From Actinomycetes bacterium (GTDB lineage: Bacteria; Actinomycetota; Acidimicrobiia; Acidimicrobiales; Ilumatobacteraceae), in assembly GCA_029782355.1 (NCBI GenBank), contig JAKOUY010000036.1, forward strand, positions 2,193 to 66,192: DNA of 64,000 bases. Reading direction: 5' to 3'. Under the pieces are notes generated by a model. It did not search any database, was not told where the DNA came from, and saw nothing but the letters and a program-made list of their open reading frames with translations. Positions 1 to 64,000 of the stretch are shown here, in pieces. Every line of letters begins with the position of its first letter. The stretch's first letter is position 1. A program made the translations under genes and the position numbers.

Positions 1-860
1 CCCGGCGCCGAGCGGGAGCGGACCGCCTGGAGGGCATCGGGCCAGGCGGCCTCACCAGAACCCTTTCGGGGCGTGCGAACCCAGGCTGCGTCGGCGAGTT
101 GCATCGACCGGTACGGGTGTCCTTCGGCCACCTGGTGGACGAGGCCACCGAGCCGACCCGCTTGCCGCCCGGTGGCGTCGAAGCCGTGGTCGACGATGTC
201 GGTGACGTCCGCCAGCGAGAACGGGCCGATCTCGACGATGTCGGCCTGGGCGTAGAACGGCTGGGCCTGATCGGCAAACATCGCCGCCATGGCCGACGGC
301 TCGGACCCGGCGAAGACCACACCGATCTGCCTGACGTGGTGCTGCAACTTGGTCCGGAGCAAGCCGGCGGCGCCGGGCACACCTTGAATTCCGGTGAACT
401 CGTCGACGACCAGCAGCGTGGGCGAGGCGAGGGCGGCCTCCACCATGACATCGAGCAGGAGATCGAGCGAGGTGTCAGCGTCGGGACGCTGCGACGGTGG
501 GCGGGCGAACTCGACCCGCAGCAGCCCGATGTTCAGCGACGCGTTGGCCGCGAACCCGGCGATCCGTTTGCCGATGGAACCACGAGCCGTGGAAAGGGCC
601 CGGTCGAGGCGCACGGCGAGGTCGGCCGCCGAGCGAGTTTCGTAGAGGTCGAGACGGATCACCGACGTGCCGGCATTTTCGACCACGGCGGCGACCTTGC
701 CCAGCACGCTGGTCTTGCCGAAGCGCCGCGGCCCCAGCAGCGCGGTGACCCGCCGACCCGTCACCCGCTCGATCAAGTCATCGACCAGGTCGTCGCGGCC
801 ACGCACCTCATTAGGTGGAAGCGGACCTTGATGCGGAAACGGCGTCTCATCAATCAGCAC
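1..860 (-). CDS. ATP-binding protein, Arch_ATPase/AAA-like; 3' end runs off the window
   Basis: Hand translation of the minus strand from GTG at 860, preceded by an in-frame TAG: VLIDETPFPHQGPLPPNEVRGRDDLVDDLIERV..LLGPRRFGKTSVLGKV (Walker A)..TLLVVDEFTG (Walker B-like). It is absent from the ORF track because there is no stop inside the window. The first ~250 aa of the + ORF 99..2210 are its shadow frame. Confidence 0.6.
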   Translation of the reverse strand, partial: MLIDETPFPHQGPLPPNEVRGRDDLVDDLIERVTGRRVTALLGPRRFGKTSVLGKVAAVVENAGTSVIRLDLYETRSAADLAVRLDRALSTARGSIGKRIAGFAANASLNIGLLRVEFARPPSQRPDADTSLDLLLDVMVEAALASPTLLVVDEFTGIQGVPGAAGLLRTKLQHHVRQIGVVFAGSEPSAMAAMFADQAQPFYAQADIVEIGPFSLADVTDIVDHGFDATGRQAGRLGGLVHQVAEGHPYRSMQLADAAWVRTPRKGSGEAAWPDALQAVRSRSAP

Positions 861-1028
861 AAAAGCATGCTAACAAGTAGCATGATTCGACAGGCCGCCC
901 GTCGCGGTCCGGCCGCGATACGCTGCGTCACGCAACCCAGACGTGGTCCCGCCCGCCGCTCCTACGAGGCGGTCGTGGCCCGGGTGCTTTGGCAACAACC
1001 GGTCCGTTCCCGTCCCACGAGGTTCGTC

Positions 1029-2210
1029 GTGTCCCGCCATCGTGCCCGCCTGCTCGCCTGCCTGTCGCTCACCGCAGCGTCGGCCGCGGCGTGCTCGACC
1101 GCACAGGTCCAGGTGGTTCGCCCCGGCTCGCACGACACCGTTCCGGCCACACTAATCCCGGGCGAGATGCGCGTCCGCAACCGCAGCGCGTTCCCCGCCG
1201 ACCGCTGCGCCAAGAACCGTGAGTTCGGGCCGATCACTTTCTTGACCAACGCCGGCTACACCGCCGCCGCGGGCGTGATCGAAGTGCTGGCCGCCAAGGC
1301 CAAGGGCTACTTCGGCGACGTGTGCCTCGACGTCACCATCCAGCCGAGCTTCTCGACCGAGAACTATCCCCTGATCGCCGGCAACGACGCCCAGTTCGCC
1401 GCGGCCGGTTCGTTCAGCGAGGTCGTCGACTTCGCCGGGGAGAACAACGCCAAGTTCCGGGCCATCGCCGTCGACGGGCGCGAGCCGCTCGACACGCTGA
1501 TCGTCCGCCAGGGTGGCCCGGCGGACGTGGCCCACCTGCGCGACACCGCCATCGGGGTCCAGGGAGCGGTCACCCCGGCGGTGGCGGCGATGCTGGCCAA
1601 GGCCGGGCTGCAGCACGTCGACGAGACCGGCGTGGTCGTCAAGTCCTATCGCGAGGTGTCGTCCACCGACCCCGACCCGGTGACCCGGTTGGCCGATCCG
1701 GAGGTCACCGCCATCACCGGGACGCGCAGCAGCGACGTCCTCCGGCTCGGCCAGGCCGCCGTGCCGTTCCGCACGATGGATCCGGCCGGCTTCCGCATCC
1801 CCGGCAGCTTCGGGGTGACCTACACCAACGCGACGTTCGCCACCGACTACCCGACCGTGGTCGAGGACTTCATCCGGGCGACGTCGAAGGCACTCGCCGA
1901 AGCGCTGGCCGACCCCGACGGCACGGTCGACCTCGTGGCCCGCAGCCTGCCCGGCGACGCCGCCTTCGACCTCGATGCCGAGCGAGCCCGGTGGCGCGCC
2001 GAGGTGGCCATCATCCACCACTCCCCGATCGAGGTTCCCGACGGCATCCCGATGCGCAGCCTGCTCGCCGCCGAACTGGGCACCGGGTCGGCCATCGGTC
2101 TGTTCGGGGTCCCCGCCCCGCACGTCGACGACGTGCTCGACATCGGACCGAGCCTCGCCGTCTACGACCGCGACGGACACCTGATCTGGCCTGCGAAGGA
2201 GAAGACATGA
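1029..2210 (+). CDS. Periplasmic substrate-binding lipoprotein, NMT1/THI5-like (ABC-type nitrate/sulfonate/bicarbonate family)
   Basis: C-terminal 393 aa of ORF 99..2210. GTG at 1029 gives VSRHRARLLACLSLTAASAAACS, a lipobox-type signal. The overall pattern is SBP-like. Its stop overlaps the fbiC ATG (ATGA). Confidence 0.6.
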   Translation: MSRHRARLLACLSLTAASAAACSTAQVQVVRPGSHDTVPATLIPGEMRVRNRSAFPADRCAKNREFGPITFLTNAGYTAAAGVIEVLAAKAKGYFGDVCLDVTIQPSFSTENYPLIAGNDAQFAAAGSFSEVVDFAGENNAKFRAIAVDGREPLDTLIVRQGGPADVAHLRDTAIGVQGAVTPAVAAMLAKAGLQHVDETGVVVKSYREVSSTDPDPVTRLADPEVTAITGTRSSDVLRLGQAAVPFRTMDPAGFRIPGSFGVTYTNATFATDYPTVVEDFIRATSKALAEALADPDGTVDLVARSLPGDAAFDLDAERARWRAEVAIIHHSPIEVPDGIPMRSLLAAELGTGSAIGLFGVPAPHVDDVLDIGPSLAVYDRDGHLIWPAKEKT

Positions 2211-4570
2211 CCCGCGACGACCTGCTCGGCGCGCCGCTGGCGGATCTGCTGGAGGCCGCCGCGGCGATCCGCGATCAGCACCACGGCACCCGCCTGACCT
2301 ACAGCCCGAAGGTGTTCATCCCGCTGACCATGCTGTGTCGGGACCAGTGCGGCTACTGCACCTTCGCCCAACCGCCGGCGCGCCTCGACCATCCATACCT
2401 GTCCCCGGAGGATGTACTGACCATCGCCCGGCGCGGCGCGCTGGCCGGATGCCACGAGGCACTGTTCACGCTGGGCGAGCGACCCGAGGACCGCTACGAG
2501 GTGGCCCGCCGGTGGTTGACCGCTCACGGCTACGACTCGACCGTGCACTACGTGGTGGCGATGGCCAAGCTGGTGCTCGACGAGACCGGGCTGCTGCCCC
2601 ACGCCAACGCCGGGGCGCTGTCGGCCACCGAGTTGAGCCTGCTGCGCCCGGTCAGCCCCAGCCAAGGGATGATGGTCGAGACCCTGCGCAGCGACCTCGA
2701 CTGCCACCGGGCCGCGCCCGACAAGGACCCCGTGAGGCGGTTGGCGACGCTGGAGGCAGCCGGCGAGCTGGCCATCCCGTTCACCACCGGCATCCTCGTG
2801 GGCATCGGCGAGACCCGCGCCGACCGCATCGCCGCCCTGGAGGCCATCGCCGCCAGCCATGCCCGCCACGGTCACGTGCAGGAGGTCATCGTCCAGAACT
2901 TCCTGCCCAAGCTGCGCACCGCCATGCAACGGGCCGCCGCCTGCCCGGCCGACGAGTACCTGTGGTCGATCGCCGCGGCTCGGCTCATCCTGCCCCCGGC
3001 GATCCACCTCCAGGCTCCCCCGAACCTCAGCGACGACTTCGCCGCGCTGATCGACGCCGGCATCGACGATTGGGGTGGCGTGTCCCCGGTGACGGCGGAC
3101 CACGTCAACCCGGAGCGCCCGTGGCCGGACCTCGACCGGCTGCGCCGGGTGACCGAATCGGCCGGCTTCGCCCTCGCCCCGCGGCTGACGGTCTATCCGG
3201 AGTTCGCCCTCGACGCGCCGCGCTGGCTCGATCCGGCGGTGCGCTTCCCCGTCCTCGACCGCAGCGATGCCGAAGGACTGGGCCGTGACGACCCCGGCTC
3301 GGTGTGGCCGGAACGGGTCAGTGCCGCCGACGTCGTCCAGGACGGCGCTGAGGTCGTCCTGGTCGGTCACCGCAGCACGCAGTGGTACAGCGGCGCCGAC
3401 GTCGCCGCCCCGACGCTGGTGCCCGGCCGGGCGTGGACCCGCCCGGGCTCGGCGGTGGACGAGATCCTTCACGGCGTGCGCCTGGGCCATGATGTGGGCG
3501 AGGCGGAGATCAACGCCCTGCTCGCCGCCCGCGGCCCGGAGGTGGTGGCCGTGGCCGAGCTGGCCGACGAGCTCCGCCGCGACACCGTGGGCGATGCGGT
3601 GACCTGGGTGCACAACCGCAACATCAACTACACCAACGTGTGCACGTTCAAGTGCAAGTTCTGCGGCTTCGCCAAAGGCAAGCTGACCCTCAACCTGCGC
3701 GGCACGCCCTACCTGCTGAGCCTCGACGACATCGCCGAGCGAGCCCGCCAGGCGTGGGAGCTCGGGGCCACCGAGGTCACCCTGCAGGGCGGCATCCACC
3801 CGGACTTCGACGGCGACTACTACATCGACGTGACCCGGGCCGTGAAGCAGGCCGTCCCGGACATGCACATCCACGGCTTCACCGCCCTGGAGGTCACCGA
3901 GGGGGCCCGGCGGCTGGGCGAGGACCTACGCACCTACCTGACCCGGTTGCGCGACGCCGGACTGGCCTCGCTGCCGGGCACCGCCGCGGAGATCCTCGAC
4001 GACGACGTCCGCGCCGTGCTGTGCCCGGACAAGATCACCACCGAGGAGTGGCTGGAGTGCCATCGCCAGGCCCACGCCGTCGGCCTGCGCAGCAACGTGA
4101 CGATGATGTTCGGCTCGATCGAGCAACCGGCCAGCTGGACCCGCCACCTGCTGGCGACGCGCGCCCTGCAGCGGGAGACGGGCGGGTTCACCGAGTTCGT
4201 CGGCCTGCCCTTCGTGCACATGGCTTCCCCGATCTACCTGATGCGCCAGGCCCGACGCGGTCCGACCTTCCGCGAGACGCTGCTGGTCCACGCCGTGGCG
4301 CGCATCGCCTACCACGGCGACATCCCCAACATCCAGGTGAGCTGGGTGAAGATCGGTCCGCAGGGGGCGTTGCAGCTGCTGCAGGCCGGGTGCAACGACC
4401 TCGGCGGGACGCTGATGGACGAGAACATCTCCCGCGCCGCCGGCGCCGCCCACGGCCAGGCGATGACCCCGCAGCGCTTCACCCAGCTCACCGAGCAACT
4501 CGGCCGGCGGGCCGAGCAACGCTCGACGCTCTACGGTCGCCCGCCGCTGCCGGCGGGGAGGGCCTGCTAG
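2207..4570 (+). CDS. fbiC: FO synthase, fused CofG/CofH (7,8-didemethyl-8-hydroxy-5-deazariboflavin synthase)
   Basis: In ORF 1322..4570 from ATG 2207: MTRDDLL.. Two radical-SAM motifs, CRDQCGYCTF and CTFKCKFCGF, with typical CofG then CofH order. 787 aa. Confidence 0.9.
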   Translation: MTRDDLLGAPLADLLEAAAAIRDQHHGTRLTYSPKVFIPLTMLCRDQCGYCTFAQPPARLDHPYLSPEDVLTIARRGALAGCHEALFTLGERPEDRYEVARRWLTAHGYDSTVHYVVAMAKLVLDETGLLPHANAGALSATELSLLRPVSPSQGMMVETLRSDLDCHRAAPDKDPVRRLATLEAAGELAIPFTTGILVGIGETRADRIAALEAIAASHARHGHVQEVIVQNFLPKLRTAMQRAAACPADEYLWSIAAARLILPPAIHLQAPPNLSDDFAALIDAGIDDWGGVSPVTADHVNPERPWPDLDRLRRVTESAGFALAPRLTVYPEFALDAPRWLDPAVRFPVLDRSDAEGLGRDDPGSVWPERVSAADVVQDGAEVVLVGHRSTQWYSGADVAAPTLVPGRAWTRPGSAVDEILHGVRLGHDVGEAEINALLAARGPEVVAVAELADELRRDTVGDAVTWVHNRNINYTNVCTFKCKFCGFAKGKLTLNLRGTPYLLSLDDIAERARQAWELGATEVTLQGGIHPDFDGDYYIDVTRAVKQAVPDMHIHGFTALEVTEGARRLGEDLRTYLTRLRDAGLASLPGTAAEILDDDVRAVLCPDKITTEEWLECHRQAHAVGLRSNVTMMFGSIEQPASWTRHLLATRALQRETGGFTEFVGLPFVHMASPIYLMRQARRGPTFRETLLVHAVARIAYHGDIPNIQVSWVKIGPQGALQLLQAGCNDLGGTLMDENISRAAGAAHGQAMTPQRFTQLTEQLGRRAEQRSTLYGRPPLPAGRAC

Positions 4571-5010
4571 CCGCCCAGTTCGGTCGGGAAGCGGTCGACG
4601 TACGACCGCTCCTCGACGCGTTCGGCGATCCGCCACCCGTCGGTGGTGCGCACGAGGCGGTCGACGTACCACAGCCCGCAGAAGAACACGTGCGGATCGC
4701 CGTCGGGCTTGGTGTACACCATCGGGTTGAAGCAGATCGTCCGCGAGCGGGCGGTGTCCCCGTCGAGATCGATCATCGGCGGACCGATCATGTGCTGGAA
4801 CGACGAGAACATCGGCATGGCCGCTTCGAGGAACGGGACGATCACGTCCAGCCCGCCGGCGGGGCCGCCGAACACCGTGTAGTCGATGTGCGCGTCGGCG
4901 GTGAACACCCGCCGGAAGGCCACCCAGTCACGGCTGTCGACGGCGTGGCTGTAGCGCACCAGGAGGTCCTGGATCTCCATCCGATCGGACAGCTCCTGGA
5001 CGTCCATCAC
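4567..5010 (-). CDS. SnoaL-like / NTF2-fold family protein
   Basis: ORF 4567..5010, 147 aa. It has the typical SnoaL_4 N-terminus (IQDLLVRYSHAVDSRDW..F..DA..DY). Its start overlaps the ribF stop. Confidence 0.65.
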   Translation of the reverse strand: MMDVQELSDRMEIQDLLVRYSHAVDSRDWVAFRRVFTADAHIDYTVFGGPAGGLDVIVPFLEAAMPMFSSFQHMIGPPMIDLDGDTARSRTICFNPMVYTKPDGDPHVFFCGLWYVDRLVRTTDGWRIAERVEERSYVDRFPTELGG

Positions 5011-5987
5011 GGTCGCCTCCCTCGGTAGTGCAGCAGCGGTCGGGCGGCCTCGGCGGCCCGGTCGACGTCCTGTTTCAGCTGGGCCACGAGCGCGTCGATG
5101 CCGTCGAACTTGCGCTCGCTGCGCAGGAAGTGGGTGAAGCGGACCCGGGCCTGCTCGCCGTACAGGTCGCCCTCGAACCCCAGCAGGTGGGCTTCCAACA
5201 GCGACATCTCGGCATGCTCGTAGAACGTCGGGCGGCGGCCGAGGTTGATGGCGGTGGCGAAGCGAGCGCCGTCCGGCCGGGTGTAGATCCCGGCGTAGAC
5301 ACCGTCGGCGGGCAGGCAGATCGAGGCCGGGACCTGCACGTTGGCGGTCGGGAAGCCCAGCAGCCGGCCGCGCTGGTCACCCTGGATGACCACCCCGCGG
5401 ACCTCCAGCGGGCGACCCAGCATCCGCGCCGCCAGCTCGACCTGGCCGCCCGCCAGCGCCCGGCGGATGGCCGTCGAGCTGATCGGCTCGTCGACGCCGT
5501 CGAAGCGGGCGAGCAGCTCCACCGGCTCGACATCGAAGCCCAACTCGGCGCCCAGCTCGCGCAGCATGGGCACGCTGCCCTGGCGCTGGTGACCGAAGTG
5601 GAAGTCGGCACCGACGACCACGGTGGCCACCCCGAGGGCGCCCACCAGCACGCGGCGGGTGAAGTCCTCCGCCGTCTCGGTGGACTGGGCGTCGTCGAAG
5701 TGGACCACGACCGTGGCATCGACACCGGTGGCCGCGAGCAGTTCGAGCTTCTGGTCGAGATCGGTCAGCAGGCGAGGCGCCGATTCCGGGCGGACGACCG
5801 ATGCCGGATGGCGGTCGAAGGTGACCACCACAGAGCGTTGCCGGCGGCGGGTGGCGATGCGGCGGACCTCCTCGATCACCGCACGGTGGCCGGTGTGGAC
5901 ACCGTCGTAGGCGCCGATGGTCACCACGCTGCGTTCGCCGGGCCATGCCGCGTGTGAGAGATCCTCGACGACCTGCACGGCGGTCAC
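5007..5987 (-). CDS. ribF: Bifunctional riboflavin kinase / FMN adenylyltransferase
   Basis: ORF 5007..5987. Motifs: TIGAYDGVHTGHRAVI (FAD synthetase), GFPTAN and RPTF (riboflavin kinase domain). Confidence 0.9.
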   Translation of the reverse strand: MTAVQVVEDLSHAAWPGERSVVTIGAYDGVHTGHRAVIEEVRRIATRRRQRSVVVTFDRHPASVVRPESAPRLLTDLDQKLELLAATGVDATVVVHFDDAQSTETAEDFTRRVLVGALGVATVVVGADFHFGHQRQGSVPMLRELGAELGFDVEPVELLARFDGVDEPISSTAIRRALAGGQVELAARMLGRPLEVRGVVIQGDQRGRLLGFPTANVQVPASICLPADGVYAGIYTRPDGARFATAINLGRRPTFYEHAEMSLLEAHLLGFEGDLYGEQARVRFTHFLRSERKFDGIDALVAQLKQDVDRAAEAARPLLHYRGRRP

Positions 5988-6014
5988 GCTACCGTCACAC
6001 CCCGGGCCGGACCG

Positions 6015-6905
6015 TCACCCCGCGGGCGGGTCGAGGGCCACCATGACCGCCGGCTTGACCTCGCCGGGCCGGTGCGATTCGTACATCGCCAGCAGGGTTC
6101 CCTCGCCGTCGAGCACCGCCCAGGGCCCCGGACCGGCGAAGCCCTCGGCAGGCAGCACGCGGCCGTGGCGGATCAGCTCAACCGTCGCCGGATCGGCCGT
6201 GACGGCCGGATAGTCACGCATCGCCGCGGCCAGGTCGATCAACCCCACGGTGTCCGGCGGGCGGGCGTCGGCGTCGGTGAAGCTGCCCACCGCCGTGCGG
6301 CGCAGCCCGTGGAGGTGTGCTCCCCCGCCGAGCAGGCGACCGAGGTCGTCGGCCAACGAGCGGATGTAGGTCCCCGAGCTGCAGCGGACCTCGATGGCGA
6401 GCTGTCGCGGATCGGAGGTGCCGGCCACGTCGAAGGCGTGGACGGTGACCGGCCGCGGGGCGCGCTCGACCTCGAGTCCCTGGCGAGCCAGCTCGTGCAG
6501 CCGGCGACCGTCCACCTTCAGGGCGCTGACCATCGGCGGCACCTGCTGGATCGGGCCGAGGAGGTGCTCGGCCACCACCCGGCGAGCGTCGTCGACCGTG
6601 ACGCCGGCCATGTCGTAGGTGGCGGTCACCCGGCCGCTGCTGTCCAGGGTGTCGGTGGTGACACCCAGGCGGACGATGCCCGTGTACGTCTTGCCGAGCG
6701 CCGTGAGGAAGCGCAGGATCTTCGTCGCCTTGCCCACACCCACCAACAGCACCCCGGTGGCGTCGGGATCGAGTGTTCCGGCGTGGCCGACCTGACGCTC
6801 CTCGAGGCGGCGGCGGAGCATGCCGACCACGTCGTGGCTGGTCATCCCGGCCGGCTTGTCGACCACGGCCAGGCCGTGCACGGAGGGCGGGCGGCGGCGG
6901 GCCAT
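6015..6905 (-). CDS. truB: tRNA pseudouridine(55) synthase
   Basis: ORF 6015..6905. Motifs VVDKPAGMTSHDVV and GHAGTLDPDATGVLLVG (catalytic Asp motif). It lies in conserved synteny between rbfA and ribF. Confidence 0.9.
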   Translation of the reverse strand: MARRRPPSVHGLAVVDKPAGMTSHDVVGMLRRRLEERQVGHAGTLDPDATGVLLVGVGKATKILRFLTALGKTYTGIVRLGVTTDTLDSSGRVTATYDMAGVTVDDARRVVAEHLLGPIQQVPPMVSALKVDGRRLHELARQGLEVERAPRPVTVHAFDVAGTSDPRQLAIEVRCSSGTYIRSLADDLGRLLGGGAHLHGLRRTAVGSFTDADARPPDTVGLIDLAAAMRDYPAVTADPATVELIRHGRVLPAEGFAGPGPWAVLDGEGTLLAMYESHRPGEVKPAVMVALDPPAG

Positions 6906-6907
6906 GG

Positions 6908-7327
6908 TTAGTGGCCGGCGGGGTCGTCCTCGGGCGGGACCGGACGGTCCGGCAGGGTGGCCTGGTCGCGCAGCACCCGATCGATCCGCTCCGCGGCGCG
7001 GATCGTCTCGTCGACCCGGAACTGCAGGATCGGCGTCTTCTTGGCCCGCACCTGGCGACCGACGCTGGCCTGCAGGCGTACCCGGTGGGCGTTGAGCGCG
7101 TCGAGCACGTCGCCGTCGCCCTCCTCCCCCTGCAAGGAGTCGACGTACACGATCGCCCGGTTCATCTCCGGGTCGACATCGATCGACGTGACCGTGACCA
7201 GTTCGAGACGCTCGTCGTCGATGCGGGTCAGCTCCTCGGCGATCACCTCACGCAGCGACTCGTTCAGCCGGGCCGTGCGCGGGTACCGGTGTGGCGAGGT
7301 GGTGGCAGGGCGGCGGGGGCGGCTCAT
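6908..7327 (-). CDS. rbfA: Ribosome-binding factor A
   Basis: ORF 6908..7363. I prefer ATG 7327 (MSRPRRP..) because GAAGGAGA lies 7 nt upstream. The RTARLNESLREVIAEEL..DPEMNRAIVYV region is RbfA-like. Confidence 0.85.
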   Translation of the reverse strand: MSRPRRPATTSPHRYPRTARLNESLREVIAEELTRIDDERLELVTVTSIDVDPEMNRAIVYVDSLQGEEGDGDVLDALNAHRVRLQASVGRQVRAKKTPILQFRVDETIRAAERIDRVLRDQATLPDRPVPPEDDPAGH

Positions 7328-7409
7328 CGCAAGTCTCCTTCGGTCCGCGAGGTGGGTTGCCACCCTATCGGCGGGCCCGGTGCACCACGGGACCCGACGA
7401 ACACCGCTG

Positions 7410-8042
7410 CTAGCGGAAGTCGAGCTCGGCGCGGTTGGAGCGCTTCAGCTCGGCCATCCCGCTGGAGGTGGCGATCAGCTCGACCGCATCCCACAGGCGC
7501 ACGGCGTGCTCGCCGCGCGGGATCGAGGAGATCACCGGACCGAAGAAGCTGTTCTCCTCCGGCCGACCCGGGTGGAAGGTCAGGATCGGGGTGCCGACGT
7601 CCTTGCCGGTGCGCGCCAGCGCCAGCTCGGTGGCGGCGCGAATGGCGGCGTCGTGCGACTCGTCGTCGATCGCCGCGGCCACGGCCGGGTCGAAGCCGTG
7701 CTCGCCGAGCAGGGTCGCCCACCCCGCAGCCGGGTCGGCCTTCAGCTCAGCGGCGCGGCGCTGGCGATGGATGAACTCACCGGCGGCGGTGTAGAAGCGA
7801 TCGACGGCCTCGTTGCCGTGCGCGGCCTCGAGGGCGCCGGCGATGCGCAGGCCGGCATGTCCGACTGCCTGGCTCCGGCGACGCTCCGGGTCGACATCGG
7901 CAGCAGCCTCGTTGAGGATCTTCAGCGAGATCGGCCGCCAGACGACCTGGTAGTCGCGCTGCTCACGAACTTCCACGACCCACCGGGACGTGACGTAGGC
8001 GAACGGTCAAATCGGGTCGAAGAAGAACTCGAGATCTGCCAC
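7410..8042 (-). CDS. DsbA-like thioredoxin-fold protein (Rv2466c / mycothiol-dependent reductase-like) with in-frame TGA at 8007..8009: candidate selenoprotein
   Basis: The track ORF 7410..7976 starts at a GTG. Reading upstream in the same frame gives GTG(8042) VADLEFFFDPI-TGA-PFAYVTSRWVVEVREQ.. with no other stop. The TGA aligns with the first Cys of the FDPLCPWCWITSRW motif of Rv2466c-type proteins (recalled from memory). Downstream motifs also match: ISLKILNE, DVGTP, FFGPVISSIPRGE, ELKR. Confidence 0.6.
7974..7992 (-). promoter_or_regulatory. SECIS-like hairpin downstream of the TGA at 8007..8009
   Basis: Coding-strand sequence CACGUCCC-GGU-GGGUCGUG: 4 bp, a U.U mismatch, then 2-3 bp, with GGU at the apex. 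The stem starts 14 nt after the UGA. Confidence 0.4.
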
Positions 8043-8068
8043 GTGGCCAGGCTACCGGTGCGGCCCGA

Positions 8069-11000
8069 TCAGGTGCGGGCGATCTCCCGCTCCTCGAAGG
8101 TCTCGATGATGTCTCCCGGCTTGAGATCCTGGAAGTCGGACAGGCCGATGCCGCACTCGAAGCCCTCGCGGACCTCGCGGACGTCGTCCTTGAACCGGCG
8201 CAGCGATTGGATCGAGCCCTTCCAGATGATCGTGCCGTCGCGCAGGAAGCGGACCTTCGAGCCACGGGTGATCTGCCCGCTGAGCACGTAGCACCCGGCG
8301 ATGGCGCCGATCCGCGGCACCCGGAAGATCTCGCGGACCTCGGCCTCGCCGGTGATCACCTCTTCGAACTCGGGGGCGAGCATGCCGACCATGGCCCGCT
8401 CGATGTCCTCGAGCAGCTTGTAGATGATCTCGTACAGGCGGACCTCGACGTGCTCGGCCTCGGCCATCTCCCGGGCCTTGCGGTCCGGGCGGACGTTGAA
8501 CCCGATCAGCGTGGCATTGGTGGTGGCCGCCAGGCTGATGTCGTTCTCGGTGATCGACCCCACACCACGGTGGACGAACGCCAGCTTGACGTCGTCGCGC
8601 TCCAGGCGGCGCAGCGACTCGGTGACGGCCTCCAGCGAGCCCTGCACGTCGGCCTTCAGCACCAGGTTCAAGGTGGCGACCTCGCCGGCCTGGATCTGGC
8701 TGAAGATGTCCTCCAGCTTGACGCCCCGCTGGACGCGGGCATCGCCACGCTGAGCCTTGAGCCGCTGGCGCTGCTCACGGGCCTCGCCCACGGTGCGGGC
8801 GGTCTTCTCGTCGGCGGCGGCACGGAACTCGTCGCCGGCGTTCGGCACGCTCTGCAACCCGAGCACCTGCACCGGGGTCGACGGGCCGGCCTCCTTGATC
8901 TGCTGACCCTTGTCGTCGATCATCGCCCGGACCCGGCCCCACGCCGCGCCGGCCACGATCGGGTCGCCGACCTTCAGCGTGCCCTTGTCGACCAGAATCG
9001 TGGCCACCGGGCCGCGGCCGACGTCGAGGTTGGCCTCCAGGACGATGCCCTTGGCCCGCCCGGTGGGATTGGCGGTCAGCTCCTCCAGCTCGGCGACGAC
9101 GACGAGTTGGGCGAGCAGATCATCGACCCCGAGGTTCTGCTGGGCGGACATCTCCACGGTGATCGTGTCGCCACCCCACGACTCGGGCACCAGCTCCTGC
9201 TCGGAGAGCTGGGAGAGCACCCGCTGGACGTCGGCGTTGTCCTTGTCGATCTTGTTGATCGCCACGACGATGGGCACCTCGGCGGCGCGGGCGTGGTTGA
9301 TCGCCTCCACCGTCTGGGGCATCACGCCGTCGTCGGCGGCCACCATCAGCACGACGATGTCGGTCACCTGCGCGCCACGGGCGCGCATCTTGGTGAACGC
9401 CGCGTGACCCGGGGTGTCGATGAAGGTCACCTCGCCCTCCGGCGTGGCCACCTTGTAGGCGCCGATGTGCTGGGTGATGCCGCCGGCCTCGCCGGCCACC
9501 ACGTTGGCGTTGCGGATCCGGTCGAGCAGGGTGGTCTTGCCGTGGTCGACGTGACCCATCACGGTCACCACCGGCGCCCGAGGCACCTGCGAAGCCTCGT
9601 CCTCGTCGTCGCTGTCGTCGAACAACGCCTGCAGCTCGAGCTCCTCCTGCTGGCCGGGTTCGACCAACAGCAGGTCGGCGCCGATCTCCAGGGCGAAGAG
9701 CTCCATCTGCTCGTCGGAGAGGGTCATCGTGGCGGTGACCATCTCGCCGTTCTGCATCAGGAAGCGGATCACGTCGGCCGGGGTGCGGTTCAGCTTGGGA
9801 GCGAACTCCTGGCTGGACACCCCCCGCTCGACCACGATGGTGCCCTCCGGCACCGGGGCCGAGGAGGCGGTGTACGACGAGTTGTAGTTGGGCTGCAACT
9901 CGTCGAAGTCACGGCGACGACGAGCGCGGCTCTTCTTGCGCGGTGCCCGGCGCTGGCCGCTCGGGCGACCGCCGCCACCGCCTGGCGGGCCACCAGGCCC
10001 GCCGGGACGCGGGCCGAAGCCGCCACCGGGACGCGGGCCACCGGGGCCACCACCCGGACGCGGTCCGAAGCCACCGGGCCGCGGGCCGCCAGGACCGCCG
10101 GGCCGGCCGCCGACACCGGCGGGGCGCGGTCCGCCCGGACGCGGCGCGCCCGGACCACCGGGGCGGGCCGTGTAGCTGCCGGGTCGGGACTGCGGGCGAG
10201 CCGAACCGGGCGGCGGCGGGATCGGGCGACCGGATGCCGACAGCGGGCGACCCACGCCGGGCGGCGGCGGGATCGGGCGACCGGATGCCGACATCGGCCG
10301 GGGTCCGGGGGTCGGAGGCATGCCGGGCGGTGGGGCCGCCGGACGTACAGCGGGGCCGCCGGCTGCTGCCGGCGGGCGCGGCGCGGCGGACGGCGGCGGC
10401 CCGGACGGGCGCGGCGCGGCCGGACGGGGCGGCTCGGCGCTCGGCCGGCTGCTGACGATGCGTCGCGGCTCGTCGTCGGTCGGTGCCGTCGACGCCGACC
10501 CGGCGGGGGCCGGCATGTCGGCCGGGCTCGCCGCGGCCGGGGCCGCGCTCCGGGCGGGCGCGGCGGGGGCTGCGGTTCGGGCGGGCGCGGCGGGCGGAGC
10601 CGGGGGCGTCTCGGCCACCGGGGCCGGTGACGGGGCGGAACTCGGCGCCGGCGCGGGCTCGGGAGACGGGCTCGGCGGGGCGGCCACCTCGGGGACCGCC
10701 GCCGGAGCCGGGGTCGGCGGGGCGGCGGGCGGGGTCTCGACGGGCACCGCCGGGGCGGGGGCCGGGGACGCCTCGGTGACGGCATGCTCGGCGACCGGCG
10801 CACCCGGCACCTCGGCGTCGGCCGGCGCGGCGTCAGCGGTGGCCTTCTTCGGGGCGGCCTTCTTCGCCGCAGCCTTCTTGACCGGCTTGGGCTCCTCGGG
10901 CTGCTCCGGGCGGGTCAGGCCGTCGCGCTCGGCGCGGCGACGCAGCCGGTCGGCCTGGGCCTCGATCAGTGTCGAGGAATGGCTCTTCACGCCGACGCCC

Positions 11001-11071
11001 ATGCGGTCGGCCAGCTCCATCATTTCGGTGTTCGTCATGCCGAGCTCTTTGGCCAGCTCGTGCACGCGCAT
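8069..11071 (-). CDS. infB: Translation initiation factor IF-2
   Basis: ORF 8069..11275. Start set at ATG 11071 ([20 protein letters not shown], the canonical IF-2 N-terminus) with AAGGAAAGG upstream. Long Pro/Ala/Gly-rich linker. GTPase motifs [21 protein letters not shown]. Confidence 0.95.
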
Positions 11072-11088
11072 GTTCTTCGCCAAGCCTG

Positions 11089-11424
11089 TCAGCCTTTCCT
11101 TGGCTCTGCTGGTCCGGGAACGGCGTCCCGGGCCGTTGATGATGTTCGCACGTCGGCGCCAACCGGTCCGAACGAGATGAGCAATCCGTCGAGCGCCCCG
11201 GCGTCGAGCGGACGCCGCCACGCCCGCTCGAAGGCCTTGCGCCGCCGGGCGGTGTCCAGGCACGCGGCCGAGCACAGCCAGGCCCCACGCCCGGGGGCGG
11301 TGCGGCTGACCTCGGCACCGGCGGGACCGACCACGCAGCGCACCAGGCGCGCCTGGACGTCGCGTCGCCGGCAGCCGATGCAGGTCCGCAGCGGTTGGCG
11401 GGGCTCACTCGCTCGGTGCGTCAC
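11089..11424 (-). CDS. ylxR: YlxR/RnpM family (DUF448) RNA-binding protein
   Basis: ORF 11089..11424. It has the RTCIGCR motif and sits between nusA and infB. The exact start is uncertain because it overlaps the nusA end. Confidence 0.75.
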   Translation of the reverse strand: MTHRASEPRQPLRTCIGCRRRDVQARLVRCVVGPAGAEVSRTAPGRGAWLCSAACLDTARRRKAFERAWRRPLDAGALDGLLISFGPVGADVRTSSTARDAVPGPAEPRKG

Positions 11425-12562
11425 CGGCCTCCGTCGTCGCCGGGGCCGCCACGGCGGTCTCGGCCTGTTGGTTCCACTCGGCCTGGGTCAGCACCGTGCC
11501 GTCGGCGGCGTGCCACTCCATCTCGCCGGTCTCGGCGTTGGCCACCCACTCGCCCTCTTCGTAGTCGGCGTCGTCCTCGTAGACCTCGACCGGCTGGGTC
11601 TCGCCGCGGATGTCGATGCGCACGCCGGTCAACCGGGCGGCCAGCCGGGCGTTCTGGCCCTCCTTGCCGATGGCCAGGCTGAGCTGGTGGTCGGGGACGA
11701 TCACGTCGGCCTGGCTCAGGTCATCGGCGATGATCACCTCTTTGACCTTGGCCGGCGACAGGGCCTTGGCGACGAAGTCGGCCAGGTCCTCGCTGAACGG
11801 GACGATGTCGATCTTCTCGCCGCGCAGCTCGTTGACGACCATCCGAACCCGGCCGCCACGTGCCCCGACGCACGCCCCGACCGGATCGACGTTGTGGTCG
11901 TTGCTCCAGACGGCGATCTTCGTGCGATGACCTGGCTCCCGGGCGCAGGCCTTGATCTCCACGATGCCGTCGGCGATCTCCGGCACCTCCAGCTCGAACA
12001 GCCGCTTGATCAGTCCCGGATGGGTCCTGCTGACCACGATCTGGGGGCCCTTGGCGGTCTTGCGGACCTCGACGATGTAGGCCTTGACCCGGTCGCCGGT
12101 GGACGGGCGCTCGTGGGGCACCTGCTCGGCCTTGGGCATCAGCGCCTCGACCCGACCGAGATCGATCAGGGTGTAGCGCTCGTCGCTCTGCTGGATGATG
12201 CCGGTGACGATGTCGCCCTCGCGGTTGGCGTACTCCTCGAACTTGCGGTCGCGCTCGGCCTCGCGGATCCGCTGGCTCATCACCTGGCGGAAGGTCTGGG
12301 CGGCGATCCGGCCCAGTTCGTCCTTCTTCGGCGTGTCGTCGCGCTCGTTGATCCAGTTGCCGTCCTCGTCGACGTCGTAGGCGATGAACGTGAACTCCAT
12401 GGTGTCCGGGTTGACCTCGACGACGACCTCCTCGGCCGCACCGGGACGTCGCTTGTAGGCGGTCGCCAGGGCGTCGACGAGCACGTGCAGCAGGGTGTCG
12501 ACGGAGATGTTCTTCTCCATCGCCAGCATGCGGATCGCTTCGGACATGTCAAGGCTGCTCAT
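11405..12562 (-). CDS. nusA: Transcription termination/antitermination factor NusA
   Basis: In ORF 11405..13126 from ATG 12562 ([25 protein letters not shown]). It has S1 and KH regions (GDIVTGIIQQ.., GACVGARGGRV, AIGKEGQNARLA). The ATGA overlaps the rimP stop. Confidence 0.95.
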   Translation of the reverse strand: MSSLDMSEAIRMLAMEKNISVDTLLHVLVDALATAYKRRPGAAEEVVVEVNPDTMEFTFIAYDVDEDGNWINERDDTPKKDELGRIAAQTFRQVMSQRIREAERDRKFEEYANREGDIVTGIIQQSDERYTLIDLGRVEALMPKAEQVPHERPSTGDRVKAYIVEVRKTAKGPQIVVSRTHPGLIKRLFELEVPEIADGIVEIKACAREPGHRTKIAVWSNDHNVDPVGACVGARGGRVRMVVNELRGEKIDIVPFSEDLADFVAKALSPAKVKEVIIADDLSQADVIVPDHQLSLAIGKEGQNARLAARLTGVRIDIRGETQPVEVYEDDADYEEGEWVANAETGEMEWHAADGTVLTQAEWNQQAETAVAAPATTEAGDAPSE

Positions 12563-13104
12563 CAGGCCCCTTTCACGGCGGCGGGCTTGGGCGCCTTCGG
12601 CCCCTTGCCCGGCTTGGGCGCCGGCCCCCAGGCGAACACGGTGCGGGCGCGGTCGATGTGGTCGTAGGACAGAGTGCGCTCCTCGCCGGCGGCAGCAGCC
12701 GGCTCGGTGAGGCGCACGGTGACGGTGGCGTCGTCGGCGGCCAGCAGGTCGCCCTGCAGGCGGCGCTGGTCGTTGACGACGTCGCGCAGGCGGATCGCCA
12801 CCGTCTTGCCGATCTCCCGGCGGTAGTGCGCCGGGGTCCGCAGCGCCCGTTCCAGTCCCGGGCTGGACACCTCCAGCGTGTAGCGCCCCGGGAGCGGGTC
12901 GGCCGCGTCGAGCTCCTTGCCGATCAGCCGGCTGGCCAGCGACAGGGTGTCCAGGCTGACCCCACCGGCGCTGCCCGCCGGCGTGTCCAGCGTGACCCGC
13001 AGGACGCCGCCGTGCATCTCCACGTCGTACAGGTCCAAGCGGAGGTCGGCGGCGATCGGGGCGACGAGGCGGGTGACCGTGCTGACGAGTGCGGATTCGG
13101 TCAT
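12562..13104 (-). CDS. rimP: Ribosome maturation factor RimP
   Basis: ORF 12562..13173. ATG 13104 ([14 protein letters not shown]..) is preceded by GGGAGGTG. The [12 protein letters not shown] motif is present. Confidence 0.85.
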
Positions 13105-13134
13105 GGCGGTCACCTCCCGGGGCCATTCATTGAA

Positions 13135-13166
13135 GAAGGCGTGGACCCTGACGAGTCCACGCCTTC
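13135..13166 (-). promoter_or_regulatory. Perfect 12-bp hairpin in the rimP-nusA-infB leader (possible attenuator/terminator)
   Basis: GAAGGCGTGGAC-N8-GTCCACGCCTTC. On the minus-strand transcript it is followed by UUCAAUGAAU and lies about 30 nt upstream of the rimP ATG. Confidence 0.4.
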
Positions 13167-13249
13167 GGTTCATGGAACTTCAAAGGACCCCGGGAGTGTA
13201 CCAGCGGGGACCACGGGTGACGACCGGCCCGGCCAGTAACCTGCCCTCC

Positions 13250-15016
13250 GTGCTGCGCCTCTCCACCCTGTTCGTGCGGACCCTGCGTGAGGATCCGGCC
13301 GATGCCGAGGTGGCCAGCCACCGCCTGCTGGTGCGTGCCGGGTACATCCGCCGGGCGGCACCGGGGGGGTTCAGCTTCCTGCCGCTCGGATGGTCGGTGT
13401 ACCGCAACGTCGAGCGGGTGGTCCGCGAGGAGATGGACCGCGCCGGCTTCCAGGAGGTCCACTTCCCGGCGCTGCTCCCCCGCGAGCCCTACGAGCAGAC
13501 CGGACGGTGGACGGAGTACGGCGACGGCATGTTCCGGCTCAAGGACCGTCGGGACAACGACCTGCTGTTGGCCCCGACCCACGAGGAGATGTTCACCCTG
13601 CTGGTCAAGGACCTGTACAGCAGCTACCGGGACCTGCCGCTGTCGATCTACCAGATCCAGACGAAGTACCGCGACGAGCCCCGGCCGCGCGCCGGGCTGC
13701 TGCGAACCCGCGAGTTCGTGATGAAGGACTCCTACAGCTTCGACGTCGACGACGCTGGCCTGCAGGCCAGCTACGACCGTCACCGGGTGGCTTACCAACG
13801 GACCTTCGAGCGTCTCGGCCTCCCCTACGTCATCGTCTCGGCCATGAGCGGGGCCATGGGCGGGTCGGCCAGCGAGGAGTTCCTCGCTCCCCTGCCCGCC
13901 GGGGAGGACACCTTCGTGCGCTGCCCGTCGTGTGGCTACGCGGCCAACACCGAGGCCGTGCAGGCCCGCCCGCCCGATCCCCGGCCGGTGGACGGGCTGC
14001 CCGAGGCGGTGGTCTCCGACACGCCGGGCACGCCCACGATCCAGACCCTCGTCGACCTGTTCAACGGGCGCGACGACCTCCGCCGCCCGGACCGCTCGTG
14101 GACCGCCGCCGACACCCTGAAGAACCTGGTGGTCACGCTCCGGTACCCGGACGGGCGCAACGAGCCGCTGGCCATCGGGGTACCCGGCGACCGCGAGGTC
14201 GATCTCAAGCGGGTCGAGGCCCAGGTCGCCCCGGCCGAGATCGAGCCGTTCAGCGACGCCGACTTCGCCGCCAACCCGGCGCTGGCCAAGGGATACATCG
14301 GTCCCGGCGCGCTGGGCCTCGAGCGCGCCAGCGCGATCCGGTACCTGCTCGACCCACGCATCGTCACCGGCACGGCCTGGATCACCGGCGCCGACCAACC
14401 CGGCCGGCACGTCCACGGCCTGGTCATGGGCCGGGACTTCACCGGCGACGGCGTCATCGAGGCCGCCGAGATCCGCGACGGCGACCCGTGCCCGACGTGC
14501 GGGTCGCCGATGGAGATCGCCCGGGGCATCGAGATCGGGCACATCTTCCAGCTCGGCCGGCGCTACGCCCAGGCCCTCGGCCTGACCGTGCTCGACCAGA
14601 ACGGCGCGACCCAGGTGGTCACCATGGGCTCCTACGGAATCGGCGTCACCCGGCTGGTGGCGGCCGTGGCCGAGCTGAACTGCGACGGGCGCGGCCTGGT
14701 CTGGCCCCACGAGGTGGCCCCCGCCGACGTGCACATCGTGGCCACCGGCAAGCCCGGCGATCCGCAACTCCCCGCCGCCGAGCAGCTCGCCGCCGACTGC
14801 GAGGCAGCCGGGCTACGCGTCCTGCTCGACGACCGGGTCGGGGTGTCCCCGGGCGTCAAGTTCAACGACGCCGAACTGCTCGGCATGCCGACCATCGTCG
14901 TCGTCGGCCGCGGCCTGGCCGACGGCGTGGTCGAGGTCAAGGACCGCCGCACCGGGGAACGCACCGACGTCCCCCTGGCCGACGCCGTCGCCCACCTCTC
15001 GGCCCCCCGCACCTGA
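13250..15016 (+). CDS. proS: Proline--tRNA ligase
   Basis: In ORF 12917..15016. GTG 13250 gives [35 protein letters not shown], the canonical bacterial ProRS N-terminus. ATG 13172 is an alternative start. Class II motifs and an insertion domain are present. Confidence 0.9.
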
Positions 15017-15271
15017 CCGGGCTCGCCGGCCCCCTCACCGGCCCCCTCCCCCCCAACCCCCTCCCGGCACCTGGTCGGGCTCGCCGGTGCCCTCACCGGC
15101 CCCCTCCCGCCGTTCGTGTCGTGACAAGAACGCGACGTCGGCAACTTGTCACGACAAGAACGAGCCGGGGGGCGGCCGGGGGAACCTGGGCGGGGCGGGG
15201 GCGGGGGCGGGGGGAACCTGGGCGGGGGCGTGGGTTCGGGTTGGGGGCGGGGGCGTTGGTAGAACAGGCGC
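15010..15271. repeat. Structured intergenic element: C-tract direct repeats, a 12-bp perfect inverted repeat, and G-tract direct repeats
   Basis: A ~41-bp direct repeat occurs at 15010..15050 and 15068..15108 (cacctgRYcgggctcgccggYSccctcaccggccccctccc). The inverted repeat is TGTCGTGACAAG (15117..15128) / CTTGTCACGACA (15145..15156), around a spacer containing CGACGTCG. GGGGAACCTGGGCGGGG occurs twice (about 15178 and 15211), embedded in G-runs. Confidence 0.7.
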
Positions 15272-16117
15272 ATGCCGTTGAACCCGCACGCCGTCGGAAC
15301 CACCACCGAGCCCTCCCCCGCATCGTGGACCAGCACGGACGCCCTGCTGTACGCCGTCGGCATCGGCGGGACGACCGACGAGTTGGCCTACACCACGGAG
15401 AACACCAGCGGGGTCGACCAGCAGGTCTACCCGACGTTCCCGGTGGTGGTCAGCACCGGGAACGCCCAGGCCTTCGCCAACATCGGCACGTTCAACCCGG
15501 CGATGCTGGTCCACGGATCGCAGGCCGTCACCCTGTACAAGCCGCTGCCGGTGAACGGTCGCGTCCACGTGACCACCACGATCGCCAACATGTGGGACAA
15601 GGGCAAGGCCGGGGTGGTGGTCCTGGAGAACTCGGCCACCGACGACGCCGACGGCGAGCTGCTCTACACCACGACGATGTCGGCCTTCATCCGCGGCGAG
15701 GGTGGCTGGGGCGGCGAGCGGGGACCGAGCGGGCCGCAGAACGTGCCACCGGACCGCGCCGCTGACGAGACGGTGACGTACCAGACGTCACCGAACCAGG
15801 CCCTGACCTACCGGCTGTCCGGCGACCGAAACCCGCTGCACAGCGACCCGAGCTTCGCCGCCATGGGCGGCTTCCCGACGCCGATCCTCCACGGGCTGTG
15901 CACCTACGGGTTCACCGGCCGAGCACTGCTGCACCGCCTCTGCGGCGGCCAGTCGGCCAACTTCCGGCACATGGAAGGTCGCTTCGCCAGCCCGGTGATC
16001 CCCGGCGAGGAGCTGACCGTGCGGATCTGGCGCACCGGCGACGGGGAGGCGGTCTTCACCACCTCCGTCGGCGACCGAGTCGTGATCGACCAGGGCCTCT
16101 GCCGCTACTCGAGCTGA
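15272..16117 (+). CDS. MaoC-like (R)-specific enoyl-CoA hydratase, double hot-dog
   Basis: ORF 15272..16117. It has the YRLSGDRNPLHSDP hydratase-2 motif and an N-terminal degenerate hot-dog half. Confidence 0.85.
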   Translation: MPLNPHAVGTTTEPSPASWTSTDALLYAVGIGGTTDELAYTTENTSGVDQQVYPTFPVVVSTGNAQAFANIGTFNPAMLVHGSQAVTLYKPLPVNGRVHVTTTIANMWDKGKAGVVVLENSATDDADGELLYTTTMSAFIRGEGGWGGERGPSGPQNVPPDRAADETVTYQTSPNQALTYRLSGDRNPLHSDPSFAAMGGFPTPILHGLCTYGFTGRALLHRLCGGQSANFRHMEGRFASPVIPGEELTVRIWRTGDGEAVFTTSVGDRVVIDQGLCRYSS

Positions 16118-16136
16118 CCTCCCCGTCAGCCGCCCG

Positions 16137-17054
16137 TCACGTCGGTTGCGGCCAGCTGCCCGGACGGCCATCCATGCCACTGTTGCGCCGGGCCCCGGCC
16201 AGCAGGTCGGCCACGATCGGGCCCAGCTGGGTGGGGTCGTCCACCGGAGCGTGCTGCGGGCCGCGCACCCAGCCCTCGGCGACGGCCAGCACCTGACCGC
16301 TGGCCTCGAACACCCGCCCGGTGACGCCCGCCGACTGGTCGCTGGCCAGCCAGGTGACGATCGGGGCGATCCAGCGCGGCGAGCGGGCCTCGCGTTCCTC
16401 GTCGGTCTCCGGCGCCGGGCCGAGGCCCTCGGTCATGCGGGTCAGGGCCACCGGTCCGACCGCGTTGACCGTCACGCCATAGCGCGACAGCTCCATCGCG
16501 GCGATGTTGGTGAACGCGGCGATGCCGGCCTTGGCCGCGCCGTAGTTGGTCTGCCCGGGGTTGCCGTAGATGCCGCTGACCGAGGTGGTGTTGATGATCC
16601 GCCCGCTGACCGGCTGACCGGCCTTCGACCGCTCCCGCCAGTACGCCGCCGCCCACCGGCTCGGCGCGAACGTCCCCTTGAGGTGGACGTTGATCACCGC
16701 GTCCCACTCCTCCTCGGTCATGTTGACCAGCACCCGATCGCGCAGGATGCCGGCGTTGTTGACCAGCACGTGGAGGTCACCAAAGGTCTCCACGGCCGCG
16801 TTGATCAGCCGCTGGGCGCCTTCCCACGAGGCGACGTTGTCGCCGTTGGCGATGGCCTGCCCGCCCATCGCCTCGATCTCGGTGACCACCTGCTGCGCCG
16901 GGCTGACGTCACCGCCGCTGCCGTCGACGTTGCCGCCGAGGTCGTTGACCACGACCTTGGCGCCGTGGCTGGCCAGCATCAGGGCGTGCTCCCGGCCGAT
17001 GCCGCGCCCGGCTCCGGTGACGATGGCGATGCGTCCGTCGCAAAGTGTGCTCAT
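16137..17054 (-). CDS. SDR family oxidoreductase (MFE-2 / Rv0148-like hydroxyacyl-CoA dehydrogenase type)
   Basis: ORF 16137..17054. Motifs: TGAGRGIGRE (cofactor binding), NNAG, YGAAK (catalytic). Confidence 0.85.
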   Translation of the reverse strand: MSTLCDGRIAIVTGAGRGIGREHALMLASHGAKVVVNDLGGNVDGSGGDVSPAQQVVTEIEAMGGQAIANGDNVASWEGAQRLINAAVETFGDLHVLVNNAGILRDRVLVNMTEEEWDAVINVHLKGTFAPSRWAAAYWRERSKAGQPVSGRIINTTSVSGIYGNPGQTNYGAAKAGIAAFTNIAAMELSRYGVTVNAVGPVALTRMTEGLGPAPETDEEREARSPRWIAPIVTWLASDQSAGVTGRVFEASGQVLAVAEGWVRGPQHAPVDDPTQLGPIVADLLAGARRNSGMDGRPGSWPQPT

Positions 17055-17128
17055 GGCACCGAGTGTAGGAACCGACCGCCCCCGCCGGCGTGCTCGGCAG
17101 GGTGTGCCGGACGTCGTATCGTCGTGGC

Positions 17129-17881
17129 ATGCGGGACGAACATCTGGACCTCACCTCACCGACCCGGCGGCAGCTCTTCGTCGGCGGCACCCTCGCCGCG
17201 GCGGCGTTGGCCAGCGGCGCGCTGACGGCCGAGGCCGCCGCACCGCGGCCGGCGGTCACCGTCGACCCGGTCACGATCCGGCCCGGTCTGCGGGTGTTCC
17301 CGCGGGCCGCATGGGGTGCCGACCTCAAGCCGAAGGGCGCGCTGTACCCGGAGACGCCCAAGTTCCTCCTGGTCCACCACACCGGAGGGCTGAGCACCTC
17401 ACGCACGACACGCAACCACCTGCGCGTCGCCTACTGGTGGCACACCAGCCAGCACAAGCGGTGGGCCGACGTCTGCTACCAGTTCTTCGTGGGGCGCGAC
17501 GGTGACGTGTGGGAGGCCCGCCAGGGCTCGTTGGCCGGCCCGGTGCGAGCCGATGCCTCGGGCGGCAGTCAGGGCTGGGCCCAGCTGGTCTGCCTGACCG
17601 GGAACTTCAATCGGGAACGGCCGACGCCCGGGCACCTCGACGGGTTGGTCAAGATCCTCGCCCACATCGGTCTGCGCGACGGGCTCGACCTCGATCCCGG
17701 CGCCACCACCAGCTTCGTGTCCCGCGGCTCGAACCGGTGGCCACGGGGGACCACCGTGCGCACACCGATGATCAACGGACACCGCAGCATGTCCCGCACG
17801 GTGTGCCCCGGTGACAGCCTCTGGGCGATGCTCCCGACCATCCGCCAGCGCGTCGCCGAACAGGCGGCGGCCTGGAGCTGA
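17129..17881 (+). CDS. Secreted N-acetylmuramoyl-L-alanine amidase domain protein (Amidase_2/PGRP-like) with a Tat-type signal
   Basis: ORF 17090..17881, ATG 17129 preferred. SPTRRQLFVGGTLAAAALA looks like a twin-arginine signal. LVHHTG.. and NGHRSMS..TVCPG resemble amidase_2. Confidence 0.7.
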   Translation: MRDEHLDLTSPTRRQLFVGGTLAAAALASGALTAEAAAPRPAVTVDPVTIRPGLRVFPRAAWGADLKPKGALYPETPKFLLVHHTGGLSTSRTTRNHLRVAYWWHTSQHKRWADVCYQFFVGRDGDVWEARQGSLAGPVRADASGGSQGWAQLVCLTGNFNRERPTPGHLDGLVKILAHIGLRDGLDLDPGATTSFVSRGSNRWPRGTTVRTPMINGHRSMSRTVCPGDSLWAMLPTIRQRVAEQAAAWS

Positions 17882-17937
17882 CCGCTCACGACGCCGCCGG
17901 CCGGGAGCTGGTCGACCACGTCGACGCCGCCAACCGG

Positions 17938-18396
17938 GTGATCGGGACGGTGACCCGAGCGGAGATGCGCCGGCGAAACCTGGCCCACCGCAGCGTCGGG
18001 GTCGTGGTGATCGATGGTCGAGGCCAGGTGCTGATCCACCGGCGCTCCGACGACAAGGACGTCTGGCCCGGCCGGTGGGACCTGGCCGCCGGCGGGGTGC
18101 TGTCCACGGGCGAGACCTCCGAGTCGGCCGCCCGGCGTGAGCTGTCCGAGGAACTGGGCATCGAACCCGTCGAGCTGCGCCACCTGACCGACGGCCACTT
18201 CACCGACGACCTGGTCACGACCTTCGCCACCATCTTCGTCACCACCTGGGATGGGCCGGTCCGCTTCCGCGACGGCGAGGTCGCCGAGGCGGTGTGGGTC
18301 ACCGCCGCCGGCCTGCGCGCCCGCCTGGCCACCGACCGGTTCGTGCCCGACAGCGTGGCGCTGATCTCCCCGTACCTCGATCGGCTGGCGCAGTAG
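17938..18396 (+). CDS. NUDIX hydrolase (Idi-like subgroup)
   Basis: ORF 17938..18396. The Nudix box is GGVLSTGETSESAARRELSEELGI. The N-terminus probably extends upstream (..ELVDHVDAANRV is in frame), but only a CTG (17878) is available as a start. Confidence 0.75.
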   Translation: MIGTVTRAEMRRRNLAHRSVGVVVIDGRGQVLIHRRSDDKDVWPGRWDLAAGGVLSTGETSESAARRELSEELGIEPVELRHLTDGHFTDDLVTTFATIFVTTWDGPVRFRDGEVAEAVWVTAAGLRARLATDRFVPDSVALISPYLDRLAQ

Positions 18397-18397
18397 G

Positions 18398-20359
18398 GTG
18401 GCGGACCCTGTGTCCGCACCCACCGCCGAGTCGCTGTTCCCCGAACTGCCCGCCGAGCAGGCCCGCCTGGCCGCGTCGCGCGCCTGGCGGGACCGGATGA
18501 TCGCCCGCTTCGAACAGGTCGACCCGCAGCGCGCCGCCGACGAGATCACCCAGGAGTACGTCGAGGTCACGGTGGCCGAAGCGCTCGAGGATCTGCGCAC
18601 GCCCGGCGCCGGGGACTTCTTCGGGCGGATCACCGAGCAGGGCCGGGCGGGCGCCACCGGTCCGACCTGGTACGTCGGGCGTCGCCACATCGAGGACGAC
18701 GACCACGAACCGGTGGTGGTCGACTGGCGAGCACCGGTGGCGGCACCGTTCTACCGGGCGACGCACGTCGACCCCGTCGGGTTGGCCCATCGGCGCCGGT
18801 TCACCACCAGCGACGGGCAGCTCACCGCCTATCTCGACGAGCAGCTCGACGACCCCGATCACGAGACCGGCGGCACCGGTATCCCCGACCCGGTCCTGGC
18901 CGAGATCGGTGCGGCGCGCACCGGGGCGATGCGCGACATCGTCGCCACGATCCAGGCCGAGCAGGACGAGGTGATCCGCGCCCCACTCGACCAGTGCCTG
19001 GTGGTGCAGGGCGGGCCGGGGACCGGCAAGACGGCCGTCGGGCTGCACCGCGCCGCGTACCTGCTGTTCGAGCACCGCCGGCGCCTGTCGGCCACCGGCG
19101 TCCTGGTGGTCGGCCCCAACCCGGTCTTCCTCGACTACATCGCCAACGTCCTGCCGTCGCTCGGCGAACGCAGCGTCCGCCAGTGCACGGCGATCGATCT
19201 GTGCCTGCCGTCCGTGGCGATCACCGCGACCGACGACGACGAGGCCCGAGCGCAGAAGGGCAGCCCGGACATGTTGGCGGCCATCGAGTCGGCGACGACC
19301 ACCCACCTGCGCCGGCCGGTCGACGAGGTGCGCGTCCCCCTGGGCGCCCGCACCCTGGTGTTCCCGGCCCCCCAGCTCAACGACTGGATCGACCAGGCGC
19401 TCGACGCCCGGGCGCCGGTGAACCGCCGCCGGGCCAGCCTGGCCGGGATCGTCCAGCGCGACACCACCCGACGGTTCGACCGTGACGACGTCTGGCAGCA
19501 GGCCCCGGCGCTGCGCGCCGCGCTGGCCAGGGCCTGGCCGACCCAGCAACCGATCCGCCTGGCCGATGCCCTGCTGCCGGGCCGCCGCGGCCGGCGGAGG
19601 GCCTGGACGGTGGCCGACCAGTTCGTCGTCGACGAGGCCAACTCGCTGCTCAACGGCACGCCGTTCACCTCCGGCCACGTCGTCGTCGACGAGGCCCAGG
19701 ATCTCAGCGCCGTGGCGCTGCGCTGCATCGGCCGGCGCAGCCCGGCCGGTTCCCTGACGGTGCTGGGCGATCTCGCCCAGAGCACCACGCCCGCCGGGCA
19801 GCGATCGTGGGACGACGCCCTGGCGTGGTTGTGCCCCGGCCCCCAGGCGACCGCCGTGGCCCGCTTGACCGTCGGCTATCGAGTCCCGGGACCGATCCTG
19901 GAGGTCGCCAACCGGCTCCTGGCGCTGACCGGCGTCGACGTGACCCCCGGGACCAGCGTCCGTGGCCACGGCCAGCGGCCCGCCGTGCGCCGCAGCCGCG
20001 CCGCGGACCTGGCCGACACCGTGGCGGACGAGGTGGTGGCGGTCCGTCATCGCCACCACCACACCGGGGTCGTCTCCCCGGCGGCCCACCACTCGGCGAT
20101 CACCGCCGCGCTGGCCCGCCGCAACCTGCGCACCACCGGCCGGGTCGACCACCTCGACCACGACGAGGTCCCGCTGTTCGACCCCGAGTCGGTCAAGGGT
20201 CTGGAGTTCGACGGGGTCGTCGTCGTCCAGGCCCACGAGATCGCCGACGGCAGCCAGCGCGGCGCCCGCCTGCTCTACGTGGCGATGACCCGTGCCGTGC
20301 AGGTCCTGCACCTGGTGGGCGACCAGCCGCCGCCGGCGGTGCTGGGACTCAGTGGGTGA
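18398..20359 (+). CDS. helD: HelD/HelR-like UvrD-family ATPase (RNA polymerase recycling/protection factor type)
   Basis: ORF 18398..20359. The N-terminal motif WYVGRRHI..VVDWRAPVAAPFY is typical of actinobacterial HelD. Walker A is GGPGTGKT. VVDEAQD and a C-terminal helicase motif (YVAMTRA) are present. Confidence 0.75.
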   Translation: MADPVSAPTAESLFPELPAEQARLAASRAWRDRMIARFEQVDPQRAADEITQEYVEVTVAEALEDLRTPGAGDFFGRITEQGRAGATGPTWYVGRRHIEDDDHEPVVVDWRAPVAAPFYRATHVDPVGLAHRRRFTTSDGQLTAYLDEQLDDPDHETGGTGIPDPVLAEIGAARTGAMRDIVATIQAEQDEVIRAPLDQCLVVQGGPGTGKTAVGLHRAAYLLFEHRRRLSATGVLVVGPNPVFLDYIANVLPSLGERSVRQCTAIDLCLPSVAITATDDDEARAQKGSPDMLAAIESATTTHLRRPVDEVRVPLGARTLVFPAPQLNDWIDQALDARAPVNRRRASLAGIVQRDTTRRFDRDDVWQQAPALRAALARAWPTQQPIRLADALLPGRRGRRRAWTVADQFVVDEANSLLNGTPFTSGHVVVDEAQDLSAVALRCIGRRSPAGSLTVLGDLAQSTTPAGQRSWDDALAWLCPGPQATAVARLTVGYRVPGPILEVANRLLALTGVDVTPGTSVRGHGQRPAVRRSRAADLADTVADEVVAVRHRHHHTGVVSPAAHHSAITAALARRNLRTTGRVDHLDHDEVPLFDPESVKGLEFDGVVVVQAHEIADGSQRGARLLYVAMTRAVQVLHLVGDQPPPAVLGLSG

Positions 20360-22553
20360 AGCTGATCGTCGGGAGCACCTTGGCCAACCAGCGCGGCAGG
20401 TACCAGTTGCGCTCGCCGAGCAGGGCCATGGTTGCGGGCACGACGAGCACTCGGACCACCGTGGCATCGAGGGCCACGGCGACGGCCAACGTCAGTCCGA
20501 GCTCGGTGGGCGGGATCGGGCCGGTCACGCCGAAGGCGACGAAGACGACGATCATGATCAGCGCAGCGTTGGTGATCGGCCGACCGGTGCGGGCGATGCC
20601 CTCGGTGACCGCGGTCAGCGTCGATCCGGTGGCCTCGTAGCGCTCGCGGATCGCCGCCAGCAGGAACAGCTGGTAGTCCATCGACAGCCCGAACAGCAGG
20701 GCGAAGAAGAACAGCGGGGCCCAGGCGTCGACGAAGCCCTGGTGGTCGATGCCGATCAACCCGGCCCCGAACCCGTGCTGGAACACCAGGGTGGCGAAGC
20801 CGAACGCCGCGGCCACGGTCAACAGGTTCATGACGATGGAGAACACGGCGATGATCACGCTGCGGAACACGACCAGGAGCAGCAGGAAGGCGACGGCCAG
20901 GATGATGCCGATGGCCAGTGGTGCCCGGCCGGTCAGCACGCTGGTGAGGTCGTGGTTCTGTGCGGCCGGTCCCCCGACTGCGGCACTGGGCGCCGCCGCG
21001 TGCAGCCGGTCACGCAAGCCGGCCACGAGGTCGGCAGTGGCCGAGTCGTCGACCGGGGTGGAACCGATGACCCGGACCACGACCCGCCCGCTGGCCGCCG
21101 GCGGGGAGACCACGCGGGCGTCGAGCACCCCCGGCACCTGCCCGGCGGCGTCGACGACCGTCGCCGCCTGAGCCTGATCGACGGTGATCAGCACCGGCGC
21201 CGCGGCGCCCGGACCGAAGGCCTGGACCAGCGTGTCGTAGCCGTCGCGACTGGTCCGCCCGGTGTCCACCACCCGTGCCCCGGGCATGCCGAGGCGCATG
21301 CCGAGCGCCGGAGCGGCGACCACCAGCAGCAGGATCAGCCCGAGCGTCAGGGTCCGACCCGGGCGGCGCAGCGCCCAGCGGGTGACCCGCTCCCAGCGGC
21401 CTTCGGCGGCGATGTCCGGGTCCTCGGTGCCGTGCGGATGCGGGTTGCGCCGGGTGCGCAGGACGCGATCCCCCATGGCCACCAGCACCGCCGGGAGCAG
21501 GGTCAGCGCGGCGAGGGCGACGGCCACGACGGACAGGATCATCCCGAGGGCCATCGAGCGGAACACCATGACCGGCACGACGAACACCGCGGCCAGCGAG
21601 AAGACGACGGTCAGGGCCGACAGGAACACCGCCTTGCCGGCCGTGGCCAGGGCGTTGACCACCCCGTCCTCGGCGTTGGCGCCCTCTGCCCGCTCCTCGC
21701 GGTAGCGGGAGACGATGAACAGGCTGTAGTCGATGCCGACCGCCAGGCCGATCATCATCGAGAAGTTCATCGCCCACACCGACACCGGCATCTGCAGGCC
21801 GACGAGGTGCAGGCTGGCGAAGCCGACGGCGATGCCGGCGACGGCGAGGATCAGCGGGATGCCGGCGGCGATCAGGCTGCCGAAGGCCACCAGCAGCAGG
21901 ATCACCGTGGGCACTCCGGACACCAGCTCGGCGAGGTGCAGGGCCTCCTCGTTGGTCCGGTTGAAATCGGCCCACACCGGCCACTCGCCGGTCACGTCGG
22001 CACTGGCCCCCGTCGGGAGGTCGATGGCGGACACGGCGTCGCCGAGCGCCCCGGCCGACTCCGGGAGCTCGGCGTCACGCGTCGCCCGCAGCGCGACGGG
22101 GATCAGCGCGGTGCGCCCGTCACGAGCCATCAGTCCAGAGTCGGCGGGCATCGTCCGCGGGTCGACCACCCGTGCCGCGCCCGGTGCGCCGGCCACGGCG
22201 TCGACCAGGGTCGCCAGGCCGCCCGGCTGGGCGGTGATCGGTTGGTCCTGGTGGTAGACGACGTAGGCCGCCTCGGCCCCGACGGCGGCGAAGTCCCGGC
22301 GCAGCTCGTCGCGCACCCGCTGCGAGGTGGTGCCCTGGGCCTCCCATCCCGCGCCCGACAGTGCCCCGGTCAGGGTCACGGCCAGGGGCGCGGCGGCCAC
22401 GGCGACCAGGAGCCACAGCCCGATCACCAACCGCCTGCGGCGGGCCGACACTCGGGCGATGCGGCCGAGGATCCCGGCCGGTTGGGTGTGATGGTGGCCG
22501 CGTTCGACGTCGTCGTGGGCGGTCGCGGATCCGGTGTCGGCGGTGCTGGTCAT
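20349..22553 (-). CDS. MMPL family RND-type transporter
   Basis: In ORF 20349..23432 from ATG 22553 (MTSTADTGS..) with AGGAGGA upstream. GIDYSLFIVSRYREE and a second half with MDYQLFLL are typical of MMPL. Confidence 0.85.
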   Translation of the reverse strand: MTSTADTGSATAHDDVERGHHHTQPAGILGRIARVSARRRRLVIGLWLLVAVAAAPLAVTLTGALSGAGWEAQGTTSQRVRDELRRDFAAVGAEAAYVVYHQDQPITAQPGGLATLVDAVAGAPGAARVVDPRTMPADSGLMARDGRTALIPVALRATRDAELPESAGALGDAVSAIDLPTGASADVTGEWPVWADFNRTNEEALHLAELVSGVPTVILLLVAFGSLIAAGIPLILAVAGIAVGFASLHLVGLQMPVSVWAMNFSMMIGLAVGIDYSLFIVSRYREERAEGANAEDGVVNALATAGKAVFLSALTVVFSLAAVFVVPVMVFRSMALGMILSVVAVALAALTLLPAVLVAMGDRVLRTRRNPHPHGTEDPDIAAEGRWERVTRWALRRPGRTLTLGLILLLVVAAPALGMRLGMPGARVVDTGRTSRDGYDTLVQAFGPGAAAPVLITVDQAQAATVVDAAGQVPGVLDARVVSPPAASGRVVVRVIGSTPVDDSATADLVAGLRDRLHAAAPSAAVGGPAAQNHDLTSVLTGRAPLAIGIILAVAFLLLLVVFRSVIIAVFSIVMNLLTVAAAFGFATLVFQHGFGAGLIGIDHQGFVDAWAPLFFFALLFGLSMDYQLFLLAAIRERYEATGSTLTAVTEGIARTGRPITNAALIMIVVFVAFGVTGPIPPTELGLTLAVAVALDATVVRVLVVPATMALLGERNWYLPRWLAKVLPTISFTH

Positions 22554-22585
22554 CGTGTCCTCCTGGCGTCGGGCGGTCACCCTAC

Positions 22586-22601
22586 ATACCCCCGGGGGTA
22601 T
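22586..22601. promoter_or_regulatory. Perfect 16-bp palindrome ATACCCCCGGGGGTAT in a divergent promoter region
   Basis: Seen directly in the sequence. It lies 33 nt upstream of the MMPL ATG and 57 nt upstream of the geranylgeranyl reductase-family ATG. Confidence 0.4.
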
Positions 22602-22658
22602 TGGCAACTTGGCCGCCCGGCCCGCCACGGCACGCCCGCCCCGTAGCCTGGGGCTTCC

Positions 22659-23864
22659 ATGGAGCGGGTCGATGCGATCATCGTGGGCGCCGGACCGGCC
22701 GGCTCGGCCGCGGCCATCACCCTGGCCGCCCGCGGCAACCACGTCGTCCTGCTGGACAGGGCGACCTTCCCCCGGGACAAGTGCTGCGGTGACGGGCTGA
22801 CCACCCTGGCCGTGCGCGAGCTGGAGGCGCTCGGGCTGACCGCCGCCGACGTGGCCAACTGGTTCACCGTCACCGACGTCCGCCTGCGCGCCCCCGGCGG
22901 GCGCGACGTCCGCCTGACGCTGCCGGGCGACGGGGTGTTCGCCGCCACCGCGCCGCGCGCCGAGCTCGACGCCGCGCTGGTCCGCCTCGCCGGCTCGGCC
23001 GGCACGGACGTCCGCCAGGCCCACCGGGTCACCGCCGTCCGCCAGTCGGCCACCGGGGTCGAGGTGGACATTGACGGCCACGGCACCCTCGGCGCGCCGG
23101 TGCTGGTGGCCGCCGACGGGATGTGGTCCCCGACCCGCAAGTCGCTGGGGCTCGCCGAGGACGGCTACCTCGGCGAGTGGCACGCCTTCCGCCAGTACGC
23201 CACGGTGACCGGCGACGCCGCCCAGGCGCTGTACGTGTGGTTCGAGCCGGACCTGCTCCCCGGCTATGCGTGGAGCTTTCCGCTCCCGGGCGGGCGGGCC
23301 AACATCGGCTTCGGCGTTCGCCGCGACGGAACCCGCAAGATCCAGGACATGGCCGAGCTGTGGCCGCAGTTGCTCGCCCGGCCGCACATCGCCGCGGCGC
23401 TGGGAACGGGATTCGCCCCCGAGGGCCGGCACACCGCCTGGCCGATCCCGGCGGCCATCGACCGCAGCCCGTTAGCCAAGGGTCGAGTCCTGCTCGTCGG
23501 CGACGCAGCCATGGCCACGGACGTGATGACCGGCGAGGGCATCGGCCAGGCGCTGGTGACCGGGCGCCTGGCCGGTGAGGCGATCCTCGGTGGCGTCGCC
23601 GAGGCCCCGGCCCTGGCCGCCCGCTATCGATCGGCGGTGCGCCGCCACCTGCTGACCGACCATCGCCTCTCCAGCGCCCTCAGCCGAGCACTGAGCCACC
23701 CACGGCTCACCAACCGGGCGCTGCGCCTGGTGGACCGCAACGACTGGACCCGGCGGAACTTCGCCCGCTGGATGTTCGAGGACGAGCCACGGGCCGTGCT
23801 GCTGACCCCGCGGCGCTGGCACCGCCACGTCCTGCATCGCCCCGGAGCGTTCCGCTCGGCGTGA
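22659..23864 (+). CDS. Geranylgeranyl reductase family FAD-dependent oxidoreductase
   Basis: ORF 22659..23864. VDAIIVGAGPAGSAAA (FAD fold), FPRDKCCGDGLT and LVGDAA motifs are present. Confidence 0.8.
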   Translation: MERVDAIIVGAGPAGSAAAITLAARGNHVVLLDRATFPRDKCCGDGLTTLAVRELEALGLTAADVANWFTVTDVRLRAPGGRDVRLTLPGDGVFAATAPRAELDAALVRLAGSAGTDVRQAHRVTAVRQSATGVEVDIDGHGTLGAPVLVAADGMWSPTRKSLGLAEDGYLGEWHAFRQYATVTGDAAQALYVWFEPDLLPGYAWSFPLPGGRANIGFGVRRDGTRKIQDMAELWPQLLARPHIAAALGTGFAPEGRHTAWPIPAAIDRSPLAKGRVLLVGDAAMATDVMTGEGIGQALVTGRLAGEAILGGVAEAPALAARYRSAVRRHLLTDHRLSSALSRALSHPRLTNRALRLVDRNDWTRRNFARWMFEDEPRAVLLTPRRWHRHVLHRPGAFRSA

Positions 23865-23883
23865 GCCCGCTACCGTCGGCCGC

Positions 23884-24849
23884 ATGCGCACTCGGCTGAC
23901 CGAACTGCTGGACATCGAGCACCCGATCATGCTGGCCGGCATGGGCGGGGTCAGCTACCACGAACTGGTCGCCGCGGTCAGCGAGGCGGGCGGAATCGGC
24001 ACCCTCGGGGCCAGCACGATGCGCGAGGACGAGCTCCCCGAGGAGATGGCCAAGGTCCGCCAACGCACCGCCAAGCCGTTCGGGGTCGATCTGCTCACGG
24101 CGATGCCCGGCCAGGTCGAGGCCGGGGTGCGCAGCATCATCGACGGTGGGGCGTCGATCTTCGTCGCCGGACTGGGCGTGCCCCGCGAGGTGATCGACGA
24201 GTTGCACCGCCACCACGTCCTGATCGGGAGCATGTGCGGCAAGGTCCGTCACGCCATCGACGCCGTGGCCAGCGGGGTCGACTTCGTCGTCGCCCAGGGC
24301 ACCGAGGCCGGCGGGCACACCGGCACGGTGGCCACCATGGCGCTCGTGCCCCAAGTGGTCGACGCGGTCGGCGAGCGCGTCCCGGTGGTGGCCGCCGGCG
24401 GGCTGTTCGACGGGCGCGGTCTGGCCGCGGCGCTGACCCTCGGCGCCGACGGGGTGTGGATCGGAACCCGCTTCATCGCCACGCCCGAAGCGCGGGCCGT
24501 CAACGGCTACAAGGAGGCGGTGGTGGCCACACCCGAGGACGGCACGGTGATCAGCCGGGCCTTCACCGGCAAGACCTGCCGGGTAGTGCGCAACGCCACG
24601 ACCGCCCACTTCGAGGCCCACCCCGACGAGCTGCAGCCCTTCCCGGCGCAGTTCGTCGCCTCGGTGCGCGGCGGGTTCAACCACCTCGGCGCGCCCAGCG
24701 GCACGGCGGTGGACATCGACCGCGAGTTCCTGCCATGCGGCCAGGGAGCCGGGGCCATCGGCGGTCTGCGCCCGGCCGGGGAGCTGGTCGTCGAGATGGT
24801 CGAACAGGCCGAGGCCGCCCTCGGGCGCGTGGCAGCCTTGCGCCGATGA
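23884..24849 (+). CDS. Nitronate monooxygenase (NMO / 2-nitropropane dioxygenase family)
   Basis: ORF 23884..24849. Motifs: LLDIEHPIMLAGMGGVS, AQGTEAGGHTG, and a GG..DGRGLAAAL-type pattern. Confidence 0.85.
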   Translation: MRTRLTELLDIEHPIMLAGMGGVSYHELVAAVSEAGGIGTLGASTMREDELPEEMAKVRQRTAKPFGVDLLTAMPGQVEAGVRSIIDGGASIFVAGLGVPREVIDELHRHHVLIGSMCGKVRHAIDAVASGVDFVVAQGTEAGGHTGTVATMALVPQVVDAVGERVPVVAAGGLFDGRGLAAALTLGADGVWIGTRFIATPEARAVNGYKEAVVATPEDGTVISRAFTGKTCRVVRNATTAHFEAHPDELQPFPAQFVASVRGGFNHLGAPSGTAVDIDREFLPCGQGAGAIGGLRPAGELVVEMVEQAEAALGRVAALRR

Positions 24850-26261
24850 ACGCCGACCCGACCCTTCCCGATCACGTCGCCCGGCTGTGGGCCGACGAGA
24901 TCGTCCCGGTGATCACCGAGTACATCGCCATCCCCAACGTGTCGGTCGAGTACGACCCGGCGTGGAAGGCCAACGGGCACATGGATCGCGCCGTCGAACT
25001 GCTGCGGGCGTGGAGCGCGGCCAGGCCCATCGCCGGGATGACCGTCGAGGTCCACGAGTTGCCCGGGCGATCCCCGGTCCTGGTCATGGAGATCCCCGCG
25101 GCCAACGGCGCCAGCCAGGACGACACGGTGATCCTCTACGGCCATCTCGACAAGCAGCCGGAGATGACCGGGTGGCGCGACGGTCTGGGCCCGTGGTCCC
25201 CGGTGCGCGAGGGCGACCGGCTGTACGGGCGCGGCGGGGCCGACGACGGGTACTCGACCTTCGCCTCGCTGGCGGCGATCGAGGCCGCCCAGCGCGCCGG
25301 GTACCCCCACCACCGGTGCCTGGTCCTGATCGAGGCCAGCGAGGAGAGCGGCAGCATCGACCTCCCCGCCCACCTCGACGCCCTCGGCGACCGGCTCGGT
25401 TCCCCGAGCCTGGTGATGTGCCTCGACTCGGGCTGCCTCGATTGGGAGCGGATGTGGGTGACCACCTCACTGCGCGGCCTGACCGACGGCGTGCTGCGCG
25501 TCGACGTGCTGACCGATGGGGTGCACTCCGGGGACGCGTCCGGTGTCGTCCCGTCGTCGTTCCGGATCGCCCGCCACCTCCTCGAGCGGATCGAGGACAG
25601 CGCCACCGGGCGAATCCTGCTCGACGACCTGCACGCCGACATCCCCGCCGACCGGGTCGCCCAGGCCGACGCCACGGCGGCGCAGTTCTCGATCGACGAC
25701 CACTATCCCTGGCACGGCTCGACCCGGCCGATGACCACCGGCACCGCCGAGCAGCTCCTGGCCCGCACCTGGCGCCCGACCCTCAGCGTCACCGGCGCCG
25801 ACGGACTGCCGCCGAGCGGGCGAGCCGGCAACGTCCTGCGCCCGTTCACCGAACTGCGCCTCAGCTTCCGCCTGCCGCCGACCTGCGACGCCCACCGAGC
25901 CCTGGACGCGATCACCGCGGCACTGACCAGCGACCCGCCTGACGGCGCCACGGTGACCTTCGACCGCACCGGCGCGGCCAGCGGGTGGAACGCCCCGCCG
26001 TTCGCCCCGTGGCTGCGCCGGGCGATGGACGAGGCCTCGACGATCGCCTTCGGCAACGCCACCGAAGCGTTCGGCGAGGGCGGTTCGATCCCATTCATGG
26101 GCATGCTCGGCGAGCGCTTCCCCGACGCCCAGTTCGTGATCACCGGCGTGCTCGGTCCGCACACCAACGCCCACGGGCCCAACGAGTTCCTCCACCTGCC
26201 AACGGCCGAGCGACTGACGGTGTGCCTGGCCGAGATCCTCCGCTGCCACGCGCAACGCTGA
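24846..26261 (+). CDS. M20 family metallopeptidase / dipeptidase
   Basis: In ORF 24234..26261 from ATG 24846 (ATGA overlap with the NMO stop). YGHLDKQP, RLYGRGGADDGYS and EASEESGS are typical M20 metal-site motifs. Confidence 0.8.
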   Translation: MNADPTLPDHVARLWADEIVPVITEYIAIPNVSVEYDPAWKANGHMDRAVELLRAWSAARPIAGMTVEVHELPGRSPVLVMEIPAANGASQDDTVILYGHLDKQPEMTGWRDGLGPWSPVREGDRLYGRGGADDGYSTFASLAAIEAAQRAGYPHHRCLVLIEASEESGSIDLPAHLDALGDRLGSPSLVMCLDSGCLDWERMWVTTSLRGLTDGVLRVDVLTDGVHSGDASGVVPSSFRIARHLLERIEDSATGRILLDDLHADIPADRVAQADATAAQFSIDDHYPWHGSTRPMTTGTAEQLLARTWRPTLSVTGADGLPPSGRAGNVLRPFTELRLSFRLPPTCDAHRALDAITAALTSDPPDGATVTFDRTGAASGWNAPPFAPWLRRAMDEASTIAFGNATEAFGEGGSIPFMGMLGERFPDAQFVITGVLGPHTNAHGPNEFLHLPTAERLTVCLAEILRCHAQR

Positions 26262-26274
26262 GCGCGCCGCGCCG

Positions 26275-27633
26275 TCAGGTGTCGCCGCTGACCCCCGCCG
26301 GACCGGGTGGCTGCACGGGATCGGTGGGCGGCTGGCAGGCCACGCCGGCCAGGGCGATGTCCTGGCAGATCGTCGCCCGGCTGATCTTCCAGGATCCCCC
26401 GATCCGGTTGGCCTCGCCGAACCGGCCGGTGAAGTGCGTGCCGTTGGCGGTCAGCTCGTACTGGAACCAGGCTCGGGTGGGCGAGGCGAAGACCAGGTCA
26501 CCGAAGGCATACTCGGCCTGCTTCGCCGCGTCGCCGAACTGCCCTTGACCGACTTGGTCGAGTGCGTCGGCGACTCCGGTGGCATCGTCCAACGCGGCGC
26601 GGCGCTCGGCGAACGGCTTGGATGAGCGGAACAACAGGTCGAACTGGTTGCTGATCGCGGTGCGCTCGGCGTCCGGGTTCGCCGGCTGCTGGGCACCCGG
26701 CGCGGGAAGCCCGGGGGGCGGCGGGGTGCACGCCCGCTGCCAGCGGGCATCGCCCTCGGCGGGGATCTGCGTCCAGTCCACCGTGGTCACCTTGCCCTGC
26801 GACCCCGTCAGGCGCAGGCTGAACTTGCCGTTGAACCCGCCCGGGGCAGCGAGCACGGCGTAGCCGCCTGCCGCCGGCGCCGTGTCGGACACGCCGTCGG
26901 CGAAGCGGACCGTGACCGAGGTGACGTCGGCGGGCACCTGGGCGACCATCACCCGGTACGGCGTGCCATCGGCTTGGCCGGCATCGTGCAAGGTGACCCG
27001 GACCTGACCGGACGGGGCATAGGTCGGCCCGTTGGCCACAGACACCGAGCCGTTGCGCACGCTGGTCAGGCGATAGGAACCGGTGGCGAAGCACCACGCC
27101 GGCGGGTTCCAGCCGCCGGGCGAGGACCCCACGGCGGACCCGACGCTCACGTCGATGCGGGGCGGCACCACGCCCAGCGTGGTGGGCGGAGCCGGCACCG
27201 CGACGGCCGGCGCGGCATTGCCGGCCGACACCGTGATCACGCCTCCGGCGTTGGACGAGATCGAGATGACGGCGCCGGGGACCAACGGCTGGGACGAGTC
27301 GGACTGGAAGCCGGCGAGGGCGTAGAGCACCAGCGAGATCCCGTCCGGCGTCGTTCGCCGGGCGAGCACCGTCAGCGGGTCGCCGAGATAGTCACTCCCG
27401 GAATCCGGGTAGCCGGGCACCGTGGTGGCCGGCCCGGCGGGCGCCGGGACCGTATCGGCCACGCTGGGCTGGGCGGTGACCGGCACGGTCGACTCGTCCG
27501 ATGTCCCGTGATCCCCGCCGACGAGGGCGAACACCGCCCCGCCGATGCACAGGGCGAGGATGCCGGAGGCCACCCACCAGATCTTGCGCGAGCCGCCCCC
27601 GACCTCACTGGGATCCGTGTCACTGATGCGCAT
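26275..27633 (-). CDS. Hypothetical membrane-anchored protein (single N-terminal TM helix, extracytoplasmic domain)
   Basis: ORF 26275..27633. It has one TM helix (IWWVASGILALCIGGAVFALV). Composition is coding-like and I recognise no family. Confidence 0.5.
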   Translation of the reverse strand: MRISDTDPSEVGGGSRKIWWVASGILALCIGGAVFALVGGDHGTSDESTVPVTAQPSVADTVPAPAGPATTVPGYPDSGSDYLGDPLTVLARRTTPDGISLVLYALAGFQSDSSQPLVPGAVISISSNAGGVITVSAGNAAPAVAVPAPPTTLGVVPPRIDVSVGSAVGSSPGGWNPPAWCFATGSYRLTSVRNGSVSVANGPTYAPSGQVRVTLHDAGQADGTPYRVMVAQVPADVTSVTVRFADGVSDTAPAAGGYAVLAAPGGFNGKFSLRLTGSQGKVTTVDWTQIPAEGDARWQRACTPPPPGLPAPGAQQPANPDAERTAISNQFDLLFRSSKPFAERRAALDDATGVADALDQVGQGQFGDAAKQAEYAFGDLVFASPTRAWFQYELTANGTHFTGRFGEANRIGGSWKISRATICQDIALAGVACQPPTDPVQPPGPAGVSGDT

Positions 27634-27681
27634 CCGTCCCTCCCGCCCGCCATGGTGGCAGAGCGGCGTGGAGCTGTGCGG

Positions 27682-29352
<1,671 letters not shown>

Positions 29353-29445
29353 CCGAGCGAGGCTAGCGGCCGGGGCGCCTCGGCTCTCACCGTGATCTCA
29401 CCAGGCGTTCAACCGGGGGCAACCGGCGCCGATCAGACTGGCGCG

Positions 29446-30774
29446 ATGTCGGGCATGCTGATCACGGCGCTGGCCGCCGCGGGAACGCTGGTGGCACCGC
29501 TGGGCGTGGCACAACACCAGCCACGGTCGTCCGCCGCCGGCTGCGCCACCGTCGTGAGGCCGGGAGCCGACGTCACGGCCGCGCTGGGCGACGCGCTGGT
29601 CGCCGCCAGCGCCGAGCCGGACCCCCGAGTCGTCGGGCCCGCCGGCGCTCCCCAGGGTCGGGTGTACCTGCCGGCGGGCGAGTACGGGCTGTCCCAGGTG
29701 ACGGTGCCCTCCAACGTCCGCCTGGAGATCGACCCGGGGGCGACCCTGCACCCGGTGCCGACCAGCCGCCCGACGCGGGGGCGCGATTGGGGCATGTTCG
29801 TGTTCGGGACGCCCGACCAGCCAACTCGCAACGTCACGGTGGTGGCCGGTGACGGCTGCGGCGGGCCGGGCACCCCGACCGCGGCGAACAAGCCGGCGTC
29901 GACCGACTTCCGCGGCAACCTCCCGGAGACGGGCATGCACAACATGGCCGTGCCACTGGCCGGATGGAACACCGAGGCGATGTGGGTCCTCGACGTCGAC
30001 CCGGGACACTGGCAGGTCGACGAGCAGGTCACCGGCTTCCTGCTGCACTGGGCCCTCGACGTCGAGATCGGGTCGGTGTTCTCCATCCAGAACCCGGCTC
30101 GCCAGCCCACCGGGATCGGGCCGGTCCCCGGCGTCACCAGCCGGACGACCGTCATGATGTTCGACCCGCACGAGGGGATGCCCGTGCCGGCCGACGAGGC
30201 CGACGCCCGGCTCCCGCAACGGATCCACGTCCACGACCACTACAACATCCTCTCGCCGTCCGGCCAGGGACCGAACCAAGTCCGCTCGTGCATCGACTGC
30301 CGCTTCGAGCGGATCTTCAGCCACGGAGGCGTGGCCCTGCGGATCGAGACCGACGGGATCCGCCGGGTGACCGACTGCACGGCCACCGGTCCCAATGGTC
30401 AGGGGTTCACCACCTACGCCATCGTCGACCGCCTCGTGGCCGAGGACATCGTCGGCGCTGACGGCAATCGCGCCGCGATGTTGACCCCGCACTGCCTGGA
30501 CAGCGGGGTGGTGACCGTCCGCCGGGTCACCGGCTACAGCGAGTTCCAGACCGCGGTCGCCGCAGCCCGCGACCGGGGCAGCCGCTCGGGCGGGTTCGCC
30601 GCCGGCAGCCGGATCGACGAGGTGCGCGCCTGTCCCGGCGACGCCGCCCAGGAGCCGCACCCCGATCGGGACAGCTACCTGCCGGCGACCTCGCAGGTCG
30701 CCGTCGTGGACGCCTCGCCCACGGTCGTGGTGACCCCGGCCCTGCCCTGGCCGGGGTGCGTCAACCCACCGTGA
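29446..30774 (+). CDS. Hypothetical secreted protein (signal peptide; possibly beta-helix-like)
   Basis: The last 442 aa of the artefactual ORF 26974..30774, from ATG 29446 (MSGMLITALAAAGTLVAPLGVAQ). I recognise no family. Confidence 0.5.
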   Translation: MSGMLITALAAAGTLVAPLGVAQHQPRSSAAGCATVVRPGADVTAALGDALVAASAEPDPRVVGPAGAPQGRVYLPAGEYGLSQVTVPSNVRLEIDPGATLHPVPTSRPTRGRDWGMFVFGTPDQPTRNVTVVAGDGCGGPGTPTAANKPASTDFRGNLPETGMHNMAVPLAGWNTEAMWVLDVDPGHWQVDEQVTGFLLHWALDVEIGSVFSIQNPARQPTGIGPVPGVTSRTTVMMFDPHEGMPVPADEADARLPQRIHVHDHYNILSPSGQGPNQVRSCIDCRFERIFSHGGVALRIETDGIRRVTDCTATGPNGQGFTTYAIVDRLVAEDIVGADGNRAAMLTPHCLDSGVVTVRRVTGYSEFQTAVAAARDRGSRSGGFAAGSRIDEVRACPGDAAQEPHPDRDSYLPATSQVAVVDASPTVVVTPALPWPGCVNPP

Positions 30775-30780
30775 ACCGGT

Positions 30781-32190
30781 CTACAGCTCGGCTCCCCAGT
30801 CCCGCGTCTCCAGCTCCTGCTTGACCCGCACGAGGAACCCGGCGGCGTAGGCGCCGTCGAAGGCCCGGTGGTCCCAGCTCATCGCCAGGTTGCCGACCGG
30901 GTGGATGGCGATGCCCTCCTGACCGCCCGGCAGGCCGACCACCACCGGCTTGCGGACGATGGCGTCGGTGGACAGGATCGCCACCTGCGGCTGGTTGATG
31001 ATCGGCATCGTCAGCACGCTGCCCGCCGAACCGTTGTTGGAGATGGTGAACGTCCCCCCGGTGATCTCGTCCGGGCCGAGCTTCTTCGATCGGGCCCGGC
31101 CGGCCAGGTCGTTGATCTCCTGGGCGATGGCCCGCAGCCGCTTGGTCTCGGCCGACCGGATCACCGGCACCAGCAGTCCCTCGTAGTCCATGTCGACGGC
31201 GATGCCGATGTCGACGAAGCGGTGGACCACCAGGTCGTCCTCGCCGACGCTGGCGTTGAGATTGGGGAACGCGGCGAGGGCCTCGACGACGGCCCGGGTG
31301 ATGAACGGGAGATAGGTCAGCCCGAACCCCTCGGCCTGCCGCCACTCGTGCTTCACCGCCGAGCGGGTCAGGTCGACGTTGGCATAGTCGACCTCGACCA
31401 CGCTGAAGGCGTGCGGGCTCACCGCCTTGCTCATGATCATGTGGTTGCCGGTCAGCTTGCGGATCTTGCTGAGCTTGACCGAGCTGTCCCGCTGGCCGGC
31501 CGTCACGGCCGGCCCCGCGGCCCCGGCAGCGGCAGGCGCGACCGGCGCGGGAGACGGTGCCGCGGCGGGCGCCGCGGCCGGCGATGGGGCCGCCGGGGCC
31601 CGGCCGGCTGCGCCGGCACCGGACGCGGCCAGGCGGTCGATGTGGTCGAGCACGTCGTCACGGGTGATCCGCCCACCGGGCCCGGTGGCGGTGATCGACG
31701 CCGGGTCGAGGCCGTGCTCGCCGAGCAGACGACGGACGACGGGGGACACCAGCAGGCCCTCCCCGGCAGCCGGAGCCGGCGGGGGTGGGGTGGCCGGCGC
31801 CTCGGCCGCCGGAGGAGCCGGCTGGGGGTCGGGGGCGGCCGGCTCACGGACCACCGCGGCGCTCGCCGGCGGCGGGGCGGCCGGCGGCGCCGGCTGCGGC
31901 TCCGGGGCGGGCGCCGGGGCAGGCTGCTCGGCGGGCTGGGCCGGCGGCGAGGCGGCCGCGTCGCCGACGACGGCCACCACGGTCCCCACCGCGACCGTGT
32001 CACCCTCGTTGGCCCGGATCTCGCTGAGGACGCCGGCGGACGGCGAGGGCACCTCGGTGTCGACCTTGTCGGTGGAGACCTCGAACAGCGGCTCGTCGGC
32101 CGCGACCTGGTCGCCGACCTGCTTGAACCAGCGGGTGATGGTCCCTTCGGTCACCGTCTCACCCAACTGCGGGAGTTTCACTTCGGCCAC
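30781..32190 (-). CDS. Dihydrolipoamide acyltransferase, E2 component of a 2-oxoacid dehydrogenase complex
   Basis: In ORF 30781..32601 from GTG 32190 (VAEVKLPQLGETVTEGTI..STDKV, lipoyl domain) with GAGGAG upstream. It has Ala/Pro linkers, a subunit-binding domain, and a catalytic domain with DHRAFDG. Confidence 0.9.
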   Translation of the reverse strand: MAEVKLPQLGETVTEGTITRWFKQVGDQVAADEPLFEVSTDKVDTEVPSPSAGVLSEIRANEGDTVAVGTVVAVVGDAAASPPAQPAEQPAPAPAPEPQPAPPAAPPPASAAVVREPAAPDPQPAPPAAEAPATPPPPAPAAGEGLLVSPVVRRLLGEHGLDPASITATGPGGRITRDDVLDHIDRLAASGAGAAGRAPAAPSPAAAPAAAPSPAPVAPAAAGAAGPAVTAGQRDSSVKLSKIRKLTGNHMIMSKAVSPHAFSVVEVDYANVDLTRSAVKHEWRQAEGFGLTYLPFITRAVVEALAAFPNLNASVGEDDLVVHRFVDIGIAVDMDYEGLLVPVIRSAETKRLRAIAQEINDLAGRARSKKLGPDEITGGTFTISNNGSAGSVLTMPIINQPQVAILSTDAIVRKPVVVGLPGGQEGIAIHPVGNLAMSWDHRAFDGAYAAGFLVRVKQELETRDWGAEL

Positions 32191-32201
32191 GGAGGCTCCT
32201 C

Positions 32202-33635
32202 TCAGACGTTCAGGCTGCGCCCGGTGAGCGACAGCACCGTCTCGCCGAACAGCTCGGTCAGACTCGGATGGGGTTGGATGAACTCGGCGACCTCGGCCAC
32301 CGTGGCTTCCCAGTTGACGGCCAGGTAACCGCCGCTGAGCTGCTCGGTGACCCACGGCCCGACCATGTGCACGCCGAGGATCTGGCCCGCCGTGCCATCG
32401 GCGTTGCGCCGGGCGATGACCTTCACCAGCCCGTCGAGCTCGCCGAGGATCTTGGCCCGGCTGTTGGCCCGGAACTGGTGCTTGGCCACCACGACGTCGT
32501 GCCCGGCAGCCCGGGCGGCCTCCTCGCTGGGTCCGACGAAGGCCACCTCCGGGTGGCAGTAGATGGCCCACGGCACCCGGTCGTAGTCGACCGGGGCGCA
32601 CGGCTCACCGAGGATCTGCTTGGTCACCAGGATCGCCTCGGCGTAGCCGACGTGGGCCAGCTGCGGGGTGTTGATCAGGTCGCCGACGGCGAAGACACCC
32701 GGCTCGCCGGTCCGGCAGTACTCGTCGACCTCGACGAACCCGCGGTCGGTGACGGTGACCGCCGTGCCCTCGAGGCCGAGCTGATCGGCGAACGGGCGCC
32801 GGCCGACGCTGACGACCACGGCGTCGACCTCGACGCTCGTGCCGTCGCCGAGATGGACGGTGGTGCCGCCATGGCCGTTCGGCGTGTGGCCCGTGACCTG
32901 GACGCCGGTGCGGATGTCGATCCGCTGCTTCTTGAAGGCCCGGACCACCACGTTGGCGACATCGGGATCGAGGCCGGGCAGGATCTTGGGCAGGCCTTCG
33001 AGGATGGTGACCGTCGAGCCGAGGTCGGCGAACGTGCTGGCGAACTCGCAGCCGATCGCCCCGCCGCCGATGACCGCAACCCGGGCGGGCAGCTCGGTGA
33101 GCATCAGCACTTCGTCACTGGTCATCACCGGACCACGGTGGCCGGGCGGCGGCGGCTCGAACCCGGGGATCAGCCGCGGCACCGACCCGGCGGCGAGGAT
33201 CACGTGATCGCCGGTCACCGTCGAGGCCGAGCCGTCGGGGTGGGCGACGGTCACGGTCTTGCCCGGCCCGAGGTGGCCGATGCCCGACAGGATCGTGATC
33301 TTCTTCGAGCCCATGAAGGCGGTGAGGCCCTTGACGATCTCGTCGACGATCTTCTGCTTGCGCGCCTGGGACGTGGCGAAGTCGACCGTCGGGGCACCGG
33401 CGTTGATGCCGAAGTCGGCGGCGTGGGTCACGTGGCGGTGCACGGCGGCCGTCTCCAGGTAGGCCTTGGCCGGGATGCAGCCGCGGTTGAGGCACGTCCC
33501 GCCCATCGCGTCCTTCTCGACGATCGCCACCTTCAGCCCGGCCGAGGTGGCGTACAGCGCCGATCCGTAGCCGGCCGGCCCACCGCCGATGACCACCACG
33601 TCGAAGCGGTCGGCCTGGTCCTGCGCGGCGTTCAT
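32202..33635 (-). CDS. lpdA: Dihydrolipoyl dehydrogenase (E3)
   Basis: ORF 32202..33635. VVIGGGPAGY, the redox-active GGTCLNRGCIPAK, and a C-terminal HPSLTE-type motif are present. Confidence 0.9.
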   Translation of the reverse strand: MNAAQDQADRFDVVVIGGGPAGYGSALYATSAGLKVAIVEKDAMGGTCLNRGCIPAKAYLETAAVHRHVTHAADFGINAGAPTVDFATSQARKQKIVDEIVKGLTAFMGSKKITILSGIGHLGPGKTVTVAHPDGSASTVTGDHVILAAGSVPRLIPGFEPPPPGHRGPVMTSDEVLMLTELPARVAVIGGGAIGCEFASTFADLGSTVTILEGLPKILPGLDPDVANVVVRAFKKQRIDIRTGVQVTGHTPNGHGGTTVHLGDGTSVEVDAVVVSVGRRPFADQLGLEGTAVTVTDRGFVEVDEYCRTGEPGVFAVGDLINTPQLAHVGYAEAILVTKQILGEPCAPVDYDRVPWAIYCHPEVAFVGPSEEAARAAGHDVVVAKHQFRANSRAKILGELDGLVKVIARRNADGTAGQILGVHMVGPWVTEQLSGGYLAVNWEATVAEVAEFIQPHPSLTELFGETVLSLTGRSLNV

Positions 33636-33689
33636 CGTGCTCCTCTCGTGGACATGCCCGGCTTACGGTAGTGGCTGGCGACGGCGCGA

Positions 33690-34103
33690 TCACCCGGCCA
33701 GTTGCCAGGTGGCTCGCTCCTCGGCCCGGCGCAGCACCAGCACCGCGGCCCGTGGCGCGGCAGTGGGCAGCCGGAAGGTCAGCTGGCACGGTCGGACGGC
33801 GCGGGTGAAGGCCGCGCACCCGCTCGCCGCGGTCAGCAGGCGGCCGTCGCTCAGGAGGGCGAAGCCGTCCGAGCCGTTCGGATCGTCCACACCACCGACG
33901 CTGAGCTGGACGACCAGGTCCCCGGCGTCGACGGCCGCCTGGTGGACCACCACCGTGGCGTCACCCACGCGGACCTCCTCGCCGAGGCGGTGCGGCGGGC
34001 TGGCTGCCGGCTGGTTGGCCAGGCGGACCATCAGGGCCACCCCGGCCCCCAGCACCGCCAGCCCGCAGGCCACCGCCAGCAGCAGCAGGGTGCGGGTCTT
34101 CAT
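33690..34103 (-). CDS. Hypothetical small membrane-anchored protein
   Basis: ORF 33690..34103. It has an N-terminal TM/signal segment (MKTRTLLLLAVACGLAVLGAGVAL). I recognise no family. Confidence 0.45.
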   Translation of the reverse strand: MKTRTLLLLAVACGLAVLGAGVALMVRLANQPAASPPHRLGEEVRVGDATVVVHQAAVDAGDLVVQLSVGGVDDPNGSDGFALLSDGRLLTAASGCAAFTRAVRPCQLTFRLPTAAPRAAVLVLRRAEERATWQLAG

Positions 34104-34134
34104 CGGCGCCAGAGGCTACGGGTACCATGACCGG

Positions 34135-34731
34135 GTGCGCACCCGGACCGCCGCGGCACGTCTCGCCGCCTGCATCGCCGGGTCGGCGCTCGTGCTCGGG
34201 GCGTGCGGCGACGCGCCGGCTCGGACCGGCTCGGGCGCCACGGTGCCGCGATCGGCCACGGTGACCGGGGCGCCGGCGATGACCGCCCAGCCGGCCACGG
34301 TGCCGGCCGGGGCCACGCCCGGCACCGCCGTGGAACCGCTGCGCTTCTCGGCCACGCTCGTCGACGGCTCGACCCTCGATCTGGCCACGCTGTCGGGCAC
34401 GCCGGTGGTGCTGTGGTTCTGGGCGCCCACTTGAGGCGTGTGCAACCGGGAAGCCCCCTCGGTCGAGGCGGCCAGCGCTCGGTGGGCCGGTCGGGCCCGC
34501 TTCATCGGCGTCGCCTGGAACGGGGACCACGCCGCGTTCCAGGCCTTCGTCGACCAGCACCACCTGACCTTTCCGCAGATCGCCGACCCGGATGGGGACG
34601 TCTTCGCCCGCTTCGGGATCCCCGCCCAGCCGGCCATGGCGATCATCGACCGCCACGGCCTGGTGGCCCGCCAGCTCGGTCCGATCGAACCGGCCACCCT
34701 CGACCAGGCCCTGACCACGGCAGGAGGCTGA
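34135..34731 (+). CDS. TlpA/ResA-like thiol-disulfide oxidoreductase lipoprotein with in-frame TGA at 34432..34434 (UGVC in place of CxxC): candidate selenoprotein
   Basis: The tail of ORF 33589..34434 from GTG 34135 (VRTRTAAARLAACIAGSALVLGACGD, a lipobox) and ORF 34438..34731 are in the same frame, separated only by TGA-GGC. The joined sequence reads ..PVVLWFWAPT-U-GVCNREAPSVEA..F.GVAW..FPQIADPDG..F....PA.AIID, i.e. the WxxWCxxC..E.P redoxin signature with Sec at the first Cys. Confidence 0.6.
34453..34472 (+). promoter_or_regulatory. SECIS-like hairpin downstream of the TGA at 34432..34434
   Basis: GCCCCCUC-GGUC-GAGGCGGC: 4 bp, one C.C mismatch, then 3 bp, with a GGUC apical tetraloop. The stem starts 18 nt after the UGA. 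Confidence 0.4.
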
Positions 34732-34732
34732 C

Positions 34733-35629
34733 GTGCGCGTCCTCATCAGTGGTGCCACCGGCCTGATCGGCACCGCGCTCGTCGAGCGGCTGCGCGCCGG
34801 TGGCCATCAGCCGGTCCGCCTGGTGCGGCGCGACCCCACCGGGGACGACGTCGTCTGGCGCCCGTCGGAGCGGGCCCTGCCGGCCGGGGCGCTCGAGGGC
34901 GCCGACGCCGTCGTCAACCTCGCCGGCGCGGGGATCGGCGAGCATCGCTGGACCGATGCCTACCGAGCGGAGATCCTGGCCAGCCGGATCGACGCCACCG
35001 CCACGCTGGCCGCGGCCATCGCCGCGGCCGGGTCCGATGCCCCCGGCGTGTTCCTGTCCGGCAGCGCAGTGGGGTTCTACGGCGACCGCGGCGACGAGGT
35101 GCTCACCGAACGCTCTGCCGGCGGCGGCGGGTTCCTGGCCGACGTCTGCCGCCAGTGGGAGGCCGCCGCCCAGCCGGCCGTCGCCGCCGGATGCCGGGTG
35201 GTCAACCTGCGCACCGGCATCGTCCTGGCCGGCCACGGCGGGGCGCTGGCCAAGCAACTCCCGCTGTTCCGCCTCGGGCTGGGTGGACGGATCGGCTCGG
35301 GCCGGCAGTGGTGGAGCTGGATCGCCCTCGAGGACCACGTCTCGGCCATGGTCCACCTGCTCACCGCCGACCTCGACGGCCCGGTCAACCTCACCGCCCC
35401 GAACCCGGCGACCAACACCGAGTTCACCCGGACCCTCGGCCGGGTGCTGCACCGCCCGACGCTGCTCGCCGTTCCCGGCTTCGCCCCCAAAGTGCTGCTG
35501 GGTGCCGATCTCGCCGAGGCCCTGCTGCTGGAGGGTCAGCGGGTCCAGCCGGAGGTCCTGCGCTCGGCGGGGTTCACCTGGCGGCACCCGGAGCTGGCAG
35601 GGGCGCTGGCCGCCGCCCTCGGACGATGA
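34733..35629 (+). CDS. TIGR01777 (YfcH/SDR39U1-like) epimerase family protein with a DUF1731 C-terminus
   Basis: ORF 34733..35629. VLISGATGLIGTAL, RTGIVL, the G.Q..SWI..D-type pattern, and the C-terminal GF.F..P.L motif are present. Confidence 0.8.
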   Translation: MRVLISGATGLIGTALVERLRAGGHQPVRLVRRDPTGDDVVWRPSERALPAGALEGADAVVNLAGAGIGEHRWTDAYRAEILASRIDATATLAAAIAAAGSDAPGVFLSGSAVGFYGDRGDEVLTERSAGGGGFLADVCRQWEAAAQPAVAAGCRVVNLRTGIVLAGHGGALAKQLPLFRLGLGGRIGSGRQWWSWIALEDHVSAMVHLLTADLDGPVNLTAPNPATNTEFTRTLGRVLHRPTLLAVPGFAPKVLLGADLAEALLLEGQRVQPEVLRSAGFTWRHPELAGALAAALGR

Positions 35630-36789
35630 GCCCGACCGGCGCACCGGTCGAGCTTCCGGAGGGATTCCGCTGCCACGTGACCAACATCGGCATCAAGGAC
35701 GGCACCGACGACTTCACCGTCGTCGCCAGCGAGCGCCCCTGCGTGTCGGTGGGGCTATACACGCAGAGCTCGTTCGCCGGACCCAGCGTGATCGTCTCCC
35801 GCCAGGCCTCGGCGCATGCCCGAGCGATCGTCGTCATCTCCAAGAACGCCAACGTCGCCACGGGCGCCGAGGGACTGGCCAATGCCCGTGAGGTGGTGGC
35901 CGGCGTGGCCGGCGCCGTTGGCTGCGCCACCGACGAGGTCCTGATCGCCTCGACCGGCGTCATCGGCCGCCAGTACCCCATGGACCGGGTGCGCGCCGGG
36001 CTCGCCGCCATCCCCCGGCCGCTGCCCGGCTGCGATGCTGCGGCCGTGGCCCGCGGGATCATGACCACCGACACCGTGCCCAAGCTGGCCGTGGCGGGCG
36101 CCGGCGCGGCCCGCGTGGTGGGGGTGGCCAAGGGCGTCGGGATGATCGAGCCGGACATGGCGACGATGATCGCCATGGTGTTCACCGACGCCGCTGCCGA
36201 GGCGGCGACGCTCGACCCGATGGTCCGCCGGGTGGTCGGGCGGACGTTCAACGCCGTCTCGGTCGACACCGATACCTCCACCAGCGACACCGCCGTGGTG
36301 CTGGCCAACGGGACGGCCGGCGAGATCGACCCGGCCGCCCTGGAGGTCGCCCTCGAGCAGGTGATGGGCTCGCTGGCTCGCCAGATCGCCCGCGACGGCG
36401 AGGGGGCCACGAAGCTGATCGAGGTGTGCGTCGACGCCGCCGCCGACGACGCCCAGGCTCGCCGGGTGGCCAAGGCGATCGTCAACTCCCCGCTCGTCAA
36501 GACGGCCGTCCACGGCGCCGATCCCAACTGGGGGCGGGTGGCCATGGCCGTGGGCAAGTCGACCACGGCCGACGAGATCGACCAGGAGCGGGTGGTGATC
36601 CGCTTCGGCGATCAGGAGCTGTATCCGGTGCCGGTGGACGCCGACGGCCTGGCCCGCCTGGCCCGCTACCTGCGTGGCGACGAGGTGCGCATCCACGTCA
36701 CCCTCGGCACCGGCTCGGCGGCGGCGACGGTGTGGGGCTGCGACCTGTCCGACGGGTACGTGCGGATCAACGCCGACTACACCACCTAG
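35626..36789 (+). CDS. argJ: Ornithine acetyltransferase family protein (ArgJ-like)
   Basis: In ORF 35155..36789 from ATG 35626 (ATGA overlap). GFRCHVTNIGIK, KGVGMIEPDMATMIAMVFTDA (autoprocessing site region), DGEGATKLIEV, PNWGR, and the C-terminal INADYTT are present. Confidence 0.85.
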   Translation: MSPTGAPVELPEGFRCHVTNIGIKDGTDDFTVVASERPCVSVGLYTQSSFAGPSVIVSRQASAHARAIVVISKNANVATGAEGLANAREVVAGVAGAVGCATDEVLIASTGVIGRQYPMDRVRAGLAAIPRPLPGCDAAAVARGIMTTDTVPKLAVAGAGAARVVGVAKGVGMIEPDMATMIAMVFTDAAAEAATLDPMVRRVVGRTFNAVSVDTDTSTSDTAVVLANGTAGEIDPAALEVALEQVMGSLARQIARDGEGATKLIEVCVDAAADDAQARRVAKAIVNSPLVKTAVHGADPNWGRVAMAVGKSTTADEIDQERVVIRFGDQELYPVPVDADGLARLARYLRGDEVRIHVTLGTGSAAATVWGCDLSDGYVRINADYTT

Positions 36790-36810
36790 GCGCGTCGGCC
36801 CGGCCGGCGG

Positions 36811-38845
<2,035 letters not shown>

Positions 38846-39505
38846 GTGCCCCGTGACGGCGCTCGGACACGCGCCCGGCTGATCGAGGTCGGCCGGCGCC
38901 TGTTCGCCACCACCGGTGTCTACGCCACCCCGCTGAAGACCATCGTCGACGCCGCCGGGCAACGCAACGCCTCGGCCCTGCACTACCACTTCGGCTCACG
39001 CCAGGGGCTGCTCGAAGCCATCATCGCCACGACCAACGACGACATCGAGCGCCGCCGGGCCGTCCTCCTCGCAGGTGCCGGCCCCGATCCGACGATCCAG
39101 CAGCTGGTGACCGCCTGGATCGTCCCCCAGGCCGATCTGCTCGGCGACCCGATCGGCCGGCAGTTCCTGGCGATCATCTCCCAGCTCAACGACCTGTTCG
39201 ACGAATGGGACGCGGCCACCGTGCCCGCCGAGGCCTTGCGCACGCTGCAGGGGATCGACCACCACCTCCTCCGCCGCGTCGGGGTCAGCGACGATGCCGT
39301 GCGCCGAGAGCGGCTGACTCGGTTCCTCGAGCTGACCGCCGAGGCGCTCGGATCGCGGGCCCGGATGGTCGAGCGCGCCGCCCGCCCGGCGCTCGCTCAC
39401 GAGGCCTGGGTGGCCAACCTGACGGCGATGTCGGTGGGAGCGCTCAGCGCGACCGTGGCAGACCCAGCCCGGCCGTCGCCACGAGATCACGCTGGATCTC
39501 GTTGA
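38846..39505 (+). CDS. TetR family transcriptional regulator
   Basis: ORF 38846..39505. The N-terminal HTH region is TRARLIEVGRRLFATTGVYATPLKTIVDAAGQRNASALHYHFGSRQGLL. Confidence 0.8.
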   Translation: MPRDGARTRARLIEVGRRLFATTGVYATPLKTIVDAAGQRNASALHYHFGSRQGLLEAIIATTNDDIERRRAVLLAGAGPDPTIQQLVTAWIVPQADLLGDPIGRQFLAIISQLNDLFDEWDAATVPAEALRTLQGIDHHLLRRVGVSDDAVRRERLTRFLELTAEALGSRARMVERAARPALAHEAWVANLTAMSVGALSATVADPARPSPRDHAGSR

Positions 39506-40625
39506 CCCCACCGCCGAAGGTGTTGATCTGCGCGGCCCGCGCCGCCTGCTCGAGCTCGCCGTGCAGCGCCGCCCCGGGTGACCCGGCGCGCAGCGAACCC
39601 ACCGGGCCGAGCACCCCCTGCAGGACCCGGTAGACCTCGACGAGCTGCTCGGTGCCGAAGACCTTCGTGCTGCTGGCCTCGGCCGGCCCGAGGGTGTGAT
39701 CGCTGACCGAGCGAACCAGCCGCCAGGTCATCAGCCGGATCGCCTGCAACAGCGCCTTGGTGCGGGCCAGGTCGGCCTGCACCCACGGAACGTCGATCAT
39801 CGTCGTCGCCGGATCGGTACCCGCCGGGGTGGCCCGGCACCAGGCGACGACGTCGTCCCACAACCGCTCGCCCAGGGCGCTCAGCGCCGCCAGACCGACG
39901 CGCTCGTGGTTAAGCTGCATGGTGATCAGCGCCCATCCCCCGTTGACCTGGCCGACGACGTTGTCGCGGGGGACGCGCACGTCGTCGTAGTAGGTGGCCG
40001 TGGTCATCACGTCGCCGACGGTCACGATCGGCGTCCAGGAGAACCCGGGGCGATCGGTGGGGACGATGAGGATGGTGATGCCCTGGTGCTTCGGGGCGTC
40101 GGGATCGGTGCGGCAGGCCAGCCACACGTAGTCGGCCTGGTTGGCGCCGGACGTGAACACCTTGTTGCCGTTGATCACCCACTCGTCGCCGTCGAGCACG
40201 GCGGTGGTGCGCAGGCTGGCCAGGTCGGTGCCGGCCTCCGGCTCGGTGTAGCCGATGCTGAAGTTGATCTCGCCGTGGAGGATGCCCGGCAGGTAGGTGG
40301 CCTTCTGGGCTTCGGTCCCGTGGGCCATGATCGCCGGTCCCACCGTGTTGACGGTGACGAACGGGAACGGGACGTGGGCCCGCTGGATCTCGTCGAACAT
40401 GATGAACTGCTCGATCGGGCTGCGGCCCTGCCCGCCGTACTCCGTCGGCCAGCCCAGACCGAGCCAGCCATCCCGGCCCAGCCGGCGCATCACCCGGCGG
40501 TACGAGGCGCTGGCCTCGGGCCCCTCGCTGACCCCGAAGCGCGGCTCGTCGGCCAACAGGCCGGCGAAGTAGGCACGCAGCTCGGCCCGCAGGGCCAGCT
40601 GCTCGGCGGTCTCGGCCAGGTGCAT
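39444..40625 (-). CDS. Acyl-CoA dehydrogenase family protein
   Basis: ORF 39444..40625. It has typical ACAD domain organisation and a C-terminal ..GGVNEIQRDLVA motif. It overlaps the TetR gene end convergently. Confidence 0.85.
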   Translation of the reverse strand: MHLAETAEQLALRAELRAYFAGLLADEPRFGVSEGPEASASYRRVMRRLGRDGWLGLGWPTEYGGQGRSPIEQFIMFDEIQRAHVPFPFVTVNTVGPAIMAHGTEAQKATYLPGILHGEINFSIGYTEPEAGTDLASLRTTAVLDGDEWVINGNKVFTSGANQADYVWLACRTDPDAPKHQGITILIVPTDRPGFSWTPIVTVGDVMTTATYYDDVRVPRDNVVGQVNGGWALITMQLNHERVGLAALSALGERLWDDVVAWCRATPAGTDPATTMIDVPWVQADLARTKALLQAIRLMTWRLVRSVSDHTLGPAEASSTKVFGTEQLVEVYRVLQGVLGPVGSLRAGSPGAALHGELEQAARAAQINTFGGGVNEIQRDLVATAGLGLPRSR

Positions 40626-40977
40626 CGGCCCCGACGATACCCCCGATCTGACGCCCCATCAGATTCGAACCCCCGCCTCACCCACCCGTCCCCCGCCCAC
40701 CCTGTTCCCCGGTCCGTCCCCTGGTCCGTCCCCCGGTCCGTCCCCCGCCCCACCCCGTTCCCGAGCCCGCCCCCACCGCCCCCTCGCGTGCGCAATCGTC
40801 CGGATGCGGAGGTCTGCGCACGCGAGCCGTGCGAATGCGTGCGCAAACCGGCGGATGCGACGGTTTGCGCACGCATGAACGGCGGCGGGCGGGGGTGGGG
40901 ACGGTTTGCGCACGCGAGGGTGGCGGGGCGGGGGCGGGGGCGGGGGCGGGGGCGGGGGCGGGGGCGGGGGAACCGGC

Positions 40978-40992
40978 GGGGTGAACTTTTCG
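40978..40992 (+). promoter_or_regulatory. GGGGTGAACTTTTCG motif, copy 1 (upstream of purL)
   Basis: An identical 15-mer is also found at 44690..44704. It sits 46 nt upstream of a TACGGT -10-like hexamer. Confidence 0.45.
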
Positions 40993-41026
40993 GAATGGGC
41001 GGGACGCGGCGGGTGGGGACGGTGCC

Positions 41027-41032
41027 TACGGT
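41027..41032 (+). promoter_or_regulatory. -10-like TACGGT hexamer 7 nt upstream of the purL ATG (predicts a leaderless mRNA)
   Basis: It matches TANNNT. The spacing to the ATG is compatible with a transcription start at or next to the start codon, and there is no Shine-Dalgarno sequence between them. Confidence 0.35.
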
Positions 41033-41039
41033 GCCGGGC

Positions 41040-43790
41040 ATGACCGAACGGCTGGTGGTGGCGGCACGCGGGCAGGACCCGCGCTCGGCGGCGGTGACCA
41101 GGGCGGCGGCCACGCTCGGGTACCCGCACCTGTCGATCGAGGTGGCCGATCTGGTCTTGACCGACCACCCGGTCGGTCGAGCCCTGGGCGACTTGCTGAT
41201 CGAGCCGCTGCTGCAGGCCGCTGACGACGCACCGGGGTCCACGGGCGTGCACACCGTCGACGTCGTCCCCCGCCACGGCGTCACCGACCCGGCCGCCACC
41301 GAGTTGCACCGAGCCGCCGAGTGGACCGGTGAGGCCGTGCGCGCCACCGTGGGGCGGCGGTACCGGGTCCGCGGCGCTCGCTCGGCGACCGAGCTCGACC
41401 GGGTGGTGCGCCGGCTGCTGGCCAACCCGGTGGTCGAGCGGTGGACGGTCGACGAGCCGATCGACCTCGGCGAGCCGCCCGAGCCCGCCGAGCCGATCGT
41501 CGAGACCGTCGCCGTGGCCGGCCTCGACGACCGGGCCCTCGGTGCGCTAAACGCCGAGCGCGGCCTGTCGCTGGACCTCGACCAACTGCGCGCCATCGCC
41601 CGACACTTCGCCGCCCTCGACCGCCCGCCCACCGACGCCGAGATCGAGATGATCGCCCAGACGTGGAGCGAGCACTGCGCCCACACCACCTTCCGGGCCG
41701 ACATCACCCTGCCCGACGGGACCACCGTCGAGCCGCTGCTCCACCAGCTGCGGTCGAGCACCGAGACGCTCGCCCGCCCGTGGGTCGTCAACGCCTTCGC
41801 CGGCAACGCCGGCATCGTCGCCTTCACCGAGGACCGGACCATCGCCCTCAAGGCCGAGACCCACAACCACCCCAGCGCCGTCGAGCCGTTCGGCGGGGCC
41901 AACACCGGCGTCGGTGGGGTGATCCGCGACGTGATGGGCGCGGCCCACCGCCCGATCGCGATCACCGACGTGCTGTGCTTCGGCTCGCCGGACATGGCGA
42001 GCACCCCCGACGGGGTGCTCCACCCGACCCGGATCATCGACGGGGTCGTGGCTGGCGTGGCCGACTACGGCAACAAGATCGGCCTGCCGACGGTGGCCGG
42101 CGCGGTGCTGTACGACCCGGCCTACACCGCCAACCCACTGGTCTACGCCGGCTGCATCGGGGTCGCCTCGACGCTCGACCCGCCGCTCACCGGGCCGCAC
42201 CCCGGCGATCGGGTGGTGGTGATCGGCGGGCGCACCGGCCGCGACGGCATCCGCGGCGCCACCTTCAGCAGCCGGACCATGGACGGCGCCACCGGCGAGG
42301 TCGCCGGTGCCAGCGTGCAGATCGGGGATCCGATCGTCGAGAAGCTGCTCATCGACGTGCTGGCCGAGTCCACCGGGCTGTTCACGGCGATCACCGACTG
42401 CGGCGCCGGCGGCCTGTCGTCGGCGGTCGGCGAGATGGCCGATCCGCTCGGTGCCGAGGTCGATCTGGCCGGCGCCCCGCTCAAGTACCCCGGGCTGCAG
42501 CCCTGGGAGATCTGGTTGAGCGAGGCCCAGGAGCGAATGGTGCTGGCAGTCGACCCGGCCCGCCTGGCCGAGATGACCACGGTGTGCCGCCGCCACGGCG
42601 TCGAGCTGACCGACCTCGGCCACTTCACCGGGGACGGCCGGCTGGTGGTCCGCCACGGCTCGATGACCGTGGTCGACCTCGACGTCGGCTTCCTCCACGA
42701 CGGCCGCCCGCCGCGCTCGCTCCGAGCCGAACTGCCCGCGCCGCAGCGCGACGTCGACCAGCTGCCGCCGGCCAACCTGGACGTCGCCGCCACCCTGCTG
42801 GCCCTGCTCGCCCATCCGAACATCGCCTGCAAGGCTGACGTCGTGCGCCGCTACGACCACGAGATCCGCGGCGCCACCCTCGGTCGGCCGCTGATCGGTG
42901 TCGAGGGGGACGGCCACGCCGACGGCGTGGTCCTGGCCGAACCCACCGAGCACCACGGCATCGCCGTCGGCATCGGGGTCAATCCGTGGTACGGCATGCT
43001 GGATGCCGAGCGGATGGCCCACGCCGCGGTCGACGAGGCAGTCCGCAACGTGATCGCGGCGGGCGCCGACCCGGACAAGATCGCCCTGCTCGACAACTTC
43101 TCGTGGGGCGACCCGCGCCGGCCCTCGACCCTCGGCCAGTTGGTCGCTGCCGTGCGTGGCTGCGTCGACGCAGCCGCGGCCCACGACGCCCCGTTCGTCA
43201 GCGGCAAGGACAGCCTGAACAACGAGTACCTCGGCCGCGACGGTCAGCGCCACGCCGTGCCGCCCACGCTGGTGATCACCGCCGTCGCCCACGTGCCCGA
43301 CCTGACCCGGCTTCCCGCCGCCGAGCTCCGCCACCCCGGGCACTACCTGGTGCTCATCGGCGCCCCGGAGACCTGGTTCGGCGGCAGCCACCTGCACCTC
43401 GTGCGTGGCACCAGCGGTGGCGTCGTCCCGCCCCCCGACGCCGGCGCCCCGGCCCGCTACCGGGTGGTCCACCACCTGATCGGTGGTGGGCACCTGGGCG
43501 GCCTGCACGACATCAGCGAGGGTGGCGTGGCCGTCGCCGTGGCCGAGATGGCCATCGCCGGCGGTCTCGGTGCCCACCTCGAACCCACCGATCCGGCCAC
43601 GCTGTTCGGCGAGGCCAACGGTCGTTTCGTTGCCGAGGTCGACCCTCACGACCTCGACCTGATCCGCCGGGCACTTCCCGGCCAGGTGACCGTGCTCGGC
43701 GTGGTCAGCGCCGACCCGTCGCTGCGCATCGGCGAGGCGGTGCGGATCGGGCCCGACGACCTGCGCCGAGCCTGGCGCGGCCGCTACTGA
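41040..43790 (+). CDS. purL: Phosphoribosylformylglycinamidine synthase subunit PurL with an N-terminal tandem PurS-like extension
   Basis: In ORF 39696..43790 from ATG 41040, 916 aa. Residues ~75-165 (VDVVPRHGVTDPAATEL..VGRRYRV..ELDRVVRRLLANPVVERWTV) match PurS. Residues 1-70 are a weaker PurS-like repeat. The remainder is canonical small PurL (WSEHCAH, ETHNHPSAVEPFGGANTGVGGVIRD). Confidence 0.9.
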   Translation: MTERLVVAARGQDPRSAAVTRAAATLGYPHLSIEVADLVLTDHPVGRALGDLLIEPLLQAADDAPGSTGVHTVDVVPRHGVTDPAATELHRAAEWTGEAVRATVGRRYRVRGARSATELDRVVRRLLANPVVERWTVDEPIDLGEPPEPAEPIVETVAVAGLDDRALGALNAERGLSLDLDQLRAIARHFAALDRPPTDAEIEMIAQTWSEHCAHTTFRADITLPDGTTVEPLLHQLRSSTETLARPWVVNAFAGNAGIVAFTEDRTIALKAETHNHPSAVEPFGGANTGVGGVIRDVMGAAHRPIAITDVLCFGSPDMASTPDGVLHPTRIIDGVVAGVADYGNKIGLPTVAGAVLYDPAYTANPLVYAGCIGVASTLDPPLTGPHPGDRVVVIGGRTGRDGIRGATFSSRTMDGATGEVAGASVQIGDPIVEKLLIDVLAESTGLFTAITDCGAGGLSSAVGEMADPLGAEVDLAGAPLKYPGLQPWEIWLSEAQERMVLAVDPARLAEMTTVCRRHGVELTDLGHFTGDGRLVVRHGSMTVVDLDVGFLHDGRPPRSLRAELPAPQRDVDQLPPANLDVAATLLALLAHPNIACKADVVRRYDHEIRGATLGRPLIGVEGDGHADGVVLAEPTEHHGIAVGIGVNPWYGMLDAERMAHAAVDEAVRNVIAAGADPDKIALLDNFSWGDPRRPSTLGQLVAAVRGCVDAAAAHDAPFVSGKDSLNNEYLGRDGQRHAVPPTLVITAVAHVPDLTRLPAAELRHPGHYLVLIGAPETWFGGSHLHLVRGTSGGVVPPPDAGAPARYRVVHHLIGGGHLGGLHDISEGGVAVAVAEMAIAGGLGAHLEPTDPATLFGEANGRFVAEVDPHDLDLIRRALPGQVTVLGVVSADPSLRIGEAVRIGPDDLRRAWRGRY

Positions 43791-43903
43791 TCGCTCACCC
43801 CGGGCAACACCCGGCAGAGCTGCCGCAGGCGCTCCACGGGTCCGGACGAGCCATCCCCGCCCCCGTCCCCGGCGGCTACGGTGCCCGGATCGACCCGCCG
43901 CGC

Positions 43904-44605
43904 CTGCTGCACGTCACCGACACCCATCTGCGTGCCGTCCCCGGCCCAACGCCCGAGGGGCTGGACCCCGATCGGCAGCTGGCGGGCCTGCTGGCGCTGG
44001 TCGGCCGGGTCGACGTGGCCGTGCACACCGGCGACATCGCCGACGATGCCTCGCCGGCCGCCACCTTCCGAGCAGCCGCGCTGCTCCGCGGGGTGGCGGA
44101 TGCGGTGCTGGCCGTGCCCGGCAACCACGACGATCCGGCGGTGGTCGCCGTGGCCTTCCCGACCGGAGCGGTCGAGACCGGCGGGTGGCGCGTCGTCGGG
44201 GTCGACAGCAGCGTCGCCGGGGCGGTGGCGGGGCAGGTCGACGCGGCCTGCGTCGCCGCGGATCTCGATCGCCTGGCACGCGCCGGACGCCGCCCGACGG
44301 TGCTGGCGATCCATCACCCGCCGGTGTCGAACAGCACACACCGCTGGTTCCAGCTGGCGGGCGCCAGCGACCTGGTCACCGTGCTCGACGCCCACCCGGA
44401 GGTCCGTGTGGTGCTGGCCGGGCACACCCACGAGCGCCTCGACAGCCCCCTCGGCCGCCACGCCCGCCTGCTCGGTGGGCCGTCCAGCCACTACTCGATC
44501 GAGCACCACGGTGACCGCTGGCAACGCTCGTCGGCCCCGATCGGTGCCCAGCTGATCGAGCTGCACCCGCACGGCGAGGTCGTTTCGGTCACCGTCATCC
44601 CCTGA
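43904..44605 (+). CDS. Metallophosphoesterase (CpdA-like cyclic nucleotide phosphodiesterase family); start codon unresolved
   Basis: Tail of ORF 42986..44605. LLHVTDTHL, HTGDIADD, PGNHD, IHHPP and LAGHTHE are the five calcineurin-like motifs. There is no ATG, GTG or TTG in frame between the purL stop and the first motif; 43904 is a CTG. Confidence 0.65.
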   Translation: MLHVTDTHLRAVPGPTPEGLDPDRQLAGLLALVGRVDVAVHTGDIADDASPAATFRAAALLRGVADAVLAVPGNHDDPAVVAVAFPTGAVETGGWRVVGVDSSVAGAVAGQVDAACVAADLDRLARAGRRPTVLAIHHPPVSNSTHRWFQLAGASDLVTVLDAHPEVRVVLAGHTHERLDSPLGRHARLLGGPSSHYSIEHHGDRWQRSSAPIGAQLIELHPHGEVVSVTVIP

Positions 44606-44689
44606 TCCAACGCGTTGGGAGGGTCGGAGCACGTCACGCGTCGTTCCTCCCACCGCGGGGTGTCGGCGGGGGTGACGGCGGGGCGGGGT

Positions 44690-44704
44690 GGGGTGAACTT
44701 TTCG
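44690..44704 (+). promoter_or_regulatory. GGGGTGAACTTTTCG motif, copy 2 (upstream of purQ)
   Basis: Identical to 40978..40992. It sits 45 nt upstream of a TACGGT -10-like hexamer. Confidence 0.45.
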
Positions 44705-44737
44705 TCCGCTCGGGGGTCGGCGCCGGGCGGCGCTCGT

Positions 44738-44743
44738 TACGGT
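44738..44743 (+). promoter_or_regulatory. -10-like TACGGT hexamer 6 nt upstream of the purQ ATG (predicts a leaderless mRNA)
   Basis: The hexamer plus the following G is the same as upstream of purL (TACGGTG). The ATG at 44750 follows. Confidence 0.35.
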
Positions 44744-44749
44744 GACGTG

Positions 44750-45493
44750 ATGGTGGTGCCGAGGGCGATGATCGTCTCGGCGCCGGGGACCAACCGGGAC
44801 GCCGACGTCGCCCTGGCCCTCCGCCTGGCCGGCGCTGACCCGTTCGTCGCCCTCGTCGCCGAGCTGGAGGCCGATCCCGGCCAGCTCGACCGGGCCGACC
44901 TGCTGGTGCTGGCCGGTGGGTTCAGCTATGCCGACGCCCTCGGTGCCGGCCGGGTGTGGGCCGTCGACCTGCGCCGCCACCTCGGCGATGCGCTCGACCA
45001 CTTCGTCGCCGGCGGGCGGCCGGTGATCGGGATCTGCAACGGCTTCCAGACCCTGGTCCGCAGCGGTCTGCTGCCGGGCGGGGGTCGGCGCGCCGCGCTG
45101 GCCCCCAACGACGGTGGGCACTTCGACTGCCGCTGGGTGTGCCTGGCACCGGCGTCGACCCGCTGCGTGTGGACCGCCGGGCTGGAGGGCCCGATCGACT
45201 GCCCGATCGCCCACGGCGAGGGGCGCTTCGTCTGCGACGACGACACGTTGGCGGCACTGGGCGACGCCGACCAGATCGCCCTCACCTACGCCGGCGCCAA
45301 TCCCAACGGGTCGATGGGAGCCGTCGCCGGCCTGACCGACCCGAGTGGCGTCGTCCTCGGGCTGATGCCCCATCCGGAGAACCACGTGCTGGCCCGCCAG
45401 CATCCCCGTCACCGTGCCGGCCGCCCCGGCGATGTCGGCGGCCTCGGCCTCGACCTGTTCGTCAACGGCGTGCGCCACGCCAAGGAGCTGTGA
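44750..45493 (+). CDS. purQ: Phosphoribosylformylglycinamidine synthase glutaminase subunit PurQ
   Basis: In ORF 44615..45493, ATG 44750 preferred (ATG 44768 is an alternative). APGTNRD, the GFSYAD-type motif, IGICNGFQ (catalytic Cys) and HPE are present. Confidence 0.85.
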   Translation: MVVPRAMIVSAPGTNRDADVALALRLAGADPFVALVAELEADPGQLDRADLLVLAGGFSYADALGAGRVWAVDLRRHLGDALDHFVAGGRPVIGICNGFQTLVRSGLLPGGGRRAALAPNDGGHFDCRWVCLAPASTRCVWTAGLEGPIDCPIAHGEGRFVCDDDTLAALGDADQIALTYAGANPNGSMGAVAGLTDPSGVVLGLMPHPENHVLARQHPRHRAGRPGDVGGLGLDLFVNGVRHAKEL

Positions 45494-45497
45494 CCCC

Positions 45498-46457
45498 GTG
45501 ACCGACCCGTTCGTCGACGTCCACCTCGACCTCCCCGACCGCCGGGCCGGCAAGGTCCGGGTGTCGTACGCCCTGCCCGAGGAGCGGCGCCTGTTCGTCA
45601 CCACCGACCGGCTGTCGGCGTTTGACCGGATCATCGCCGGCGTTCCCTGGAAGGGCCAGGTGCTCAACCAGCTGGCGGCGTGGTGGTTCGACCAGACCGC
45701 CGATCTCGTGGCCAACCACATCAGCGTCCTGCCGGCCAACGTCGTGGCCCAGCCCGACCCGAACGTGACCATCGCCGCCGCGGCGCGCCCGCTGCCGGTC
45801 GAGGTCATCGTCCGCGGTCACATCACCGGGGTCACCAGCACCTCGCTGTGGCGGCGCTACGCCGAGGGGGCGCGGACGATCTACGGCTACACCTTCCCGG
45901 ACGGGCTGCGCAAGAACACCGAGCTGCCGGCTCCGATCATCACCCCGACCACCAAGGCCGAGGCGGGCGAGCACGACGAGGCGCTGACCTGTGCCGACGT
46001 GACCGAGCGCGGCCTGGTCGACCCGGCGGTCTGGGAGGAGGTCCAGGCTGCGGCGCTGGCCGTGTTCGAACGCGGCCGGCAGGTGGCGGCCGCCGCCGGG
46101 CTGATCCTGGCCGACACCAAGTACGAGTTCGGCCTGGCACCCGACGGCACGCCGATGCTGATCGACGAGTTGCACACGCCCGACTCCAGCCGCTTCTGGG
46201 TGGCCGAGAGCTACCCGGGCCGGCTCGCCGCCGACGAGGAACCGGAGAGCCTCGACAAGGAGGTCATCCGCCGGGCCCTGGCCGACGCCGGCTACCGCGG
46301 CGACGGTGCGCCGCCCGCGCTCGACGGCGCGGTCTGGGAGGCCACCGCGGCCCGGTACATCGACGCCTACGAGCGGCTCACCGGTACACCCTTCGAACCC
46401 GGCTCGTACCCGGTGGAGCCACGGCTCACCGCCAACGTCGAGGAGTACCTCCGATGA
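45498..46457 (+). CDS. purC: Phosphoribosylaminoimidazole-succinocarboxamide (SAICAR) synthase
   Basis: In ORF 45414..46457 from GTG 45498. GKVR, TDRLSAFD, LADTKYEFG and DELHTPDSSRFW are present. Confidence 0.9.
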   Translation: MTDPFVDVHLDLPDRRAGKVRVSYALPEERRLFVTTDRLSAFDRIIAGVPWKGQVLNQLAAWWFDQTADLVANHISVLPANVVAQPDPNVTIAAAARPLPVEVIVRGHITGVTSTSLWRRYAEGARTIYGYTFPDGLRKNTELPAPIITPTTKAEAGEHDEALTCADVTERGLVDPAVWEEVQAAALAVFERGRQVAAAAGLILADTKYEFGLAPDGTPMLIDELHTPDSSRFWVAESYPGRLAADEEPESLDKEVIRRALADAGYRGDGAPPALDGAVWEATAARYIDAYERLTGTPFEPGSYPVEPRLTANVEEYLR

Positions 46458-46954
46458 CTGTTCGCACTCCCACGCTGCTGGTCGTGCTGATGGGGTCGCC
46501 GGCCGACCGTGAGCACGCCGCAGCCGTCGTCGCCATGGCCGAACGGCTGGGCCTGACCGTTGAGCAGCGGGTCGGCAGTGCGCACAAGACGCCCCGTCAT
46601 GTGCTCTCGATCATCGAGCAGTACGAGGCCGATCCGCGCCCGACGGTCTGGGTGACCATCGCCGGGCGCTCCAACGCCCTGTCGGCGTTCGTCGATGCCG
46701 CGGTGGGCGCCCCGGTCATCGCCTGCCCCCCGCCCGGTCCGCCCGACGATCTGTGGTCGAGCGTGCGGATGCCGGCCGACGTGGCCCCGATGCTGGTGCT
46801 CGACCCGGCCAATGCGGCGCTGGCTGCGGCCAAGATCCTCGCCCAGCACGATCCCGCCATCGCCGAGCGCCTGGCCCACTACCGCACCGCCACGTTCGGC
46901 CGTGTCGTCGAGGCCGACCGCGCCGGGCGCGCCGGCGGCGAGAAGCGGGACTGA
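46454..46954 (+). CDS. purE: PurE family protein, class II-like (AIR carboxylase type)
   Basis: From ATG 46454 (ATGA overlap with the purC stop), 166 aa. LMGSPADRE, SAHKTP, IAGRSNALSAF, PVIACPP and DLWSSVRMP resemble the AIRc domain of animal PAICS (VAGRSNGLGPV..PVISCPP..DVWSSLRLP, recalled from memory). They do not resemble class I PurE (SAHRTP, GGAAHLPG). Confidence 0.75.
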   Translation: MTVRTPTLLVVLMGSPADREHAAAVVAMAERLGLTVEQRVGSAHKTPRHVLSIIEQYEADPRPTVWVTIAGRSNALSAFVDAAVGAPVIACPPPGPPDDLWSSVRMPADVAPMLVLDPANAALAAAKILAQHDPAIAERLAHYRTATFGRVVEADRAGRAGGEKRD

Positions 46955-46955
46955 C

Positions 46956-48356
46956 GTGTGCGGGGTGCTCGGGCTCTCCACGCCACACGGTGACGGGGTG
47001 GCCAGCATGGCCTTCTTCGGCCTGTACGCCCTGCAGCACCGCGGCCAGGAAGCCGCCGGGATCGCCGTCAGCGACGGGCAGCGGGCCCGGCTGCACAAGG
47101 ACGCCGGGCTGGTGGCCAACGTCTTCAACCCCGACCGCCTGGCGCCGCTCACCGGCTACCACGCCATCGGCCACACCCGCTACAGCACCACCGGTGGCAG
47201 CGGAGCGCGCAACGCCCAGCCGTTCCTGGTCGAGACCATGCACGGCCCGATGGCCCTGGCGCACAACGGCAACCTGGTCAACGCCCCGGCGCTGCGGGCC
47301 GAGCTGCTGTCGCGCGGCTTCGGGCTGACCGCCAGCAGCGACACCGAGGTGATGACGCTGATGCTCACCTCGGCCGGCGGGCGCGACTGGGAGGAACGCC
47401 TCGAGCGCACCCTGCCGGCCTGGAAGGGGGCCTACAGCCTGGTGATCCTGACCCACGACCGGGTCCTCGCCGCCCGTGACCCATGGGGCTTCCGGCCGCT
47501 GTCGATCGGCCGCTTGCCCGATGGCGGCTGGGCGGCGGCGTCGGAGACCTGCGCCCTGCTGACCCTCGGGTGCAGCGACGTGGCCGAGGTCGAGCCGGGC
47601 GAGATCGTCACGCTGCAGGGCAGCGAGCTGCGCCGCCGGCGGCTGTTCGCCAGTGGGCGCCCGGCGCACTGCAGCTTCGAGTTCGTCTACTTCAGCCGGC
47701 CGGACAGCACCTGGGCGGGCAGCAACGTCCACCATGCCCGCCAGCGCCTCGGCGAGCGGTTGGCCGCGGAGAGCCCGGTGGATGCCGACGTCGTCGTGCC
47801 GGTGCCGGACAGCAGCATCCCGGCAGCCATCGGCTACAGCCACGTCAGCGGGGTGCCGTTCAACGACGGGCTGATCAAGAATCGCTACATCGGGCGGACC
47901 TTCATCGAGCCCGCCCAGGCCCAGCGCCAGCGCGGGGTGGCGCTGAAGTTCAACGCCCTTGCGGAGAACCTGGCCGGCAAGCGGGTGGTGATGATCGACG
48001 ATTCGCTGGTCCGCGGCACGACGGCCGGACCGCTGGTCAAGCTGGTTCGCGACGCCGGGGCCACCGAGGTCCACCTGCGGATCACCTGCCCGCCCATCAC
48101 CCACGCCTGCCACTTCGGCGTCGACATGGGCCACGACGGCGACCTGATGGCCGCCCGCCACGACGTCGAGGAGATCCGCCGGCACATCGGCTGCGACTCG
48201 CTGGCGTTCCTCAGCCTGGCGGGCATGCTGGCCGCCATCGCCGGCCCGGAGCCGGCCGGCGGTTCGGGCCTGTGCACCGCCTGCTTCACGGGCGACTACC
48301 CCGTCCCGGTGGAGGAGGCCCCGGTGAAGCTGGCCTTCGAGGGAGCGCTGCGCTGA
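46956..48356 (+). CDS. purF: Amidophosphoribosyltransferase
   Basis: In ORF 46695..48356 from GTG 46956, giving (M)CGVLGL with the N-terminal catalytic Cys. LQHRGQE, GHTRYST, and the PRTase loop VVMIDDSLVRGTT are present. Confidence 0.9.
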   Translation: MCGVLGLSTPHGDGVASMAFFGLYALQHRGQEAAGIAVSDGQRARLHKDAGLVANVFNPDRLAPLTGYHAIGHTRYSTTGGSGARNAQPFLVETMHGPMALAHNGNLVNAPALRAELLSRGFGLTASSDTEVMTLMLTSAGGRDWEERLERTLPAWKGAYSLVILTHDRVLAARDPWGFRPLSIGRLPDGGWAAASETCALLTLGCSDVAEVEPGEIVTLQGSELRRRRLFASGRPAHCSFEFVYFSRPDSTWAGSNVHHARQRLGERLAAESPVDADVVVPVPDSSIPAAIGYSHVSGVPFNDGLIKNRYIGRTFIEPAQAQRQRGVALKFNALAENLAGKRVVMIDDSLVRGTTAGPLVKLVRDAGATEVHLRITCPPITHACHFGVDMGHDGDLMAARHDVEEIRRHIGCDSLAFLSLAGMLAAIAGPEPAGGSGLCTACFTGDYPVPVEEAPVKLAFEGALR

Positions 48357-50544
48357 TGCACGTCGTCGTGCTCGGTTCGGGCGGGCGGGAGCACGCCATC
48401 GCCTGGCACGTCGCCCGCCACGGGCACCGGGTTGAGGTGTGCGACTCGATCCACTCGGCAGTCGGCGCCCACCCGGACCTGGTCATCGTCGGGCCCGAAT
48501 CACTGCTGGCCGCGGGGGCCGCCGACCGCTGCACGGCAGCCGGCATCGCCTGCTTCGGCCCCACCGCAGCGCTGGCCCGGTTGGAGACCTCCAAGGCCGA
48601 CGGCCGTGACCTGGCGGCCCGCCTGGGCATCCCCATCCCCCGCTACCGCACGCACCCCGACGCGCCCAGCGCGCTCGACGCGTGGCGCGCCGACGGATGC
48701 CCCCCGGTGGTGGTCAAGCAGGACGGCCTGGCGGCCGGCAAAGGCGTGGCCGTCCCGGACGGTCCGGCCGAGACCGAAGCCGCCATCGTCGCCCTCGGCG
48801 CTGCCGGGCCGCTGGTGGTCGAGCAGCGCATGAGCGGCCCGGAGCTGACCCTCCTGGCCGTCTCCGACGGGCGTCGCGCCGTGGCGCTGCCGCTGGTGCA
48901 GGACCACAAGCGGATCGGCGAGGGGGACACCGGACCGAACACGGGTGGCATGGGCGCGGTGGCCCCCGTCGACCTCGGCCTCGACCCGGCGGCCCTGACG
49001 GCCACGTTCGTCCAGCCGGTCATCGATCACCTCGCCGCCGCCGGGACGCCCTACATCGGGGTGCTGTACGCCGGGCTGATGCTCACGGCGGGCGGGCCTC
49101 GACTGGTGGAGTACAACTGCCGCTTCGGGGATCCCGAGGCCCAGGCCGTCCTGGCGCTGCTGGATGCCGACCTGGCGGCTCTGGCGATGGCCTGCGTCGA
49201 GGGTCGGCTCGACCCCGCCATGGTGACCACCCGAGCCGGGGCAGCCTGCACGGTGGTGGCCGCCGCCCCCGGCTACCCGGACTGCCCGCAGCTCGGCGGC
49301 ACGGTGCGCCTCGACGGCCGCCCGCTGCCCGACGGCAGCGTCGAGCTGGCCGAGGGCGTGGTGCTGCACCCGGCGGGAGTGTGCCGCGGCACGGTCACCG
49401 GCGGGCGGGTGCTGTCGGTCACGGCCACTGCAGCCGACCTCGGTCGGGCCCGACAGCAGGCGTACGACGCGCTGGCGCGCATCGAGCTCGACGGCGTCCA
49501 GGTGCGCGGCGACATCGGCTGGCGGGCCCGGGCGGCGGGCATCGCCACCTACTCGGCGACCGGGGTGGACATCGACGAAGGCAATCGGGCCGTCCGCTCC
49601 CTGGCCGCGGCGGTCGAGGCGACCCACGGCCCTGCCGTGCTGCGCGGCGTCGGCAGCTTCGGCGGGGCCTTCTCCGCCGCGGCGCTGGTCGCCATGGACG
49701 ATCCGGTGCTGGTCGGCTCCACCGACGGCGTCGGCACGAAGGTCGAGCTAGCCGCCCGGGCCGGGCGCTACGCCGGGGTCGGCCAGGACATCGTCAACCA
49801 CTGCATCGACGACGTCCTCGTGCAGGGGGCTCGCCCGCTGTTCTTCCTCGACTACATCGCCGCCGCCCGGATCCGCGCCGAGCAGGTCGCCGAGGTCGTC
49901 GGCGGCATGGCCGCGGCCTGCGCGGCCGGTGGGTGTGCGCTGCTGGGCGGGGAGACCGCCGAGATGCCGGGCGTCTACCACGACGGCCACTTCGACATCG
50001 CCGGCACGCTGGTGGGTGCGGTGGAGCGGGCCGACCTGCTGCCCCGCCCGACGGTGGCCGCCGGCGACGTCCTGGTCGGCCTGGCCTCCAGCGGAGCGCA
50101 CACCAACGGGTACTCGCTGCTGCGCAACCTGTTCGCCTGGCTGCCCCTCGACGCCCAGCCGGCCCCGCTCGATCGCCCGCTGGTCGACGCCCTGCTCGAG
50201 CCGCACCGTTCGTACCTCGACGTCCTCGGCCCGCTGCTCGACCACCCGGCGCTGAAGGCCCTGGCCCACATCACGGGCGGCGGGCTGCCGGAGAACCTGC
50301 CTCGGGTCCTGCCCGAGGGGGTCCACGCCGAGATCCAGCTCGGCTCGTGGCCGCTGCCACCGCTGTTCGAGCTGGTCACCCAGGTCGCCACGACCATGCC
50401 GGTTGAGGAGCTGTACCGGACCCTCAACATGGGCATCGGCATGGTCGTGGTCACCGATCGGCCGGAGGAGATCCGAGCCGCCATCGCCGAGCCGAGCTGG
50501 ATCATCGGGCGCCTGGTGCCCGGCCGGCGCGGGGTCACCCTGCG

Positions 50545-50548
<4 letters not shown>
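48356..50548 (+). CDS. purD-purM: Fused phosphoribosylamine--glycine ligase (PurD) / AIR synthase (PurM)
   Basis: In ORF 47483..50548 from ATG 48356, 730 aa. The PurD part has VVVLGSGGREHA, DHKRIGEGDTGPNTGGMG, EYNCRFGDPE and GDIGWRA. It continues directly into the PurM part: YSATGVDIDEGNRAV, GTDGVGTKV, LGGETAEMPG, AHITGGG. Confidence 0.9.
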
Positions 50549-52666
<2,118 letters not shown>

Positions 52667-52681
52667 TCGCCGGAGCGCGGC

Positions 52682-53710
52682 TCAGGCCGTGGACGGGCCT
52701 TCCCACAGGTTGATGCCGGAGTCGACGGCGTGGCGGTCGATCTCGGCCAGCTCGTCGTCGGTCAGCGGGGGGCCCGACAAGGCGTCGAGGTTGGTGTCGA
52801 GCTGGGCCACCGAGGAGGCACCGATCACCGCCGAGGACACCCGCGGGTCGCGCAGGACCCACTGCAGGGCCAGCTGGGCGAGCTGCTGGCCACGGCGGGC
52901 GGCGATGCGCTGCAGGGCCCGGACCCGATCCAGCACCGCCTCGTCGAGCCCGGTCAGGGTCGAGTTGGGCCGGGCGGCGCGGGAGTCCGACGGCACCCCG
53001 CCGAGGTACCGGTCGGTCAGCAGCCCCTGGGCCAGGGCGGTGAAGACGATGCAACCCATGCCCTGGCGCTCGAGCTCGTCCAGCAGCCCGCCTTCGATCC
53101 ACCGGTTCAGCATCGAGTACGACGGCTGGTGGATGAGCAGCGGGGTGCCCAGGCGACGGGCGATGTCGGCGGCCTCGGCCGTGCGCTGCGCCGAGTACGA
53201 GGAGATCCCGACGTACAGCGCCTTGCCGGAGCGCACGGCGGTGTCCAGCGCGCCGATGGTCTCCTCCAGCGGGGTGTCCCGGTCGAAGCGGTGGCTGTAG
53301 AAGATGTCGACGTAGTCCAGGCCGAGGCGACGCAGCGACTGGTCGAGCGACGCCAGGACGTACTTGCGCGAGCCGCCTCCCTGGCCGTAGGGGCCCGGCC
53401 ACATGTCCCAGCCGGCCTTGGTCGAGATGATCAGCTCGTCGCGGTACGGTCGGAAGTCGTCGGCCAGGTAACGGCCGACGTTCTCCTCCGCCCGGCCGTA
53501 CGGCGGGCCGTAGTTGTTGGCCAGGTCGAAGTGGGTCACGCCGCGGTCGAAGGCCCGCCGCAGGATGGCTCGCTGGGTCTCCTCCGGACGGTCGGTGCCG
53601 AAGTTCTGCCACAACCCGAGCGACAGCGCCGGGAACCGCAGCCCGCTGCGGCCCACCACCCGGTAGGTCATCTGGTCGTAGCGGTCCTCGGCTGCCTGGT
53701 AGCTCACCAC
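52682..53710 (-). CDS. Aldo/keto reductase (YghZ / Kv-beta-like, L-glyceraldehyde-3-phosphate reductase type)
   Basis: In ORF 52682..55129 from GTG 53710 (VVSYQAAEDRYDQMTYRVVGRSGLRFPALSLGLW). DLANNYG, the STKAGW pattern and DIFYSHR are present. Confidence 0.85.
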   Translation of the reverse strand: MVSYQAAEDRYDQMTYRVVGRSGLRFPALSLGLWQNFGTDRPEETQRAILRRAFDRGVTHFDLANNYGPPYGRAEENVGRYLADDFRPYRDELIISTKAGWDMWPGPYGQGGGSRKYVLASLDQSLRRLGLDYVDIFYSHRFDRDTPLEETIGALDTAVRSGKALYVGISSYSAQRTAEAADIARRLGTPLLIHQPSYSMLNRWIEGGLLDELERQGMGCIVFTALAQGLLTDRYLGGVPSDSRAARPNSTLTGLDEAVLDRVRALQRIAARRGQQLAQLALQWVLRDPRVSSAVIGASSVAQLDTNLDALSGPPLTDDELAEIDRHAVDSGINLWEGPSTA

Positions 53711-53826
53711 GCCATTGTGCTCGACGGGTCGCTCCGACCGGCATCCACCACCGGGTTCGGCGAACGGGTGATCTACGCTGGGTCTCGGGGACGCCGCTCG
53801 GGTCGGCTCCCGTTCCGGAGGTTGCC

Positions 53827-54138
53827 ATGTCCACCGCAGAAGGTTCCGATGTTGCCGCTCGCCTGCGCGACGACCTGGCTCGAGCCGTCGAGCAACGCGA
53901 CCAGCTGGAGGCCGAGTACCAGCAGTGCCTCGAGGATCCCGACGTCCTCCAGGAGGATCGCGACTCGGTGCGGACCCTGCTGGAAGGGGCGCGTGGCGCC
54001 GTCGAACACGCCGAGCGGGCCTTGCAGCGGGTGGAGAGCGGTGAGTACGGCACCTGCTCGGTCTGCGGCAAGCCGATCGGCGCCGCCCGGCTCGAGGCAC
54101 TGCCGGAAGCCACCACCTGCGTGAACTGCACCCCGTGA
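53827..54138 (+). CDS. TraR/DksA family C4-type zinc-finger protein
   Basis: ORF 53827..54138. A coiled-coil-like N-terminus is followed by CSVCGKPIG..R...P....CVNC. Confidence 0.75.
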   Translation: MSTAEGSDVAARLRDDLARAVEQRDQLEAEYQQCLEDPDVLQEDRDSVRTLLEGARGAVEHAERALQRVESGEYGTCSVCGKPIGAARLEALPEATTCVNCTP

Positions 54139-54148
54139 TCCGCCGCCG

Positions 54149-55189
54149 ATGAGCGGACCGTCGATCGAGCTGCCGAGCGACGACCCCGAGGCCCTGTACG
54201 AGCTGTTCGAGCGGCACGGGTGGGGTGACGGCCTGCCGCTGGTCGCCCCGACCGCGGCGCGGGTCGAGGCAATGCTGGCCGAGGGCGCGCCCGGACAGGA
54301 CCCCGACGAGGTCGTCGCCGTGCTGGAGCCGCGCCGTGGTCTGGCCACCCGGCGGATCATCGCCGTCAATGCCGTGCTGGCCGGGTGCCGGCCGGCCCAG
54401 CTCCCCGTCGTGCTCAGCGCAGTGCGCGCCCTGGCCCGCCCGGAGGTCAACCTGCGCGGGGTCAACGCCACCACCCACCCGGTCGCTCCGCTGCTGATCG
54501 TCCACGGGGCCGTCGTCCACGGCGCCGGGTACCGCTACGCCAGCGGCGCCCTGGGCCCCGGCAACCGGGCCAATGCCACCACCGGGCGGGCGGTACGGCT
54601 GATCCTGACCCATGTCGCCGGGGCCACGGTGGGCGACGGTGATGCGTCCACGCAGGGCGGGCCGGCGAAGTACGGCTTCTGCGTCGCCGAGCACGAGTCC
54701 GCCTCCCCGTGGGGTGGGTTCGCCGCCGGGCGCGGGGTGCGCGCCGCCTCGGCCGTCACCGTGCACTGTGGTGAGGGCCCGCACAACGTCCACGACATGG
54801 AGCACGGCGATCCGCAGCTGATCCTCGACAAGCTGGCCTCGGCCATGGCCACCCTCGGCCAGAACAACGCGTGCATCAGCCAGGGCGAGTACGTCGTGCT
54901 GCTCTGCCCGGAGCATGCCGCGGCGATGGCCGCCGCCGGGCTCGACCGGGCGACCATCGCCGAGCGCCTGTGGGAGCGGGCCCGGCACCCGGCGGCGCTG
55001 CTGCGCCGGCACTTCGCCACGCTGGCGTGGGCGCCGTGGATGATGGCGGCCGGCGACGACGACCTGCTGCCGATGACCGAGTCTCCCGCCAACATCCTGG
55101 TGCTCGTCGTGGGCGGCGCGGGCAAGCACTCCTCGATCGTTCCCAGCTGGGGCATGACCCGCAGCGTCACCCTGGCCGTCGAGCCATGA
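54149..55189 (+). CDS. Conserved hypothetical protein (family not recognised)
   Basis: ORF 54149..55189, 346 aa, with coding-like composition. It lies 10 nt after the DksA-like gene and about 20-35 nt before the UGSC gene. Distinctive N-terminal GWGDGLPLVAPT segment. Confidence 0.5.
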   Translation: MSGPSIELPSDDPEALYELFERHGWGDGLPLVAPTAARVEAMLAEGAPGQDPDEVVAVLEPRRGLATRRIIAVNAVLAGCRPAQLPVVLSAVRALARPEVNLRGVNATTHPVAPLLIVHGAVVHGAGYRYASGALGPGNRANATTGRAVRLILTHVAGATVGDGDASTQGGPAKYGFCVAEHESASPWGGFAAGRGVRAASAVTVHCGEGPHNVHDMEHGDPQLILDKLASAMATLGQNNACISQGEYVVLLCPEHAAAMAAAGLDRATIAERLWERARHPAALLRRHFATLAWAPWMMAAGDDDLLPMTESPANILVLVVGGAGKHSSIVPSWGMTRSVTLAVEP

Positions 55190-55208
55190 CGGCGATCGGC
55201 GATGATGG

Positions 55209-56021
55209 ATGGCGGGAGGTTCGATGCTGATCTACGAGCCGTGCGGATCGATCGCCGGGGAGGATGGTGCGCCACGGCGCACGCCGGGCATCCGCCCGTC
55301 ACTGGTCGGGCGGCGCCTCGGCGTGCTCGACAATGGCAAGCCCAATGCCGGCGTGGTGCTCGGTGCCATCGCCCAGACCCTGGTCGGTCGGCACGGCGCC
55401 GTGGCCGGACTGGTCACCGGCAAGGGCCCAGGTGCCAATGCGGCCACCGCCGCCCGTCCGGAGGTCCTCGCCCGGCTGGGCGACGAGGTCGACGTCACGC
55501 TGGTGGGCTCGGCCGATTGAGGGAGCTGCACGTCGTGGAGTGTCCACGACGCCGTCGAGCTGGAGGGCCGCGGAGTCACCGCGCTCGTCGTGACCACCCC
55601 ACCGTTCCTCTCGCTGACCCGCCGGGTCGCCGCCGAGCTGGGGCGTGCGGACCTGGCCGTGCTCGTCGTCCCCCACCCGTTGGGCGGCACCGATCCGGAC
55701 GAGGTGCGCCGGTGGGGCGCCGAGTCGGCCGAGATCGCCGCCCGAGCGCTCGCCGGGACACCCGTGCCCGGATCGGACCAGGCCGAGCCGGCGCGCTTGG
55801 CCGATCTGCAGCAGACGCTGCGCCAGGACGGCGCCGAACTGCGCCTCGAGCGCATCGAGGGTGGCGTCGCCCACCTCACCCTGGAACTCGCCGACGCCCG
55901 CTGCGCCGAGTGCGTCATGCCCGCCGAGTTCATCGAGCGGTTGGCCGGCGCGGCCCTGGCGGCCGAGATCGACGGGCTGGGCGGCGTGGTCGTCCACGAT
56001 CCGCGACGGGAGGACCGATGA
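55209..56021 (+). CDS. UGSC-motif protein with a NifU-like C-terminal domain and in-frame TGA at 55518..55520: candidate selenoprotein
   Basis: ORF 55209..55520 and ORF 55590..56021 are in the same frame with no stop between them other than the TGA. The joined sequence reads ..VDVTLVGSAD-U-GSCTSWSVHDAVELEGRGVTALVVTTPPF.. The C-terminus (LRLERIEGGVAHLTLELADARCAECVMP) is NifU/Nfu-like. ATG 55224, preceded by GGGAGG, is the more likely start. Confidence 0.6.
55531..55551 (+). promoter_or_regulatory. SECIS-like hairpin downstream of the TGA at 55518..55520
   Basis: CGUCGUGGA-GUG-UCCACGACG: a perfect 9-bp stem (or 8 bp with an AGUGU loop). It starts 10 nt after the UGA. Confidence 0.5.
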
Positions 56022-56821
56022 CGGTCACCATCGATCTGGGCGGGCAGGTCGCCCTGATCACCGGCGCCGGAGCCGGGATCGGGCGGAGCATCGCCCACTG
56101 GCTGGCCGGCGCCGGTGCCCACGTGGTGATCGTCGACGGGCGCGGCGAGCGGGTCGACGCCGTGGCCGCGGAGATCGGTGACGCCGGCGGCACGGCCACG
56201 GCGCGGTGCGCCGACCTGCGCGACGACACCGCCCACGACCGCATCGTCACCGACGTCGTCGATCAGCACGGCAGGCTGGACATCGCCGTCAACAACGTCG
56301 GCATGCTGCCGGCCGGTCGGCGGACCCAGCCGTTTCTCGACTACGGGCCCGAGGACTGGCGGGACATCGTCGACCAGAACCTCACCCTCGCCGCGCTGGG
56401 CGCCCGGGCGCAGGCCGGGGCCATGGTCGCCGGTGGGCGGGGCGGGACCCTGCTGTTCGTCAGCTCCGGGGAGACCACCCGGCCGTCGCCGACCAATGCC
56501 ATCTACGCCGCGGCGAAGGCGGCGCTCAACCACCTGGTGACCAGCCTGGCGGTCGAGCTCGGCCCGGCCGGCGTGCGCGTCTTCGCCATCGCTCCGGGAA
56601 CCACGGCCACCGAGCAGGTCGTCGCCGCCCTCGACGAGGAGTACCTCGACGCCGTGGCGGCGTCGACACCGCTGCGCCGGCGGGTCGAACCCGACGAGCT
56701 CGGACGGCTGGCCGTGTTCCTCGCCAGCGACCTGGCGCGGTGCATGACGGGGCAGTTCCTCCTGGCCGACGCCGGTGCCTTCCTGTCCCGGACCCGCCCC
56801 ACGCTGCCGGGCACTGCCTAA
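56018..56821 (+). CDS. SDR family oxidoreductase
   Basis: In ORF 55202..56821 from ATG 56018 (ATGA overlap with the UGSC gene stop). ITGAGAGIGRS, NNVG, YAAAKAA and IAPG are present. Confidence 0.85.
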   Translation: MTVTIDLGGQVALITGAGAGIGRSIAHWLAGAGAHVVIVDGRGERVDAVAAEIGDAGGTATARCADLRDDTAHDRIVTDVVDQHGRLDIAVNNVGMLPAGRRTQPFLDYGPEDWRDIVDQNLTLAALGARAQAGAMVAGGRGGTLLFVSSGETTRPSPTNAIYAAAKAALNHLVTSLAVELGPAGVRVFAIAPGTTATEQVVAALDEEYLDAVAASTPLRRRVEPDELGRLAVFLASDLARCMTGQFLLADAGAFLSRTRPTLPGTA

Positions 56822-56830
56822 GGTCGGTGC

Positions 56831-57667
56831 ATGGCCGCCAGCGATCCGCCCGAGCTCGGCGTGTTCCTCGCCACCCTGACCCTCGGCAACCCGTGGTCGC
56901 CAACGGCCGATGCCGTCGTCACGGCGGCCGACGCCGCCGCGGCGGCCGGGTTCGGCCACGTCGGGATCTCCCGACCGGCGGTGTCCGCGCTGGCGGCGGC
57001 GGGCGCCGATCCCGCCGCGGTGCTGTCCGAGCGTGGCTTGCGGGTCTCCTGCCTGGAGGCGCTGTTCGGCTGGTCGACGGACGGTGACGCAGCGCGAGCC
57101 GAGGCCGCAGCAGCGCTCGACGACGCCGGCGCGGTGGGAGCCGATCTGGTGATGGCGGTCGAGCTGGGCGACCGGCCCGTCGACGTCGAGCGGGCCGCCG
57201 CCAACCTGGCGCTCGTCGCCGAGGTGCTCGGCGGGGCGGGGGTATCACCGTGCGTCGAGTTCCTGCCGTGGTCCGGCATCCCCGATCTGGCCACCGCATG
57301 GGCGGTGGTCGGTCCGGTTCCGTCAGCCCGGTTGCTGGTCGACACCTGGCACTGGGCCCGGCAACCGGGTGGACCCGATCCTCGGCTGCTGGCCTCGATC
57401 CCCGCGGATCGGGTGGCTGCGGTCCAGCTGTGCGACACCCAGCCGGGCGGCGGGCGCGGCGACCTGATGGCGGAGGCGATGACCCGCCGTCTGGATCCGG
57501 GCGAGGGCGACGCCGACATCGGCGGTGTCCTGGCAACCCTGCGGGCGATGGGCGCCGCGCCGCGCTGGAGCGTGGAGGTCTTCGATCCGCATCGCCTGGC
57601 GGCCGAGGGCCCGGCGCGCCGCGCCGAGCAGCAGTTCCGCGCCGCCCGGCGGGCGATGGCCGCCTAG
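56831..57667 (+). CDS. Sugar phosphate isomerase/epimerase family (xylose isomerase-like TIM barrel) protein
   Basis: ORF 56831..57667. The pattern ..VEFLPWS.I.D...A..V......ARLLVDTWHW......P..L..IP..R.....L.D is typical of AP_endonuc_2 TIM barrels. Confidence 0.65.
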   Translation: MAASDPPELGVFLATLTLGNPWSPTADAVVTAADAAAAAGFGHVGISRPAVSALAAAGADPAAVLSERGLRVSCLEALFGWSTDGDAARAEAAAALDDAGAVGADLVMAVELGDRPVDVERAAANLALVAEVLGGAGVSPCVEFLPWSGIPDLATAWAVVGPVPSARLLVDTWHWARQPGGPDPRLLASIPADRVAAVQLCDTQPGGGRGDLMAEAMTRRLDPGEGDADIGGVLATLRAMGAAPRWSVEVFDPHRLAAEGPARRAEQQFRAARRAMAA

Positions 57668-58269
57668 AACCCGCCGGCCTTGTCGGCGCCGAGCATGACG
57701 ACGATGGTGGCGGCACCGAGGTTGATCGGCCCGCCGCGGATGGAGATCGGCGTGGGCATGTAGGCCAGCTCGGACACCCCGAGGACCCGAGCCACCGAGC
57801 GGGCCACCGCCTCGGAGCCCGGCTTGACGTAGATCTTCGTCGTGGCCAGCTGTGACTCGATGCCGTCGGCGGTGGTCGCCTTCTGCGTGCTGAACCCCAG
57901 CGAGTCCAGGCGGGCGGTCAAGCGGCTGGCTGCCCCGTCGACGTTGGACGCATTGGCCACCATGACCACGGCGCCCGTGGTGACCAGTGGTTCGGTCGTC
58001 GTCGTGCTCGGGTCGGGTGCGGGGATGGTCGGTGACGCGGAGGCTTGGGTGACCGCCGTGGTGTCGGAGGGGTCTGCCGGCGCGGCGTCGGTCGTCGGCA
58101 GCCGCGCACCCGTGACCGGCGTGGCGACGGTCGCGGCGGGTGTCCCCGGCGGGCGCCGATCGGTGGGCAGCGCCTGGTCGGTGGCCTTCGAGCTGCATGC
58201 CCCGAGGATCGGCAGGATCACGCCGACCACCACTCGCGCCCGCCCTCGAGTCATCCCACGTCGTGCCAT
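57664..58269 (-). CDS. LytR_C domain-containing lipoprotein
   Basis: ORF 57664..58317, with a start at ATG 58269 or 58254 (..VVVGVILPILGACSS, a lipobox). The C-terminal VMVANASNVDGAASRLTARLDSLGF............TKIYV is LytR_C-like. Confidence 0.65.
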   Translation of the reverse strand: MARRGMTRGRARVVVGVILPILGACSSKATDQALPTDRRPPGTPAATVATPVTGARLPTTDAAPADPSDTTAVTQASASPTIPAPDPSTTTTEPLVTTGAVVMVANASNVDGAASRLTARLDSLGFSTQKATTADGIESQLATTKIYVKPGSEAVARSVARVLGVSELAYMPTPISIRGGPINLGAATIVVMLGADKAGGF

Positions 58270-58338
58270 CCACACCCTCCGGTTCGTCCGTCCAGATTGC
58301 CGGACCGGACGACCCAAGACAACGCGGCCAGCGGCGGG

Positions 58339-59319
58339 TCAGCGTCCGATCGTCGTCGTGGTCGTCGACCGCGCCGGCGGGCGGGAGTCCGCCGGGGAGA
58401 CCTGCGGAGTGGTGGACGACGGCGAGCGCGCCGGCGGTGTCGTCGGCGTGGCCGAGGTCGGCGTGGGTGACGGGGCCGGCGGGCTGGGCGGCGCCGTCGG
58501 AGCGGTCGGTCGCGTCGTCGGCGGCGGCAGCGCCGGCCGGGTCGTCGGGGGCGGGGCGGTGGGCCGCGTCGTCGGCGGGGACGGCCGAGTCGTCGGGGTC
58601 GGGGCGGTGGGCCGCGTCGTCGGCGGGGACGGCCGAGTCGTGGGGGTCGGCGGAGCGGTCGGCCGAGTCGTCGGCGGCAGGCTCGTGGTCGGCGTCGGCC
58701 GGGTGGTCGGGGTCGTCCCCTGGCCGTTGCCGTCGCTGTTGGCCGGCGTGGTCGTCGTCGTGCCCGGGTCGACACCACCGTTGCGAGCGCCGTCGGGCGG
58801 GTCTGTGGTGGGCAGGACCGGCGGAGCCGGTGTCGGCGTCGGTCCGGGCACCACCGGAACCGGCACCGTGCCCGCGCCGATCAGCCCGTTCGGCGTGTTC
58901 GCCCCGTTCGCCGGGACCACTCCCGACGTGGCATCGGCCGGGCCCGTCGGCGAGACGCCGGGGACGGTGGGCGGGATGGTGGTGAGGACGCCCGTTCGCG
59001 GCGTGGTCGAGTTCACCGAGCCACCGGGCGGCGTCGTCCCGCGTGGTTGGTGGTCGTGACCGAACCCGAGTTGGAGCGCCAGGACTCCCGCGCCGACGAG
59101 GATCAGGGCGGCGGCCACCCGCCCCAGCACCCGGGACCGCCACGGGACACCGACGACCGGACGCCGACCGCTGCCGTCGCCCAGCGCGTCGAGCATGGCA
59201 TCGACGGCGGAGTCTCGCCCGACGAGCTCGGCCGCGCTTGCCGGCTGCTGCAGGGATGCAAGCAATCTCAAGCACTCCGCCGAAAGCCGAGCGTCGTCGG
59301 GCGGACTCATGCCGGACAT
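58339..59319 (-). CDS. Putative anti-sigma factor: single-pass membrane protein with a Pro/Thr-rich repetitive extracytoplasmic tail
   Basis: ORF 58339..59319, immediately downstream of the ECF sigma gene. It has one TM helix (VLGRVAAALILVGAGVLAL). The C-terminal repeats are PTTRPTAP/PTTRPSPP. Confidence 0.5.
   Translation of the reverse strand: MSGMSPPDDARLSAECLRLLASLQQPASAAELVGRDSAVDAMLDALGDGSGRRPVVGVPWRSRVLGRVAAALILVGAGVLALQLGFGHDHQPRGTTPPGGSVNSTTPRTGVLTTIPPTVPGVSPTGPADATSGVVPANGANTPNGLIGAGTVPVPVVPGPTPTPAPPVLPTTDPPDGARNGGVDPGTTTTTPANSDGNGQGTTPTTRPTPTTSLPPTTRPTAPPTPTTRPSPPTTRPTAPTPTTRPSPPTTRPTAPPPTTRPALPPPTTRPTAPTAPPSPPAPSPTPTSATPTTPPARSPSSTTPQVSPADSRPPARSTTTTTIGR
58553..58648. repeat. 48-bp tandem duplication (2 units, 1 mismatch) inside the Pro/Thr-rich coding region
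   Basis: GGGGCGGTGGGCCGCGTCGTCGGCGGGGACGGCCGAGTCGT(C/G)GGGGTC at 58553..58600 and 58601..58648. Confidence 0.8.
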
Positions 59320-59340
59320 ATCGACCGACCCGCGAGATTG

Positions 59341-59892
59341 TTACCGGAAATCACGGCGACCCTCCATGGCGTGCTGCAGCCGGGTCAGGCCGCGATGGAT
59401 GGCGACGCGCACTGCGCCCTCGCGCTTGCCCTGGATCGTGGCGATCTCGGCGATGTCCAGGCCGGTGACGTAGCGCAACAGCACCGCCTCGGCCATGTCA
59501 TCGGGGAGCCGGCGGATCAGCGCCAGGGCCCGTTCCAGATCGGCCGTGTCCGGCTGCTCGACGCTCGGTTCGGGAACGGCATCGATCGCCACCGTCGGGC
59601 GGCGGACCCGCTGGCGGATGTCGTCGATGTGCCGGCGGCGGGCGATGGTCATCAGCCAGGCGACGAAGTCACGCCGCCCACCGCGGAAGCGGGTCAGCCC
59701 CCGGGCGACGTCGATCCAGACGGCGCTGGCCAGATCCGCCGGCTCGGCGGCACCACGGCCGCGGAGGTAGCGCAGCACCATCGGCTGAAACGCCGACCAC
59801 AGGGCACCCAGCGCGTCGCGGTCACCGAGACGGGCCGCCTCGAGCGTCTCGGCGAAGTGCCCGCCAACAGACTCGGGCTCATCCGACAGCAC
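59341..59892 (-). CDS. ECF-type RNA polymerase sigma-70 family factor
   Basis: ORF 59341..59892. The region 2 pattern is DLASAVWIDVARGL..F.G....F.AWLMTIARRRHID. The region 4 pattern is AVLLRYVTGLDIAEIATIQGKREGAVRVAIHRGL. Confidence 0.85.
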   Translation of the reverse strand: MLSDEPESVGGHFAETLEAARLGDRDALGALWSAFQPMVLRYLRGRGAAEPADLASAVWIDVARGLTRFRGGRRDFVAWLMTIARRRHIDDIRQRVRRPTVAIDAVPEPSVEQPDTADLERALALIRRLPDDMAEAVLLRYVTGLDIAEIATIQGKREGAVRVAIHRGLTRLQHAMEGRRDFR

Positions 59893-59962
59893 TACCCCCT
59901 ACCGTATCGCGTCCGGGCCGTCACTTCGTCGGTCGAGCGGGCCCAGGGTACGCTCGGCGGCG

Positions 59963-60730
59963 ATGGGCCGCCTGGATACGCTCGACCTGACCAAGCGGCT
60001 GTCCCGGGAGGACTACGAGGTGCGCCTGGCCGCGGCGCAGAAGCGCCTCGCCCAACTTCGCCTGCATCTCGGCGGGAAGATGGGCGACTCCCACCTCGGC
60101 CCGGGCCTCGTCATCGTCTTCGAAGGCCCGGACGCGTCCGGCAAGGGCGGGGCGATCAAGGCGGTCGTCGGCCATCTCGACGTCCGCCACTACGAGGTCT
60201 GCGGGTTCGCTGCGCCGACCAAGCAGGAGAAGGAGCATCACTTCCTGTGGCGCTTCTGGAAGGTGCTGCCGGGCCTCGGGGAGATGACCGTCTACGACCG
60301 CAGCTGGTACGGGCGGGTGCTCGTCGAGCGGGTCGAGGGGTTCGCCACCGACGAGGAGTGGGAGCGGGCCTACCGGGCGATCGTCGAGTTCGAGCGCACG
60401 CTGGTGCTCGAAGGGATGATCATCGTCAAGTTCTGGTTGCACATCAGCGACGAGGAGCAGCAAGCACGGTTCGAGGCGCGGGCGGCAGACCCGTTCAAGC
60501 AGTGGAAGCTGACCGAGGAGGACTGGCGCAACCGGGCCAAGAACCGGCGCTACGACGAAGCCGCCGAGGAGATGTTCCGCCGGACCAGCCACCCGCACGG
60601 GCGCTGGGACGTCATCCCCGCCGAGCAGAAGCGCTTCGCCCGGATTGCCGTGCTCGAGACGCTGAACAAGCGCATCGAGCAAGGGTTGCGCAGCCACGGC
60701 CTCGACGTGCCCGACCCACTCCCCCGCTGA
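59963..60730 (+). CDS. ppk2: Polyphosphate kinase 2 family protein
   Basis: ORF 59963..60730. FEGPDASGKGG (Walker A), FLWRFW, the VYDRSWYGRV-type motif, and KFWLHIS.EEQ..RF are present. Confidence 0.9.
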   Translation: MGRLDTLDLTKRLSREDYEVRLAAAQKRLAQLRLHLGGKMGDSHLGPGLVIVFEGPDASGKGGAIKAVVGHLDVRHYEVCGFAAPTKQEKEHHFLWRFWKVLPGLGEMTVYDRSWYGRVLVERVEGFATDEEWERAYRAIVEFERTLVLEGMIIVKFWLHISDEEQQARFEARAADPFKQWKLTEEDWRNRAKNRRYDEAAEEMFRRTSHPHGRWDVIPAEQKRFARIAVLETLNKRIEQGLRSHGLDVPDPLPR

Positions 60731-60760
60731 GCACCGCTCTCGGCTGGGTGCTGGCGTCGT

Positions 60761-62023
60761 TCAGCCGGTCACCAGCGAGCGACGGGTCACCGCCAGTGCG
60801 CCCGCCACGAGCATCAGCCCGGCGACCACCGTGGAGCCGGCGGCCAAGAGGTGGAACCCGAAGGCCTTGCGGATGAAGCCGCTGGCGAACCCGGCGGTGC
60901 CCCCGCAGACGCTCATCAGCAGGTCGGCCACGCCCTGCACGGCGACGCGATGCTCCCCGGCCACGGACTCCGACAGCAGCGACGACCCGCCGATCAGACC
61001 GAAGTTCCACCCGACTCCGAGGGCCCACAGCGCCGGGAACAGCAGCATGTCGGCGTCACCCGACAGCGCGGCCAGCAGCGTCGCCGCCACCAGCACGGCG
61101 CCACCGATCTGGATGGTCCGTGGCCGGCCGTGGTGGTCGGCGAACCGCCCCACCAGCGGGGCGAAGGCGTACATGCCGGCGATGTGCAGCGAGACGACGA
61201 ACTGGCTGACGTTCTCGTGACCGTGCAGCTTCATGTGCACCGGGGTCATCGCCATGACCGCCACCATCGTGAACTGCGAGACGGTCATCGCCAGCAGGCC
61301 GAGGCGGGCGTCGGCCGTCAGCGTGGCGGCACGCAGGGCATCGCCGAGACCGAGGGGGACTGCCGGCGTGGCGGCCCCGTCGCCACCTCGGGCGATCCGG
61401 TTGGCCACGAGCAGCGGGTCGGGACGGAGGCGGACCGCGGTGTTCAGGGCGGCCAGGGCGAAGAGCGTGGCGGCCAGGAGCCACGGGCCGGCGTAGCGCT
61501 GCAGGCCGAACCACGACTGCCCGGCGCGCTCGGCCGGACCGATCAGCACCGGTCCGAACACCGCCCCGAAGGTCGACGCGAACACCACCCGGCCCATCGC
61601 CCGGCTGCGTTCGTGGGCATCCGCCAGATCGGTGGCGGCGTAGCGGGCCAGCAGATTGGTGGCCTGCCCGGCCCCGAAGGCGGCGAGGGCCACGACGAAC
61701 AGCCACAGGCTGGCGCGCTGCACGGCGGCGGCGGCCAGGCATCCGCCGACCACCGCCAGGACGTAGCCGACCAACATCCCGGGCCGCCGGCCGCGACGTT
61801 GCATCAGCGTGGAGAGCACCCGGGCGAAGACGGCCGAGCCACACGTCACCGTTGCCGAGGCCAGCCCGGCCCAGCCGGTGGTCCGCCCGAGCAGGTCCTG
61901 GATGACGAAGGCCCCGACGGTGACCGACGCCCCCAGGGCGGCACTGCCGGCGACCTGCCCGGAACCCAGCACCCACAGCGTCCGCCGCTGGACCGCGGCG
62001 AGGTCCGCACCCGGATCGATCAT
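60761..62023 (-). CDS. MFS transporter
   Basis: ORF 60761..62023. It has about 12 hydrophobic segments and an MQRRGRRP loop motif between TM2 and TM3. Confidence 0.8.
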   Translation of the reverse strand: MIDPGADLAAVQRRTLWVLGSGQVAGSAALGASVTVGAFVIQDLLGRTTGWAGLASATVTCGSAVFARVLSTLMQRRGRRPGMLVGYVLAVVGGCLAAAAVQRASLWLFVVALAAFGAGQATNLLARYAATDLADAHERSRAMGRVVFASTFGAVFGPVLIGPAERAGQSWFGLQRYAGPWLLAATLFALAALNTAVRLRPDPLLVANRIARGGDGAATPAVPLGLGDALRAATLTADARLGLLAMTVSQFTMVAVMAMTPVHMKLHGHENVSQFVVSLHIAGMYAFAPLVGRFADHHGRPRTIQIGGAVLVAATLLAALSGDADMLLFPALWALGVGWNFGLIGGSSLLSESVAGEHRVAVQGVADLLMSVCGGTAGFASGFIRKAFGFHLLAAGSTVVAGLMLVAGALAVTRRSLVTG

Positions 62024-62027
62024 CGAC

Positions 62028-63176
62028 TCACAGGCCGATCGACTTGGCGACGATCGACTTCATGATCTCCGTCGTCCCGCCGTAGATGGTGGTGATCCGG
62101 GCGTCGGCGTACGCCCGGGCGATGGGGTACTCGAGCATGTAGCCGTACCCACCGAACAGCTGCAGGCAGGTGTCGACCGTCCGCTTCTGCATCTCGGTGC
62201 ACCACCACTTGGCGGTCGCCGCCTCGGCGGCAGTGAGTTGACCGGCGTTGTGGGCCAGCACGCAGCGGTCGACGTACGACTGGGCGACCTCGACCTCGGT
62301 GTGCACCTCGGCCAGGCGGAACTTGGTGTTCTCGAACGAGGCGATCGGCTTGCCGAAGGCCTGGCGCTCCGTGACGTAGTCGAGCGTCCAGCCCAGGGCG
62401 GCGCGCGCCGCGGCCACCGCCGAGACGGCGATCGACAGCCGCTCCTGGGCCAGGTTGAAGCTCAGGTAGGCGAACCCCTGGCCCTCCTCACCCAGGCGAT
62501 TGGCCACCGGGACGCGCACGTCGCTGAAGAACAGCTCGGCGGTGTCCTGGCTGTGCAGCCCGAGCTTGTCGAGGTTGCGACCGCGCTCGAAACCCTCCAT
62601 GCCACGTTCGAGGACCAGCAGGGACAGGCCGGTGTGCCGCTGGCCGGGATCCGTCTTCACGGCCACCACCACCAGATCGGCGTTGATTCCATTGGTGATG
62701 AACGTCTTCGAGCCGTTGACCACGTAGGTCTCCCCGTCGCGGATGGCCGTCGTGGCGAAGCCGGCGATGTCGCTGCCAGCGCCCGGTTCGGTCATCGCCA
62801 GGGCGGTGATCAGCTCGCCGGCGGCGATGCCGGGCAGCCAGCGACGGCGCTGCTCATCGGTGCAGTACTCGAGGAAGTACGGGGTGACGATGTCGTTGTG
62901 CAGCGAGATGCCGAGACCGGCGCCGCCGAGGCCGGCGGCGGCGAACTCCTCGGCCAGCACCTGATTGAAGCGGAAGTCGGGCGACCCGCCTCCGCCGTAC
63001 TCCTCGGGGATCGCCAGGCCGACGAAGCCGTGACGTCCGGCGTCGGCGAAGATCGATCGGGGGGCGATGCCGGCGGCCTCCCACTCGAGGTGATGGGGAG
63101 CGAGGTCGCGGGCGATCCAGCTGCGCACGCTGTCGGCGAAGGCCAGGTGCTCGTCCTCGAAGATGTCGCGCTGCAT
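62028..63176 (-). CDS. Acyl-CoA dehydrogenase
   Basis: ORF 62028..63176. ALAMTEPGAGSD, NGSKTFITNG, and the C-terminal IYGGTTEIMK are present. Confidence 0.9.
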   Translation of the reverse strand: MQRDIFEDEHLAFADSVRSWIARDLAPHHLEWEAAGIAPRSIFADAGRHGFVGLAIPEEYGGGGSPDFRFNQVLAEEFAAAGLGGAGLGISLHNDIVTPYFLEYCTDEQRRRWLPGIAAGELITALAMTEPGAGSDIAGFATTAIRDGETYVVNGSKTFITNGINADLVVVAVKTDPGQRHTGLSLLVLERGMEGFERGRNLDKLGLHSQDTAELFFSDVRVPVANRLGEEGQGFAYLSFNLAQERLSIAVSAVAAARAALGWTLDYVTERQAFGKPIASFENTKFRLAEVHTEVEVAQSYVDRCVLAHNAGQLTAAEAATAKWWCTEMQKRTVDTCLQLFGGYGYMLEYPIARAYADARITTIYGGTTEIMKSIVAKSIGL

Positions 63177-63203
63177 CGGCCCATTCTGCCGGGCCGACCG
63201 GGG

Positions 63204-63911
63204 TCAGGCGGTGGCCGACCGGCGCAGCGTCAGCTTGGTCCAGGCCCCGAGGAACACGGCATCGCCGTCGTCGATCGCGGTGGCCACGCCCGGGGTGATG
63301 GCCGGCGTGTCGTCGCTGGGCGCCTCGCCGTGATACACGACCGAGGTCCCGTTGGTCGAGGACAGGTCGACGATGGTCATGTGCTCGCCGTCGCGCACGA
63401 ACTGGGCGTGACGGCGGGACACGCCGGTGTCCTGGTCGAGCGCCACCTCGGGGCGGATCCCCTTGGACTGGCTGGTCCGCCCGACCAGCGAGGTGTGCCC
63501 GACGAGGCGGATCGTCGAGGTCGACGGCGGCGGGCAGGGTTGGTCGGCCAGCGACCCCTTCAGCGCGTACCACTCCGGGGAGACCTCGACGACCACCAGC
63601 CAGTCCGGTCCCCCGACCGGCATCGGGGTCGGCGGCTCCGGGCCCGCCTGGGGATCGGCAGCCGGAGGTGCCTGACCGGTGGTGAAGTCGTAGCCACATC
63701 CCTCGCAGAACAGGTTGTCCGGCGGGTTCAGCACCGTGCAGTTGGGACACACGACGGGATCGGCGGCGTGCGGGTCCGCGTCCAGCGTCGGAGCGGTCGG
63801 CGGGACGTGTGCCGGGTCCGGTGCCGGCGGGGCTGCGCCGATGCGCGCCCCGCACACGTCGCACCAGTCCGGGTCGTTGCTCTGGTGCCCGGCCGGGCAG
63901 GCCACCGTCAC
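63204..63911 (-). CDS. FHA domain protein with N-terminal double zinc-ribbon
   Basis: ORF 63204..63911. CPAGH..DWCDVCG and CPNC....FCEGCG are followed by the FHA core: LVGRTS......V.L..D.GVSRRHAQF......MTIVDLSSTNGT. Confidence 0.8.
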   Translation of the reverse strand: MTVACPAGHQSNDPDWCDVCGARIGAAPPAPDPAHVPPTAPTLDADPHAADPVVCPNCTVLNPPDNLFCEGCGYDFTTGQAPPAADPQAGPEPPTPMPVGGPDWLVVVEVSPEWYALKGSLADQPCPPPSTSTIRLVGHTSLVGRTSQSKGIRPEVALDQDTGVSRRHAQFVRDGEHMTIVDLSSTNGTSVVYHGEAPSDDTPAITPGVATAIDDGDAVFLGAWTKLTLRRSATA

Positions 63912-64000
63912 GGCTGGGGCTCCCGGCGGATCCGCGTGGTCTTGGTGCTGCGGGTGTCGAGGGCCATCTCGTCGGCCTTGGCGACGTCGCGCTTCAGCCG
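63908..64000 (-). CDS. 3' end of an unidentified upstream gene (partial)
   Basis: Hand translation of the minus strand gives ..RLKRDVAKADEMALDTRSTKTTRIRREPQP* with the stop at 63908..63910, overlapping the FHA gene GTG (GTGA). The fragment is too short to assign. Confidence 0.3.
   Translation of the reverse strand, partial: RLKRDVAKADEMALDTRSTKTTRIRREPQP

What the first reader, a model, noticed from the sequence alone, without database searches (positions are those of the whole stretch)
55209..56021. UGSC-motif ORF interrupted by one in-frame TGA with a perfect downstream hairpin: candidate selenoprotein fused to a NifU-like domain
Two track ORFs (55209..55520 and 55590..56021) share a frame and are separated only by the TGA at 55518..55520. 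There is no other stop in the 69 nt between them.

Reading through gives VGSAD-U-GSCTSW. This is a U-x-x-C redox motif at the end of a predicted beta-strand, the classic position of Sec/Cys in thioredoxin-like redox proteins.

Ten nt after the UGA starts a perfect 9-bp hairpin, CGUCGUGGA-GUG-UCCACGACG (55531..55551), with GU in the apical loop. This is the geometry of bacterial SECIS elements.

I recall a RefSeq family name, UGSC family (seleno)protein, but cannot verify it here. The C-terminal CxxC NifU-like domain fusion suggests a redox or metallocluster-handling role.

Standard gene callers would split or truncate this gene.
Basis: partly seen in the sequence, partly recalled or inferred. 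Interest (0 to 1): 0.8.

Follow-up and report, generated by a model that had tools for sequence, protein, structure and literature searches.

The report
UGSC selenoprotein gene with NifU-like tail
This is a real gene for a selenocysteine-containing redox protein of the already described "UGSC" family, split by gene callers at its UGA codon; it always sits next to a well-conserved, completely unannotated partner gene that probably holds the key to the family's unknown function.

Summary
Window 55224..56021 (+) is one gene with a single in-frame TGA at 55518-55520.

Family: the joined protein matches Pfam PF24696 "UGSC family" across the TGA (132 bits). It matches NCBIfam NF041046 "UGSC family (seleno)protein" at 104 bits, below the 125-bit cutoff. 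The TGA aligns with an invariant Cys of a CGSC motif.

SECIS: the 9-bp hairpin meets all four published bacterial SECIS criteria. Cys-form homologues with the same peptide often form a similar stem, so the stem alone proves little. The decisive evidence comes from 120 metagenomic TGA-form homologues:
- The loop-forming Ser codon is AGT in 120/120 TGA forms and 0/76 Cys forms.
- One stem pair covaries perfectly (TGC+GTG 91, TGG+GTC 28, TGG+GTT 1).

Other findings:
- The C-terminal CxxC domain is a diverged NifU domain.
- The UGSC domain is modelled as flavodoxin-like, not thioredoxin-like.
- The unannotated upstream ORF (54149..55189) has a match in 80/80 Cys loci, adjacent wherever listed, and is fused to UGSC in some organisms.

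The family has been known since 2007-2008, so this is a new member of a known kind. No Sec-decoding genes lie in the window, so decoding capacity is untested.

The parts
54149..55189 (+). Conserved partner gene (346 aa, 'GWGDGLP...AVNAVLAGC' family). It is unannotated, with no Pfam, NCBIfam or PDB relative.
   Evidence: tblastn match in 80/80 Cys-form loci and 82/120 TGA-form loci at 60-69% identity; directly upstream of UGSC in the 60 best hits listed. Fused in one ORF with UGSC in L112, L117, L127, L139, L142, L151 and L153 (41-44% identity, E 1e-70 to 1e-78). More than 2400 homologues, all 'hypothetical'. No family or PDB hit. AF2 model pLDDT 84.5, with no convincing fold match.
55214..55219 (+). 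Shine-Dalgarno-like GGGAGG, 4 nt upstream of the likely start ATG at 55224.
   Evidence: Read directly from the sequence. Homologue N-termini (MLVYAPDG, MPIAVYAPDG) align with MLIYEPCG.
55224..56021 (+). Complete selenoprotein gene: UGSC domain plus NifU-like C-terminal domain, 265 codons with one internal Sec-UGA, ending at TGA 56019-56021.
   Evidence: Single in-frame stop. The Pfam UGSC match spans the TGA. GC3 periodicity continues in frame across the TGA: 0.85, 0.91, 0.91. Full-length Cys homologues P0004, P0013 and P0068 have the same architecture.
55278..55751 (+). UGSC domain (Pfam PF24696), modelled as a flavodoxin-like alpha/beta fold.
   Evidence: aa 24-181 of the 270-aa translation that starts at 55209. 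AF2 model of the fused Cys homologue P0004, pLDDT 89.8. Foldseek top hits are WrbA, azoreductase, ArsH and flavodoxin.
55518..55520 (+). Sec-encoding UGA, the U of the UGSC motif.
   Evidence: Aligns with invariant Cys C99 of CGSC in 18 database homologues and in 80 genomic Cys-form loci. At least 120 metagenome contigs have TGA at this column.
55527..55529 (+). Resolving Cys (TGC) of the U-x-x-C redox motif.
   Evidence: Invariant column C102.
55531..55551 (+). Bacterial SECIS core: 9-bp stem (55531-55539 paired with 55543-55551) and apical loop GUG (55540-55542), 19 nt from the UGA to the loop.
   Evidence: MFE -13.5 kcal/mol; all four bSECIS criteria met (criteria from PMC13188914). Family-wide: AGT 120/120 against 0/76, and covariation TGC+GTG 91 / TGG+GTC 28 / TGG+GTT 1. 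Formal pair count: the six inner pairs are never unpaired in 112 sequences, with 31 double-change cells against 6.8 +/- 2.0 in shuffles.
55776..56018 (+). Diverged NifU/Nfu C-terminal-type domain with a CxxC motif (CAEC at 55902-55913).
   Evidence: The window copy alone scores E = 0.14 to PF01106. Eleven of 26 orthologous copies hit PF01106, best E 1.9e-9. The profile hits PDB NifU structures 2z51, 1xhj and 2jnv at E 1.4e-3 to 2.7e-2; the CxxC is aligned in the two alignments shown, 2z51 and 1xhj. C43 and C46 are invariant.
56018..56821 (+). SDR-family oxidoreductase gene. Its ATG overlaps the UGSC stop (ATGA), which suggests translational coupling. It is a recurrent member of the cluster.
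   Evidence: Pfam adh_short_C2 at 5.6e-54. A close same-strand SDR match lies within 1.5 kb downstream of UGSC in 32/80 Cys loci (about 30 of them directly adjacent at 50-60% identity) and in 7 TGA loci. Also present in Streptomyces L206.
56831..57667 (+). AP_endonuc_2 / xylose-isomerase-like TIM-barrel gene. It is only loosely associated with the cluster.
   Evidence: Pfam PF01261 on the identical Logan contig. A gene with the same Pfam domain neighbours the cluster in Streptomyces L206, but a tblastn match appears in only 1/80 Cys loci.

Best explanation
Window 55224..56021 is a single gene for a UGSC-family selenoprotein. The UGA at 55518 would be decoded as selenocysteine by SelB and Sec-tRNA(Sec), recruited by the SECIS hairpin at 55531-55551, which lies inside the coding sequence.

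The protein carries a U-G-S-C selenol/thiol redox centre just after strand 3, at the N-terminus of helix 3, of a flavodoxin-like domain. That domain is fused to a diverged NifU-type CxxC domain.

Shown: gene continuity, family membership, the Sec/Cys pair, a selected SECIS, the NifU-like identity of the tail, and a conserved gene cluster (partner346 - UGSC - NifU-like - SDR).

Inferred: UGSC is the redox-active subunit of a two-component enzyme whose catalytic subunit is the 346-aa partner. During turnover the U-x-x-C centre would cycle between the selenol/thiol state and a selenenylsulfide. The NifU-like CxxC domain would act either as a thiol relay or as an Fe-S carrier for the partner. The SDR would act on the same substrate or product using NAD(P)H. 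The substrate is unknown.
For: Gene continuity and family:
- There is one in-frame stop only.
- The Pfam UGSC match spans the TGA, 132 bits.
- The GC3 coding signature is continuous across the TGA.
- TGA is otherwise the normal stop in this window, 27 of 32 genes, so a site-specific recoding signal is required.

Sec/Cys pair:
- The TGA column is an invariant Cys in 18 protein homologues and 80 genomic loci.
- At least 120 independent metagenome contigs have TGA there.

SECIS:
- All four criteria of the published model are met: 3-nt loop, 9-bp stem, G then U at the loop start, 19-nt spacing, MFE -13.5 kcal/mol.
- The Ser codon that makes the GU is AGT in 120/120 TGA forms and 0/76 Cys forms. 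AGT is 3.4% of Ser codons in this window.
- The pair at alignment columns 27/33 is CG 86, GC 25, GU 1, never broken.
- Given the peptide, the chance of such a hairpin is 0.0023.

Reproducibility and literature:
- An identical sequence, including the TGA, occurs in a Logan assembly of SRR15686344.
- UGSC-containing proteins are an established, abundant selenoprotein family: 255 Sec against 21 Cys sequences in GOS (PMC2398784).

Two-component inference:
- The partner has a match in 80/80 Cys loci, adjacent wherever listed, and is fused to UGSC in at least 7 complete TGA-form ORFs.
- The NifU-like domain is fused C-terminally, fused N-terminally, or stand-alone within the same cluster.
Against: - No selA, selB, selD or tRNA-Sec lies in the 64-kb window. 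The only SelB-like hit is IF2. Decoding capacity of the source organism is therefore untested.
- The NCBIfam equivalog cutoff is not reached (104 against 125 bits).
- The nearest relatives of this protein are mostly Cys forms, at 57-58% identity against 56% for the best TGA form.
- Cys forms can form a similar stem.
- No Rfam SECIS family matches.
- The functional model (partner as catalytic subunit, NifU-like domain as relay, role of the SDR) rests only on gene neighbourhood and fusion. The partner has no recognizable fold relative, and no experiment exists for any family member (PMC13188914).
Confidence: 0.88

Rival explanations
1. Pseudogene or error: a Cys-form UGSC gene suffered a recent TGC-to-TGA nonsense mutation, or a sequencing or assembly error. 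Only the truncated 98-aa peptide, or nothing, is made.
For: The nearest relatives are mostly Cys forms. A single base change converts TGC to TGA. Cys forms with the same peptide can already form a 7-10 bp stem. No Sec machinery is seen in the window.
Against: The window carries the TGA-form-specific signature that Cys forms lack. AGT is found in 0/76 Cys forms, including 0/12 of the TSWS subclade, and makes up 3.4% of Ser codons here. It also has the pairing Val codon GTC, which only 4/12 Cys TGG forms use. The stem is a perfect 9 bp, and GC3 and conservation are intact downstream. The identical TGA occurs in a Logan assembly, although that may derive from the same sample.
Confidence: 0.06
2. 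Two separate genes: a 98-aa N-terminal protein ending at the TGA and a 143-aa protein starting at GTG 55590, as gene callers annotate.
For: This is the call made on the identical Logan contig. A GTG exists at 55590.
Against: The 69 nt between them encode GSCTSWSVHDAVELEGRGVTALV. This stretch holds the most conserved motif of the family and has coding GC3 of 0.91. One Pfam domain spans both parts. All Cys homologues are single ORFs. No SD-like sequence was looked for or seen before 55590.
Confidence: 0.02
3. UGA is read through without selenium, for example by near-cognate Cys or Trp insertion or by a reassigned code. The hairpin would be a fossil SECIS in an organism that has lost the Sec trait.
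For: Sec machinery is unverified. Fossil-like hairpins exist in Cys forms.
Against: TGA terminates 27 of 32 genes in the window, including the partner gene and this gene itself, so there is no code change. A lineage without SelB would not be expected to keep the rare AGT codon and a perfect stem, because Cys forms have lost both.
Confidence: 0.04

Closest known systems
UGSC-containing selenoprotein family (Zhang & Gladyshev 2007/2008; reference ABI76733.1 of Hyphomonas neptunium; Pfam PF24696; NCBIfam NF041046)
   Same: Same domain (132-bit Pfam match), the same U-G-S-C motif with Sec at the first position, and the same SECIS type. Stem sequence and GUG loop are shared with 120 metagenomic members. 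Function is unknown, as for the whole family.
   Different: The score is below the NCBIfam equivalog cutoff (104 against 125). This member carries a C-terminal NifU-like CxxC domain, which was not seen in any of the 120 sampled TGA forms; it was seen only in Cys forms (11/80 fused). The literature guessed a Trx-like fold, but the model here is flavodoxin-like.
Bacterial SECIS elements (bSECISearch consensus; E. coli fdhF type)
   Same: A stem-loop directly downstream of the UGA and inside the ORF. The apical loop is small and starts with G-U. Spacing from UGA to the loop is 19 nt, within the 16-37 nt range. The MFE is below -7.5 kcal/mol.
   Different: The loop is very short (3 nt), and no bulged U was identified. 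The element is built from the codons of a conserved peptide, T-S-[W/C]-S-V-H-D, so RNA and protein constraints are intertwined. No Rfam family matches it.
NifU C-terminal / Nfu-type domain (PF01106; PDB 1xhj, 2z51, 2jnv)
   Same: About 70-80 aa. The CxxC lies at the equivalent position, and the flanking pattern is similar (DGGD-x-L-V...C-x-x-C...L...).
   Different: Strongly diverged: the window copy scores E = 0.14. It has an invariant DPR motif at its C-terminus that does not appear in the NifU matches shown, and the motif is C-A-E-C-V-x-P rather than G-x-C-x-x-C. Whether it binds an Fe-S cluster is unknown.
Multi-subunit selenoprotein reductases such as glycine reductase or D-proline reductase (GrdA/GrdB, PrdB). 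This is an analogy only, recalled from general knowledge.
   Same: A small redox-active Sec/Cys-motif protein is encoded next to a larger partner subunit. PrdB also has a UxxC motif (PMC2398784, Table 2).
   Different: No sequence or structural similarity was detected: no PF07355 hit and no relevant PDB match. The hosts are largely aerobic Actinomycetota and Myxococcota rather than Stickland fermenters. Membership was not tested beyond the Pfam scan.

Membership tests
UGSC family (Pfam PF24696) | Match to the family HMM above the gathering score | tested here: met
   132.4 bits against a cutoff of 25, E 2.5e-38, covering profile positions 16-170 of 172 and spanning the TGA.
UGSC family (seleno)protein, NCBIfam NF041046 (equivalog) | Score at or above the curated whole-protein cutoff (125 bits) | tested here: not met
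   104.4 bits, E 5.1e-30. It is the only family hit, but it falls below the equivalog cutoff, so this is a diverged member or subfamily.
UGSC family | U/C-G-S-C motif at the conserved column | tested here: met
   The TGA aligns with invariant C99 and the second Cys with invariant C102. The same holds in 80 genomic loci.
Bacterial selenoprotein gene | In-frame UGA paired with Cys in homologues, and other homologues with UGA at the same column | tested here: met
   at least 120 TGA forms, all reading through to a conserved C-terminal part.
Bacterial selenoprotein gene | bSECIS: 3-9 nt loop, 4-16 bp stem, G in the first two loop positions, 16-37 nt from UGA to the loop, MFE <= -7.5 kcal/mol (PMC13188914, Fig. 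2A) | tested here: met
   3-nt loop GUG, 9-bp stem, 19-nt spacing, MFE -13.5 kcal/mol. Covariation and the AGT signature add support.
Bacterial selenoprotein gene | The genome encodes selA, selB, selC (tRNA-Sec) and selD | not testable with these tools
   Only 64 kb is available. None is present in it, and the SelB-like hit is IF2. The source contig could not be retrieved beyond a 5-kb Logan copy.
Bacterial selenoprotein gene | Selenium is incorporated at the UGA position | not testable with these tools
   This needs 75Se labelling or mass spectrometry.
NifU C-terminal domain (PF01106) | Match to the family HMM above the gathering score (27 bits) | tested here: inconclusive
   The window copy scores 12.7 bits, E 0.14. 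Eleven of 26 orthologous copies match at E <= 0.01, best 1.9e-9. The profile of the 26 copies hits PDB NifU proteins at E 1.4e-3 to 2.7e-2.
NifU C-terminal domain (PF01106) | CxxC at the cluster-binding position | tested here: met
   Invariant C43 and C46 align with the CxxC of 1xhj and 2z51.
   The AF2 model of fused homologue P0004 (pLDDT 89.8) has five strand-helix units. Foldseek top hits are flavodoxin-fold proteins, and no Trx-fold protein appears among the 50 listed matches. The test was done on a 43-44% identical homologue, not on the window protein.

The most novel reading that the evidence does not exclude
UGSC proteins (Sec or Cys) and the unannotated 346-aa 'GWxDGLP' partner form a widespread two-subunit redox enzyme. 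Its catalytic subunit has a fold with no solved relative. It is serviced by a dedicated diverged NifU-like CxxC protein and an SDR. This would be a previously unrecognized (seleno)enzyme system, present in Actinomycetota, in MAGs labelled Myxococcota and Deltaproteobacteria, and in many metagenomes. The window shows a rare arrangement in which the Sec-bearing subunit and the NifU-like module are one polypeptide.
Probability: 0.45. Interest if true: 0.6.

Novelty: new member of a known kind. Interest (0 to 1): 0.35.

Why it matters
For annotation: this gene is split into two fragments by standard callers, as shown on the identical Logan contig, and it falls below the NCBIfam cutoff. It would therefore be missed as a selenoprotein.

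For biology: UGSC proteins are among the most abundant predicted prokaryotic selenoproteins in aquatic metagenomes, yet no function is known. This analysis gives three concrete handles:
- An obligate, highly conserved and sometimes fused partner protein that has no Pfam family, NCBIfam family or solved relative.
- A dedicated NifU-like CxxC module and an SDR in the same cluster.
- A flavodoxin-like rather than thioredoxin-like scaffold.

Together these make the family's function experimentally approachable through co-expression, pull-down and a structure of the complex.

The SECIS is also a clear case of an RNA element constraining a protein motif. The codon after the Thr-Ser/Thr pair is Trp or Cys in all TGA forms, but Tyr in 64 of 76 Cys forms.

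Tried and rejected
- Genome-contig scan for relatives. The tool seeded on a pattern that requires Cys, so it could not return TGA forms. I reused those loci as a Cys-form control set.
- Hairpin significance by whole-region shuffling (z = -0.02). This is uninformative in 73% GC DNA, so I replaced it with a Cys-form control, a synonymous re-encoding test and covariation.
- Rfam scans, gathering and E-value mode. No SECIS family or tRNA-Sec was found.
- Sec machinery in the window. There is no SelA or SelD, and the SelB-like hit proved to be IF2.
- Source genome identification. Only a 5-kb Logan copy was retrievable. The NCBI 130-kb contig is on record, but without a name or accession.
- Figure S1A of PMC2398784 ('UGSC/Unknown_1 fusion') is an image. 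I could not establish whether Unknown_1 is the 346-aa partner or the NifU-like domain.
- Partner identity. Pfam, NCBIfam, PDB sequence search with single sequence and profile, and Foldseek against PDB gave nothing convincing. The best fold matches were class-I fumarate hydratase and the Toblerone fold, at TM about 0.25.
I modelled the fused Cys homologue P0004 instead.
- My 'UGSC_N' tblastn query was out of frame, because I used 55225 instead of 55224. Its zero hits mean nothing.
- Considered and rejected: a genetic-code change (TGA is the main stop codon), two separate genes, and a thioredoxin fold.
Full report
**1. Observation**

- In the frame that opens at 55209 there is one internal stop, TGA at 55518-55520. 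The frame closes at TGA 56019-56021.
- The 69 nt between the internal TGA and the GTG at 55590 contain no stop.
- Read-through gives ...VTLVGSAD-U-GSCTSWSVHDAVELEGRG...
- A perfect 9-bp hairpin, CGUCGUGGA/GUG/UCCACGACG, lies at 55531-55551 and begins 10 nt after the UGA. It appears in the MFE structure.

The likely start is ATG 55224 (MLIYEPCG...). It follows GGGAGG at 55214-55219 and matches homologue N-termini. GC3 stays at coding level in this frame on both sides of the TGA: 0.85 before it, 0.91 in the 69-nt stretch and 0.91 after it. The stop overlaps the start of the next gene (ATGA at 56018-56021).

**2. Family**

With U replaced by C, the protein matches Pfam PF24696 'UGSC family' at 132.4 bits (cutoff 25), and the match spans the TGA. 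It matches NCBIfam NF041046 'UGSC family (seleno)protein' at 104.4 bits, which is below the equivalog cutoff of 125.

A search of 5.8 billion proteins returned 101 homologues. Most are about 175-180 aa. All those aligned have Cys at the U column, and CGSC is invariant. That is expected, because called proteins cannot contain a TGA.

The literature describes 'UGSC-containing protein' as a selenoprotein of unknown function, first noted in Hyphomonas neptunium and in metagenomes (PMC1976440). It is one of the most abundant selenoprotein families in the GOS data, with 255 Sec against 21 Cys sequences (PMC2398784). A 2026 review still lists it as uncharacterized (PMC13188914).

**3. Is the hairpin a SECIS? 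A control that mattered**

The genome-contig scan seeded on a Cys-requiring pattern, so it returned 80 Cys-form loci. I used these as a control. Cys forms that encode the same TSWSVHD peptide often form a 7-10 bp stem at the same position (L003, L015, L017, L026, L027). The reason is that TCG-TGG-AGC-GTC-CAC-GAC is nearly palindromic. The stem alone is therefore not independent evidence, and whole-region shuffling is uninformative in this GC-rich DNA (z = -0.02).

I then scanned metagenome contigs with a degenerate pattern of about 44 bits (my count) that requires TGA at the U column but leaves the Ser, Val and Trp/Tyr/Cys codons free. All 120 read through into a conserved C-terminal part. Comparing TGA forms with Cys forms:
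- The Ser codon that forms the loop is AGT in 120/120 TGA forms and 0/76 Cys forms (AGC 43, TCG 22, TCC 10, TCA 1). AGT makes up 3.4% of Ser codons in the window's own genes.
- The codon before it and the Val wobble base covary: TGC+GTG 91, TGG+GTC 28, TGG+GTT 1, never broken. In Cys forms TGG occurs with GTG 8 times and with GTC 4 times.
- The stem around the GUG loop is 6-9 bp in all TGA forms, but 0-2 bp in 68 of 76 Cys forms.

A formal pair count on 112 distinct sequences gave no unpaired cell in the six inner pairs. There were 31 double-change cells against 6.8 +/- 2.0 in shuffles, and 85.9% of cells were paired against 7-51% for slid registers.

The window's element belongs to the TGG/GTC class and has the longest stem, 9 bp. 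It meets all four criteria of the published bSECIS model (PMC13188914, Fig. 2A): a 3-nt loop, a 9-bp stem, G then U at the loop start, 19 nt from the UGA to the loop, and an MFE of -13.5 kcal/mol. Only 0.23% of synonymous re-encodings of the peptide with the window's codon usage reach a stem of 9 bp or more together with a GU loop. No Rfam family matches the element.

**4. Alternatives to Sec decoding**

- TGA terminates 27 of 32 confidently called genes in the window, so the genetic code is standard and a local signal is needed.
- A recent nonsense mutation in a Cys-form gene would not be expected to carry AGT and the pairing GTC codon.
- The identical sequence, including the TGA, occurs on a Logan contig from SRR15686344, where the caller split it into 98-aa and 143-aa ORFs.

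What remains untested is the decoding machinery. The window has no tRNA-Sec and no SelA or SelD. The one SelB-like hit is IF2 at 8069-11275. This says nothing about the rest of the genome, which I could not retrieve.

The window protein's nearest relatives are Cys forms from Acidimicrobiia at 57-58% identity and one TGA form (L129) at 56%. It therefore lies in a subclade where Sec and Cys forms are mixed.

**5. The C-terminal domain**

On its own the last ~85 aa give only E = 0.14 to PF01106 NifU. The same domain recurs in the neighbourhood of UGSC genes:
- fused to the UGSC C-terminus in 11 Cys loci;
- fused to the N-terminus in P0098;
- as a separate stretch or ~90-aa ORF downstream of the SDR or upstream of the partner.

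Of 26 copies, 11 hit PF01106 individually, with a best E of 1.9e-9. A profile of the 26 hits solved NifU/Nfu structures (2z51, 1xhj, 2jnv) at E 1.4e-3 to 2.7e-2, with the invariant CxxC aligned to NifU's in the two alignments shown. It is a diverged NifU-type domain. None of the 120 sampled TGA-form loci contained it, so a Sec-form UGSC fused to this domain is unusual within the sample. Many of those contigs are short, however.

**6. Fold**

The model has mean pLDDT 89.8 and shows five strand-helix units. The CGSC motif lies directly after strand 3, at the N-terminus of helix 3. Foldseek against PDB returns flavodoxin-fold proteins (WrbA, FMN azoreductase, ArsH, NQO1, flavodoxin) at E 1e-4 to 1e-3, and no thioredoxin-fold protein among the 50 listed matches. 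The general geometry, a redox CxxC-type motif at a helix N-terminus, is similar.

**7. The conserved partner and the cluster**

The ORF directly upstream (54149-55189, 346 aa) has no Pfam, NCBIfam or PDB match by sequence or by profile. Even so:
- It has a match in 80/80 Cys loci and 82/120 TGA loci, and it lies directly upstream of UGSC in the 60 best hits listed. At 60-69% identity it is better conserved than UGSC itself.
- It has more than 2400 homologues, all labelled hypothetical.
- It has many invariant His, Cys, Asp, Glu and Asn residues.
- In several metagenomic TGA forms it is fused in frame to the C-terminus of UGSC, at 41-44% identity over residues ~10-344 and E from 1e-70 to 1e-78.

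This is a Rosetta-stone link. It may correspond to the 'UGSC/Unknown_1' fusion mentioned in PMC2398784, but that figure is an image.

Its AF2 model is confident (pLDDT 84.5, pTM 0.85) but has no convincing PDB neighbour. The best matches have TM about 0.25 and are class-I fumarate hydratases and Toblerone-fold hydrolases.

A close SDR match lies within 1.5 kb downstream of UGSC in 32/80 Cys loci and 7 TGA loci; about 30 of the Cys loci have a directly adjacent orthologue at 50-60% identity. A Streptomyces locus has partner-UGSC-94-aa ORF-SDR-AP_endonuc_2, nearly the window's layout. Two long contigs carry two divergent paralogous partner+UGSC modules.

**8. Mechanism**

Shown: a single gene with a Sec codon and a selected SECIS, a UxxC centre on a flavodoxin-like domain, a fused NifU-type CxxC domain, and an obligate partner gene.

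Inferred, with moderate confidence: UGSC is the redox subunit of a two-component enzyme whose catalytic subunit is the 346-aa partner. The U-x-x-C centre would cycle through a selenenylsulfide. The NifU-like CxxC would serve as a thiol relay or Fe-S carrier. The SDR would link the chemistry to NAD(P)H. The substrate is unknown.

**9. Verdict**

This is a new, diverged member of a selenoprotein family known since 2007-2008, so the novelty of the finding itself is modest. The most useful by-products are the conserved unannotated partner, the four-gene cluster, the correction of the fold, and clear nucleotide-level evidence for the family's SECIS.

Noticed in passing
window 30640-30729 (-): ARAGORN calls a 90-nt 'tRNA-Arg(gcg)' here. 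The Rfam gathering scan finds no tRNA, and the sequence shows no obvious T-loop, so it is probably a false positive. It lies in a 2.8-kb stretch (29352-32202) where my crude GC3-based gene caller found no ORF.
   Followed up: partly
L204 5181-8543 and L205 3959-8534: Two paralogous partner+UGSC modules sit back to back in divergent orientation. The second is ordered UGSC, then partner (352-356 aa), then an 88-90 aa ORF that is probably the NifU-like CxxC protein.
   Followed up: no
L112, L117, L127, L139, L142, L151, L153 (also L156, L166, L087, partial): Metagenomic TGA-form UGSC genes are fused in one ORF to the 346-aa partner domain. This would give roughly 450-530-aa selenoproteins, which gene callers would split.
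   Followed up: yes
L107 28-306: A SelD-like fragment (48% identity to E. coli SelD over 93 aa) lies about 600 nt from a TGA-form UGSC gene. This hints at occasional linkage of the family to selenium-utilization genes.
   Followed up: no
L003, L015, L017, L026, L027 (Cys-form loci, about 13-35 nt after the Cys codon): Cys forms of the TSWS subclade keep a 7-10 bp 'fossil' hairpin, but with AGC (loop GCG) instead of AGT. This is consistent with recent Sec-to-Cys conversions.
   Followed up: partly
window 55536-55538 and the same column in L002-L201: The sixth codon after the U codon is Trp or Cys in all 120 TGA forms but Tyr in 64/76 Cys forms. The SECIS stem appears to dictate an amino acid of the conserved motif.
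   Followed up: partly
P0091: This 164-aa database protein has a lumazine-binding (riboflavin synthase-like, PF00677) N-terminus joined to the C-terminal two-thirds of a UGSC domain. It is probably an assembly or frameshift chimera.
   Followed up: no
window 58339-59319 (-): This ORF has a long Pro/Thr-rich repetitive region (PTTRPTAPP-like units). It lies next to a LytR_C-domain gene (57664-58317, -).
   Followed up: no
window 56018-56021: The selenoprotein's stop codon and the SDR's start codon overlap (ATGA), which suggests translational coupling. Efficient SDR translation could therefore depend on read-through of the upstream UGA.
   Followed up: no
window 8069-11275 (-): The IF2 (infB) gene has a very long Pro/Ala/Gly-rich N-terminal region. 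It was the only SelB-like hit in the window.
   Followed up: yes
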